DNA of 64,000 bases, taken from contig NW_026262670.1 of the NCBI RefSeq assembly GCF_021869535.1, positions 5,828,001 through 5,892,000 of the forward strand, given 5' to 3'. Source of the DNA: Mytilus californianus. Taxonomy: Eukaryota. The stretch's first letter is position 1; every line of letters begins with the position of its first letter. The translations under genes were made by a program, and so were the position numbers. The notes under the pieces were generated by a model. That model saw only the letters and a list, made by a program, of their open reading frames with translations. It searched no databases and was not told the DNA's origin. Below, in pieces: positions 1-64,000 of this stretch.

Positions 1-184
1 TTGGCATTGCACAGGGTCATGTTGTTTTCAAACTGTTAATGACGTACTTACACTAAATCCATTTGATGTTGGATGTGTACTGATTAATATTTAAGTCTTA
101 AATACATCTTTTTGTCTTAGTTCATTTTGGCTATGAATTAGTTGTCAGTAACTTAGAGTCGTCTCAGAAATGTACGTTGTGTCC

Positions 185-288
185 TTTTTGTAGAGATGAT
201 GGATGGTTAAATTCCTTTCCACGTCCGATCTGTGTTTTTGTTGGTAAAGCCCATTTCAACTGATAAATATAGTTTGTTCTCATGTTGT
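185..288 (+). repeat. Left part of a dispersed repeat that continues at 7720-7850 after nested insertions
   Basis: ...ttcaactgataaatatagtttgttctcatgttgt (left) joined to tgtactgttttacctttgtcccatgttaagtggaggg (7720 on) matches an uninterrupted paralog at about 42240-42410 (ttcaactgatttttatagtttgttcttatgttgtacagtttaatcactgtccaaggttcggggagg). Confidence 0.7.
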
Positions 289-553
289 TGGTTGCACTTT
301 GTAAATACAGCTGTTTTACAAGCCACGCCTCTTTCGGGGAGATATATAATATTCATAGATATGTTAATTTGTTAACATACTGGTTCCCAGATATGATCTC
401 TGTGTTTCATCTCATAGAGACATAACTTGAGAATGTGACAGTATAGAAAAAAATGGTATCGCCTAAAAATTAATTCTTAGGAGGTCCAAAAGTGAAGGTA
501 AGGGTAGTATAGAATTTTAGTATAAGTTTAAACTCTTAGAAGTTCAGGGCATA

Positions 554-1213
554 TGTTGCGGAGACGATTTGAATTGTGCAGTGGAATAAATTGTTCATAT
601 AAAGTTCGACGATTTGGGATTTGGGAGTTCGACGATAATGTTATACCAATAGCATTATTATATCCATAACATATAACTAACTCGAATGTTTGCTAATAAC
701 TACGTTTTAATCCAATATTTACAATATTTAAAATCATTGCGTATTACAATTTTACAACATTGTTTTCGATGTTAACTTATCGCATGATAAAGACGATCTG
801 TTTACGTCTGAACATTAGACATAAAATTTCACACTAATTTAACCTGGTTCCCAAAGATGACCAAAACAAAGTAATTAAATCGCCACAGCTGCATTTGCAG
901 ACGACTATTATTTGAACTCTAACTGACTAGACTGACCTACTGAAGGTGTCATAAAATTTAGGAATCCCGTTAAGATTAACAATTAACTTTCTACACTGTA
1001 ATAAATTCTTTGGAAAATACTGTTATCTTTAACTAATCTTAAGAGACGATAATAAAACTTTATTTCAACATAATTATATTGAAAATTAACGATGAAAAAT
1101 AAACTTGCAAAAATATAAGTGCAATTAATAAAAAACCAATTTCTACTCTATTAAAAATTATAACTAAAACACAATCATACTAATAAAAACAAAAAAATAT
1201 TGTCTTCAATCCA
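554..1213 (-). repeat. 3' LTR of the BEL element
   Basis: Direct repeat of 6871-7531 with about 12 differences (about 98% identity by eye); starts tgttgcgg, ends caatcca. Confidence 0.97.
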
Positions 1214-1226
1214 TTCTCCCCCTCTT
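1214..1226 (-). promoter_or_regulatory. Polypurine tract
   Basis: Minus strand AAGAGGGGGAGAA directly abuts the 3' LTR. Confidence 0.9.
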
Positions 1227-1363
1227 GATTGCTCTAAGCCAATCAAACAAAACAATAATTAAACGATACAAAACTGTCTCTGATCTTAGTTCAAATTATC
1301 AAATCATTATTTCAAGATATTAAACTGACTAGATTAAAATGAAACTATATGTCCACACTTCAA

Positions 1364-2640
1364 TTATTTATCACTGTCATTTTCGGAGGTTTCGATGTCT
1401 AACGGACACAGTTTTGTTATTGGTCTTATTAATACAGTTTGTCCAAGTGAAACTTTTGCAACTCGAACATGTCCATCTTTTCCGGGGAAAACTTCGAGTA
1501 TTCTACCAAGCGGCCAATGTCCTCTCGGAACGTTCGGATTCATAACAAGCACAATATCATCGGTTTTCATGTCCCTTTTCGTTTTAGTCCACTTGTCACG
1601 CTTGTTTAGTCCCGGCAACCATTCTCTAATCCAACGTTTCCAAAAATGTCTAATTAATTCCTGTATTCTTCTCCAGCGTTTTCTCGGATTAAGATCAGTA
1701 TTATCAACAGTTTCTGGAGCGAAATGACCACCTAATTGTCCGTGTAAGAAGTGGTTCGGTGTTAAAGGTGTATCATCTTTCGGATCGGCTGACTGGTACG
1801 TAAGCGGTCTCGAATTGATCAGCGCTTCAGCTCCGGTAAATGCTGTTAAAAGTTCTTTATCGTTAATGTCTGCATTTCCTAATATTGCATAAATAGCCCT
1901 TTTTGCGGATGTTATCATTGTTTCGTGAATACCACCAAAATGCGGTGCTAGCGGTGGATTAAAATGCCACTTAATCCCTTGGTTACTTATTGAATTCTGT
2001 ATTTTATCATTGTCTAAAAGCGCAACTAGTTCTTTCAGTTCTCTATTTGCTCCAACAAAATTAGTTCCAATGTCTGAAATAAATTTCTTTAGGAAGACCT
2101 CTCCTATTCACCATCCGATAAAATGCGTTTAAAAATGAGTCCATATCTAATCCAAATGCTACTTCCAAGTGCACTGCGCGTGACGCTAAACATGTAAATA
2201 GACATAAGTATCTTTTTCTGACGTCGTTTTCCTCTGCCCTGAACTGTTATGAACGGTCCTCCAAAATCAACTGCTGTACGAGCGAAAGCATGTAACGGTG
2301 TTTTGAAACGAATTTCCGGTAACGGAGCCATAACTTGCTCGGCAACTTTAGCTTTCCTCTTACGACACGTATAACACTCATGTTCATATTCTCTTATTTC
2401 TTCTCTCCCTGAAATAATCCAAAAGCGTGACGATAATGCTGAAAATATTTGATTTGTCCAACTAACATGTTTTCCAAGTTCATGATAGCGTTTCACAATA
2501 AGCTTCGTGTTCCAATGTTTTCGTGGTGATATAATCGGATATCGAGCATCGAATGATAGAAAATCGGCGTACTCTAAACGTCCATCACATCTGATTAATC
2601 CATTTTCATCAATTCGCGGTTGTAATCCTAATAATTTGCT
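1364..2640 (-). pseudogene. BEL integrase (HHCC zinc finger, rve core, DUF5641-like tail), frameshifted
   Basis: HELGKH...[76 protein letters not shown] spread over ORFs 2104-2496 and 1364-1918. Confidence 0.93.
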
Positions 2641-3983
2641 AGTTTTCGGTAAATCTTTATTTTTATCAGAGCGTTATATTCGTCTGAAAATGCCTCTCTT
2701 TGTGCATTTTTAATTATTTCCAGTTCGGTATCTGCATATTCGACGGTAGATATACTTCCTATACGACGTTGTTCTTGCTTTAGTCTGCAATTGTCAATAA
2801 ATCTGTACACATACGCATGTACACGAACTAGTCTTACAAAACTTGAATAACGTACGGGATCTAAACGCCAATCTGAATCACTAGTGTGAATACTTTTCAG
2901 TGTAGTACAGTTAGTTAATTTATGGCTTGTTTTCTTTTGACACTTAAGTTCGGTATCACGTACGTTTACTATCTGAATATTAGTTTCCGGCCATTGAGGT
3001 TCTTCTTCTTGTAGAAATTCCGGTCCATTCCACCAAATTAAGTCCGACTGTAATTGTATAATTTTCCTACCTCTAGATACTAAATCTGCTGGGTTAACTT
3101 TTGTTGGCACATGTCGCCATTGTTTAGGGTGCGATGAAGTGTGAATTTCTCCGATTCGATTCGCTACAAACGGCTTGTACTCTCTACTCCTGCCTCTAAT
3201 CCAATAATACAAAACGTTCATACTGTCTGACCAGAGTGTCATGTTATCCTCAGGTACTTCTAATGCGTGTTTAACTGAAAGTGCTAATCTTAATCCCAAA
3301 ACTGCAGCCATCAACTCAAGTCGTGGAATGCTGACTGAAGTTAACGGAGCAACTCTCGATTTCGCTACTATTAATCTCGTAGATATCGTGCCACTCTTAT
3401 ACTCTTGTCTAGCATATATAACTGAACCATAAGCCTCTTGAGAAGCGTCGCTGAATGTGTGAAGACTCGTTGAAACAATGTCATCGTCTAACTGCAAACA
3501 TCTCGGAATTTTAATACAACATAGTTCATCAAGTTCACGGAACCACTCTCTTGATTTGTCAACAAGTATTTCGTCTAACTGGTCGTCCCAGTCTAGTCCT
3601 GCTGTCCAAATGTCTTGTAGTAGTAGTTTTCCTCTTATTGTGTACGGCGCAATAAATCCCAACGGGTCGAATAACGTAGCAACTTTGCTTAGAATGTTTC
3701 GTTTAGTAAATTTGAAATCATCTGCCGGTGGGTTAGCTTTAAACTTGAATATGTCATTGTCTGCCTGCCATATAACTCCTTGAGTTTTCACGGACGGTAA
3801 ATATCCCTCATCGAGGTCGACTTGTGACGCACGATCTTCTTCTGGAATACATTGCAAATCTGACTTTGAATTCGATAGCCGTTTCCGTGCATACATCCCT
3901 GCTTTTTCCCATAACTGTGATAGCTGATTATAAAGTTCGATGCCTTGTTCATCGTTGGTTACAGAGTCCATACTGTCGTCCAT
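2628..3983 (-). pseudogene. BEL RT C-terminal part, connection and Pao-type RNase H
   Basis: ORF starts inside the catalytic (STY)MDD; contains TKRNILSKVATLFDPLGF, HTFSDASQEAYG, SIPRLELMAA, WSDSMNVL, NPADLVSRG. Confidence 0.95.
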
Positions 3984-3994
3984 GTATGTAGATT

Positions 3995-4513
3995 TTAAAA
4001 CTGTTTCGGCGGCTCGCGGATTAAATCTTTCGTCATTTCGGCATGTTTTCTAGAAACAAACTGAGCTTGAAATGGAGACGAATTTACTCCAAAAACAACA
4101 CTATTGAATTCATATTCCTCTTGTACATGTTCAGTTTTCATTGCGCGCAATAAAAATCTGTGAAACGGTCTGTCGTCTGGTGCAATTTTAATTCTCAAAT
4201 ACATTTCGGCTATGTCACAAACAAGTGCAACTGGATTCTTTCTAAAGCGTAATAGTACATCAAATACAATCCTCGTTTTAGTAGTTTCCTTGTCCGGTCT
4301 AATCACCGGAAAATGCGGCAAATACCATTTTCCTGCTACGGTCTCCTCCTTTGCCGACACTTTTCGAACATATCCCTTTTCAATGTATTTCTCTATGATT
4401 TTTGTGTAATCTTTTGCAATACTTGGGTCTTTCTTTAATCTTTTTTCTGTGTTTTCTAATCTATGAAAGCCATGTTGAAATTGTTCGGTAACAATGGTGT
4501 GTCGTCTTTCCAC
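3995..4513 (-). pseudogene. BEL reverse transcriptase N-terminal part
   Basis: WYLPHFPVIRPDKETTKTRIVFD, CDIAEMYLRI, VVFGVNSSPFQA motifs. Confidence 0.93.
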
Positions 4514-5340
4514 AGTATTTTAACTTCGTAGTGTCCGTCCTTAAATTCCAAAGATTGCTCTACAATAGACAATGCTTTTCGCTCATCACTGTTTAGAAAT
4601 ACGTTTTCGCTTGGTGTTTTGACATTTTCAATTTCCCAAAACTTCCAAACAATGTTATCTAAATCATTTCGATTCTCTTGTCCACGAGCAAAATACGTTC
4701 GGTTAAATAGTGTCTGCTCCTGTACGCTATTCGCATCTCCGATACACGTCCAACCTAACGGTGTTAGTCTAGCAATTGGTTCTCCAAGTTTACCACGAAT
4801 AGCTCTATAAGAATAATTTAGATCCGGATAGTCCAGCCCGATCAACATATCAACGGTAGGTCTTTGTCCTAGATTCGGAAATTTAATCCCTACAAGATGC
4901 TCCCATTTCCGAGCGTGTTGTTTCCAATCAACTGGTTGTAAACTTCCGGTTACACGGTTAGTAGTGAATGCGACTATATTGGCGTCTGTCTGACCATTAT
5001 GACTTTGAAGTCTAACCTCGACTGGCATAGTTTCAAATGTTTCGACATTGTCATTTAACACATTAACTGTCACTTTCTGAACTTGTCCTTGAAGTCCCAA
5101 TTCAGCGGCAACATCAGCGTTGATATACGTTTTCGTACTTGCGTCATCCAGTAATGCATTTACGCTTACGGTACGGTTACCATATTTAAATATTACGGGT
5201 ACTGTTCTAAGCGTGACGAAGTTTGATTTTCTGTCTCGGCCGATCATTGTGCGATTCTGACTCTCCCCCATAGTGGCGGCGGCTGTATCTTCCTTCATTT
5301 CAGTAGCATAGTTCTGTTTTGTTTTCGATTCGGTTTTCAC
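4456..5340 (-). pseudogene. BEL aspartic protease region
   Basis: LRTVPV...NALLDDASTKTYI, VDMLIGLDY, PIARLTPLGWTCIG, KFWEIE: typical BEL protease and downstream linker. Confidence 0.9.
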
Positions 5341-6762
5341 TAGAACTTTAGGCTCACTGAACGATTGCTGTGCACTTCTTTGCCTAAGTTACACGCTCGT
5401 CTTCTCGGACACTGTCTGCCAACGTGATCAAGTCCTAAGCAACGATAACACAACTGAAGTCGTTTTGCGGTATCCCATCTCTTGTGAACGGTTAATTTCC
5501 GAAATTCATCGCACCTCCAGACTCCATGATGACCGTAACAACACTTGCACAAATGTTTTATTGATTCCCTTTTTCCGATGTGGTCCTCATTTTGCGATTC
5601 TCCAAAAAATGTTCTAAATCCATCCCTACGATTTCCCTTATAATTCCGCTGTGAATTGCTACTAGTGTTCGCACTTAATCCATGTATTGTTTCTGATGCT
5701 ATAGTTTGAAACTCTGACTCTTGTAAAATCCACTCCCGTAAACATTCAACTGATTCTATTTTTCCGTTTCAAATATCCAACGATGGTTCCTCGACAACAT
5801 CGATTCTGTCATCTTTCGCTGCAATTTGTTGTACAAAGAACCATTCTTTAACTCCTCAAAACGACCTGCTTCTTTCAAGTTCACAACTGCTATATCCAGT
5901 AAATCTGCAAAATTTTCTATGTCTTTTGCGAATCCTTCTCTCATAGGTTTAAAGTTTTCAAGTTATTCGATATACAATGTTATTTGTCTTCTTGGTCCTC
6001 CATACTTTCTTTCTAAACGCTCCTTTGCAGCATCGTAAGCAACTGCTGAATGTCCTAAATTTTCTATAACTTGCAAAGCTTCACCTTCCACATATTGTCT
6101 CAGTTGCAATAATTTATATTCCTTTGTTGCCGGTGCTTGGTCAATACATGCTAAGAATGCAGCTTTCCAGCTCTAATAGTTCCTTTTATTTCCTGTGAAA
6201 ACCAGTATTGAAACTCTGTCAACTGTTTCCACATATCCTGTCCTAATTCTGAACTATATTTCGTTTCATTTAATTGCTTGTCGTTATTTTTTTCTTTCGT
6301 AGTTTGTTAAAATTCTGGTTTAACTTCCTTTTCTTTATTTATAGGTTTACTTTCCACTTTATTTCCGGAATTCACATAAGCTCGTTTCGATATTCTCGAT
6401 ACACTAGAACCAACGCTTGACCCAACCTTACTCTCGATCAATTAATCATGACACTCATTTTCTGCGTCCGTAAATTCCTCTTCCATTTTTTCCATCTCTT
6501 TTGTTGTTTTCTTCACATTTAGAATATCATTCTTGAGCTTATATTCATCATAAATATTTCCCATAATATCCATCGCTTTTTCTTCTGCATTTATCAGTTT
6601 CTCTTGAAATACTTTTATTTCTTCACGATCCGGAAAATCTTCAAGAATTTGTAGTAATGAATGTATAGTTTTTGTGAATGCCGATTTTGCTTTGGCTTTT
6701 TCCTTCTTCAGATCTTCTAATTGTAAACTTTAGTCCGGTTTAGCAATAACGGTTTCGTCCAT
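5340..6762 (-). pseudogene. BEL gag with zinc knuckles, multiple stops and frameshifts
   Basis: ATG at 6762 with an in-frame TAA at codon 11; SWKAAFLACIDQAPATKEYKLLQLRQY; CKCCYGHHGVWRC and CYRCLGLDHVGRQC knuckles. Confidence 0.88.
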
Positions 6763-6849
6763 TTTGTCTCCCTCGCTTGCCACTGCTTCTATTTCCAAAT
6801 CCCAATTACTCATTTTATTTCACAAAACGATTACGATTACAGTTCATTG

Positions 6850-6867
6850 AACCACGCTCTGCTACCA
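6850..6867 (-). promoter_or_regulatory. Primer-binding site, probably initiator tRNA-Met
   Basis: TGGTAGCAGAGCGTGGTT 3 nt inside the 5' LTR, complementary to the ...CTCTGCTACCA 3' end of animal tRNA-iMet. Confidence 0.8.
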
Positions 6868-6870
6868 AAA

Positions 6871-7531
6871 TGTTGCGGAGACGATTTGAATTGTGCAGTG
6901 GAATAAATTGTTCATATAAAGTTCGACGATTTGGGATTTGGGAGTTCGACGATAATGTTATACCAATAGCATTATTATATCCATAACATATAACTAACTC
7001 GAATGTTTGCTAATAACTACGTTTTAATCCAATATTTACAATATTTAAAATCATTGCGTATTACAATTTCACAACATTGTTTTCGATGTTAACTTATCGC
7101 ATGATAAAGACGATCTGTTTACGTCTGAACATTAGACATAAAATTTCACACTAATTTAACCTGATTCCCAAAGATGATCAAAACAAAGTAATTAAATCAC
7201 CACAGCTGCATTTGCAGACGACTATTATTTGAACTCTAACTGACTAGACTGACCTACTGAAGGTGTCATAAAATTTAGGAATCCCGTTAAGATTAACAAT
7301 TAACTTTCTACACTGTAATAAATTCTTTGGAAAATACTGTTATCTTTAACTAATCTTAAGAGACGAAAATGAAACTTTATTTCAACATAATTATATTGAA
7401 AATTAACGATGAAAAATAAACTTGCAAAAATATAAGTGCAATTAATAAAAAAACAATTTCTACTCTATTAAAAATCATAACTAAAAAACAATGATACTAA
7501 TAAAAACTAAAAAACTATTGTCTTCAATCCA
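6871..7531 (-). repeat. 5' LTR of the BEL element
   Basis: Direct repeat of 554-1213, followed by TSD gcata. Confidence 0.97.
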
Positions 7532-9249
7532 GCATATAAATGTTGAAAATATGCCGCACAGCCCTATATTTTGACCTTTGAATAAAATAGTAGTGCATAT
7601 CAACTGTCCGTTCTGGGATATAATTTTTCAATATACTTCGTAGTATAAGTGGCACAGTTTTAGCCGCAAAGGGAGTTCCTATGGCAAATTGCATTGTCTA
7701 TTTTTACAGAATTGCAACCTGTACTGTTTTACCTTTGTCCCATGTTAAGTGGAGGGTTTGGTGCCGGTAAACATGTTTAACCCCGCCAAATTATATATGT
7801 GCTTGTCCTAAGTCAGCAGCCTGTAATTGAGTGGTTGTCGTATTTTGCAGTTTTTACGTGTATTGTTTTGCATATTTTGTTCTTGTGTTGTGCCGTTAAA
7901 TCATTGTCCCAGGTTTAGAATGTTTAGGGAGAAATGCGCCTTCAAACATTTGAAGTGTGTCTGTCCCAAGTCAAGAGCCTGTGGTTAAGTGGTATTCGTT
8001 GGTTCTTGTCTGTCATATTTGTTTTTCGTAAATTGTTTTGCTAAAAATTAGGACTTTCATAGCCAACGATTTGGGTTTTTCTCATTATTGAAGGTCGTAC
8101 TGTTGCCTATTATTGATATATCCACTTCATTTCAAATTATGTAAATAGTTGTTTCATTGGCAATTATACCAAATCAATCAAATTAACTAAAATGATTAAA
8201 TCTTGTCACTCTATGGATGAAATGGTAATTCTAAATGTCTTATTTGCTGAAATTAAACAGGATCTTTTGAAGCTTACTATATGATTTAGGTTTTGTTCGT
8301 ATGTCCAAAAGACTGTGTAAATAGATACTTTAAAATAATCCAATCTATATATCATTTTTACTAAACTCATTTTCCTTCATCATGTTGATGTATAAATTTT
8401 CATGAAGACGTCTTTACTTATATTTGCACTATAAATATTCCGACACAGTTCATTAGATATCAAACAAATCAACTGAACTCGAGAGTTTATAGTATTAAAT
8501 TTGATAGAATGAACGGTGTTAAGTCCTTACTCAACTGTTGAATACCTTATAACAATAGAATTCGGAAAGCGTCCTCTGATATTGGGTACGATACACAATA
8601 TAGATGGTTGTTTATATATTCAACATCCTTTCTTTCAGTATTTTGCCAATCAAATTATATCTAGAATTTTGATAATTGTAGCTCTGTGTATTTTGAATTG
8701 AAATCAGTTTTTTTGAAAGAGTGATCTACAAAGTGTAACACACTGAATCAAGATTGATAATGCATGAGAAGGTTATGAAGATCAAAGAATACAAAATAAA
8801 AGTTAATTTTTCCAATAGTCGAGCAAAACTTATATGATTGTTAAATGAGACATTTAGCATATGAAGTTTTGTATCTTGACAGTTATGTTATTCTATATCA
8901 TTTAACAATATTTCTGTCTCTTTATTTTCTTATTGACGTAAGGTAAATGAAAGTATTACCAATTAAAACAACGATTCCAACTGTGCTGCACAAAATCCAA
9001 ATAATGTGTTTTCAGTGATGCTCCCAGCCGAAATATGCGAAAATCGGAAACCTAATACAAACGTTGAATAGTTGATAAAACAAAAAAGGACCAAAAGTTA
9101 AGCTCACCTCAGAAACGGAATCAGCTATGCACGAAGAAGACATTAATTAAGAATAATTCACAGCAAATTTGGATAAAAAAATGTCCTGTTGTTTAATTAT
9201 ACAAAGGTACTGTGTAATGGTCTTATGATACCATCGGGAGTATTCGAAA

Positions 9250-9655
9250 TACCATGAATGTTTTACCCAAGGAATAGATAATCTGAGCTGGCAAATCCTG
9301 GTCCTCAATCTTTTAATGTCGTACTTTGTTTGGCCTTTTTAAATGTTTGAATTGAGCTCACTTATGAGTCTTTTCATGCGTACCAAATTTTAATCTTGGT
9401 ACCTATGATGAGTGTATTTATAACCACTGAGTCGAAGTCACTGCGAGTTTAGGTTTCTTCTACCCCAGGAATACACTACCTTAGCTGTATTTGAAAAAAA
9501 CTTTTTGGAATCGTGTGTTCCTCAATGCTCTTCAACCTCGTACTTCATTTGGCCGTTTTCATTTTTTTGATTCGAGCGTCACTAATGAGTCTTTTGTAGA
9601 CGAAACGCGCGTTTGGCGTGCAAAATTTTAATCCTGGTATCTTTGATGAGATAAT
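9250..9655 (+). mobile_element. Decayed retrozyme-type repeat (about two partial units) with a mutated hammerhead at 9576-9619
   Basis: gcgtca-ctAatga-gtcttttgtagac-gaaa-cgcgcg-tt-tggcgt: HHR fold with G5 changed to A at 9584; flanks homologous to the 354-bp unit. Confidence 0.8.
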
Positions 9656-10427
9656 TCACTTACAAATGACTGACAGAAAGGTTTTAAACTCTTATATAGA
9701 GGATAATAATATTTAATTTTTATCAACTAAGGATAGGTTAGATCGTCGTATAGACTAGCCTTCTGCAGATAATTATGTTAGCATAAAATACCCAGACATT
9801 CAATATATTGACAAAAAATTAAAAAAGTATAATGAAAACATAGCAGTCCGTACCCAAATGAAACATTTTCGTTAAAACTTTGAATAAATCATTTTCAAAC
9901 AAAGCGACACAACTGATAAAGAACAAGATATATTTTGTTTTGTATCTTGATTTGTTTCTTCGTAATAGATTAACCGGATTTGAACATCGGTAAACTACTG
10001 TCGCCTTAATTTATCGCCGTTTTATCTTTATTTATGGTGTAAATTTTGTTGTTTAATCTTTATTTTTCTGTGTTAGGTTTTTCATTGTTGTTTTTTATCT
10101 TTGTTCATGGTGAATTTGTATTGCTTCTCACCTTTGTTTTTAATCGTATGATAAAATTATTAACTTCATGCTGAACATGCAGAACGTACAATTTAAAAGA
10201 TATATGTTAATAACTTTACGACCATACGATTAAACATAATACCCTGTGAAATAATTCAACTAAAACTGCATAGGGTGATGTTACTCCGTTCTTCTTTATT
10301 TCTTAATTTTACACCTTTAACGAAGTTTTATTTAAGCAATACCCATTCGAAGCCACCAGATTTTCCATTTGGTGTCTCCTGCAATGGATAATTGGTAATA
10401 TATTAACCTATTCGAGGCCGATTGAGG

Positions 10428-10443
10428 GAGAGAGAGAGAGAGA
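10428..10443. repeat. (GA)n microsatellite
   Basis: gagagagagagagaga. Confidence 0.9.
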
Positions 10444-10759
10444 TAGGGATAATAAAATTGTAAACAAATAGTCAGCAATTATTTATCGCAATTCCAAGAA
10501 AGTCTTGGCCGGTTGTATTAAACATGAATATCTCGTCACTATTCAAAGAAGCAACCACATCAAACCAAACAAATATAATAATGACATAAAGGAAGAAAAT
10601 CTAAACATAGAAATATGTTAATTTTATCTCAAAATAATAAAAAGGATTCTCGAATTTCAAACCATAAAAAGGTTGGTTAAAAAAGGTGCGGAAGATTAGT
10701 TTTTGCTAAATAGCTATACAAGGTATCCTCCTGAATATGCCGATGTAAAGTTAGAACTA

Positions 10760-10997
10760 TTGTGATCTATTATGATATCTCTTCAGTTCTAACAATATAA
10801 TATAACAACAGTTGCGATAGACCACAGTATCTTGTCGGTAATGGTAACGATGGAAAATCTGAACATCCCAAGAAAGAAATTTTGTGATCTTTTATGATAT
10901 CTCTCCAGTTCGCACCATATAATGCAACAACATGTGCACTAGATTACACTATCTTTTCAGTAACATTAACAATGGAAAACATGAACATCCCAAAAAA
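10760..10997 (+). repeat. Diverged tandem dimer, period about 122 bp
   Basis: ttgtgatct.ttatgatatctct.cagttc ... tggaaaa..tgaacatcccaa occurs at 10760 and 10882. Confidence 0.8.
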
Positions 10998-11524
10998 AAG
11001 TTCAATCACAAGTCAAAGACTCATAATCAGTTAAATCGAAGAGAAGTACCAAAAATTTAAGCTATCAAGGAAACACAAATAATTAAAACAAATTATATGT
11101 CCACATACTCAACACGAACATTTTATATTGATATGTCTTCGAACTTATTTAAAAAGATAATTTTTAAGTATATTTCGCCTGGAAAAGGTATACAGTTTTT
11201 ATTTGTTGTATTTTCTATTTTACTGGTAAAATCAATGCGTCTGTCCTCAGTAAAATCAAAGTTATCTTTCTTTCATCATCTGTATTTGGTCATGTTTTAA
11301 CGTTAACAAGTACTTCTGCATGTTCCTTCTATGTGACATAACAATGATGACAATATAGTGTTGAAATTTAAACTTTTAAAACACAGATAGACTATAAGAA
11401 AAGTATACCTGTGCATGCAAAAATGTATTAGAAAACGCTTCGATAAAATGTTATGTTGTCCATATTTGCTGACAAAATGGATAAATTTTACGATATTTGT
11501 TACACTAAAAAATACCGTACATAT

Positions 11525-12293
11525 ATGAGAGGCTAAAGATACCAAAGGGACATTCAATTTCATGCTAAAAAAGAAAAAAGACCAACAGACAAACAATAGT
11601 ACACAAAACACAACATAGGAAACTAAAGACAGAGCAACACGAACCCCACCAAAACGGGGGGTGATCTCAGGTGCTCTGGAAGAGTAAGCAGATCCTGCTC
11701 CAGATGTGGCACCCGTCGGATTGCTCGTGTTAGTACAAACCCTGTAATGAGTCTAATTCGGTAGGTCACATTCGGGGGAAAAGGGGACGGGATTGTAGAT
11801 ACGACATTTGGAACATATCCGATATACTCTGTGAAACGGATATTCGATAACGGTCAATCAACTCGTGATAGGGTTCGTAAAATTTACGAAGGGATGATTT
11901 CAACTTCACCACTTAGAACTCTTAGGTTAATAGCTTCCTTCAGCAACCCTCTACCAAGGAAATCATGATAGGAAATAAAAGCCCTGGAATATCGTATCAA
12001 CTGGGACATATATACTCCTTATGCAAGCGCTGTTGGAATGTCGCAATGTTGATGTCAAGATATGTGGCAGACTTAACTGTATCTTTGTATCCTTTATCTC
12101 AAGTTCGTTTGGATAGATGCGTTCAATGTAATCACCAAATTTTGAATTATTTAGTGAGAGAATCTCATCTATATAGCGGAAAGTAAAGTGAAAGGATACT
12201 GCTAACTCCTTTTCTTTCTTAAGTTCCTATATGAAGTCAGCCTCATATGAATAAAGGAACAAGTCGGCAAGAAGAGGGGCACAGTTGGTTCCC
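11525..12293 (-). mobile_element. 5'-truncated Penelope-like element (RT core to 3' tail; no GIY-YIG after the RT)
   Basis: GTNCAPLLADLFLYSYEADFI*EL...FTFRYIDEILSLNNSKFGDYIERIYPNELEIKDT...VVKLKSSLRKFY...; internal stop, YIDD changed to YIDE; 3' tail shared with 18230-18675. Confidence 0.85.
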
Positions 12294-12581
12294 AGTTACT
12301 TCGTACTTTTAAGCGTTGTTTACTTGATTTCTTGTATAATTTTTTGAGTAGAAAATACAAGAGTCAATAGTAAAGTTACATTTCTGTAAAATGTGATTTA
12401 CACTGAGATTACATAGTCATTTTTTCAACAAATGTGATTGTTTGTTGAAAAAATGACAATGTAATCTCAGTGTGAATCACATTTTACAGAAATGTAACTT
12501 TACTATTAATTCGTGTATGTTCTACTCAAAGAATTATATAAGATATCAAGTAAACAACGCTTAAACGTACGCCGTAACTGG
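12292..12581. repeat. About 290-bp imperfect palindrome (foldback/MITE-like)
   Basis: Arms 12292-12432 and 12441-12581 are reverse complements (cagttac...caacaaa / tttgttg...gtaactg) with an 8-nt loop. Confidence 0.92.
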
Positions 12582-12947
12582 TGACTAACGATTTTAAATG
12601 TTTGCAATTCCATTTAGAATACACAAATCAAGGTAACAATGAAGGAATATAAAGACAGCATCACCAATTGCATTGACAGGGTAAGCCTTTCCCGCCATGC
12701 ATCACTTGCAGTGTATCTAAACATCAAGTCAACTTATCACAAGAAGGAATAGGACACTATTGGAAAATCCACAGACACGACAATCATTCAGATATTTAAA
12801 AACAAAATAGTACAAATATCATCAAATATCAACACCAAAACAAGCTTTGTTACGTGCCTTAATCATTTAAACCTCTATTAAAAAGTGGATGGTGGTGTAC
12901 AAAGAAATATGCAATGTAGAAATGAAAATGATGATAATGACATCTAA

Positions 12948-13980
12948 GTATGGTAAATGTCAAACAGAGTATAGTACAATGATGATTGGCGAATGGTGAG
13001 AATGACATTCAACAACAGTGTATGGTAAATGTCAAACAGAGTATAGTACAATGATGATTGGCGAATGGTGAGAATGACATTCAACAACAGTGTATGGTAA
13101 ATGTCAAACAGAGTATAGTTCAATGATGACTGGCGAATGGTGAGAATGACATTCAACAACAGTGTATGGTAAATGTCAAACAGAGTATAGTACAATGATG
13201 ATTGGCGAATCGTGAGAATGGCATTCAACAACAGTGTATGGTAAATGTCAAACAGAGTATAGTACAATGATGATTGGCAAATTGTGAGAATGGCATTCAA
13301 CAACAGTGTATGGTAAATGTCAAACAGAGTATAGTACAATGATGATTGGCGAATGGTGAGAATGGCATTTAACAACAGTGTATGGTAAATGTCAAACAGA
13401 GTATAGTACAATGATGATTGGCGAATGGTGAAAATGACATTTAGCAACAGTGTATGGTAAATGTCAAACAGAGTATAGTACAATGATGATTGGCGAATTG
13501 TGAGAATGGCATTCAACAACAGTGTATGGTAAATGTCAAACAGAGTATAGTACAATGATGATTGGCGAATGGTGAGAATGACATTCAACAACAGTGTATG
13601 GTAAATGTCAAACAGAGTATAGCACAATGATGATTGGCGAATGGTGAGAATGACATTCAACAACAGTGTATGGTAATGGCAAATGGGGTACGGTATACTG
13701 ATGATTGGTAAATTGTGAAAATGACATTTAAGAACTGTGTATGGTAAATGTCAAATGGTGTATAGTTCACGAGTGGTTAATTGTGAGAATGCCATTTAAT
13801 AACGGTGTATGGTAAATAAAGGCAACAGTAGTATACCCTGTTCAAAAGTCATAAATCGATTGAAAGAAAACAAATCCGGGTTATAACTGAAGTGCAACAG
13901 AAAAAAACGCCAACATACATGGAAACGAACTATTTGATAACAACTGCCATGTATGGTAAATGTCAAATTGGGTAAAGTAT
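12948..13980. repeat. 72-bp minisatellite (10 near-identical units, then diverged units)
   Basis: Unit gtatggtaaatgtcaaacagagtatagtacaatgatgattggcgaatggtgagaatgacattcaacaacagt repeats every 72 bp from 12948. Confidence 0.97.
13818..13949 (-). mobile_element. 132-bp retroposed 3' tail inserted into the minisatellite
   Basis: Flanked by a 12-bp duplication tgtatggtaaat (13806-13817, 13950-13961); tail (rc: ...tatactactgttgcctttattt) resembles the end of the PLE fragment at about 20400. Confidence 0.7.
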
Positions 13981-14299
13981 TAAATTAACGGAGTTTGTCT
14001 CACGTGCTATGTGGAGGCCGTAGAATGTTTCCCCGTGTTGAGATGTATGCCTTTCTGTATTTTTAAAGTTATGGTGTATTTATTCTTGAGATGACTTCTC
14101 TTATGTGTGCCACATCACTCTCTAAATTTTAGACCAGTTTTTTTACTAACATTTTATTAAAACGCAACACACCTATTCTTGGCTGCAACTCTATCCCATT
14201 ACATTTTTCACTTTCGAACATTTAATGGGGCGGGATCAATATACCGTTATATACACATAAGACCGCACTGGTTACCGGAACTCTGGATACAACCAAACA

Positions 14300-14516
14300 A
14301 GGTTTTGAAACACAGAAGTGCTGACTTCTTAGTAGGTTACCCTCTGAGAGGAAACCTCTACCAGCAGTGGCATCAGCCCAATGATTGTAAATGAAGTATT
14401 AAAATTTTGTACGCAAGACGCAAGTTTCGTCTACAAAAGATTAATAATTATCACTCGAATCAGAAAAGTAAAAAACACCTAATAAAGTACTAAGTTGAAG
14501 AGCATTGAAGACCAGA
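14300..14516 (-). mobile_element. Strongly decayed copy of the retrozyme-type repeat
   Basis: Reverse complement retains gtcttcaatgctcttcaact, ttttgtagacgaaac and gatgccactgctggt segments of the 354-bp unit. Confidence 0.7.
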
Positions 14517-15529
14517 GAGTGCATGAATAATAATGAACCCTTGTAACAACTCTATGAGGGGTTCCTGTGAGACCTGTTGCAACATGTGCAGTGAAAAATG
14601 TCTTACCTTATCCAACATATTCAATTTTCCTGTTTGCAGTCCTAAATTTCTCGCCTTTTTCTCGGCGACCCATATATTGCAGATAATGTCTATAGTGTTA
14701 ACTGCTCATTGGTTGTGGTTTGGACGTTAGATAAACAACTATCAACCAATTGATATAAAAGCATTGTTTAAATGCTGCTGTATAGAAGGTGAAATTTCAG
14801 GATTAGACAAATTGAAAACAATTTGATGATAAAGTTGAGTTCTCAACCGACTGTCATCGTCTTATTCTGGATGAACATCAAGATATGAAGCAGACAACGT
14901 AAAGTTGAGGGAACATGTTTTCTTAGAGACCTCCTGGATTTAGTCTGCCTCATAAAAGATTAGCACATTCAATTTCAATTGCAATGCTGATTATGTGTCT
15001 TTAAAAAACTAATTCTCCAAACGTATCAAATATGTTGTCATTAAATTCACGCTTGTTGTTGATATCAATTTGAGAGAACTTTATATTTGAATCACTGTGT
15101 TTCTAACACGATATAATTTGCCCTTCCATAAGTCAGGAATGCGACAGTTATTTGCTATCCGTTTGATGTGTTTGAGCCTTTATTTTGTCATTTGATGAGG
15201 GACTTTCCGTTTTGAATTTTCCTAGGACTTATTTTTGTTATATTACTTTATGATAGGATTTTTGCGTCTATATATATAATGAATTATGAAAAAAAAAAAA
15301 AAACAATTTGCAGCAACTTTGTTTGAAAAATATAATTCATTAAAAGATAACTATCGAATTGAGTTTTAACGTTTAAAGGTAAAACATTCCTGAGAACTGA
15401 CACTGATTTTAATGGTAAATAAATAAAACACAATTTCTCTCTTAATTCCAGTCTGACAATTATGATTATTACACTGTAATTTTTATTAAAAGCTTATAGA
15501 TATTATATTTCTTCTATTTTGTTTTATAT

Positions 15530-15720
15530 AAAAATAAGAAGATGTGGTGTAATTGCCAACGAGACAACTCTCCACAAGAGACCAAATGTCACCGTACGAC
15601 CTGCTACAATGAGCAAAACCCATACAGCATAGTCAGATATAAAAGGCCCCAAAATGACAAACGCAAAACAATTCAAACGAGAAAACTAACGGCCTGATTT
15701 ATTTACAAAATAATAAACGA
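15530..15720 (+). repeat. Abundant dispersed repeat (aaaataagaagatgtggt... family)
   Basis: Related fragments at about 8050-8170 (rc), 32470-32650, 39520, 42900, 46000, 53940. Confidence 0.7.
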
Positions 15721-18229
15721 AAAACATACTCTTTTATAAAATAAATGTGACTTTACAGAAAATGAGAATGTTGCACAAGCGGAGACTCCAGATTTAAAAA
15801 AAGTCGTTATCACGTTCTTTAGAAATCTGCTTCTAAGAATGATGTGTGGATAGAGGCTGTATGTTATTGAGTTTCTATTTTCCAATTAATATTTGTTTGA
15901 TAAATATAAGAAAAACTATGAAATAATTTGATTTACAGTTGTGGACAAGAATGACCAAGCAATCCCATTAGAACCACAACCTAGCACATCAAGAGGGAAA
16001 TTGCCTATTTGTAAACATGGATTACAAATAACTCCAACCTCAAAGAAAAGCAAACACAAGCAGATAAGAACATATAAAATGTATGATAATGTTTTTTTTA
16101 TATCTATTTTGCCGAACGCGCCTACACTTTTGAGTTCTGCAAATTAGATTCAGATAAGAGTTATAAACGCATTGTCACTGCAAGAACATATTTATTGTTA
16201 TTTGTTCTTGCTTGGGTGCATTCATATAAAAAAATATTTAACTCATTCCATGCACTAACTATGGTTTTGGTTTTGGTCTAATCTCATCTCAGTTTCGATT
16301 TCGGTTTCAGGCTATTGTGAAGATGACTTAAGACGGTACTCTCCCTGATTCGAAACACAATTGGAATAGTAAGTGTAACACAGAAGTAATACCATGATTC
16401 TTAAAAAATCAATATCATAAATAAGGTGAACACATGACGGTTTTCCGTCTAAAAGCTTATCATAAAAACAACCTTCTGCACTCCTTTTGATCGAAAGTGT
16501 TTCATTAAAAATTTTAATATGCTCAAAAGAAGAGTCTAACATATTGTCCTCTAGTAGCTATGCATACCGTCACCAAAGTAAGTACATGGCATCATCTTAG
16601 TTCGTATTAAAGTTTCAAAACAAATTAGACAAATCAGATTCCCATTTTTTTTGTCATATGTTAGATGACCACAGTCTGTACAACTCTCAATTGAAAAATT
16701 TTCCTTCTTTTTGGGGTTTATCTTAAAGGTCCTCCAAGAATTTTCATTGACAATCCGTAGACTATATCAAAGAGCAAACTTCGATTTGTAAATTATATCA
16801 TTGTAACGTAATCTATTATCATTTATTCTTTTATCAGTCGAAAATTCTGTTCTAGCTTTTTGTCGCACACTTATTCTGTTTGTTTTTTTAAATGCCTTTT
16901 CTTTGTCTCACATATTCTTTCCTGATTATTATACTTCGTCATTCCAGAAAGTTTTACTAATGTAAAAGATTCTCTGGGTTCGTTTTGGGCAATCTGTAAA
17001 CTGTACTGTCTTGTTACACGAACAACTGTTTTACAAAAGATATACACACTATATGTTTCATTCTATTTTCCCTGCAAAGCTCAATTGTTCTATTGAGGTA
17101 TACTTAAGCTATTATAGTAAAATATACTACAATATCAATATACAATCAAAGGTATAGGTATGAAAATAAGAACATGGATTTTTTGGCGTACGTGGATGAT
17201 GATGTGAATGGAGAACGGAAAAACCAAAGCATACACATAAAATCGATCATATTTCTGTCTCAAATTAGTTAGTATGTCAACATGTAACCGACCATTCAAA
17301 ATACTTAAACACATCCTTACACAAGAGGCTGTTTAAGCTGTATCGAAAATTGCAGACAAAATTATATATCATTTTAATACATAAAAAAACAAAAGTTATT
17401 AGAATAGCTTGCCTACAACTTTACCTCAGCCATATCAATCTTGATAACACTGTTGAATTCATTTACAGGTTTACATCCAGTAGGTACATTATCTATTGTG
17501 GAAATGATGCATTTGTGACCATGGGCTGTTTTCTGCTCTTTGGTCGGGTTGTTATTTCTTTGACACATTCCTCATATCCATTCTCAATTTTATAATGTAA
17601 ACAAACAGACATTGTTCAGGTATGACGTAAAACCGGGGCTTAAAATAAATTTAAGAGGCAGTTTTGTATAAGTAATAAAAAATCTATCATTATCCACATA
17701 GAATTTGAAGTTTACAAGTTGAACTTATCCTTAAAACTCTTAATAAAAAAGTAACATAACGCCATTTCAATACACAAACGAGTATTAAAACCAATAAAAT
17801 TCGGTTATAAAAAATAATTGGATAAATAAGGTCATTTTGATATTAAACTGCTTTTTATACATCTTAGTTATTCGAAAACAGATCGATTTTTTTCGAGTGG
17901 CGTCCAGGTTTTATTGAATTAATAAACAATTTTTCCATAGGTTCAAATGTGATCCATAAATGTATTGACGTAACGAAAAAAATCAAAAAAAATCAAATAA
18001 GACTTTTTTAACAAACAAAAACAAAAAGTACAAACACAACAGTTACTGCAAGCGAATTTGATAAAGCTGTATACGCACATTTCCTCGAAAAATCGTCGTT
18101 TAATCGTATAGGTTGTCTAAGTAACATCTATAGTACGAGAGTATTTGTGAAATGTTTGGCAGAAAACGAAGACAAGTTTTATAAATGTTAATTTGTTTTA
18201 TCTATCCAGCAATTGGAATGATGGATACT

Positions 18230-18675
18230 GTAAACCTGTAGAGTTCCAAGTGGTGAAGTTGAAATTTTCCCTTCATAAATTTTACGGACGCCATTACGAG
18301 TTGTTTGACCGTTACGGAATATTCGTTTCACAGATGATAGCGGATATGTTCCTAATGCCTACAATCCCGTCCCCTTTTTCTAAATGTGACCTACCGAATT
18401 AGACTTATTACCTGATTTGTACTAATATGAGCAACACGACGGGTGCCACATGTGGAGGAAGATCTGCTTACCCTTCCAGAGCACCTGAGATCCACTCAAG
18501 TTTTTAGTGGGGTTCGTGTTACTCAGTCTTTAGTTTTCTATGTTGTGTTTTGTGTACTATTGTTTGTCTGTTTGTCTGTTTATCTGTTGGTCTTTTTCTT
18601 TTTTATTCATGGCGTTGTCAGCTTATTTTCGACTTATGAGTTTGAATGTCCCTTTGGTATCTTTTGCCTTTCTTT
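18230..18675 (+). mobile_element. 3' fragment of the same PLE family as 11525-12293
   Basis: EFQVVKLKFSLHKFYGRHYELFDRYGI...CDLPN* followed by the same structured 3' UTR. Shorter tails at about 19790-19900, 41150-41230, 57240-57345 (rc), 58070-58235. Confidence 0.85.
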
Positions 18676-20029
18676 TATCATTGTAAAGATGAATCCGATG
18701 TGACATTATTAATAGTTGGTTGTGTAGTAACAACACGCCATGCTAATCTAATTAAAATCGTTTTTTTTATCTGTTTTCAAAGTTATATATGACAATATAC
18801 ATTAGAGAAGATATATATTTCCATATTCTTCCAATACCAGCAAAGAACAACCAAATATACGGAAGCAACATACTAGAAATGGGTATCTTTGATGTTTTGT
18901 TTATGATTAACCAGAATATATAATGTATGTATGAAAAAAGTAAAATCACAAAAGTACTGAACTCCGAAGGAAATTCAAAAAGGAAAGTCCCCAATCAAAT
19001 GGAAAAATAAAAAAAAAAAAACACATCAAACGAATGGATAACAACTGTCATATTCCTGACTTGTATTACGATTCTCCTAGATTTGAAGATAATATAACTC
19101 TAGTACTCAGACGATTTAAAAAGCTTGCTTTTAAAATATATAATAAATAAGATGACAATAATCCTCAACTGTAATAAAAAAAAATGAATATAAGTTAAAA
19201 CAAATTGAGAAGTATTTCATAAAACTGACATAATTGCGAGATAAGAGTAAATTGATTTGATCGTATGCTTGAAAAAACCCCGGTCTACAATCGACAAAGT
19301 GACCAATACACTCGAAAAAATCGGACACTTCACCTACCTTGATGCAATTAGAAACAATCCATGTAACTATGTCTTTTTGAGTCGAAATATAAACAATATG
19401 AATAAGTTTTACCCTGTGTATTAATGGTAATGTTAGTTCCAACTATGTATTAAACAATGTTAAATTTCTTGCAACTTTACCAATAATTACGTATTTTATA
19501 GAACATTCGTCAGACAACAATTAAGATATCTAATGTTTGCTTTTATTATCAACGTGTGTTGTGAAGTTGTTGTGCATTGTCCTTTTTGGATAATAGCGCT
19601 TCACGTGTTGCGGTACATAGCATCCTCGGGTTTCAAAATTTTGGCTTTAGTCGTTTCTTAATAATAATTAGTAATACATAAATACATATTAATTAACAAA
19701 TTAATTATGAAAATTGAATAATTTGAGTAGGAATATATCAATTGTCTTATTTGATATGTGGGGTTCTTGTTGCTCAATCTATTTTTTTCTATATATATTT
19801 TTGTGGACTTGTTCTTCTGTTCGTCGATTTTCGTTTTTTGTCATGGCGTTGTCAGTTTTTATCTGACCTGTAAGTTTTAAAAATACCATAGGTATCTTTC
19901 ATCTCTTTTTTTTGTATATAAGTCAAGAATTACAAGCTCCGAATAGCTTGTTAGTCTTAATAATATGAAATCTGTCTTTTGTATTTATCAACTGATTGAA
20001 TATATTTAAACTAGATCTGATAAAACGAT

Positions 20030-20418
20030 TTATGTACTTCTTCTTTCTCAGCAGTAACATATCCTTCCCGCAACGTATGACGTTTCCATATCTCAATTTA
20101 TACGTTTTGTCCGTGCCTGTTCACGCTATACGGACTTCATTGGCAGGAGTGTCCTCCTTTCTAGTACTGTTAATTCAGAAATGATTGCGTTCATTTATTA
20201 TATAACATGCAGAACTGCGCATATGGTGCTGTTGATATCAATAACTGAGTGTTGATTCTATCGGCGGGTGATGCATGCCTAACAGGAGACGCTAAATCTG
20301 TCAACGCATCTTGTCTCGCGTGTCTCATACGATTCTCCTAGTTTTGTTATATACCTTGATCTGTTTTCTTAATCGTTTGATTAGATTTGAACATCGATAA
20401 TCTACGGTTACATTTATG
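20030..20418 (+). mobile_element. Decayed 3' fragment of a second PLE family
   Basis: FLSSNIS..(A)TYDVSISQFIRFVRACSRYTDFIGRSVLL resembles the PLE RT thumb; ends in gatttgaacatcgataatctacggttacattta. Confidence 0.65.
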
Positions 20419-23037
20419 TTTTTTAACTATACTAATAGAATCTGTAGGTTGACACAATAAACTGATTTGTGGTATAGATTGATTGTTGATTAGATCATCG
20501 ACAAACGCTAAGTAAAGATGAATCTCTTGTCAATTCTAATTAAATCTATGAAACCAGCACTTTCATCATTGATGAGGTACAAGCGTATAAACTGTATTAG
20601 ATGCTAATATAAAATCTTCCGTCCTCCGAAAGACAAAAACACCTTTAACATCTTTAAACTCTTCTCTTCAGACTTGCAAGAACACCATTATAATGATTAA
20701 AGACACCAGGGGAAAATAAATACGAAATCTAAAAGTTAACATTTGATACACAACAGGTGTTTATTCCATTTGTCAAAAATAAATCGCCTCGGAGTCGAGA
20801 TAAGAATACATCCAGCAAATCTGCAATCAACGACACATTAAAGACAAAACACTTACTCTTGTATACCGGTATAAACACAATGATACAAAGGTGCTGGTAA
20901 AAAAAATCCTAAAACATACATTATCAAAGAGGGTTCATACTTACTAAAAGTAAGCTGAAGCTTATTGTGCTGATATAAAAACATACCGTATTCCACAGTA
21001 AAAACAGTCGATAAACACTTTACTTATAAACTCAAAACAATGAGAAATACCAGATAAACGTTATTATCTATAATAGTTATATAGAATGTTTTGCCACTTA
21101 ACAACTTTAAAAAATGTAGACCAATTAATGAAGGCAACTGTATGTATCGAATGTAAACTGCAAACATTCTTCATCATCCCTGTACGTTTCCTTGTATTGT
21201 GAGTTGTAGTATCAATTTATAAAATTGATTATTTTGAAAATGAATTCCTTTAGAAAAAGGATCACTCAAAACTGTGTGTTTTAAATCAGAAATAAGAATA
21301 TTTAAAAAGGCCATCACTGGATCTACTTTAGCTGTCAATATTGTCTCATTAATATGAATTTCGTTCATACGGAAATGCAATACAATTTTTTTTACTGAAG
21401 TGCGCAAATGTTATTTACAATGTCAGTCCGTTTTAATCGATAATTTTGTTTTCATTTTAAGTTAAAGTGAAATATGAACAATGTATAACTCAAAGATATA
21501 TTTGCAGATTTTGGTGAGAGAATGTTTTTATCTACAAATAACGGAACATTTTCCTCACTTTGAAAATAATTTTTGCACTTTTCTTCGTTGAAAAATTTGA
21601 CTACCTATATAAAATTTCGTTATTAATACATGACAGACATATATTTTATAAATATCTGATGGACATATAAGACATATAAGAGTTTTTAATTTAAGGTGCA
21701 ATTTCACTGCTCCTCTTGTACGTTATCTTATTCCAGCAGATGCAATTTGTTAAAAAATCTAATAAAACTGTTTAACATACCTTCATGCTAGCTAAAAACA
21801 CACTTACAGACAACATTTTACATTTTATTCTAAAATTCTATAAACTACTTTTAACACAATAACAGCAAACAAATAAGCCAATGTATAAATTATATAATAA
21901 ACTATTCAAACTATATATAAGCAGTTTGACATACCTTAAGTAGAACAGAAGATTTCTTCATCTATAATTGAATTGAAAACCTTGGCATAGTGATGTATTA
22001 CAATTTGTAATTGAACTGTGTAGTTTTATAGCTAGTATGATAACATTATCAAGCTGAGACATAGCGAAAATAAAAATCATAGGTAGATTAAAACATTTGT
22101 AGCAAAATTTACATATTTATTTCAACTATTTCTGGTATTATTTTGTATTCCTATTGATCAGGTGGTCTGTAAACTTTCATTGATATTTAACATTGAATGC
22201 TTAAAATATATTGACTTTAAACTGGATGGATACCTACAAATATTTCTGTAAAATGTGACAGAAAGAATACAATAGATCGCATCTTGCAATAATTTTACAA
22301 ATGAAATTACTAAAATCGACGCCAGAAGACAAAACATTGAGTTTTCGTCAAATATGAAAACAGTTAAATATTTTGCATACACACAGATACATTACAGAGG
22401 GGACATTTATGTTTTTTTTTGATATTTTAATATGCTATGATAAATATTTTAAACGGAGGGGTTACGAATATTCAGCAGAAAACATTTTTTATAATCTGAT
22501 GAACACCAACATTAATCAATTGTATGATAATTAAGATAACACAATGTCCCCGTTATAATACAAAGTGAAATGGTCACATTGCATCCACCATAGGAAAGCT
22601 ATTGATAATTTGATCATATGCAATTCTATTTGTCATAAATAGTAATATGCAAATGAAATAGTTTCATAAAAATTTGAAGTGTTTGTTAAAAGCATTCATC
22701 ATAAAATTTTAGATTATCACTCGTACTTTTAACAAATCGTCGTTTTTATAAGTTTATTGAATTTGCATTTAAGAAATGGTCACTTATTTAATTGGAAAAA
22801 AGGATGACAAATGGGTTCTAAGTGCTTTCTATTCTCTTTATGTTCACAATTTGTCCTTTTTAGATTTTAAACGCTTAAATCGTTCCAAATGAAGCTCTTT
22901 AAAAAAGTCAAATATTCGATGAAGGGTATCCTTACATATATAATGTAATTTTATTTGAAAGTAAATTGTCATATGATAATTATTCAATAAATGTTTCATA
23001 CATCTATGTTGTTGTACATATTGTCATTTTGTATGGT

Positions 23038-23079
23038 AACTATTTGTAACTATTGGTAACTATTGGTAACTATTGGTTG
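23038..23079. repeat. 10-bp tandem repeat (aactattggt) x4
   Basis: aactatttgtaactattggtaactattggtaactattggtt. Confidence 0.85.
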
Positions 23080-24304
23080 TTCATTTAGGACAATATACTC
23101 AATATTGAATACATAGGGGATAACAAAAATAGAATGTAGACATTTTCAGTGAGTCGTAATCACAGTGAATTTAACAAACAATTCTACTATATCTATACGA
23201 AAGTGTAACAGAAATTGGTTCTACTTAAACTAGTACAGAGTATTACGGTTTGTTTCTATTGAAATTACTACTAAAACATTAGTGATTTGTTTTGAATTAA
23301 TTTGTTTGTTACATGTCAATGTTGTCATAAGGATTTGTGGTGTGAATGCCAAAAGACAGCAATGAACAAATGAAGCAGGATGTCAATCACTCAAGATCAC
23401 AAGTATAGTAAATTGCCTAGAGATCATAAAATATGAAAACAAATCAGTGAAAACTAATGGTATTATTTAAAAAAATAAAAATAAAAAAAACTACTGCAGA
23501 CAGCAAGCAACGACAATCATCGGTTCCTGGAGGACACATACATTCTTTCTGTATAAAATGTGTTAACACCGAGCATTCATGCAAATTTTCCCTTTTCAAT
23601 ATAGGACAGCGTAGTAACGTTATTATTGACATCTACCTTTACTCATTTTAAATTGAAACTATTTCTGGAAATCAATATCTACAGTAAGTATATATGCCAG
23701 TAGAGGACGATAACAGTACCTTACAATCTATAATGCATTTTATTTATAAAAGGAATGAGGATTTCTAAGTTGATGCTTTAATTTGATAAACTAGTGAGGA
23801 ACTATGTTTTGTTATATTCATTATGTATTTCAAACATAATTCTCGTCAGGGCTACTAAAAAAAAAAAAAAAAAAGAAGAAAAGATGGACACTAAAACCAG
23901 ATACGCTATACATTTAGGATAACCTTAAAAATATCACATTTTACAGTTTGGGTTGCTGACAACATTTCTATAAACAAATGAACGTTACAACGTTTAGATT
24001 TAACAAAATACTGGCCATCAGAACAAAGATACAATCGCAAATTTGCATTTTACCGTCATTTGCTTCAACGCAATTACGAAGTACCAAATTTAATTGAACA
24101 CAGATGAATTTTCATCCTAGAATTCCTCCTTAAAAATCAGCTGAACAACCGACCCACACCGACGACTAATGACTGTATTATAGATATAACAACTGTCCCA
24201 TGATTTATATTGACAAATGTACATCAAAATTAGACAAGACAATAGGGAATTGTTATCATGACATTAGACAAATATTTCACGAGCTCAGGTGATAAAATTG
24301 ACTA

Positions 24305-25423
24305 CTATTCCCCCGATTTTGAAATCATGGAACTGGTCGTACGTACAGAACACCTGTAATATGATTTCGATTTTTTACTTTTACATTTAAACAACATCAA
24401 CAATTCTTTTCTGAAATAGGCACCTGTAATACTATAAAGAAAAAAGTGGACAGAATAGTTCATGAAGTATACAGTTTTGGTAAAATATAGAATGTTTTGT
24501 GACTTGCTTAATATTGCTCCTATATCCATATGCCCAGTTCCTGAATTGATGAAATGAGTTAACCATAAAACTGCATAAGGAGTGTTGAAAACAACAAAAC
24601 ATACGGACACCGCTATCAGTATAAGAGTGAATTCTAACCGTATGATACTTTCCTCGGAAATGATACGATTTCGTCGATGATGTTTATTTCTCCTGATTAG
24701 TTTTCGTATGATTAAAGCATTTAAACATGTTATGATGAGGAATGGTATAAATGTAATAGATACACAAAATATACAATCGTAAATAAATGAAACAAGCCGG
24801 TACTCATTTCGTCGCACACACCAAGGCACTTCATTTGGTCCTATGTTTATTTCTTTGTTTAACCATGGACGAAATAACGCTACACATACAGATATAAGAA
24901 TAACAACAGCAATGACTCTACGTGATGAGCTCGTATCGCTTATGTTTCGACGTCGTTTTAACGGATGACACACCCCGATATATCTCTCTACTGTAAAGCA
25001 AACCACTAGCCAAGATGAAAGGAACCTAAAATTATATGTTAAAAACAAAATCACATGGCATGTACCATCTCTCTCTAGAAAAAGTGGTGCAGATGTGCCG
25101 AATGCAGTTGGAAGGCCTCTACGCAGCCATTCTATTAACACATATGATAAAAGTGCCATCAAATCTGCACATGAAATGGCCGCTAAGTATAAACTAGCAG
25201 GCAATCGTCGCATATTTCTTGCCAGAAACACTAATAGAGATAATGTATTTCCAACAACTCCGATAATGAATATAATTGGTGTAATATATGTAAAAAATGT
25301 CTGTCCAGTTGTCCTTACCAATGTTTCTCCTTTGAATGTAAAATTGAAACTGCTGTCTGTACAGTTTGGTAGATTGTTATCAGATCCATTCAAATTACAT
25401 GCAGGAATTGTTGAAAGATTTCC
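24305..25423 (-). CDS. Main coding exon of a class A peptide GPCR (FMRFamide/myosuppressin/sex-peptide-receptor-like group)
   Basis: Seven hydrophobic segments; GN in TM1, LAAISCAD in TM2, FLSSWLVVCFTVERYIGVCHP in TM3, CFVVFNTPY in TM6, NYSVHFFLY...G..FR in TM7; four N-glycosylation sequons in the N-terminus; tandem TAG TAG stops. Strong acceptor (tttttttctttttcag/G) at 25424; the ORF-track start MCYFFFLFQ is intronic. Confidence 0.92.
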   Translation of the reverse strand, partial: GNLSTIPACNLNGSDNNLPNCTDSSFNFTFKGETLVRTTGQTFFTYITPIIFIIGVVGNTLSLLVFLARNMRRLPASLYLAAISCADLMALLSYVLIEWLRRGLPTAFGTSAPLFLERDGTCHVILFLTYNFRFLSSWLVVCFTVERYIGVCHPLKRRRNISDTSSSRRVIAVVILISVCVALFRPWLNKEINIGPNEVPWCVRRNEYRLVSFIYDCIFCVSITFIPFLIITCLNALIIRKLIRRNKHHRRNRIISEESIIRLEFTLILIAVSVCFVVFNTPYAVLWLTHFINSGTGHMDIGAILSKSQNILYFTKTVYFMNYSVHFFLYSITGAYFRKELLMLFKCKSKKSKSYYRCSVRTTSSMISKSGE

Positions 25424-28421
25424 CTGAAAAAGAAAAAAAAAATAACACATATCTTTTATAAATCAAGTAAAGCATTATGTGGATCAACAGATTCATTTCT
25501 CTTCTAACAGGTATTAAGACACCTTCTTTTTTTTATCAAATCACGAACGTCAAAAGAAATATTTTTTTTATAAAGTACATTATCATATTTTGGAGTTTAA
25601 ATGTATTCTAATCAAAAAAGATAATGATGGTAAATGAAAATAACTGTTAATAGATTTAGTTTTACAAAGGGTTTTTCTTGATTTACCTTCATCTGGAACG
25701 CTCAAACCCAAAAATATTCAAAGCCAGGGATAAATAAGTATGTAGAAACATTCGGAGTTTTATGTTTAAAAGCTTTAGTCAAAGATAAATCCACCACATG
25801 TGAGAGTTTTGCGCAAAACAACCTCAGTAAAACGCCTTCAAGTGTTCGGAACTTTTGCCCTTCAAATGTGTTCCAAGTTACAAAATTTTTTTGATCTATT
25901 ATTATTTTATTGTTGTCTTACATTATAACTGTACCATTAGAACTTACAATCTTTTGTATGATAAGTTAAGTATGCTTTACAAAATAAAATGTACTTTATC
26001 AATGAGATAATCACAATTTATATGTAAGAAAAGGACAGACATTAGGCCAATACGATAAGATGCAGTATATCAAAAGGAACACGACAGCAATCATGACTTG
26101 GAGACATGGCAGCATTGTATGTACACACAGCAAAACGTATTGTAACTGTCTTTAGTTCTGAAGTCCATTTAAATCTATACAAAATACACACCTAAAACTG
26201 GGCACGATTTCAAGTGGTCAAGGAAATATCATCCAATTGGAATGCTTTCAGCTTTCGATTACGACTTAATTATTTAACATTGCTCGTAGTAAATGTTGCT
26301 TAACTAAATGATTATTATTGTCAACGTTGATTCATCGTTAATTCACCGTAAACAATATAATGCATTTTAGTATCCAATTTTACATTCAGTTTTGAGTAAA
26401 AACTATACCTTTTTCTTAGTTATAAAGGACATGCGATAACAAATTAAGAAACAATTAAACAGCATGATTTAAGCTCATAAGTTAACAAAATATGGAATAC
26501 ATCAAAGAGTGACTTATAAGTTGTCAGGACACATTCATTTCATCCACTAAAAAATGAGGAACAAAAAAATTGAAAAACAAAGTGTCACACAGAATGCAAA
26601 TTATATTGTAACACATAGAAAATCAAGATAGTATACATTGATATAATTTGAGCATTGCTTTTCAAAAATTAAAAAGAGAAAAAAAATTTCATAATAGCCA
26701 AAAAGGATATTTTTAAGATGATTGTTTGGGCTAGTTGGACACATACGTCAACTACCAATATACAATTTCTTCACAGACCTTACCTAAAAATACAGGAATT
26801 ATCATAAAAACCAACCAAAGATATAAAGCTTTTGATTTGAAACACCATACGATTGGTTTTTTTTTTGTCGAAATAAGACTCATCAATTGCACTCGACTCA
26901 AAACATTTGAATAACAAATCAAATGCAAAGTTGACGAAGCTTAAAAACCTTTATTGATACCGAAAAATTATACCAAAAACGGCTTCCACATTCTCATTGT
27001 TCTCTGCCTTTAGAACCTAAGCGTCGCCAAAATTCAACATTTAATAAACAGTTATGAATAGATTTAACTGACCTTTTAATAACGGATATAGTTTAATTGT
27101 AAAAATCTTTTAAAAATAAGACGCTATATTTTATAAATGAGGTATAACATAGCACGGCTATTTTTTGAAGGCATGTCATTTGAAAAACATATTCATGAAT
27201 TACATCAAGAGCATTTCTTTATTGACATGCTTGAACAAAACTGCCAACTTAAAATTTTCTTCACCGAAGTATAGCAAAGCATCAGCGTTGCAAAAAATGT
27301 TCCTCTTCTTTAGGTCAAAGTGAACGAAAACCCACAGAACCCTGCAATACAATGACATTAATTATGCATCCATAAGACCACAATATTTTGCCAGATGTAT
27401 AAACAGCTGTACGTTTGTATTGAGAGTCATATCACTGTATTCATTTAACGATACATTCTTCATTTACTATGCATTGTAAAGATAGAAGGCATATGTATAG
27501 TTACGAATTTACAAACGACTAGCGATTTATAGTTTAAGATCTAGAGGTCAATGCGCAGCTTGGAAAATCAATTAGATCAATTTATACTCTGAGTGAATAA
27601 CACTTGATATAGGAAATGTCTTGTCTGCTACCGTAATTCTGAACGTCAATAAAATGTTAGCTGAATAAGGAAATTATGTGATGAAGTTATATTCTGTAAT
27701 TCGATTAATTAAACAAATGTAGTCTAAGTAATTTCTTGGTTACTTGGTATAAACTCTTATATGTATCTAAAATAGATACACGACTTGCAAAAATATAAAA
27801 CAAATGTCTAATTATCTATAGCCAAATGAACTATACTGAACTTTCTTTTACAAGGTGAAACAACAAATAGAATATATAATTAAAGACAAAAATGAAACGG
27901 ACGCTGATGATGGAATATATGTTATGCACTGCCATTCAGAAATTTAAATACACGCTTAACATTGTGAATACTGAAAACAAACACATTGTGGAACGCGATA
28001 TATACACATGTATAAAGTATCACACCACCTTGTACTAATGACTAGAAAAAATGTTACCCTGGAACTAATTAGTCATTTAAAAAACAAATATGGACAATGT
28101 TTATCGTTGTTAATATCATACATGTGTCCCATCGTTTCTACCTACCGTAAAAATCCTAACTAGAACATGCATTATTGTACTCACAACTAAGGGAAACCTC
28201 ACCATTGTTACCATATTTGTTATTGATTTAACTTACACAGTTTTACAAATTCTGTTACGAAATGAAATAGCTTTAATTTCGTTACAGAAATTGCAACTCT
28301 TAAATCAGGAATGATGGCAAATTCTTTATGAGAAATACTTTATGTCACAAAGATAGATTGCCAGGCGGATGGAACATCATCACACAATTAGCAGTCGTAT
28401 TGTACGAACGCATTAACTCAC

Positions 28422-28460
28422 GTATGCTGTTAAAGACAAGTAAAGGGTTGGGAGAACCAT
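28422..28460 (-). CDS. Candidate first coding exon of the GPCR (MVLPTLYLSLTAY)
   Basis: ATG at 28460, 13 open codons, then donor TAC/GTGAGT in phase 0, matching the phase-0 acceptor of the main exon, which has no Met before TM1. Confidence 0.45.
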
Positions 28461-28589
28461 TAGAAAAATCTGCTCGAGTCGATACTGCTTAAGAAGACTT
28501 GTTAGACGAAAACCGTTCTCAAACAGTAAATAGAAGTTGTTGAAAAGTCAGTGGTTTCCCCGCATGCACTGTCTAGCAGAACTCTGTGA

Positions 28590-29160
28590 AATCGTCCGAA
28601 AAGACGTTGGATATCGATACGTGCGTAATGAAGAAACGCGCACTGTCTTACGATAACTGCTTTCTTCTGTTGCATGTTACAGTTCATGCATCGAGTCAAA
28701 CTGATACTGCATATGCAGAAAAGAACATTCTAAAAAGAGTTCCTGTCGGCGGAGGGTATTTAATGGTATGAAGGTTTGTGTCATATGACTGCCATCTTGA
28801 TATTTTAACTGTAGTAGGCAACTTTAACAGTCAAAGGTACCAGAGGGATTCCTGCACTCAACTGTATTGCCTCATTTTGACAACCATCCTCTGCACACAA
28901 GACCAATATTTTTGAATCTACACGCCAGATCTCACACTTGAAAGCCAGAACGTCTATTCCATGGCCTGCCATTAGCCCAGTTTGAACCTTATTGAGCATA
29001 TCTGGGACAAATTTGGTCGTCGAGTAATTCAGTTTAGAATATCTTTGAGTTATCACAAGCTTTGCATCAGGAATGACACTGACTTCCACATCGCTGAGTT
29101 CAACATTTGATCCAAGGAATGAGAAGACGGTGATTCGTGCCAACAATGGTTACACTGACA
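28590..29160 (+). pseudogene. Degenerate Tc1/mariner (DD34E-type) transposase fragment
   Basis: VPVGGGYLMV, HFDNHPLHTRPIF, WPA.SP.LNLIEHIWDKFGRR, LIQGMRRR..IRANNGYT motifs across frames; no TIRs recognised. Confidence 0.85.
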
Positions 29161-30766
29161 GTCTTTTGTTCATGCGTTTAAGCAAATAAGACACAAACCA
29201 AGAGCACTTTTGCTAAGACACTTTGTCATCATGCTCACGTTTCAATGAAAACAAGTGTTTCACCTAAAAAGTAGAAAAAAGAGACTCGTTCCCTGTCGAC
29301 GCTCTCGGTCTTGCTCATTTGGAGTTCAGTTTTTGTAAATAAATTTATCATAGCAATACAAGCTACGTAAGCTACCTTTTTGTCTCTTCTTCTAAATCAA
29401 ATTTACGAAATACTGTTCTTCATTACAACTTTTCGGCTGGTAGATTTTAACCCTTCCCTGAAGGCATCAAAAACATATTAAATTTATGCATGATCAACAG
29501 TACTACAAAAAAAAAAAAATACCGGCTAGGACGTTGCTAGGACGTTGCCCTTTTTGTGAATTTATTATAGAGTCTGGTACTTTGGTAAATAATGTTTGCC
29601 TTTATCTTGATCTAAAAATGCAAATATTATTGTCTGATCTAAACATTAACCATTGGTGTCCTATACTTGACTGTAAAAGTTAGACTGAGTAAATTTCATT
29701 GGCGGTTGATTAATACCAAGCAGATGACGGTGTTGATCATTTTGGATTTTATCCAATTCTTTTTGTTTTGCAGTTTTACCCTAATTTCTATCGTTTAAAT
29801 GGGTTAATGAGATTACAACATCGATAAACTCCTGTTTCCCTGTAATTTATTTCGATTTATTTCTCACTACAAACAACACGAACAAGTAACATTAGTAAAA
29901 AAAAAAATTTTTTTGACTTGAATTACCATACACAATTATTGCTCTATTTACATGGAACTTTTTTTCAATGAAATTAATAACATCACTTCATTTCACACCA
30001 TAGCATATAACATATTCTGTATGCAAATACTTATAAAGTTAGGCACCATTATTGAAATCCAGATCAAAGATAGATATAATAAAACGTATACTAAGTATTC
30101 AACTAAGAAATCTCGAGAAATCACAACTTGAATTAAATGAATAGAATCATTTCAGGAAATTAGATGTGTGTAGGTGAAATGAAATAACAGGTACATTGTT
30201 TTCTAAGATTAGTTTTAGACTTCTGAGTTTTAATCGATTAATTTTAGTTTATTTCCACTCTCTTTTAGTTGATGATATTTCAATAAAAAAATTGTTCATT
30301 ATTGAAATCGTTTTGATCCATGCAGAGGTTTATTAAAAACTGCAGCTGTAATTCTAAAAAAATAATATGACAGCTGTTTATTGGTATTCTGTATCAGTGC
30401 TTACGTAGAATTTTATTAAATGTCAATGGCCATGGCAAGGAAGATATAGATGAATAACAAAAATATAGATTTGTCTGGTGTTAAACCATCAAAATACATG
30501 TTTCACATGCCACAGCCTTTTATCTTATTAATTCGAGGGATTGAAAACAGAGAAATCAAACGATTATAAAACCCGACAAAACAACTTGAAGCAGAATGTG
30601 GTTAAATAACTCAACATCTTTCTCAATGTCACTGGATTTAACGAATGGATTTTCTTATCCCAGGAATAAATAACCTTAGCCGTATTTGGTACAACTTTTT
30701 GGAATTTTGGGTCCTCAATGCTCTTCAACTTTGTACTTGTTTGGCTTTATAAATATTTTGATCTGA

Positions 30767-30810
30767 GCGTCACTGATGAGTCTTATGTAGACGAAACGCG
30801 CATATGGCGT
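30767..30810 (+). ncRNA. Minimal type I hammerhead ribozyme, stem III mismatch (G16.2 to A)
   Basis: gcgtca CTGATGA gtct tatgt agac GAAA cgcgca TA tggcgt; predicted site AUA at 30804. Confidence 0.75.
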
Positions 30811-31120
30811 TTTAAATTATAATCCTGGTACCTTTGATAACTATTTACACCACTGGGTCGATGCCACTCCTGGTGGACGTTTTTTCCCCGAGGGTATCAC
30901 CAGCCCAGTAGTCAGCACTTCGGTGTTGACAGGAATATCAATTATATGGTTATTTTTATAAATTTCCTGTTACAAAACTTTTAATTTTTCGAAAAACTAA
31001 GAATTTTCACATCCCAGGAATAGATAACCTTAGCCGTATTTGGCACAACTTTTTTGAATTTTGGGTCCTCAGTGCTCTTCAACTTTGTACTTGTTTGGCT
31101 TTATAAATATTTTGATCTGA

Positions 31121-31164
31121 GCGTCACTGATGAGTCTTATGTAGACGAAACGCGCGTATGTCGT
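31121..31164 (+). ncRNA. Minimal type I hammerhead ribozyme, intact core
   Basis: gcgtca CTGATGA gtct tatgt agac GAAA cgcgcg TA tgtcgt; palindromic acgcgcgt; GUA site at 31158; one U-U mismatch in stem I. Confidence 0.88.
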
Positions 31165-31474
31165 ATTAAATTATAATCCTGGTACCTTTGATAACTATTT
31201 ACACCACTGGGTCGATGCCACTGCTTGTGGACGTTTCGTCCCCGAGGGTATCACCAGCCCAGTAGTCAGCACTTCGGTGTTGACAGGAATATCAATTATA
31301 TGGTCATTTTTATAAATTTCCTGTTACAAAACTTTTAATTTTTCGAAAAACTAAGGATTTTCTTATCCCAGGAATAGATACCTAAGCCGTATTTGGCACA
31401 TCTTTTTTGGAATTTTGGGTCCTCAATGCTCTTCAACTTTGTACTTGTTTGGCTTTATAAATATTTTGATCTGA

Positions 31475-31518
31475 GCGTCACTGATGAGTCTTATGTAGAC
31501 GAAACGCGCGTATGTCGT
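31475..31518 (+). ncRNA. Minimal type I hammerhead ribozyme, intact core
   Basis: Identical to the HHR at 31121; GUA site at 31512. Confidence 0.88.
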
Positions 31519-34500
31519 ATTAAATTATAATCCTGGTACCTTTGATAACTATTAACCGGTGTAATGGTATGTTTTACTTTAGTGATAGATCATTAATAAA
31601 AAGAAATACAAATAAACATAAAAGATTGACATGTTTAAATTTTTTGTTTATCAATATATTGCGAACAAATAAAATCTAATCTATAACGATTTCACCTTTT
31701 AATCATAAGAAAAAAAACCCATGTAAGATGACCCAAATAAACGGTGGTCATTTTATTTACCTAGGAAACCTACCAAACAATCCTATTCTAAAATAGTTAT
31801 ACCGTAAGATTTGTTGAAAATGAGCAAATTAATAAAAATGTTTATAAACATGGAGACCAAATGCCTTTTTTATAATCAAGTTGCAACAAAATGACATGAT
31901 TTTGTATGTAACTGAAATTGATTATATCAACAGTACGTTTTGATTTTAAAAAACGGAGTAAATAATCGTCGTTGAATACATTGCGTTGTTCGGTTTTCAA
32001 GATATTTATCATATTTGTGTAGCGATTCGACAAAGCAGGGGTGCTGTTTCTTGTGGTTTCGGCTGTCGGCGTCGGCGACATGAACAATGTATTAGTTTGT
32101 GATCATGTCTTATGCTAGTTGAAAAGAAACCAATGATGGTAAGTTAATGGTTTTGCAATTGGTATGCAGTTTTAAAAACATTGGCATTGACCATGGAGGT
32201 TATTTTGGCCTGCACCTTCAGTCATGCTTCATCAACTCTGAATGTTTTGAAAAGTGTTGCCATATCAATTTCAGCACTTGCATTATACTTTCTTAATAAG
32301 AAAAAGGCGAGACATAGCTCAGGGTCAACAGTTTATATTATTTAAACATGTCCTAAATTAGTGGAGTAAATGTATAAATTCACAATAGACAAAAAAGAAG
32401 CAGAGTCGTTTTTCATCGAGCTTACGTGCAAAACACCTTTGCTAAAAATGCATATTTCATAAAAATAAGGAAATGTGGTATGATTCATATGAGACAATTT
32501 TCCATCAAAGTTCAAATAAAATGGATGTAAGCAATTGTAGGCAACCGTACGTCCTTCAACAATGAGAAAACCCCATACCTTATAGTCGGCTATAAAAGGC
32601 CCCGACCACAAAAATAAAAAACAATTCATTTGAGAAAACTAACGGCCAAATTTATATCAAAACAATTTTTTTACTTAAACCAGATGGGGATGATGTATAA
32701 TCTTTAGTGGAACAGTCACCAATCGAAGGAAAGTCTTAAAAGATAAACAAGTGTGTGCCAAAAAAGTTACAATTATGAACTGAGACTCGTTTGATGTATG
32801 AATTAAAAATATCAACAATCATATAAAGGAAAAAATAAAACCTACGTCACAACTGATAGCGGTTGCCTGATATATAAACTTGGTTATGTTAAACTATAAT
32901 TGTTTCGGACTCATCCTTTCCTCTGCTTTTATTTCACTCAGGTGCCTGACTAGAGTTTAGATAACCGTACATTACAAATTGATACTATGCAACCGTTTAA
33001 CTGTATTCAGTTGCTGTTAAAAAACAGCAAGTAAAGGTACAAGGTACACATGTTTTTCTTTTATATCTCTGTTTATTATTTACCCTGCCTCTTCTCATTA
33101 TACAATAGATGATATTTTGAGTATTCACCCCTAGCATTGGTTTTTTGACATGTACATTAGCATGCAAGTTTCTTTGACAAAGGTATGTTCTATAATTCAA
33201 CTACCTTAGATATGATAAGCAGCTATCCTAATTATAGCAATAATTTATCTAAGGAACTTATCAAACCGATGACATCTATAGTGACTATAATCAAATCAAA
33301 TTAACGATGTCATTAATTTGATTGATGTGAAAATAATAACCTAATGAAGCAATACACCGAATTAATGTATTTCACATCAGGACTTTTTTGTATGTAACTG
33401 CTTAAATTTAGTGGGCGAAACATAATCAATACTGAGTTAAATAAGCTGAATCGTTTTATAGTGTTACTGAAATGCAGATAAGTTACGGACAGAACCAGTT
33501 CCCAACATCACACAATTAAAGCTCGGTGTGCAAAAAATATGGTCAGTTATGTAAATGGACACTGACATACTACAAACGCTTTGATTTGAGTTTTTTGTTT
33601 GGTATGGTGTTGACCGTTTTTCTTGGACTAATAATTTTTCGTTGTTTCTATGGTATTTTTTGTCTTCTGTAAGTTAAAGACATTTGTCACGCATATTCAA
33701 AAGGAACGTAAATTCAGAGAAATCTGTAGCATTTCCCATGTTATAGTAAATTCCCTAAACTATACATTTTGAATCACTTAACGTGAAAAAAAAAAAATAT
33801 TTTACGATTATACAAGAAAAGAGTAAAATATCAAAAATAACGAAATCCAAGGAAAATTCAAAACAGAAAGTTCCTGATCGGATGGGAAATCAAAAGCCCA
33901 AACACATCAAACGAATGGAAAACAACTGTCAAATGCCTTTACTTGGTACAACATTTCCTTATGTAGAAAATGGTGGATGAAACTTGGTTTTATAGCTAGC
34001 TAACCTCTCACTGGTATTACAGTCGCATAAAATTCCATTATATTGACAACAATTTGTGAACAAACAAACAGACATAATAAGTAAACATGTCAAAAATTGG
34101 GGTACAGCTGTCAACATTGTGTTATATTCTTAATCACTATAAAACAAACAACTATGTCAACAAAAATAAACAAAATGGCAATTATACAAAGTACTTAGGT
34201 GGGTTGTATAAATACCGAGCAACGTAAAAAGGATTTTACCAAAGATTGACTAAACAGTGAAGGTTAATAATATTCAAAGAGAAATAAAACAACACTATAA
34301 CACGTTATAAATAACATTTACATATAGAGAAAACTCGATATTTTGTTGTTGTTATAATTCAAATTAAATTTTTAAAAGTAGACCTATCACCTTGTTTGCT
34401 GTCAATTAACTGGTTTTAAAGAATGCAGCGATACCTCTCTACGTAGGATCCTATTCCTTTACAACTTTTATCGAGGTATTTGTTGTAATCTGATAAACGG

Positions 34501-34927
34501 ATAATTTGAATCAGACATTTCGATTTCTACAACAAATATCTAGATATGATTTATCAGTATTTCTGGCTTGCACGAATTAAAATATAGCATTTTATAATAT
34601 TGCAAGACAAAATTTATTGAGTGTGCTAAAATAAACACATGGCTAAAGATGTCAAAAATAAGTTTATTTTTTTATATAGAACTGGTAATGAAGAACAGTA
34701 TCACGGATGACTACGTATTTGTAACAACTTCTGTATATAAAGTCCTATACTTTATCATCAATTGTGACTTTACTTAATGCAACTTTTCGTCAAATATTTA
34801 CTTGCCATGATTAACATTACGGGTGTCACTAGTGGTACAGGAACTAATTACCTTGCCGGTAGCACTTGAACTCACATCTGATTTTGTTTTGTCAGAGTTG
34901 ATATGTCTGGTTTTCTGTTAGATTTTA

Positions 34928-37045
34928 CAAGTAACCGGCATTTAGCTTGATCAGCCAAAAGGTATTAACGCTATTCAAATAAAAAAAAATTAATAAACAT
35001 ATGATAAAGATTGACAAAAATTAAAAATTGTTTTTAATCCATTTCAATCCATATCAAATTATTTCAATGCCAGTCAAATAGATTCCCTTGCGGTCATTCA
35101 AGTTAGTTTCAGATGTGGTTAAGCTGTGTCAAACTACACAATGTAATTGGCCACGCTCCCGTTAAACCATTTTCAAACTGGCTTTAATTCGTTTTAAACT
35201 GTGTTGAGACCCGATCTTTGTACAGGTTAATCACTCAAGCAAAACAACCCCAATGTATCTATCGTTAATTTGTTTCAAACTTTATCGATTTTAAATATAA
35301 TACTTAGTAAAGTAACATGCTTCAAAATTAAAACAAATGAATGAACAATTAATATAAGTAAATAAAGAAAAGCTTAAAAATATTGATGCATGATTTATAA
35401 AGTGCAAAAATTGTGAATCTGTTAAAAATAAAATAGTTAGATGTATAACATAATTTTAATTTGCACAAATGCAGTAGCTCTTTATCTCACATATTCGTTT
35501 CAAAGATTGCTAACTGATATGAAAACTCGTGGAATGTAAGTAACGTTTGGTCTCTTACAAATACTTGCGAAAAATTAAAAACGGGAAAGAGAATTAGAAG
35601 GTGGTAATTGCACTCATTGGCTCGACCCTAGAAGTGAAAGATGTTTTTAAAAACTCATTAGAAAATAAATAGATTGAAATAAATTTGTTAGGTGAAATGG
35701 TCACTCAAATTTCTGTCTAAATTTGTCCTTATTATATGCGTAGAATTACAGTTTTCCTGCGACTCTTTTCACAAAAACTCTTACGATTAAAATTGATCGT
35801 AAGTTATACTGAAATGTGTATGACTTACGAGTAATTTTACTCTTAAGATTTTTTTGTGAAAAGAGCCGCTGTATATTTACCTTTTCTCTTTTTTTCTGTT
35901 TTCCTTTATTGTACTCGTTATTTTTATATAGACACACACGTAAAAGGAACAGTAATTATTCATTGTGTACATAAGTTGAATCGATGCATCTTATATTTTC
36001 TGTAAAAAAAAGCATTTGCAGTCATACCGACATTTAAAATAGCTTATAATTAAAAACTATGTTTTGTTAAATAATGAAATTGATATTGATAATGCTGACA
36101 TTTGTTGAATTCATTTAGTAAACAGTTTAGTCTTGCTAAAAATTGTAAATAAAGCAACAGCTCAATGAACTTTTAAAACTGTGTAAATTGTAATACCGGT
36201 CACTGGTGCAAAACATGCGTTAATTGTGGGAAAGCAGCACATGTCAAACGAAAATTGAATCGTGGTTACTAAGGAATTATCGTGCTGTCCGCACGTTAAA
36301 TAATTCTTGCAAGAAATGAACATGGATTCTATGAAAATATGACATAAATTTCAGGCTGCGATAATGATGGGTGGGTTTAACGACCTTGACTGGCCATTAA
36401 GCCCTCGCACGGTCGGCCCTGGCTTACGCCTTTTAGTGCATTTAAAAAAACGTATGTTAACGTTTGCGGCATTTAATATAATTATACAGACCAAAAGTTA
36501 ACATAAACATTGTAAAACAAGAATAGAAATCAAACATTTCCGCAATGTTTCTGTCATATAATTTTATTAACTATGTTTTAGCGGTAATAACTAAATAAAA
36601 ATTAATTGGCTGTTCTAAATAAAATATTTCATCTAGGTGCTCTCATTGAAGTCCGCGTTACATATTCAAATGAATTTCATTGGTCGGAACGTTTGCAAAC
36701 TTTCAATCCATGTGTTCTCATTGAAGTCCGCGTTCATGTTTCAATAGGATACCAGAAGATAGACAATATTGTAAATTTTTCAATCCGTTTTTTTCTACGA
36801 TGCCCACGTTAACAAAAACAGAGACGTCTCTGACAAAAAATGTTTAGAAAAATAACACTTTTATGATTCTTCCCACACAAAAAAAAACTGTCATTTTCGC
36901 AAAGCATAATTACTTTCTACTATTCTACTTTCTATTGACGAACAATACTACTTTATTAGAATAAAATTCAAGCATACAAAAGCCTGTTGAATTCGTCACA
37001 AATAAATGGTCGATTTCAATGTATACTTTTATTACAATAAAGACT
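34928..37045 (-). repeat. About 2.1-kb uncharacterised non-coding repeat, inverted relative to 50383-52282
   Basis: Colinear reverse-complement match along its length (e.g. gtaaccggcatttagcttgatcagcc; gtaataccggtcactggtgcaaaac; ttgaagtccgcgtt twice); roughly 80% identity by eye; partial third copy at about 39310-39485. Confidence 0.85.
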
Positions 37046-38822
37046 TTTTTACTTATGCTGAATAGCTATAATATAAGACAGTATTATACAGAAACAAATA
37101 AGTAGCTTGAAATAATTGACTGCGAGTACTCAAACCCTACCACGGCCGGTCTGTGCTATGATACACATAATACATGCAGTACAATACTAGTACCAGTAAT
37201 ATTTTATAACTAAATAGGCAATTACAATACATGTCATACATGTATCTTTTATTTTCAAAACAAATATGCAACGAAAATACTCACAATCTTTAAAACAATA
37301 CAGATAATCACAATTCACCAAGGACGTATGCGCCACGGTGTACTTGTAGTAATGCCAATATGTGCACTTCTTATGACATGTCAGGGAAACATAAGTCTTT
37401 ATCATTATCATTATTATCATTATGCATTTCATTCCTCATGAAATAAATTTTTCTTATTCGCTTAAATCAATAATTGACCAACTCGAACTTTGAAACAGTT
37501 ACATAATTATATCTTTTCGCAGCCTTAATATTAAGTAATTAAATCCAAATAATTATCAAATGAACTAAAATTAAAACTCCGATATTTTTTATTAATCAAT
37601 CAATGCAGAAATAGTGGGACTTAATGGAATAGCAAAAAAAAAACCTAACAGACCTCTACCGGGAAGTCGTTATTTACCTAAATTATGATTAGAATCTGTT
37701 AGTTGTTTTTCTGTTTTGTATCGATCAGTCAGTGGCGAATTTATCGAGGGGGTGGGGTGGACGGGGTGGGGGGGGGGGGGGGGGGGTGGTGGTGGGCACA
37801 GCGTTAACTACATGTACATGTTGATTAGAATGAATTTCTTTTGGTTTTTAATACAACATCACAGATTCAGATCGATTAACAGGTGAAATCTTCTGATCAG
37901 GAAAGAAATTACTAACTAAAATCTGTAACGAATATGTACAAATAAATGTTTAGTGCCAAGAATATTATTATCGATTTATAGGATATGTCTTCATAACAAA
38001 ATTCTCACATTACCATTTTTTGTGATTTTTTTTTCCAAACATTGTTTTTATGACTTTATCTAACAACAATTTTTTTTTCATATAAAATTTTTGTTTAAAC
38101 TGAATGTCGTGTATTTTCTTTTCCCTCTTATTTTCAAAGGAAACCAACAGTTTGTTTAAAAAAAATGTCCCCCTTTTCCACACAAAAATGAATTGGATTG
38201 GTAAGGTCTAATATACAATCATTAATAAAATGCTTTTGTATTTTTATAAGACATACTTTATCACATAATCTGGGACTAATATATTTATCTTTGAGTCAAA
38301 ACATACAGTATAATATATGTATGACGGTATATTTTTCCTGTTTCAATTATTATGTACATGTATGAGGCTATGAATGGGTAACCATTTATAAGAGTATGAA
38401 TAGAGTTTACAGATAAGATAATAATTGGACAACAAAATAAATAACAGTTTAAAGAAGTGATGAAATATAAAGAATAGATTGATTGATTCTTGGTTGCTTA
38501 ATGTCCAGTGGCATATATTTCATGCATGTTTAAGACGAATATAATAGAGACCAATTGGCAGAAGAATAAAGAGTAGAGTGAAATGGTAAAAGAATAAAAA
38601 ATTGAGAGCAATAGAAACGATAATCCACCCACACTCGCATATATACATCTCTAAATAAATATTTAATTTTAATTTCATGGTGCCCTCCCCGCAGCCATCA
38701 AGGTTCTGGATTCGCCCCTGGATCTGATGAGTTAAACCTTTTTTTAACTGTTTTTCTTTTAATTTGTATAATTTTGGCCCGTACACATTCTGGATGTGCC
38801 TGTCCCAAGTCAGGATACTGTA

Positions 38823-38945
38823 CAGTGACGGATCCTGGGGGTGTTCCGGGGGTCGGAACCCCCTTTGTTTGATGATCAATGCTTTTGAATGGAGACATAT
38901 GATTGGAACCCCCCCCTTTTTAAACGACTGGATCCGCCCCGGCTG
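38823..38945. mobile_element. Small MITE (cagtgacggatcc...ggatccgcccc) inserted in another repeat
   Basis: TIRs present; splits the repeat tgtgcctgtcccaagtcagga/gcctgtaattcagtggttgt; duplication is TA or CTGTA depending on how the end is drawn. Confidence 0.7.
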
Positions 38946-41900
38946 TAATCAGTGGTTGTGGTTCAAATTTGTTGCTGTATATCATTTTTGCTTTTCGTTT
39001 TATATAATAGTATTGTACATAAATCAGACCGTTAGTTTTCTCGTTTGAACTGTTTAACATTTGTCATTTCGGGAACTTTTAAAGCTGACTATGCTTTATG
39101 GGTTTAGCTCGTTGTTGAAGGCCATACGGTGATCTAAAGTTCTTAACTTTAAAGTTATTACGTTTAGTTAACACAAAATTATTATAAGCAGAGACATATA
39201 CACACTGTATATATATGTCTCTGTTATAAGAAAGACAAGTTTTTACGACCTAATGTGTGTCCATCTAATCAAACGAAAAAGGATTCTCGTCTTATATGTC
39301 GGTAGATTTGCTAAACTTTCAATCCAGGTGTTTTCAGTTAAGTCTGCGTTCATGTTTCAATAGGATACACAATATTGTAAAAGCAGAGAAATAAATACAC
39401 ATACATAGAAGTAAAATAGAATTTAGAAAAATAACATTTCAATGATTCTTCCCACACAACTAAACTTTTTCGTTATTACTTTTCAGGGAAATCAATATAT
39501 CAAGAAAGAATAAATAAAGAAAATAAGAAGATGTGGTATGATTTCCAACTCTCCACCACAGACCACATGACATATAAAAGTTAACAACTATATATCACCA
39601 AATACCGCCAATGAAAACAGTATACTATAATAGAAATAAGGAAATGTGATATGATTGACAATGTGACTATCCACATACATGTAATAGGCAACAGTACGAC
39701 CTATTGTTGTTGGTATTTATTAAAAAAAAAGATTCGTTATTAGATAGAAATATTGATTTTGAAAAAGGTTAAAATCAAATTTTTAAATCTATTCCTTATT
39801 CAGTCAAGTCTTGTTTAAAGCTATTACATGTAACAAATTATTTTCCCTGAAATTTCCGCAAAAATGTAATATATTTGTCACTGGTGCAAAAAGCACATTC
39901 ACATTGGAACTTACAAAAAAAATAGCGTGATATAATACGATGTTTCATTGGGAATATCGTACGACCAAGGAAACTCGCTGTATTCAGCAACTACCTCCCT
40001 ACCTCTATTTCCCGGGACATAATACAGCAGTATATATGGAACGTATACATTCTAGCTTCAACAACAGAAAATGTGCCAAGCTTTAAATTGTCCGCCTCTA
40101 AAAAGGTTGTAATTACATTTAACAGTCTAATCTGTCATACAATTTTGACAACATAAAAATAAGATGATGTGCCCGGGTATGATTGCTAATGGTACAGCTA
40201 TCCATCAACGACTAAAGCGGGGCAAGGATAAAACCAGCTACATGTCACCGTTACATTCGATGTATGCATTTTATTTTATCTTTTGTATGTGTATATGATA
40301 AAATCCACTTAAATGTGTGAAAAAAATAAATTGCTTGTCGTTTTAATTTTCCTGAAATGTTTTATGATAATTATCTCTTTTTACGTATAACATGTACATG
40401 TATAATATGAATACATTGAATCAATGGTTTGAACAGCTAATTTTTTTTAGAAATCTAAAAAAAGTTCAACATGCATGTATGTGTACAACACAATATTACT
40501 CTGGCATATATATAGATGAGACAAACATCTTTTTTAAAAAGTTCATCAATTGCTATGAAATTCTTTGAAAATAATTGCGGGACAAGGGTCGTTAAAGTGG
40601 AAGAAGGAAACACATTTTTTTTGCGGAAACGTGAACGCAGGAACGTGGTACAAATAAGAAACTGCGATTGTTTGTCAATAACTGAAATTAACAAAATTGT
40701 GATATATAACTGAAGATCAATGTAACATAGATTGAAAAGTTTTGTGATCATGACACCACCGATGTTATATACTATAAATACTCGAATTTGTCAATTATAC
40801 CACATCTACTTATTTGTATATAAATCATGTCAAAATAAAAAAAAAAAGTAGGGTAATGTGTGAATGACGCGATTTTGATGACGATATTTATGTCGCATAC
40901 ATATACGAAAAGGAGATGTGATAGATACGTCAGAGAGACAGCAACTCAACTACACAACATAACAAAAGGTGAACTGTTAGCTCTTGTGTACTTCTTTCCT
41001 AAGGATCATTTGGACTAAAAAAGGTATTATTAGTTTTGCCTGATTATTTGAATTTTTTTCATATTGATTTCATAATGTGGATAAATTCAGAAATGTGGAG
41101 TGAATTCGGAACGCATTATATCAGTTAAAAAACAATTTTCGGGGACGCTGTCGTTTTGGCCATGGCGTTGTCAGTTTGTTTTCGATCTATGAGTTTGATT
41201 GTCCCTCTGGTATCTTTCGTCCCTCTTTTAAAGATAAAGTTAAAAACCTGCACGTACATATATCCTTGTTCATATTTATATCATATCGAATACTAGTATT
41301 CTCTACCTAATAAGTCATCTAAAAGTTGCAACTGGACGTTAAACAACCGATTAAAAAATTAATCCGTCTCATCCTAAGTTTTGTTATATTGTGTAAATAA
41401 AAAATTCATTTAACAATTGCAGATTTACACCATTTACACTGCAGTTAAGAGGCCGAAATAATGGGAAATAATTGTACATGTTAAGCAGTCAGTCATACAC
41501 ATACGTCACAAATACCTAGCTTTTCCTCATGTAAATAAATTATTTTCATTGATCTATTTTAAAATAATTTTAAATGTAACGATCATTCTAATAAATAAAA
41601 TACATTAATTTTATGATTTAAATGAATGCTTTCTGTAATTTTAACATATTCTGGTTATGAGTTATATTTCCATTTCAATTCGTTTATTCTCCAGTTATGG
41701 AGATTTTTGTTCCCCCAAAAAAAACATATTTTCCCCGGGTTATACCATCGTTACATATAGTTATAATTATACTACAATACTAGAGTATTACAATACAGCG
41801 CACTATCCGAAATACTTTATAAATAAGTGTTCTCAATTATTGAAATCAAGTTGAAAAGGTATACAGATAACTTTCATACATACGAACTCAGAATTCCTGA

Positions 41901-42498
41901 AAGTTAATACAGGCGTAAATGTACTTGCAAGAAAGAAGGCTACGAAAACAAACAAAACAGTTTCTTAGAAATACTTCCGGGCTTTATTATTGAATTTTCT
42001 TTTGAAAAATGGATTAATGCAAAATAGGTATTACCTTATACTCATCAAGCATTTGGGATTGATAGCAAACTAATGGTAGTCTCTTTTACGGTATTCACAT
42101 CTTATTCGACTAGAAAGGCCTTAATTACCATGTTTTATTGCGAAAAGACTATCGCGTATTGCTGACGAATGTTAAATATTGATCACTACTTTCTGTTTGC
42201 TTTTTTTTTATTGGGGAACTGCTTTTTTAGTTGTTGTTACGTATGAGGGATGGATAAATACACTGCCACGTTCGGTCTGTGTTTTTGATTGTAGGTTTTT
42301 GAATCGATCTGAAGAGTTTAGCCTTTTTCAACTGATTTTTATAGTTTGTTCTTATGTTGTACAGTTTAATCACTGTCCAAGGTTCGGGGAGGATTGAACA
42401 CTCACAAACATAATTATTTTTTTATTTAGTGGTGCATCCAGTTGCACCACTTTATCAAATAAACTCATCATAGATACCAGGATTGAAATTTTGTATTT

Positions 42499-42543
42499 GC
42501 GCCAGACGCGCGTTTCGTCTACAAAAAGACTCATCAGTGACGC
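42499..42543 (-). ncRNA. Fully canonical minimal type I hammerhead ribozyme in a solo retrozyme fragment (about 42457-42580)
   Basis: Minus strand gcgtca CTGATGA gtct ttttgt agac GAAA cgcgcg TC tggcgc; GUC site at 42505; all stems paired. Confidence 0.88.
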
Positions 42544-45500
42544 TCGAATAAAAAAAAGGTTAAAAAGGCCAAATAAAGATTAAAAAGGCCAAAAAAAGAT
42601 ATTAAACCGACAACTTAAAGAGAGTCTTTACTATACTTTTCTTGTATACGAACTACGAAACATCATTTCGCAATTCGTACTAAGAGTAATTATTCTTCAT
42701 TTTAAACAAAATATGGCCTTGAATCTTAACTGTATATAATAAATATGAAAAAAACCGCAATTTATTTATAAAAATTCTTCTTTGTCAAACACCTAAATAG
42801 GAGGTACAATCAGTCTCATGAAATAGGCTCCAAGGCAGCACATTTTAAAGATTCTGCATTCTGTTTTTGCATTGTTTGGACATAAAACACAAATAAATTT
42901 AAAAATAAGGAGATGTGGTATGATCTCTCGTATAGAGATCAAATGACACAGATATTAACAACTAAACATTCGTGTTGTCAGATTAAAATATCTTTAACAC
43001 CCTTGTCCAGAGATACATTCTGCTAAATTTACCATATCGATAATTTAACATTCGTACTTATTGCGTAATAAGATATGTGTCCTGGTAAGAGTAACAGCAG
43101 GTGGTATATATACTTAAGTGTTTATCGTCTATTATACATCTGAAGGTGACATTTAGCTTAAGGAAAATTTAGTGATCAGAGAGAAGATATATAACATTCT
43201 GTCGAAAATTATTTGAAAGGTAAACATTATTAAGGTCATCCGCAAAACAAATGAAAATAATATATATATATACAATGTACTTTTTTTATGTTATGCAATT
43301 CAATTTTGATACTTCAAGTTTTATAAATCTGCTTAATGTCTTACAATTCAAATTAACGTTAGGCAAACTATAAGTAGTGTGTCAGTATTTCAATTAGTAA
43401 TACCTTCCTAATGAATAACATTGACCGATTTGAGCTGGGATAATACTAATTTAGTCTGAATTTTAGATGGTCTGTAATAATACTTAAAGTAGAATTTTTG
43501 AGTTTTGGCTTTTTTGCACTTTTGTATAAAAACAAATGTATTTTTTTCTAAATTGCTTAAAGGGATAGTAACTACGATTTTGACAAAATTATGACCACGT
43601 TTTGAAGCTGCTCAAATTAAAGATATGTACTTAAAATAATCAATAAGATGGCTGGAATGTTTACATAAACTACAGAAGTGTTAATAATTCATAATTAATA
43701 TCGTGTTGCGTGCCTATTCATCTCATTAATTATGCATCGGGTTTACTTCCCGAATTTTGCCGACACAGCGAGTGAAATGACCCAGATATAAATATCACAA
43801 AAGCTTGCATCTTATTCGAACCAAAGGTTCTCAAACAATGGCGATTATATACACTTGTTTTTACATTTGTATGACAAAACAATGCCGATAATGTATACAC
43901 GTGTTTGTGAATTGGGGCCATCACGAAGGATACACCGGAAGAAAAATATCAAATTGTAAGAAGTTGATTTTTAATTTCTGCTATGTTGAGAGATCACTGC
44001 TCGTAAATTTGTAAACATATTTTTTTACAATAATTACTTGAACACGTCGCAATTTGTTTGCATGTGATCTGGAATAGTTTAGAAATGTAAACATTTCGCA
44101 AACCGTAGTATTGTCGGCTACTTCTGTGTGACAGGTTTTTTAAGTGATTCTAATGACCAATTTCATCGCCGCTATTTATTTTCAATTTACAATAATTTGT
44201 CTGCACCTCTTTCCTGATCCTTTTTCTCGCAGAAACTGTAAATTCATGTTCCATTCCCGCGATAACATTCCTCTGTTCGACATTTTCCCTTCGAGGACCA
44301 ACGTGCGATTGCGCAATGAGAACTGCCGAGTTAAGGTTAACATAGGTCATATGAATAAGGGTTGGCTTAACATCGAATTTTTATCTGTAGACAACAATTA
44401 AATTCAGGTGTAAAAAGTTAAAAAGCTTCAAAATGCTAAATGGAAAGTAATCAGTGATGGTGTTATTTATACTTAATAAACTTTTTGTACAAAATCCGGC
44501 ATATAGATTAAAAATAATTTTAATGAAATTCGTAGTTACTATCCGTTTAATAATTTCGAAACAATTCGAACTTAACGATGCATTTTCTAAAGAGTGTCAA
44601 CAACAGGTAAATGCCAAGCTTATTGGTAATTCGTGTACTGGTAAAATTTACAAGATAAGGGAATGGCGTGTCTGTGGATTGGAGATTAGGAAGTTGAATC
44701 TGAAATGATATCCTCAGGCTTAATCTATATTTAATACACGTGATTTGCATTACCGTTATATCCGAGACAGTTTTTGCGAAAATGTACAACAAAAAGTCTC
44801 GAAGGACACGTTGTTAAAGTTCGTTCAAATATGTTTTATGCGAAAAAAAAATGCTATCAATGTAAACATTCATAAAATTGTCAATTCTGTCCCAAATTTG
44901 TCAATTGAAACGGAAAAAGACGTATAAATATCTGAATATTTATACTTAAGCAAGTGTAAAATTCATGTGTTACACGAAACAATGCTATACTGAACAGAAA
45001 CTTAACCATGTACGACACAATAGAGACAAAAATGTCAACAGTTTCTAATAGATCTACCTTTGTTTAAAGAAAGGATGACACCATATGGGAAAATGCAAAA
45101 AAAATATGTCATCTCGTGTATTTGAAAGCGAAATTTAATTTAAGTTAAGTTATTAAGTATTATATAGATAAACCTTCCTTGCACGGGAATCGAACCGTTA
45201 CTTCCTTTGGTTGCATTGATATCTGTATTGTAAGCTACCGAGGTGAACATCAGTTAGAAGTTAAAACATTTCAACTATACATGGAAAATGATTAAAATAT
45301 ATGAAATAATTCAGCAAAATCTCAATAAACAAGGGGCTTCAGCACTTACAGGTGTGTATAGCTTACAGCTTAAGGGAATGAGAAAAAGTACCTGTGTTTT
45401 ATAGGTCACAAGTCGGCTATCAATAATTATGCATACTTTTTGGTATTTCGTTTCTGTAACTTTTTTTATGGACTGACTCATTTATATATATATGAGTATT

Positions 45501-46049
45501 TTTTGCATAATATCATTTAAACATGTACATTGTTTTCATACTATGGTAGAGATTGATATTAAATACATAAATTCCAAATTTCATAGAAAAAGAAACACAA
45601 GTAAATGAGTAATTGAACAATATTTAGTCACGTGCCGGTTTTTCTTTGATATTGTCGAAAATCAGTAAACCGGTTGACTCGAACAACTAACACAACAACT
45701 GGTAAAACAATCATAATCTCTTTTATTTTAAGTAATTAACAATTTAAAGACTAGTGCTAAATATGTATAATCAAATATTTTGTACTTATTTACAAAGATT
45801 AGAAGGAGAAATAATTTAGCTTTTGTTTTATTTCTCTTCCGATAAAGTTATTTGCGGGCTTTGATGTGCGTCAACTATTAAGTTAGAATGTGGTCAGCTT
45901 GTTAAAATATTTATGTTTTAAAGAGTGTTATCAAGAAAAATGGAAAAGAAATGTCGACAATAATAAAATTAGATATTCAATGCTCAAAATAGATATAAGA
46001 AGATGTGGTATGAGTTCTAATATTACAGTTGATTTTGGCAATGAAGGGG

Positions 46050-46260
46050 AAATAGTTGTCAAAGGTACCAGGATTATAATTTAATACGCCAGATGCGCGT
46101 TTCGTCTACATAAGACTCATCAGTGACGCTCAGATCAAAATAGTTATAAAGCCAAACAAGTACAAAGTTGAAGAGCATTGAGGAACCAAAATTCCAAAAA
46201 GTTGTGAAAAATACGGCTAAGGTAATCTATTCTTTGGATAAGAACATCCTTAGTTTTTCT
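46050..46260 (-). mobile_element. Half-unit copy of the 354-bp retrozyme, HHR at 46086-46129 with G16.2 to A
   Basis: Reverse complement matches the array unit from ctaaggat.ttcttatcc to gacaactattt; stem III acgcgcat, AUC site at 46092. Confidence 0.85.
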
Positions 46261-46303
46261 TAAAAAGTGTTCCTCATCATCTACAATTTTACAAACTTTA
46301 CAC

Positions 46304-46752
46304 CGGGGGTGGGGTTAGTAGGGGGGGGGGGGTTACTTCGATATATGTGGGTAGGGGTGTGCCATTTTTGCCATTTTAATTTAACATTCACTGAAATTCA
46401 GTACCTATAGTTATATAAATATTTAAGAAAGAATGACCAACACTTTTATACAAATCATGAGATAAATGTCCGGGGTTCATTCGGGAATTTATTTGAAAGG
46501 TGAACTTTCAAATGAATTGATTTAATTTAATAACATATTGATCATTAATATTTTAAGATTCCGAATAGCATATTTATATATGATATGAAGATCATAAACA
46601 CCCCAAAACAATATACAGTTATCAAACGTAAATGCATTTTAATTTAGTATATTATAAAAAGGAGGGTAATTTTTATATAAAATCTCGCAAAATTATGATC
46701 CATATTTTTGGCACATCCCCGTACACTCAATTATAGGAAGTGACCCGCCGGG
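46304..46752. mobile_element. About 450-bp non-autonomous DNA transposon with G-rich TIRs and a 7-8 bp TSD
   Basis: ctttacac at 46296-46303 and 46753-46760; imperfect TIRs gggttactt...gggtaggggtgtgcca / tggcacatccccgtacac...ggaagtgaccc. Confidence 0.75.
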
Positions 46753-47924
46753 CTTTACACACTCAGTGTTCTCTTTGATTTTTTTTATATCGACCTATTT
46801 CAATTACCAAGTTATGGTCACTTACGCAGAATTTTGTTAAAAGTTGACGACCTTTAAAATTGTTTTTAGGTTAAAGTAGTGCCTTCAATACGGAGCCTTG
46901 GCTCACACCGAACATCAAGCTATAAAAAACCCCAAAATGACTTATGTAAAATCATTTAAACAGGATACCAACGGTGTAATCTATACGAAAAACGAGAAAC
47001 GAAAAACACTTATGAACAACATCAACAAACGACAACCACTGAACAACAGGTTCCAGACTTAGGACAGGTGCAAACAAATGCAGCGGATACGAGTTCAAAA
47101 GCCCTAATATACGAATAATTCCCGAGACTTAAGTTACAATGTTCTCAATATGATCAGAATCGTATGTGTTAATTTAGAACAAAAGATATAATTTTGTAAG
47201 AAAAAATATGACGTACCAATTTTAATAGCTTAGAAAATATCATTTTGCCAAATGATGAGAACATTTTAACATTTGTTATACCTAACATTTCATAATCTAT
47301 TTCTGAAACGACTTCTCTTCCTGAATATGCACGAAATGTTAGCCATGGACGTTAAGCAACCAACAATCGATCAATCAAATTTTGCTTTAAAAATAAATTT
47401 TAAAACAATATAAGCCACAATTGTATCCATCACTTGGTGTCTGTTGTCTTGTTGTTTAGTAAACATATACTGAACTCGTTTTTGTCCAGAAATATATTCC
47501 TTAGACGAGTATAAGTATGTAAATAAATTCATAGGGTATCATGTAGTAGTTGAAATTATTCAGTGCAATCATTTTGTGTCCAACGTTGTCTTTCATACAT
47601 ATCAAATGTTGTATCCACTGTTTGCTGTTCGTAGTCTGTTAGGCCTCGGTTTCCAAAATTTAGCCCCCACTTAGGTAATGACCAATCATAAGTGTTATAC
47701 ACTATCCATCAAGGGGACATGTATGCTAGTTGTTTTTTTTTTTTTTTTTATGACGATTCAAATGATAAGACACTTATAAGGGCGCTAGGATAGCTATGAC
47801 AATTGTTATATAGGTTTACGGGAACATTTATTGAACTCGAACGGACTGAAAACAGATTGATAGTTACGCGCCGACCTTGTCGGAAAGTCTTTCATCTGTG
47901 TGCACTTGTCATATCTTCTCGACC

Positions 47925-48110
47925 AAGCGTGACGAGCGCGTGATAGTAAAGGAGGCCGTGGGTTCGAACCCCGGGTGGATCAAAACAGAAACATTAAAAG
48001 TGGTATTTGGTGCGTCTCCGCTGCGTAAGCAGCATTAAAGAGTAAGAGCAAAAACAGGTCTGCTCGGAGTCAGAATTACGTGTCCGGGTAGGTTGACATG
48101 TCCTGAGGAG
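47925..48110 (+). mobile_element. tRNA-derived SINE fragment
   Basis: B box ggttcgaaccc at 47961, then ggtatttggtgcgtctccgct..gcagcattaaagagtaagagcaaa, resembling (from memory) the Meta/MESC-type central domain of mollusc SINEs; truncated. Confidence 0.65.
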
Positions 48111-48354
48111 GATTTAGGTTGCGCGAGCCTTCCCCTTAATGGAGATACTTTTATGGTTATTCAAGATTTTCTGCCTGTTTCACTCTAAACATTGCTTAGT
48201 TTGGGGGCTTTAATCGAGTACAAACAATATTGTTTGCTTTAAATACGAATATTATCCACGTGAAATTTATACCAAGTTGCAGCTAAAAATCCCCCAAATA
48301 CTTTTGATTATAATTGGTACGGTATGCTGAAAGTAAAGAAATGCTGGTATCTAT

Positions 48355-49900
48355 CTCCTTTGAGTTGTCACCCTAAACATTGCACCAAGAGCATTCCCTA
48401 CAGCCAGGCCATACGAATAAAAAGGATTTGCTCCACCAACGATATTGCAAAAGAAACTTCGCGGTCACCTAAGACATGGGGGCTACAAAAGAAAAGACAT
48501 TGATAAAGGTTTTACTCGTGCTAACAACATCAGCCGAGATGAACTTTTACAATATAAAGTAAAAAAGGTCAACAGGAGAGTGCCTTTTGTGTTGACTTAC
48601 CATCCAAAATTTTACAACTTATCTCACCTAATCCGCTAAAATTGGAAAGAAATCGAAAAACATCCTAAACTATCCAAGATCTTTCCCGAGCCACCTGTAC
48701 TGGCTTTCCGTAGGCCCAAAAGCCTTAAAGACTTGCTGGTGAGAGCTGATTTATCCTCTCAAGCAGGCTCTTCGTCTGTGGGCTCTTGCAAGGGTTGCGG
48801 AAACAAACGATGTCTGACTTGCAAACAAATACTGGTTACCCAGACTTTTAACAGTCACTCCACTGGTACAGAATACACCATATTTTGCAATGTTAATTGC
48901 AAGACTACAAATGTTGTGTATCTCCTACAGTGTAAATGTGGTAAACAGTATGTTGGCGAGTCAGAACAGCCGTTTCACAAACGAATGAGCGGTCATCGTA
49001 GCGACTACCAATGCAAACCAGACCTCCCTCTAAGTCGACATTTGAGATCCCCTGGCCACACCAAGGCAGATCTCAATCGACTGACCATTACAATCATTGA
49101 CCACAACTCTGCTTGGTCCAGGGAGGATAGACTCACTCGGGAAAGATTTTGGATAAAAAAAATTAACAATTTTGGCACCAAATGGGATAAATGAAAAGAT
49201 GTAGTTCGACTCCATGCAGTGCTTCACATTTGGGTTATATTACTTATTATTACAGTCTCTATTTCTATTTCTTTACCTTACTCATCTCTAAAATAAATCT
49301 GTTGAATATACCAATTTAAATTGCTTAATTTTTTGAGGGATGTAAAAGTACCAAGCCACGTTCAACTAGTTAACCTTAGTCAAAATTTATTATTATATTT
49401 TAACGGCCGTTTGTTTGCGATGTTTAAATACGCAGACTCTGTTGCTACTACTCTACCGTTGTCAAATTTTAAATATTTACAAATTTAGATCGTTCAGTGC
49501 TGTTTATTTGGAATTCTTATTGACGCAATCGTTCTTGTAACATCATAACTGTCGTCACCGTTAAAGCTTTAGAATTGTGCTAGTTCATATCGCACATTAT
49601 TATTTTTATTTAAAGCATATATTTGAACTCTCTGTTGTAATTGGTCATATAACCTATGTCATGTTTAACACATATTTAGAATTGTGCAAGCGTCTTACCT
49701 GATGTTCGGTTTGACTTTTTTATTGTATAAATTTCAAGATTGTTATAATTTTATCTAAGTAGACTGATATATGATTCATTCAACATCTCAATCATATTTA
49801 CTGATGAAGGATATCTGTTATCCGAAATATTTATAAATAATTACATTTATAGTTCCTTTTTTTTGTTATTGGTGTTGTTGTGTACACTTTTAAGGCGTTT
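48355..49900 (+). mobile_element. 5'-truncated Penelope-like element, Neptune-like (RT thumb, Cys-rich linker, GIY-YIG endonuclease, 3' UTR)
   Basis: SCHPKHCTKSIPYSQAIRIKRICS; VPFVLTYHP; PPVLAFRRPKSLKDLLV; CKGCGNKRCLTC; NVVYLLQCKCGKQYVGES...RMSGHRS...RERFWI; one stop and frameshifts. Confidence 0.9.
49795..49846 (+). ncRNA. Probably decayed minimal hammerhead in the PLE 3' end
   Basis: CTGATGA a ggata tctgt tatcc GAAA plus the perfect palindrome tatttataaata (49828-49839); the expected U16.1 appears as A. Confidence 0.65.
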
Positions 49901-49976
49901 ATATAATTTATTTATTGTGTACATGTATCGTTACACGTAACAATCCAGCGCCCTCGTGGGAAAAATTCAGACGTTT

Positions 49977-49998
49977 TATATATATATATATATATATA
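49977..49998. repeat. (TA)n microsatellite
   Basis: tatatatatatatatatatata. Confidence 0.9.
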
Positions 49999-50382
49999 AA
50001 TAATAATCAAAAGATAAAATCCCTATAAACTCACTAATGCAGGATTGATCCTATAAATAAAAAGTGTCCGTGTAATACATGTTCATTCAACTTTTGACAC
50101 CAATTTTGGACGGTAAGCAGCGATTGGATCATATTGTGACACGTGTTTTATCTTGATCAAATATTAAAACCTAAAAGCATGAAACATTTAAAAAAAATCC
50201 AAATTATATGCCTAAATATATCTAAAAAAAAGTAAAATCCATTTTTTCATAACATTTCATTCACTATGATGGAAAATTCATTATTTTTATACATTTATAT
50301 TGTTTAAGAATTCATATATACTGAATGCATTTATTTGGGAGCAAACGTACGCTTTTTTTAAGGGGAATGGGAGGATTGACTG

Positions 50383-52282
50383 AGTCTTTATTGTCATATA
50401 CATGTAAGTATACATTGAAAATCAACAATATATTAGTGACTTATACACAGCGTTTTTATGCTTGTATTTATTCTTGTAAAGTAGTATTGTTCATCAGTAG
50501 AAAGTAATTATGCTTTACGAAAAAAGACAGTTTTGTTGTGTGGTAAGAATCATAAAAGTGTTTTTTTTTTTCTAAATTATTGTTGTTAACGGGGACATCG
50601 AAGAGAAACTCGGATTGAAAAATTTTACAAAATTATGTATCCTATTGAAACATAAACGCGGACTTCAATGAGAACACCTGCATTGAAAGTTTGCAAACGG
50701 AACGACCAATGAAAGTCATTGAATATGTAACGCGGACTTCAACGAGGGCACCTAGATGAAATATTTTATTAAGATCAGCAAATCAAAATATTTTTTAGTA
50801 AAATAGAGTTAATAAATTTAATTACAGCAACATTGCAGAAATGTTTAATTTCTATTCTCGTTTTAAAATGTTTATGTTAACTTTTGGTCTGTATAATTAT
50901 ATTAAATGCCCCAAACGTAAAAATAAGTTATCTAAATGCATCAATATACGTTTATCCCACCCAAGATTATCCCAAACTGAAATTCATCTCATATTTTCAC
51001 AGAATCCATGTTCATTTATTTCACGAATTCTTTTACGTGCGGACAGCATGATAATATCTTAACACAATCGTAACCACGCTTCAATTTTCGTTTGATATTT
51101 GCTGCTTTTCCACAATAAACGCACGTTTTGCATCAGTGACCGGTATTACAATTGTACACATTTTTAAGAGTTCATTGAGCTGTTACTTTATTTACAACTT
51201 TTAGCAAGACTAAACTGTTAACTAAATGAATTCAACAAATCTCAACATTATCTATATCAATTTCATTATTTAACAAAAGAAATGTTTTTAATTACAAACT
51301 ATTTTAAATGTCGGTATAATTATATATGTTTTTTTTAACCGAAAATATAAGATGCATCGATTTCAATTTTGTAAACAATGAATAATTTTTGTTCCTTTCA
51401 TGAGCGCGTCTATATTTTAATAACGAATACAATATAGGAAAATAGAAAAAAAGAAGAGGGAAATATACAGGAATACATTAATTGTACACATATAATAAGG
51501 ACAAATTTAAACAGAAATTTACGTGATCATTTCTTCTCACAAATTTGTTTCAATCTATTTATTTCTTACTGATTTTTATTAAAACATCTTTCACTTCTAG
51601 GCTCGTGCCAATGGTGCAATTATGACGTCCTCATTCTCTATCCCGTTTTTTAGTGTTTCGCAATTATGTGTGAGAAACCACACGTTTCTTACATGCCACG
51701 AGTTTCATATCAGTTAGCAATCTTTGAAACGAATATGTGAGAACAAGAGCTACTGCATTTGGGAAAAGTAAAATTATGTTATATATCTATCTATTTTATT
51801 TTCAAGAGGTTTACAAACTTTACAATTTGTAAACCGTGCATCAGTATTTTAAAGTTTTTAAATTTACTTATATTTATTGTTCATTCATTTTTTTTAACTG
51901 TAAAGCATGTTACTTTACTAAGTATTATATCTAAAATCGATAAAGTTTGAAACAAATAGACGATAGATACATCGGGGTTGTTTTGCTTGAGTGATTTACA
52001 TGTGCAAAAATCGGTGCTCAACACTGTTTAAACGAATTAAAGCCAGTTTGAAATGGTTTAACGAGGGCGTGGCCAATTAGTTTGACGCAGCTTAACCACA
52101 TCTTAAACTAACTTGAATGACCGCAACGGAATCTATTTGACTGGCATTAAAATAATTTGATATGGATTGAAATGGATTAAAAACTATTTTTAATTTTTGT
52201 CAATCTTTATCAAATGTTCATTCATCTTTTTTAAATAGCGTTAATACTTTTTTGGCCGATCAAGCTAAATGCGGGTTACTAG
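50383..52282 (+). repeat. Second, inverted copy of the 2-kb repeat at 34928-37045
   Basis: Reverse-complement match; ends ...gcgggttaCTAG/T. Confidence 0.85.
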
Positions 52283-53871
52283 TGTTTTGTTGATGAATGT
52301 TGGTTGTCTTCTCCTGTTTTTTGTTTGTTTTGGTACCAATAATTCCTGTTCTTTTTCGTATTCATTATAAATGTCTCACATATTATTCCTCATTATATTT
52401 AAATATAGGCACTACTGTGATAGTTATATGATTAACCTGGGATCTACCTTTTTTTGTTGATACTTAATTGAGCAACACCCTATTTTAATATTTGTATTAA
52501 TGTTTTGCATCAGTGACCGGTATTACAATTGTACACATTTTTAAGAGTTCATTGAGCTGTTACTTTATTTACAACTTTTAGCAAGACTAAACTGTTAACT
52601 AAATGAATTCAACAAATCTCAACATTATCTATATCAATTTCATTATTTAACAAAAGAAATGTTTTTAATTACAAACTATTTTAAATGTCGGTATAATTAT
52701 ATATGTTTTTTTTAACCGAAAATATAAGATGCATCGATTTCAATTTTGTAAACAATGAATAATTTTTGTTCCTTTCATGAGCGCGTCTATATTTTAATAA
52801 CGAATACAATATAGGAAAATAGAAAAAAAGAAGAGGGAAATATACAGGAATACATTAATTGTACACATATAATAAGGACAAATTTAAACAGAAATTTACG
52901 TGATCATTTCTTCTCACAAATTTGTTTCAATCTATTTATTTCTTACTGATTTTTATTAAAACATCTTTCACTTCTAGGCTCGTGCCAATGGTGCAATTAT
53001 GACGTCCTCATTCTCTATCCCGTTTTTTAGTGTTTCGCAATTATGTGTGAGAAACCACACGTTTCTTACATGCCACGAGTTTCATATCAGTTAGCAATCT
53101 TTGAAACGAATATGTGAGAACAAGAGCTACTGCATTTGGGAAAAGTAAAATTATGTTATATATCTATCTATTTTATTTTCAACAGGTTTACAAACTTTAC
53201 AATTTGTAAACCGTGCATCAGTATTTTAAAGTTTTTAAATTTACTTATATTTATTGTTCATTCATTTTTTTTAACTGTAAAGCATGTTACTTTACTAAGT
53301 ATTATATCTAAAATCGATAAAGTTTGAAACAAATAGACGATAGATACATCGCGGTTGTTTTGCTTGAGTGATTTACATGTGCAAAAATCGGTGCTCAACA
53401 CTGTTTAAACGAATTAAAGCCAGTTTGAAATGGTTTAACGAGGGCGTGGCCAATTAGTTTGACGCAGCTTAACCACATCTTAAACTAACTTGAATGACCG
53501 CAACGGAATCTATTTGACTGGCATTAAAATAATTTGATATGGATTGAAATGGATTAAAAACTATTTTTAATTTTTGTCAATCTTTATCAAATGTTCATTC
53601 ATCTTTTTTAAATAGCGTTAATACTTTTTTGGCCGATCAAGCTAAATGCGGGTTACTAGTGTTTTGTTGATGAATGTTGGTTGTCTTCTCCTGTTTTTTG
53701 TTTGTTTTGGTACCAATAATTCCTGTTCTTTTTCGTATTCATTATAAATGTCTCACATATTATTCCTCATTATATTTAAATATAGGCACTACTGTGATAG
53801 TTATATGATTAACCTGGGATCTACCTTTTTTTGTTGATACTTAATTGAGCAACACCCTATTTTAATATTTG
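51125..53871 (+). repeat. Near-perfect tandem duplication, period 1377 bp
   Basis: 51125-52494 repeats at 52502-53871; only two substitutions noticed (caagagg/caacagg; atcgggg/atcgcgg); duplicate ORFs 51759 and 53136 are offset by 1377. Confidence 0.96.
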
Positions 53872-56800
53872 ACTAATGATTCCAAGACATTTCCTAAATG
53901 TACCGTAGTATATCTTACTTGGACTTCCAAATAGAGATATAGGAAGATGTGGTATGATTATTAGATAAGGTTAGGGTTGTTTGATATCGAAATCTTGTTT
54001 TTACATTATAAATTATCGTTGCAAACGAATAGCAATGTACGTTTCAGGTCATTCTAAAAAAAAAGATGATGGTTAAGTAAACATAAGGTTTTATAATATT
54101 TTAAAATCATAATGTAAACGATTCAATCAAAGATGAAGTCCTCAGAATCATAACGTGTTGAATTGAACTATAACAAAATAACACCATTCAGTAAAAATTC
54201 GATGAAAAAAGAATCAAACCGGAATGTATTTTTAGAATGCTTTAAGGATATTCGATTCTCAGTTTTCATTATCGCAAATAATACATCATATTATGTCATG
54301 ATATGAGCAGTACTAATAATAGCTCCCTGCTATTGATAATTGACTTCAAGTGTTCTAGGGTATCCAAATAAAGGCAATAGTAATATACCGCTGACCAATA
54401 GTCAGGTATCCTAAGATTTAATATTAGCCAATTTTCGCTTATTAAAATGCACTTTTTTTTACCAACTTTTTTTTTTAAAGCCCTAATCTAAATTTATTTT
54501 AAGATACTATTTATGCATGTTTCACTGGATATTTTAGCATTATTTTACCACTGTTGTCTCTAATTTTAGCTTTTTATCAACCCCTTATGATTTTGTGGTT
54601 TTTCGTTAATTGTTTTCATATGACTGAACTTTCGATCATTGCGGTGATTGCATATGTAGATGCCTATGACTTCATATGAAATAAAGATGATTAACGCTAA
54701 GCTGTATCCGGACACATTTTGAACGTCAAGATAAATCTTTAAATATCCATTAATTAAAAATGTTTTCGACTGAATGCTCAATGACCTAGTCAATAATATG
54801 AACAAAAGGATTGTTAGGTTTTCAATTGCTAAGACACAGAATGACAGACCTGATAAACGTTATACTCGCGAGATCTAAAAATTAATTTAAAAGTATGAAA
54901 GGAGATAATAAAGAGATTACTTCTGCTTAGATGAAATTGCTGTTTTAAGATAAGATATTAAAAAAGACGTCAATGGATGATCAAAATATTAGTCGTCTCT
55001 ATATGCAGACATTAATATAACCTTCTCCTGTCAGCCTAATTAAATATTATACATTACAAAGTATAAGTTAAAGATAACACATGGAAGACAAAACATTTGT
55101 AAGTCAAAAATGAATAACAAAATCCGATACAAGTTGCCAAATATTTGATTCATGCGCTTTTTTATTTACATGATCAAAACAAATTACAGGTACATTATGT
55201 ACTGTTCATTATAAAAAAAAACACCATCATAAGCATATATAAGACATCCACCAGTGTACTACCAAATAAGTACTCAGAACCTCTGTGTTGATATGAAATA
55301 GCATTGCTAAAGTTATTGATTTGGTAAAACCTTCCCAAAAGATTACTGCTTCTAATCTAGTTTTGAGAACTGGATTTTTTATTGATGGATTAAACATATT
55401 TGTTATTCTGTTTCATTGTCATATAATACGCCATTTAAGACTAAAAAAGAGACACTCCGTTCAAAACCCGAAATAAACAGTATAAACCATGGGTAAAATA
55501 CATATCCGTATTTCGAAAACATAGTAAAAAAAAATTAATTCAAGGCGATTTTAATGGAGTAATAGAAAGAATATTGCAAATTAGCTTTCCTTGTGCTGTA
55601 TGAATACAACAGTGGCGGATAAAATCTGTCTGATTAAAGGCAAAATAATGTGGCGGTCGTATGATGTGATATAACTAGCAGTATTGATACGTTTCTTTTT
55701 GAACCAGGACTGAAATTGTTTTTTTATTAAAAACATTGTTCATTTTGTTGAACGTAGAGTTAAACAATGCCATGTCTTATTGTTGGTAGAAATAACACAG
55801 AGTTTATTGTCTCACTATTATTGTTTTACATTGTTAGTGTTAATGCTTGCGTGTATCTGTTCTCCAAAGAAATTGACATTCCTCATTTTATCTGTCTCCA
55901 TCAAACATCCCGCCATTGTGTTATTGTTCTATTATAATTTTTGCATACTTTGAAAGACAAAATTATTTTATATCTCTACCTGTGTGACGTTTACATTCTG
56001 ACGTCAAACACGCTATTCTACGCCAGAGTAAATGTTAAAATTACGATTCGGTCCCAGAGCTTAAAATCCCTCGATCCTTTATGGGTTGATTTGGAATACA
56101 TAAATAAAATACAAAAATAAGTACACAATGAACGAGGTTGTTTGTTAAATGTAATATATGCTTTTTTGTGCTTCGTTGTTAAATATTTGTTCGTTTTTGT
56201 AATATGACAGTTGTTGTCAATTCGTTTGATGAGTTTGTGCTTTTGATTTTGCCATTTGATTAGGGACTTTCCGTTTTGTATTTTCCTCGGAGTTCGGTAT
56301 TTTTGTGATTTAACTTTTCACGATTCGATGTATACGTTTCTTAACTCAACAGCGGTTTTTGCAGATTACAAAGGTTTCGTTTCTTATATATCAATGCCTT
56401 TCAAATATTCGGATTTGAGCATTCCTGCAGTTACATGGATAGTTAATTATCTTAGTTCTACTTAGCACCATTTTACCTTTAAAGGTCTGAATGGTAACCT
56501 TGTCGGTACCAATTTTACTGCACCGGCTATACATTTCGCCAATACATGTATCTTTAGTGATGTACGAGTCTAAAATCTTTGAAACAAAAATATCTGTTCG
56601 AAAATTGCAAAGCTGATAAAACAGAAAAAAAAAAAAAAAAAAACAAGAAGCCTACCAGAAGCCAAAAAGAGCTATGCATGAGCGATATATTGTCGAATGC
56701 TTTCTTTTCTTTTAAATCCAGAACTAACAGAAACAATGGAATGGTCAATTTGTTGAAGAGTTTATCGATGAATTTATTGCTATCATGATTCTTGACATTT

Positions 56801-59329
56801 CACTGTAGATCATTCATTCTTTCGTTAGTCTTTGTCGTATTTTATCAGTACATAGAGAGACAATTTGGTACCGTATAAAATGAAGTAGCAGATTAATTTA
56901 GTTCATCATGGCCTGCAGTGTGTGATCAAGTTACATTGAAAACTGTTATAAGTATTGAGTATACCGCAGGTTGAATGACCGATTCCTATTCCTGATTGTG
57001 ACATCTTTACTGAGTGTAGCAGGTGATATCTACACAGACGCACCCGATCCTTCTCATTTTGGATTTCATGCGATTTACTCAGATTTTTTCTTACTCTGTG
57101 TTTTCTATTTGTTATTCGATAACAGAAATTGATTGTCGGTTATCTACTGCCGCTTCTTTTACAGTGTTTTACGGTAACGTTTAGAAATAATAAAAAAAAA
57201 CGTTGTAAGTTGTCATTAAATTAAATACATCTGTACATAACATTTAAAAGAGGGACGAAAGATACAAGAGGGACAGTAAAACTCATAGATCGAAAACAAA
57301 CTGACAACGCCATGGCCAAAAATAAAAAGACAAACAGACAAGGGACCACTATTAACAAACTCGTCTGAATGTTTAGTAGCGTAGAAAGAAACAAAAAATG
57401 TGGAAGATACAAAACAAATATTCATTTAAAGACAGAACAGAGGTCGTATCCAGGAAATATTTTAAAATTGTCATAAGGACACCTATTGCATTCGGATTTG
57501 TTGCATTCTTTACAAGTGTGAGGTTGAGCTAGCTATAGAACCAGGTTTATTCCACCATTTTCTACATAAAGGAAATGCCAGTACCAAGTCAGGAAAATTA
57601 CAGTTGTTAACAATTCATTTGATGTGTTTGACTTTTTGCCCTTTTATAAGGGATTTAAATTTCTTGGGGTTCCATATTTTTGTTGTTTTACTTATTACTA
57701 CATCCGATTGAAAGCTTTATTTCCCTAATATAACAGTTTTTCGTAAGTATACAATATCACTATACAAAAGTTATTAGAACGTCAGTCATAAGTCCACAAA
57801 GTATATTATAATTTCAAAGTTGTAAGAGAGTTATGCACAGGTCTAAAAAGGTACTCCGTTACCACATTCATAAATCCACAATTATATTATAAAAACTAAT
57901 CCACAAAGTACCAAAGTTATAAGACGATCATTCATATGTCCATATAATATGATTAGTTCAAATGGTTCTAAGTTCTCGACAATCAGCAATCAGTAATAAA
58001 TACAAATAAGACATATTTTGTATAACAATCAATCATAGGTTTAAATAGTGTAATACATTTTCATGTTTTACCCCCGAGATAATCCCCAGTTTTGGTGGGG
58101 TTCGTGTTGCTCAGTCTTTGGTTCTCTATGTTGTGTTTTGTGTACTGTTGTTTGTCTGTTGGTCTTTTTCCGTTTTAACCATGGCGTCGTCCGTTTATAT
58201 TCGACGTATGAGTTTGAATGACCCTTTGGTATATATTGCATGTCTTTTACATTATCATATATCACTTTACCATGTGTCACATTACCATATATATTACCTC
58301 CCCATGCATATTACTAGTACTTTGCCAAGTATACCTCTCTACTATATGTCACATTACCAAGTAATTCACATTTCCATGTTTATCACATTATTATATTCCA
58401 CATTATTTCATCCGTTTATCAAATTAGAAATATCACATTACTATTATGGATCAACGGGAAGGTTTTTGTATCGATTTGGCTTATCTTTTTATGTCCCTTT
58501 TGATCACATAGCCCTTATTGTGCTACTGTTATACACAATTGGATTTTAAATTTAAAGATTTGAGCATTTCTTGTGAATTAACAAATAATCGTTTTAAATT
58601 GAAGACGTGAAAATATCAGGAAATTTGATTACATAAGTCAATGGATTTTTCATCAGTTGTTATAACGAATCCAGTGGGTGGTATTGTAGAAAAAAAACAA
58701 ACAAATACAATGAAAAATACTTATGAACTAAAAAAACAACAACTGTTAATTGAAAATAAAACAGTTGAATCAATTGTCTTAAACCAGGAAGAGATCGTGC
58801 ATCATTTAAACACGTGTAATCTTCTAAGGAAAATGTAATTGCCAATTTAAGAATGCGCATACCACAGTACCATTTCAGTGCATTAGTTTCCTTCACTGAT
58901 CGACAACATTTTAAATGCAATAATGACACCATCAACTGAAGCTTTTATTTGTACGCTTGAAGAAGCTTAATCAATAATCGAAGACAAATATATAATATAA
59001 TAAATTTCGGATATCAATTATCCTTTCTGATTGTCCATTAACCTTTGTTCAACTCATTTATAGCGAAAAGAAAATAATCAAAATGAAATATTTCAGGGTA
59101 TTTATGTTTTTTAAATGAGAATCATAAATACAAATTTCTTGATTTGTATCATGAAAAAATCGATACCAAAAAACTACAATGATCAACAACAAATTTACAG
59201 ACGAAAAAGTCATGTTGGACGTTTTGATTGACATTATTTTTTTAAAGTTGTTGGATTAATATCTAAAAAACAGTGGAACAGCATTCAAATGGACATTAAT
59301 TGTACAACTCTCTGTTTTGATCTCATATA

Positions 59330-59663
59330 AGATCCATATGCTTCATCTAATAGAGACCTGGGAACGTTTCCAGTATAACAACTCATGGATAGTTGCCAAA
59401 ATCAAATTCTGAGGAAGACCCAAAGTGCAGGGAAGGGTAATACAGAAGTTTAGTATAAGTTTGAATTCTTAGAAGCTTGAGGCATATAAATGATGAAAAT
59501 ATGCCACACGGCCCCATGTTTTGACCTTTGATAGTAGTGCATATAAACTTTCATGTCTACAATATAATTTTTCACGAACCTTTATAATAAACGTGTCACA
59601 GTTTTAGCCGTAAAAGGAGTTCCTATAGGAAATTGCATTGTCTACATTTACAGAAGTGCAACC
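59330..59663. mobile_element. Uninterrupted paralog of the MITE that hosts the BEL element
   Basis: tttagtataagtttgaattcttagaagcttgagGCATAtaaatgatgaaaatatgcc has a single GCATA (59482-59486); right end cagaagtgcaacc. Confidence 0.8.
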
Positions 59664-62600
59664 TTTTACATCCATATTATCCATTCTAAACATTCCGTCA
59701 ATTTCAAAATTCATTAAATATAATTGACATAGCTCACTATGACCACTGCATATTAAACACAAATTTAATATTTACATACTATAAAGATTTGTTTAAATAT
59801 TTTTCTAATTTGGCAAAGAGAGACATACAATATATTGAGTTGTGTTTCATCTTCTTTTTATGGTTATAAATGTTCCAAGTCACAATTTGTAAAAGTTAAC
59901 CATTATAGGTCAAAGTACGGTCTTCAACACGGAGACTTGGCTCACACCGAACAGCAAGCTATAAAGGGCCCCAAAAATTACTAGTGTAAAACCAATCAAA
60001 CGGGAAAACAAACGGTCTAATCTTAATGTAAAACAAGAAACGAGAAACACTTATGAACCACATCAACAAACGACAACCACTGAACATCAGGTTCCAAACA
60101 AATACAGCGGCTTTAAACGATTTAATAGGTACCAACCTTCACCCTTACCTGAAACAATAGTGTTACATCACAACATTGAAAGACACACTATAAAATAAAT
60201 ATCAATTGAAATGGCTTAACTCAATCAAAAGACATATTAACACAAACAAGTGAATATACACTGAACGAATAAATTTGATCTATGACACAATGTAGATACA
60301 AAATCAATAAAATAAGGGTGAGATGTTAAACAATTTCAGAAAGACAACCATAACCTTGAGCAAAATACCGCCAAATAGAATAATGTACACAGGTACATGA
60401 AAATAATTTTGTTGTAAGGTATACAGTAATGGAGAACGGAAATGATTTTTACAAAATAAATACTATGCATTTAACACTATTACTTTAATTGTCTTTTGAA
60501 GAGATACAGGTGGCTTGCTTGTGTTTATATATCGTAACAAACTGATTTAGTTTAAGGCAAAGTTATAATACAGATTTGGCTAATATTACTTGAATATTCA
60601 AAAAGAATTAAAGAGTACATTATCAAGACTTATTGAAATCGTCAGGTACATGATTAGAACTGATAAAAACTGAGACGACCTACGATAAGTCAAAATAAAA
60701 AGAAAGAAAAAACACTAGTCATAAGTGATTACGGCAATTTAAACTTCCAGTAGACATATGCATGTTATTGTAGATAGCATGGAGCTGTGTTATTAACTGA
60801 TGAATTGTATAGAATAAACATTAACGGTACCAAATTTACTGCACCGCATTGAGGTAAACATTCGGCAACAGCACATTGGAAGAGGTAATCACGATTGTTG
60901 TTAAGAGTGTTTAATTATAACAGGATATTTATTCCGATTGTAAAGAATTATTTTATTTCAAAATAGATTTGACAAGAAAAGCTGCCATTTATCAACTTCA
61001 ATATATGAATGTTCAAATAACATAAATACATTTCTTTCAAGTAACATTTATCACAAATACAATGCAAATAAGAATTAGGTAAGAAATGAAAGAACACTCT
61101 TCAATTTATCAACTGTATCGATATCTTTACAAACATCACAAGCTGGTGTCAAGTTAAAAAGAAGTTCATTGAATCGACATTCAATTCTATTTGAATTAGA
61201 CTATGATAATGTGTAAAAAGGTTTGTGTTATATTACTGTATAATACTGGTTCGAGTTTCAACATATTTCTCTGCAAAATTCTCCATCTGGTAAAGCGCAT
61301 AACCATGTGTAGTGCTAACATATAAGTACACGGCATCGACAAGATGTAGGTTCATGAATGTTCTTAACTGTACAAACAAAGCAAACTATTTTAGTAATGT
61401 TCTTCAGTTATACAATACAAAAGAAATTTGAGTATAGATAAAACAATATTTTAGGATCTCACTATTGACCCCTCCACTAAAAAATAAACCCAAAAAAAAG
61501 GCAAAAAAAAAAAAAAAAACACAAAGCCAGACCGGTGGCGTCATGGTTGACAGATTTAGTGTTTCCTCCTGTGCCTGCAATACCTGCCTTGCGAATTGTT
61601 AACTGATTTAAAAACGCGCGTCTTGAATGAAAGATGATACACGCTTACCAGTAAACGCCTAATAAAAAGCAGCAAAATATCAAACAATAACCTGTAAACA
61701 CAACGGTCTCGCTCCTCTTAAACTAATTAATTTCAAAAGTGTTTTTTTACCTTGATTTGTACTAATGGTTGTATGAAATTTGAACTTCGGTTAAATACTG
61801 TTTGCTTTAGTTTAACACCATCACATTTTGTTCCTTTATGAGTTAGTTATTTTATCTAGAACAGGTGTTGTTTGTTGTTGTTTAGGTTTGCTTTTACGTA
61901 TTTTCACTAGAGCTCGGGTTTTGGCGTTTGGTAGTATATGATGTATTTGTTGTACTGCTAAGTCTTGTTATCATCTTTATGGATTATTTTTATTGTTGGA
62001 AAGACAATGTTGCTATAATTGTGATATTTATCGTTTTTTTTTTGCAATATCAATCATTTGCCAAAAAACTTGATGTTTCTCGCACAAGCTGATGACAAGA
62101 AAAGTAAATTACTATTGGTAATTACAAAGCGTATTTATTGCGTGTTGTTTAAGATATGTATATTCCTTTGTGTTTAAAGCCTGAATTAGTTTCTTGACAA
62201 ATAACACAAATTGATGTCTTTTAACATGATGCCGATACCAGGTTATCAGCTTTCAATGTGCCTCGAACTGAATATATCATTAAAATATGATCACTTCTTT
62301 TCAAATGTGGAATTTGGAATAAAATACAAAATCGAACGAATTATAATTAAATACATAATGCAAATATATTTGACAATTAAAAAACATGTGTTTGCGCAAT
62401 TCTTTCTCAGTTTTAAAACCTTACCCTAGCCCTAACCCTAACCTCCTGTTACTTCAATTTCAGTTATTTTGAGAGAAAGAACTGGGTATGGATAAATAAG
62501 ATACATGAAGATATAGTCATATTCAAACAATCAAAAGTATATGTCAAAATAAGAGAATCACATACAATGCAACTAAAAAATTGTATAGTCTATTGTTGAC

Positions 62601-63780
62601 AAGGCGAAAAACATGTGGACGCATTGGAGAAATTACACAAATGTTATTGCACCAAATGCTATTTACAAAGGAATTTTGTGTGAGTGTGAGTTATTTAAAA
62701 TGTCATTTGTAGAGATCAAATTCTATATGTCCTTTTGCTGATGTATGGAAAACACACTTATAATCAAACTGATTGACGTAGAATGCAACCTTTTGTTTAC
62801 CAAATGTAAACAAACACTATGTTTAAATCTTTCTAACTTTTTGCAATTATTCAACTTGTTAATTTTTCTGTTTTCTACGAAAAATCAAAAGATGCTCAAG
62901 AAAACTGCAATACAATTGTTGGAGGACAGGTATGAACGTTTTCACTTAATTGTATTGTTATGAGAAGCACAAGTTTGATAATAACCGCCTAATACTGCTG
63001 TTTCTCATTTCGTCGTTTTTCCTTTGGTGTTGTCTGTTTCAGACTTCTGAGTTTGAATATCTCTTTTGGTAGTTTTCGCCACTCTTTTAGAACATCGTAT
63101 ATGGTAAATTCCCATCAAAGATATCAGGATTTTTATAAAAGTACGCAAGTTGCACTAATGTGTTCAGGCATTTTACAACACGCTTTACAAAATTAAAAGG
63201 CATTCTAGCATTATGCCTGTTATTATAACATAGAATTAATTTAGTGTAGATTATCTTTTATCTCATTTCAACGAGTTTATACAAGTCAGGTAACAACTTT
63301 AAAAAAAAAATTAAATTATTCATCTTCATCGTTTATACAACAAAAACTGCCAACACTACAACAAAGTAATTTTTTCGCAAAACAAAATATATTTCGGGCC
63401 ATCCTTCAGCATGTCTGTCTCGGGTGACCTTAAGTGATTTGATCAATGATTTTATGCATCGTATTTATGGTATAAAAGGAATGCCACTTGTATTAAGTTT
63501 GTTTAAAATATCGAGACAATAGTAAAAATTCCTCTCTCTGTGCCGGGATTTTAATAGAAATTGATATTCAACATATACGTCCGTGGTCTCTGGTAGATAT
63601 TTTTCTCATTCACAATTATACCATATCTCCTTATTTTTTATTCATATTTATAAACATATAAAAATGTGACAAACGTTTTCCATGGATTAATCTTTGCTTA
63701 TACAGAGCTAACAACATCATTTAAATACACTATCCGTCATATTTGTAAAAAATAAAATTGAATTTTCAAATATTTCGGCC

Positions 63781-63828
63781 TCGATCATCCTGGAAGAGAC
63801 ATGTATTGTCCAAATGCGCATCTGGTGC
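63781..63828 (+). ncRNA. Decayed hammerhead of another repeat family (CUGAAGA-type core)
   Basis: tcgatcatcctggaaga gaca tgtat tgtc caaa tgcgca tc tggtgc: stems II and III and the AUC site are recognisable, the core is mutated. More decayed rc copies at about 56500-56580 and 60830-60860. Confidence 0.55.
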
Positions 63829-64000
63829 AGACAAATTAACACCCTTAATGTTATTAGCCCAACAATATAAGTTCTGCAAGCTTGCACAAGCAAATATTTT
63901 TCATTCCTCTACGTGATTGGAATCCCGGCTTTAGTGATATTTATGCAACACCGTGTGCATTGCGTTTAACATGTATTTTTGATTTTATCATTTCAACTGA

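What the first reader, a model, noticed from the sequence alone, without database searches (positions are those of the whole stretch)
30647..31553. 354-bp tandem array in which every unit carries a hammerhead ribozyme: a retrozyme/circRNA locus
Seen: an exact 354-bp period with the HHR core CUGAUGA-stem II-GAAA-palindromic stem III (acgcgcgt) in each unit and predicted cleavage at 30804 (AUA, mismatched), 31158 (GUA) and 31512 (GUA). Established: tandem minimal type I HHR repeats of a few hundred bp are non-LTR retrozymes; their palindromic stem III lets two ribozymes dimerise, and they yield monomeric circular RNAs (reported in mussels, among other animals). Inference: plus-strand transcription would release a 354-nt monomer (31159-31512) able to circularise. 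The array sits about 2 kb upstream of the candidate GPCR first exon, in antisense orientation.
Basis: partly seen in the sequence, partly recalled or inferred. Interest (0 to 1): 0.85.

Follow-up and report, generated by a model that had tools for sequence, protein, structure and literature searches.

The report
Mussel hammerhead retrozyme array, worn copy
This is a real 2.6-unit tandem array of a 354-base non-coding jumping element with a self-cutting hammerhead RNA motif in each unit; it belongs to the mussel "retrozyme" group published in 2020, so it is ordinary, and this copy is a slightly damaged minority variant.

Summary
Window 30640-31553 (+) is a 354-bp tandem array of 2.6 units at 96% identity. 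Each unit has a complete type I hammerhead core, and the predicted cuts fall after 30804, 31158 and 31512. The element is one of at least 3,000 dispersed copies in this 1.65-Gb genome. It is homologous to the published Mytilus galloprovincialis retrozyme clone Mg353, which self-cleaves in vitro and forms abundant circular RNA (PMC7229834). The kind is therefore already known.

RNA-seq reads cover the repeat at depths of hundreds to thousands and give zero depth on the flank. Many reads join unit end to unit start, and none pile up at the cut site. About 98% of reads carry GUC at the cut site. This locus has GUA, like 2% of genomic copies, plus a helix I or helix III mismatch, so it is not shown to be a source of the RNA.

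One added result: in two sister families, insertions end at a fixed point 40-50 nt past the cut site, while their 5' ends are random. They have no poly(A) and at most very short target duplications. That is a target-primed, Penelope-like insertion signature. The helper element was not identified. The scan has already noted other retrozyme families (about 538 bp) elsewhere in this genome.

The parts
30640..31553 (+). Whole insertion: a 5'-truncated 2.6-unit retrozyme array (unit positions 191-354, then 1-354, 1-354 and 1-41, counting from the cleavage site)
   Evidence: TRF, BLAST chaining; RNA depth starts exactly in the 30640-30665 bin
30764..30810 (+). Hammerhead 1: core intact, C.A mismatch in helix III (GCGCAUA), cleavage triplet AUA, predicted cut after 30804
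31118..31164 (+). Hammerhead 2: core intact, GUA cut site after 31158, U.U mismatch at helix I position 1.3/2.3
   Evidence: Rfam RF00163 25.3 bits at 31121-31164; pairing listed
31472..31518 (+). Hammerhead 3: same sequence as hammerhead 2, predicted cut after 31512
   Evidence: Rfam RF00163 25.3 bits at 31475-31518
31159..31512 (+).
   Evidence: fold not unusually stable (z -0.32)
31204..31263 (+). Predicted hairpin domain (unit positions 46-105); its arms are 100% conserved between the two sister families; it lies immediately 3' of the point where all DNA copies end (a second copy is at 30850-30909)
   Evidence: MFE structure; between-family conservation profile; covariation not testable
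31513..31553 (+). 41-nt tail past the last cleavage site, ending in ...GATAACTATT: the family's canonical 3' terminus
   Evidence: 3' ends at unit positions 39-45 in 28 of 29 independent arrays, p 6e-47

Best explanation
The stretch is one old, 5'-truncated insertion of a non-autonomous, non-coding retroelement of the metazoan non-LTR retrozyme class, from the group described in Mytilus (units of 350-390 bp carrying type I hammerheads). How the family works: tandem units are transcribed on the strand that carries the ribozyme. Hammerheads cut each unit after GUC, probably as pairs, because their helix III is only a palindrome that forms an 8-bp duplex between two ribozymes. The 354-nt monomers are then closed into circles by a host RNA ligase. 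A reverse transcriptase from another element copies this RNA into new sites. The copying starts at a fixed place about 41-45 nt downstream of the cut site, just before a conserved hairpin. It runs round the template one or more times and stops at random, which yields arrays with a constant 3' end and variable 5' ends. Shown here: the array, the ribozyme motifs, dispersal, the insertion geometry, and abundant strand-biased family RNA that crosses both the unit junction and the cut site. Taken from the literature: self-cleavage and circles for the sister clone. Inferred: the ligase step, the fixed start of reverse transcription, and a Penelope-like helper. This particular copy carries a minority cut-site letter (GUA) and stem mismatches, and it most likely contributes little or nothing to the RNA pool.
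For: Array and motifs. Dispersal: 155 scored matches on many contigs and 3,028 first-look candidates; 3,043 exact 32-nt GUC hammerheads and 61 GUA ones genome-wide. Homology with the published clone Mg353: the hammerhead differs at 2 of about 40 positions, and long blocks are shared by eye. The Mg353-like sister family in this genome is 82% identical to the window unit over positions 38-353. An Mg353-specific 34-mer occurs 4 times at 2 mismatches and 0 times in the control. Published self-cleavage (kobs about 0.1 per min) and circRNA northerns: PMC7229834. RNA: depth 0 across 30250-30639, then 125-3,500 over the unit in four runs; a 3-10-fold strand bias in three stranded runs; 151-691 reads per run join unit end to unit start; no pile-up of molecule ends at 30804|30805. 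Dimer: the minimum-energy fold of two majority ribozymes is the double hammerhead, ddG -11.5 kcal/mol. Insertion geometry: family 1 has 3' ends at positions 39-45 in 28 of 29 arrays and 5' ends that fit a uniform distribution (KS p 0.86); family 2 has 3' ends at 40-50 in 24 of 26; there is no poly(A); flank matches average 5.0 against 3.9 nt (permutation p 2e-4). Neutral decay of copies: the hammerhead is no better conserved than the rest of the unit (0.976 against 0.973), with scattered core-killing mutations. No coding capacity or helper gene nearby.
Against: Rfam's curated threshold for Hammerhead_1 is not reached (25.3 against 34 bits). The 354-nt monomer does not fold more stably than shuffled sequence (z -0.32), whereas published retrozyme circles are described as highly self-paired. 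Short reads cannot tell circles from uncleaved multimers. The strand assignment assumes a dUTP-type library, which I could not calibrate. No Penelope-like element sharing this hammerhead or terminus was found among 30 GIY-YIG loci.
Confidence: 0.88

Rival explanations
1. This locus is itself an active circRNA gene: plus-strand transcription of 30760-31560 is cut at 31158 and 31512 and releases a 354-nt circle.
For: All three catalytic cores are intact, and GUA is an allowed cleavage triplet. The A variant at the cut site is present in 2-5% of RNA reads, so some GUA copies are transcribed.
Against: Read depth on the adjacent flank is zero, and only 1-2% of laid reads match this copy at 99% or better. 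The RNA share of A equals the genomic share of GUA copies (61 of 3,104), so nothing singles out this locus among about 60. The U.U mismatch in helix I brings its hammerhead fold to -1.1 kcal/mol against -4.3 for the majority, and its dimer minimum-energy fold loses helices I and II.
Confidence: 0.2
2. The helper is a LINE-type element or another reverse transcriptase, not a Penelope-like element; alternatively, the template is a linear RNA with a defined 3' end at +45 rather than a circle.
For: A fixed 3' end with random 5' truncation is the general signature of target-primed reverse transcription and is not specific to Penelope-like elements. No such element with this hammerhead or terminus was found. 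A circle has no 3' end, so a fixed terminus is explained most simply by a linear template.
Against: There is no poly(A) or simple-repeat tail. Partial tandems with a 30-40-bp tail and a hammerhead near the 3' end are described features of Penelope-like elements (PMC8557442). In Xenopus, retrozymes are sister to the terminal repeats (pLTRs) of Penelope-like elements (preprint 10.64898/2026.07.22.740005). Arrays of up to 17 or more units are easier to obtain from a circular template. Hammerhead-cleaved linear RNA would end at position 354, not at +45.
Confidence: 0.25
3. It is an ordinary satellite that spread by unequal crossing-over or segmental duplication, and the hammerhead is incidental.
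For: The organisation is tandem. Units within an array are slightly more alike than units between arrays (96.8% against 95.4%), which allows some local homogenisation.
Against: There are thousands of short arrays on nearly all large contigs with unrelated flanks, a common 3' end and random 5' ends. The hammerhead and a hairpin are the blocks kept at 100% between sister families. Family RNA is abundant.
Confidence: 0.03
4. It is the terminal repeat (pLTR) of an autonomous Penelope-like element inserted here.
For: Penelope-like elements carry minimal type I hammerheads in tandem terminal repeats, and this genome has over 1,400 GIY-YIG candidates.
Against: There is no ORF of 140 aa or more between 13663 and 24305 or between 25450 and 48733, and no RT or GIY-YIG domain next to the array. 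The repeat family is only 354 bp long at all sampled loci.
Confidence: 0.02

Closest known systems
Mytilus galloprovincialis non-LTR retrozymes (clone Mg353; hammerhead families A and B), Cervera and de la Pena 2020, PMC7229834
   Same: Unit size (354 against 353; published range 350-390 bp). Nearly the same hammerhead: same helix II, same ACGCGCGU helix III, same helix I 5' strand. Shared internal blocks. Thousands of copies (3,104 exact hammerheads here against about 4,600 motifs published). Low GC. Abundant RNA.
   Different: The window family has loop 2 UUAUGUA instead of UUUUGUA and is about 82% identical to the Mg353-like family of this genome. This locus has GUA instead of GUC, plus stem mismatches. 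Whether the window family equals the published hammerhead family A or B could not be checked, because that figure is not held as text.
Newt satellite 2 and axolotl retrozymes (dimeric type I hammerheads)
   Same: Tandem units of about 330 bp, a weak helix III, and cleavage expected through paired ribozymes.
   Different: No sequence relation and a different phylum. In the mussel, monomeric cleavage of the sister clone was observed, although it was slow (PMC7229834).
Penelope-like elements (terminal repeats, or pLTRs, with minimal type I hammerheads)
   Same: Partial tandem insertions, 5' truncation, a hammerhead close to the 3' end, a short tail beyond the repeat, and variable or absent target duplications (PMC8557442).
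   Different: No reverse transcriptase or GIY-YIG ORF. The unit is only 354 bp. No sequence match to the element copies sampled here.
The ~538-bp retrozyme family of the same genome
   Same: Same class and same genome. The notes also report Penelope-type insertion scars.
   Different: Different unit length and a different hammerhead (CUGAAGA core, seen in L035 and L060). That family is reported to land in (TA)n, whereas the 354-bp families do not (4 of 102 flanks).
Plant LTR retrozymes
   Same: Non-coding, bounded by hammerheads, with circular RNA intermediates.
   Different: Those have type III hammerheads, 350-bp LTRs, a primer-binding site and polypurine tract, 4-bp target duplications, high GC and Gypsy helpers. 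None of these is present here.

Membership tests
Metazoan non-LTR retrozymes (Cervera and de la Pena 2020) | Type I hammerhead with a complete catalytic core in each repeat unit | tested here: met
   CUGAUGA, GAAA, the A15.1-U16.1 pair and a non-G base at the cut site are present in all three units
Metazoan non-LTR retrozymes (Cervera and de la Pena 2020) | Short head-to-tail repeats of 150-450 bp, from dimers to multimers | tested here: met
   Period 354, 2.6 copies; other loci have 0.5 to 17 or more units
Metazoan non-LTR retrozymes (Cervera and de la Pena 2020) | Low GC (below 45-50%) and no LTR or coding capacity | tested here: met
   GC 0.34-0.39; no ORF of 90 aa or more in the array; no tRNA-like element. 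A primer-binding site and polypurine tract were not searched for explicitly.
Metazoan non-LTR retrozymes (Cervera and de la Pena 2020) | Dispersed multicopy family with insertion-like boundaries | tested here: met
Metazoan non-LTR retrozymes (Cervera and de la Pena 2020) | Expressed as monomeric linear and circular RNA | tested here: inconclusive
   Family RNA is abundant, crosses the unit junction and the cut site, and shows no ends at the cut site. Short reads cannot prove circularity. Circles are shown by northern blot for the sister family (PMC7229834).
Metazoan non-LTR retrozymes (Cervera and de la Pena 2020) | Self-cleavage of the transcript | not testable with these tools
   Published only for clone Mg353. 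This locus's variants (GUA, U.U, C.A) are untested.
Rfam RF00163 Hammerhead_1 | Covariance-model score at or above the curated gathering score (34 bits) | tested here: not met
   25.3 bits, local E 0.0016. The shortfall comes from the loop-less helix III and the mismatched helix I, not from the core.
Autonomous Penelope-like element | ORF with a reverse transcriptase and a GIY-YIG endonuclease | tested here: not met
   No such ORF within several kb
Plant LTR retrozymes | Type III hammerheads in 350-bp LTRs, with a primer-binding site, polypurine tract and 4-bp target duplications | tested here: not met
   Type I topology, simple tandem units, and only short irregular flank matches

The most novel reading that the evidence does not exclude
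In these mussel retrozymes, reverse transcription starts at one defined internal position of the (circular) RNA, 41-45 nt downstream of the ribozyme cut and directly 5' of a hairpin whose arms are invariant between sister families. The hairpin would then be the recognition element for the helper reverse transcriptase, and array length would simply record how many laps were made before the enzyme fell off. This would give the first concrete, testable cis-element for the mobilisation of invertebrate retrozymes. The 2020 review said that no conserved motif pointing to the helper was visible.
Probability: 0.3. Interest if true: 0.5.

Novelty: already known. Interest (0 to 1): 0.27.

Why it matters
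For the scan, this marks a striking-looking ribozyme array as a copy of a published element, not a discovery. For specialists, two by-products may be useful. First, two sister families share an insertion geometry: a constant 3' end just past the ribozyme and next to a conserved hairpin, random 5' truncation, no tail, and no (TA)n targeting. This narrows down how and where the helper enzyme starts copying. Second, the RNA share of a rare cut-site variant equals its genomic share, which hints that many copies, not a few masters, feed the RNA pool.

Tried and rejected
1. Rfam at gathering threshold over the whole window found nothing. Only the permissive scan shows the hammerheads.

2. Unusual stability of the 354-nt monomer was not found (z -0.32 for the plus strand, -1.0 for the minus strand).

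3. Long target-site duplications were not found. There is only a small excess of 5-8-nt flank matches.

4. Search for the helper. Thirty GIY-YIG loci were examined. Retrozyme-like pieces near the endonuclease domain in L056 and L031 proved coincidental, because sister copies lack them. The CUGAAGA hammerhead in L035 and L060 belongs to a tandem of about 539 bp, which is another retrozyme family, and not to the element's own tail. Rfam found no hammerhead in 20 such loci.

5. Covariation in the conserved hairpin could not be tested. The 52 distinct copies are too alike, and RNAalifold gave a weak and different structure.

6. No tRNA-like or SINE-like origin was found.

It was compared by eye and with one 34-nt pattern.

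9. The strandedness of the RNA libraries could not be calibrated on a known gene.
Full report
THE OBSERVATION

Tandem Repeats Finder reports one array at 30649-31553 with period 354, 2.6 copies, 96% matches and no net indels. BLAST with one unit moves the 5' edge to 30640. Aligning the three units shows that all hammerhead elements are invariant: the core CTGATGA, helix II (GTC/GAC with a 7-nt loop), GAAA and the palindrome ACGCGCGT. The one exception is a G-to-A change in unit 1. The 25-nt core pattern occurs five times in the window against 0.00 expected.

Rfam finds nothing at its curated thresholds. With permissive filters on 1.2 kb, Hammerhead_1 scores 25.3 bits (cut-off 34; E 0.0016) on units 2 and 3, and unit 1 aligns best to Hammerhead_3 at 27.4 bits. 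The motif is therefore real but minimal. Helix III has no loop of its own, and helix I carries mismatches.

WHAT IT BELONGS TO

The 354-nt unit matches 155 scored places, from 3,028 first-look candidates, on most large contigs of the 1.65-Gb assembly. Identity is 93-97%, and arrays range from half a unit to at least 17 units. An exact 32-nt hammerhead, from core to cut site, occurs 3,043 times with GUC and 61 times with GUA.

The literature search led to Cervera and de la Pena 2020 (PMC7229834). That paper describes about 5,000 type I hammerheads in 350-390-bp repeats of Mytilus galloprovincialis. It also reports in vitro self-cleavage of a cloned genomic copy and abundant circular RNA in gonad, mantle and other tissues.

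The supplement prints the clone Mg353. By eye, its hammerhead differs from the window's at two of about 40 positions (one loop 2 letter and the cut-site letter), and long internal blocks are shared. Loose read ends pointed to a second expressed family. I fetched it with a 23-nt pattern (32 exact hits, 0 in the control). Its 362-nt unit is 82% identical to the window unit over positions 38-353. A 34-nt stretch specific to Mg353 is found four times at two mismatches. So the window element is a sister of the published clone within the same group.

THE RIBOZYME IN THIS COPY

Among 40 full-length genomic units, the majority form ends ...GCGCGUC|UGGCGU, which gives a G.U pair at helix I position 1.3. 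This locus is the only sampled array with GUA. Units 2 and 3 also have U.U at 1.3/2.3, and unit 1 has C.A in helix III.

The monomeric hammerhead fold is never the minimum-energy structure: -4.3 kcal/mol for the majority form, -4.9 for unit 1 and -1.1 for units 2 and 3, against minimum energies near -10 to -12. For two majority molecules, the minimum-energy dimer is exactly the double hammerhead, with an 8-bp intermolecular ACGCGCGU helix III (ddG -11.5 kcal/mol). For the window's units 2 and 3, the dimer keeps that duplex but loses helices I and II.

Within the family, the hammerhead is no better conserved than the rest of the unit (0.976 against 0.973), and core-killing changes are scattered among copies. 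That is what neutral decay of inserted copies looks like.

EXPRESSION

Four raw RNA-seq runs carrying the species label of the best DNA holder were laid on 30250-31010, which covers the 5' flank plus exactly one unit. I chose that stretch to avoid an internal repeat.

- **Depth.** It is zero in all 15 flank bins and 125-3,500 over the unit, starting in the 30640-30665 bin.
- **Strand.** Three stranded libraries show a 3-10-fold bias. With the usual dUTP protocol this means the ribozyme-bearing strand dominates. I could not calibrate the protocol.
- **Junction reads.** Between 151 and 691 reads per run join 31000 back to 30647, the unit-to-unit junction.
- **Molecule ends.** The tool lists no place where many molecules begin or end, so linear monomers ending at the cut site are a minority. 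This fits circles religated at that site, as published, but uncleaved multimers would look the same.
- **Which copies are expressed.** About 85% of laid reads are only 90-95% identical to this copy, and 1-2% are 99% or more identical. At 30804, 93-98% of reads carry C, and at 30802, 92-97% carry G. The 2-5% share of A equals the 2.0% genomic share of GUA copies.

The family is therefore highly expressed, but nothing shows that this locus is.

INSERTION GEOMETRY (the added result)

In 29 independent arrays of the window's family, the 3' end lies at unit positions 39-45 in 28 cases (binomial p 6e-47). The terminal sequence is always ...GATAACTATT, with up to four further matching letters. The 5' ends fit a uniform distribution over the unit (KS p 0.86). 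There is no poly(A).

The sister family replicates this. Its 3' ends lie at positions 40-50 in 24 of 26 loci (p 1e-33), at the homologous ...TTTATTT(AC). Its 5' ends are scattered, and most of its insertions are shorter than one unit. Two further fragments in the window itself, 42457-42577 (-) and 46050-46266 (-), follow the same rule.

Flank matches across the insertion are slightly longer than in mismatched controls (5.0 against 3.9 nt; permutation p 2e-4), so target duplications are very short or replaced by microhomology. There is no (TA)n preference (4 of 102 flanks) and no clear target motif beyond AT-richness.

A fixed 3' end, random 5' truncation and partial tandems are the signature of target-primed reverse transcription. 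With a hammerhead near the 3' end and a tail of about 40 nt, they match the published description of Penelope-like insertions (PMC8557442). A 2026 preprint shows that Xenopus retrozymes are sisters of the terminal repeats (pLTRs) of Penelope-like elements, and it notes that invertebrates were not examined.

Immediately 3' of the terminus lies a predicted hairpin at unit positions 46-105. Its arms, together with the hammerhead and a block at 211-225, are the only segments 100% identical between the two families. I infer that it may be the element the helper enzyme recognises. Covariation could not be tested because the copies are too similar.

THE HELPER

The genome has at least 1,480 GIY-YIG candidates, with intact ORFs of 755-911 aa. 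Among the 30 fetched loci, none shares the retrozyme's hammerhead or terminus. Two apparent associations were coincidental, and the CUGAAGA hammerhead in L035 and L060 belongs to a tandem of about 539 bp, which is another retrozyme family. The helper remains unidentified.

SURROUNDINGS

No ORF of 140 aa or more lies within 5 kb of the array. A rhodopsin-type GPCR ORF at 24305-25450 (-) is 5.2 kb away on the opposite strand. The 113-aa ORF at 28805-29146 (-), which is nearer, has no family match. The window also holds BEL/Pao retrotransposon remnants at 1364-5340 (-).

EARLIER NOTES OF THIS SCAN

Earlier notes report several other retrozyme families in the same genome, of about 538 bp and about 750 bp, with Penelope-type insertion scars, and (TA)n targeting for the 538-bp family. 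They agree with the class assignment. I tested the (TA)n claim on the 354-bp families, and it does not apply to them. None of the notes returned by three word searches and one place search covers the 354-bp Mg353-type family.

VERDICT

This copy is a worn minority variant with no evidence of its own activity. Novelty: already known. Interest is low to moderate, and it rests mainly on the insertion-geometry result.

Noticed in passing
window 46050-46266 (-): Another insertion of the same family: unit positions 181-351 plus 4-42, with an intact hammerhead core (46099-46123), 5'-truncated and with the canonical 3' end.
   Followed up: partly
window 42457-42577 (-): Short fragment of the Mg353-like sister family (unit positions 292-362 plus 22-45), again ending at the canonical terminus.
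   Followed up: partly
window 9397-9612 (+) and 14309-14514 (-): Two older, diverged retrozyme remnants (75-80% identity). The first has a core mutation (CTAATGA). That makes five retrozyme-derived insertions in 64 kb, far denser than 3,000-5,000 copies per 1.65 Gb would predict, so fragments must be much more numerous than intact hammerheads.
   Followed up: partly
window 30804 in RNA runs X21-X24 against the genome-wide pattern counts: The share of the rare cut-site letter A in RNA (about 2-5%) equals its share among genomic hammerheads (61 of 3,104, or 2.0%). This suggests that very many copies, not a few master loci, feed the RNA pool.
   Followed up: partly
L060:2090-2837 and L035 (reverse strand) about 2726-3147: A tandem of about 539 bp carrying a different minimal hammerhead (CUGAAGA core, helix II GACA/UGUC, palindrome UCCGGA). 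Its helix I strands (ACAUCA/UGGUGU) look like a covarying version of the 354-bp family's (GCGUCA/UGGCGU). It is probably the 538-bp family noted earlier in this scan.
   Followed up: partly
G000:C110:55838761-55862602 (loci L036, L048-L051): A head-to-tail array of a Penelope-like element with a 3,927-bp period and intact 755-aa ORFs in at least six successive copies, plus one inverted copy. It may be young and active.
   Followed up: no
window 24305-25450 (-): Intronless 381-aa rhodopsin-family GPCR ORF (7tm_1, E 1e-20; also Srw-like).
   Followed up: partly
window 1364-5340 (-): Remnants of a BEL/Pao LTR retrotransposon (Peptidase_A17, E 6e-53; aspartyl protease).
   Followed up: no
loci L009, L014 and L024 (first array); L003 (second and third arrays); L084-L087: Several retrozyme insertions share identical flanks. 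They therefore sit inside other repeats or segmental duplications and were copied along with them. I counted each such group once where I detected it.
   Followed up: partly
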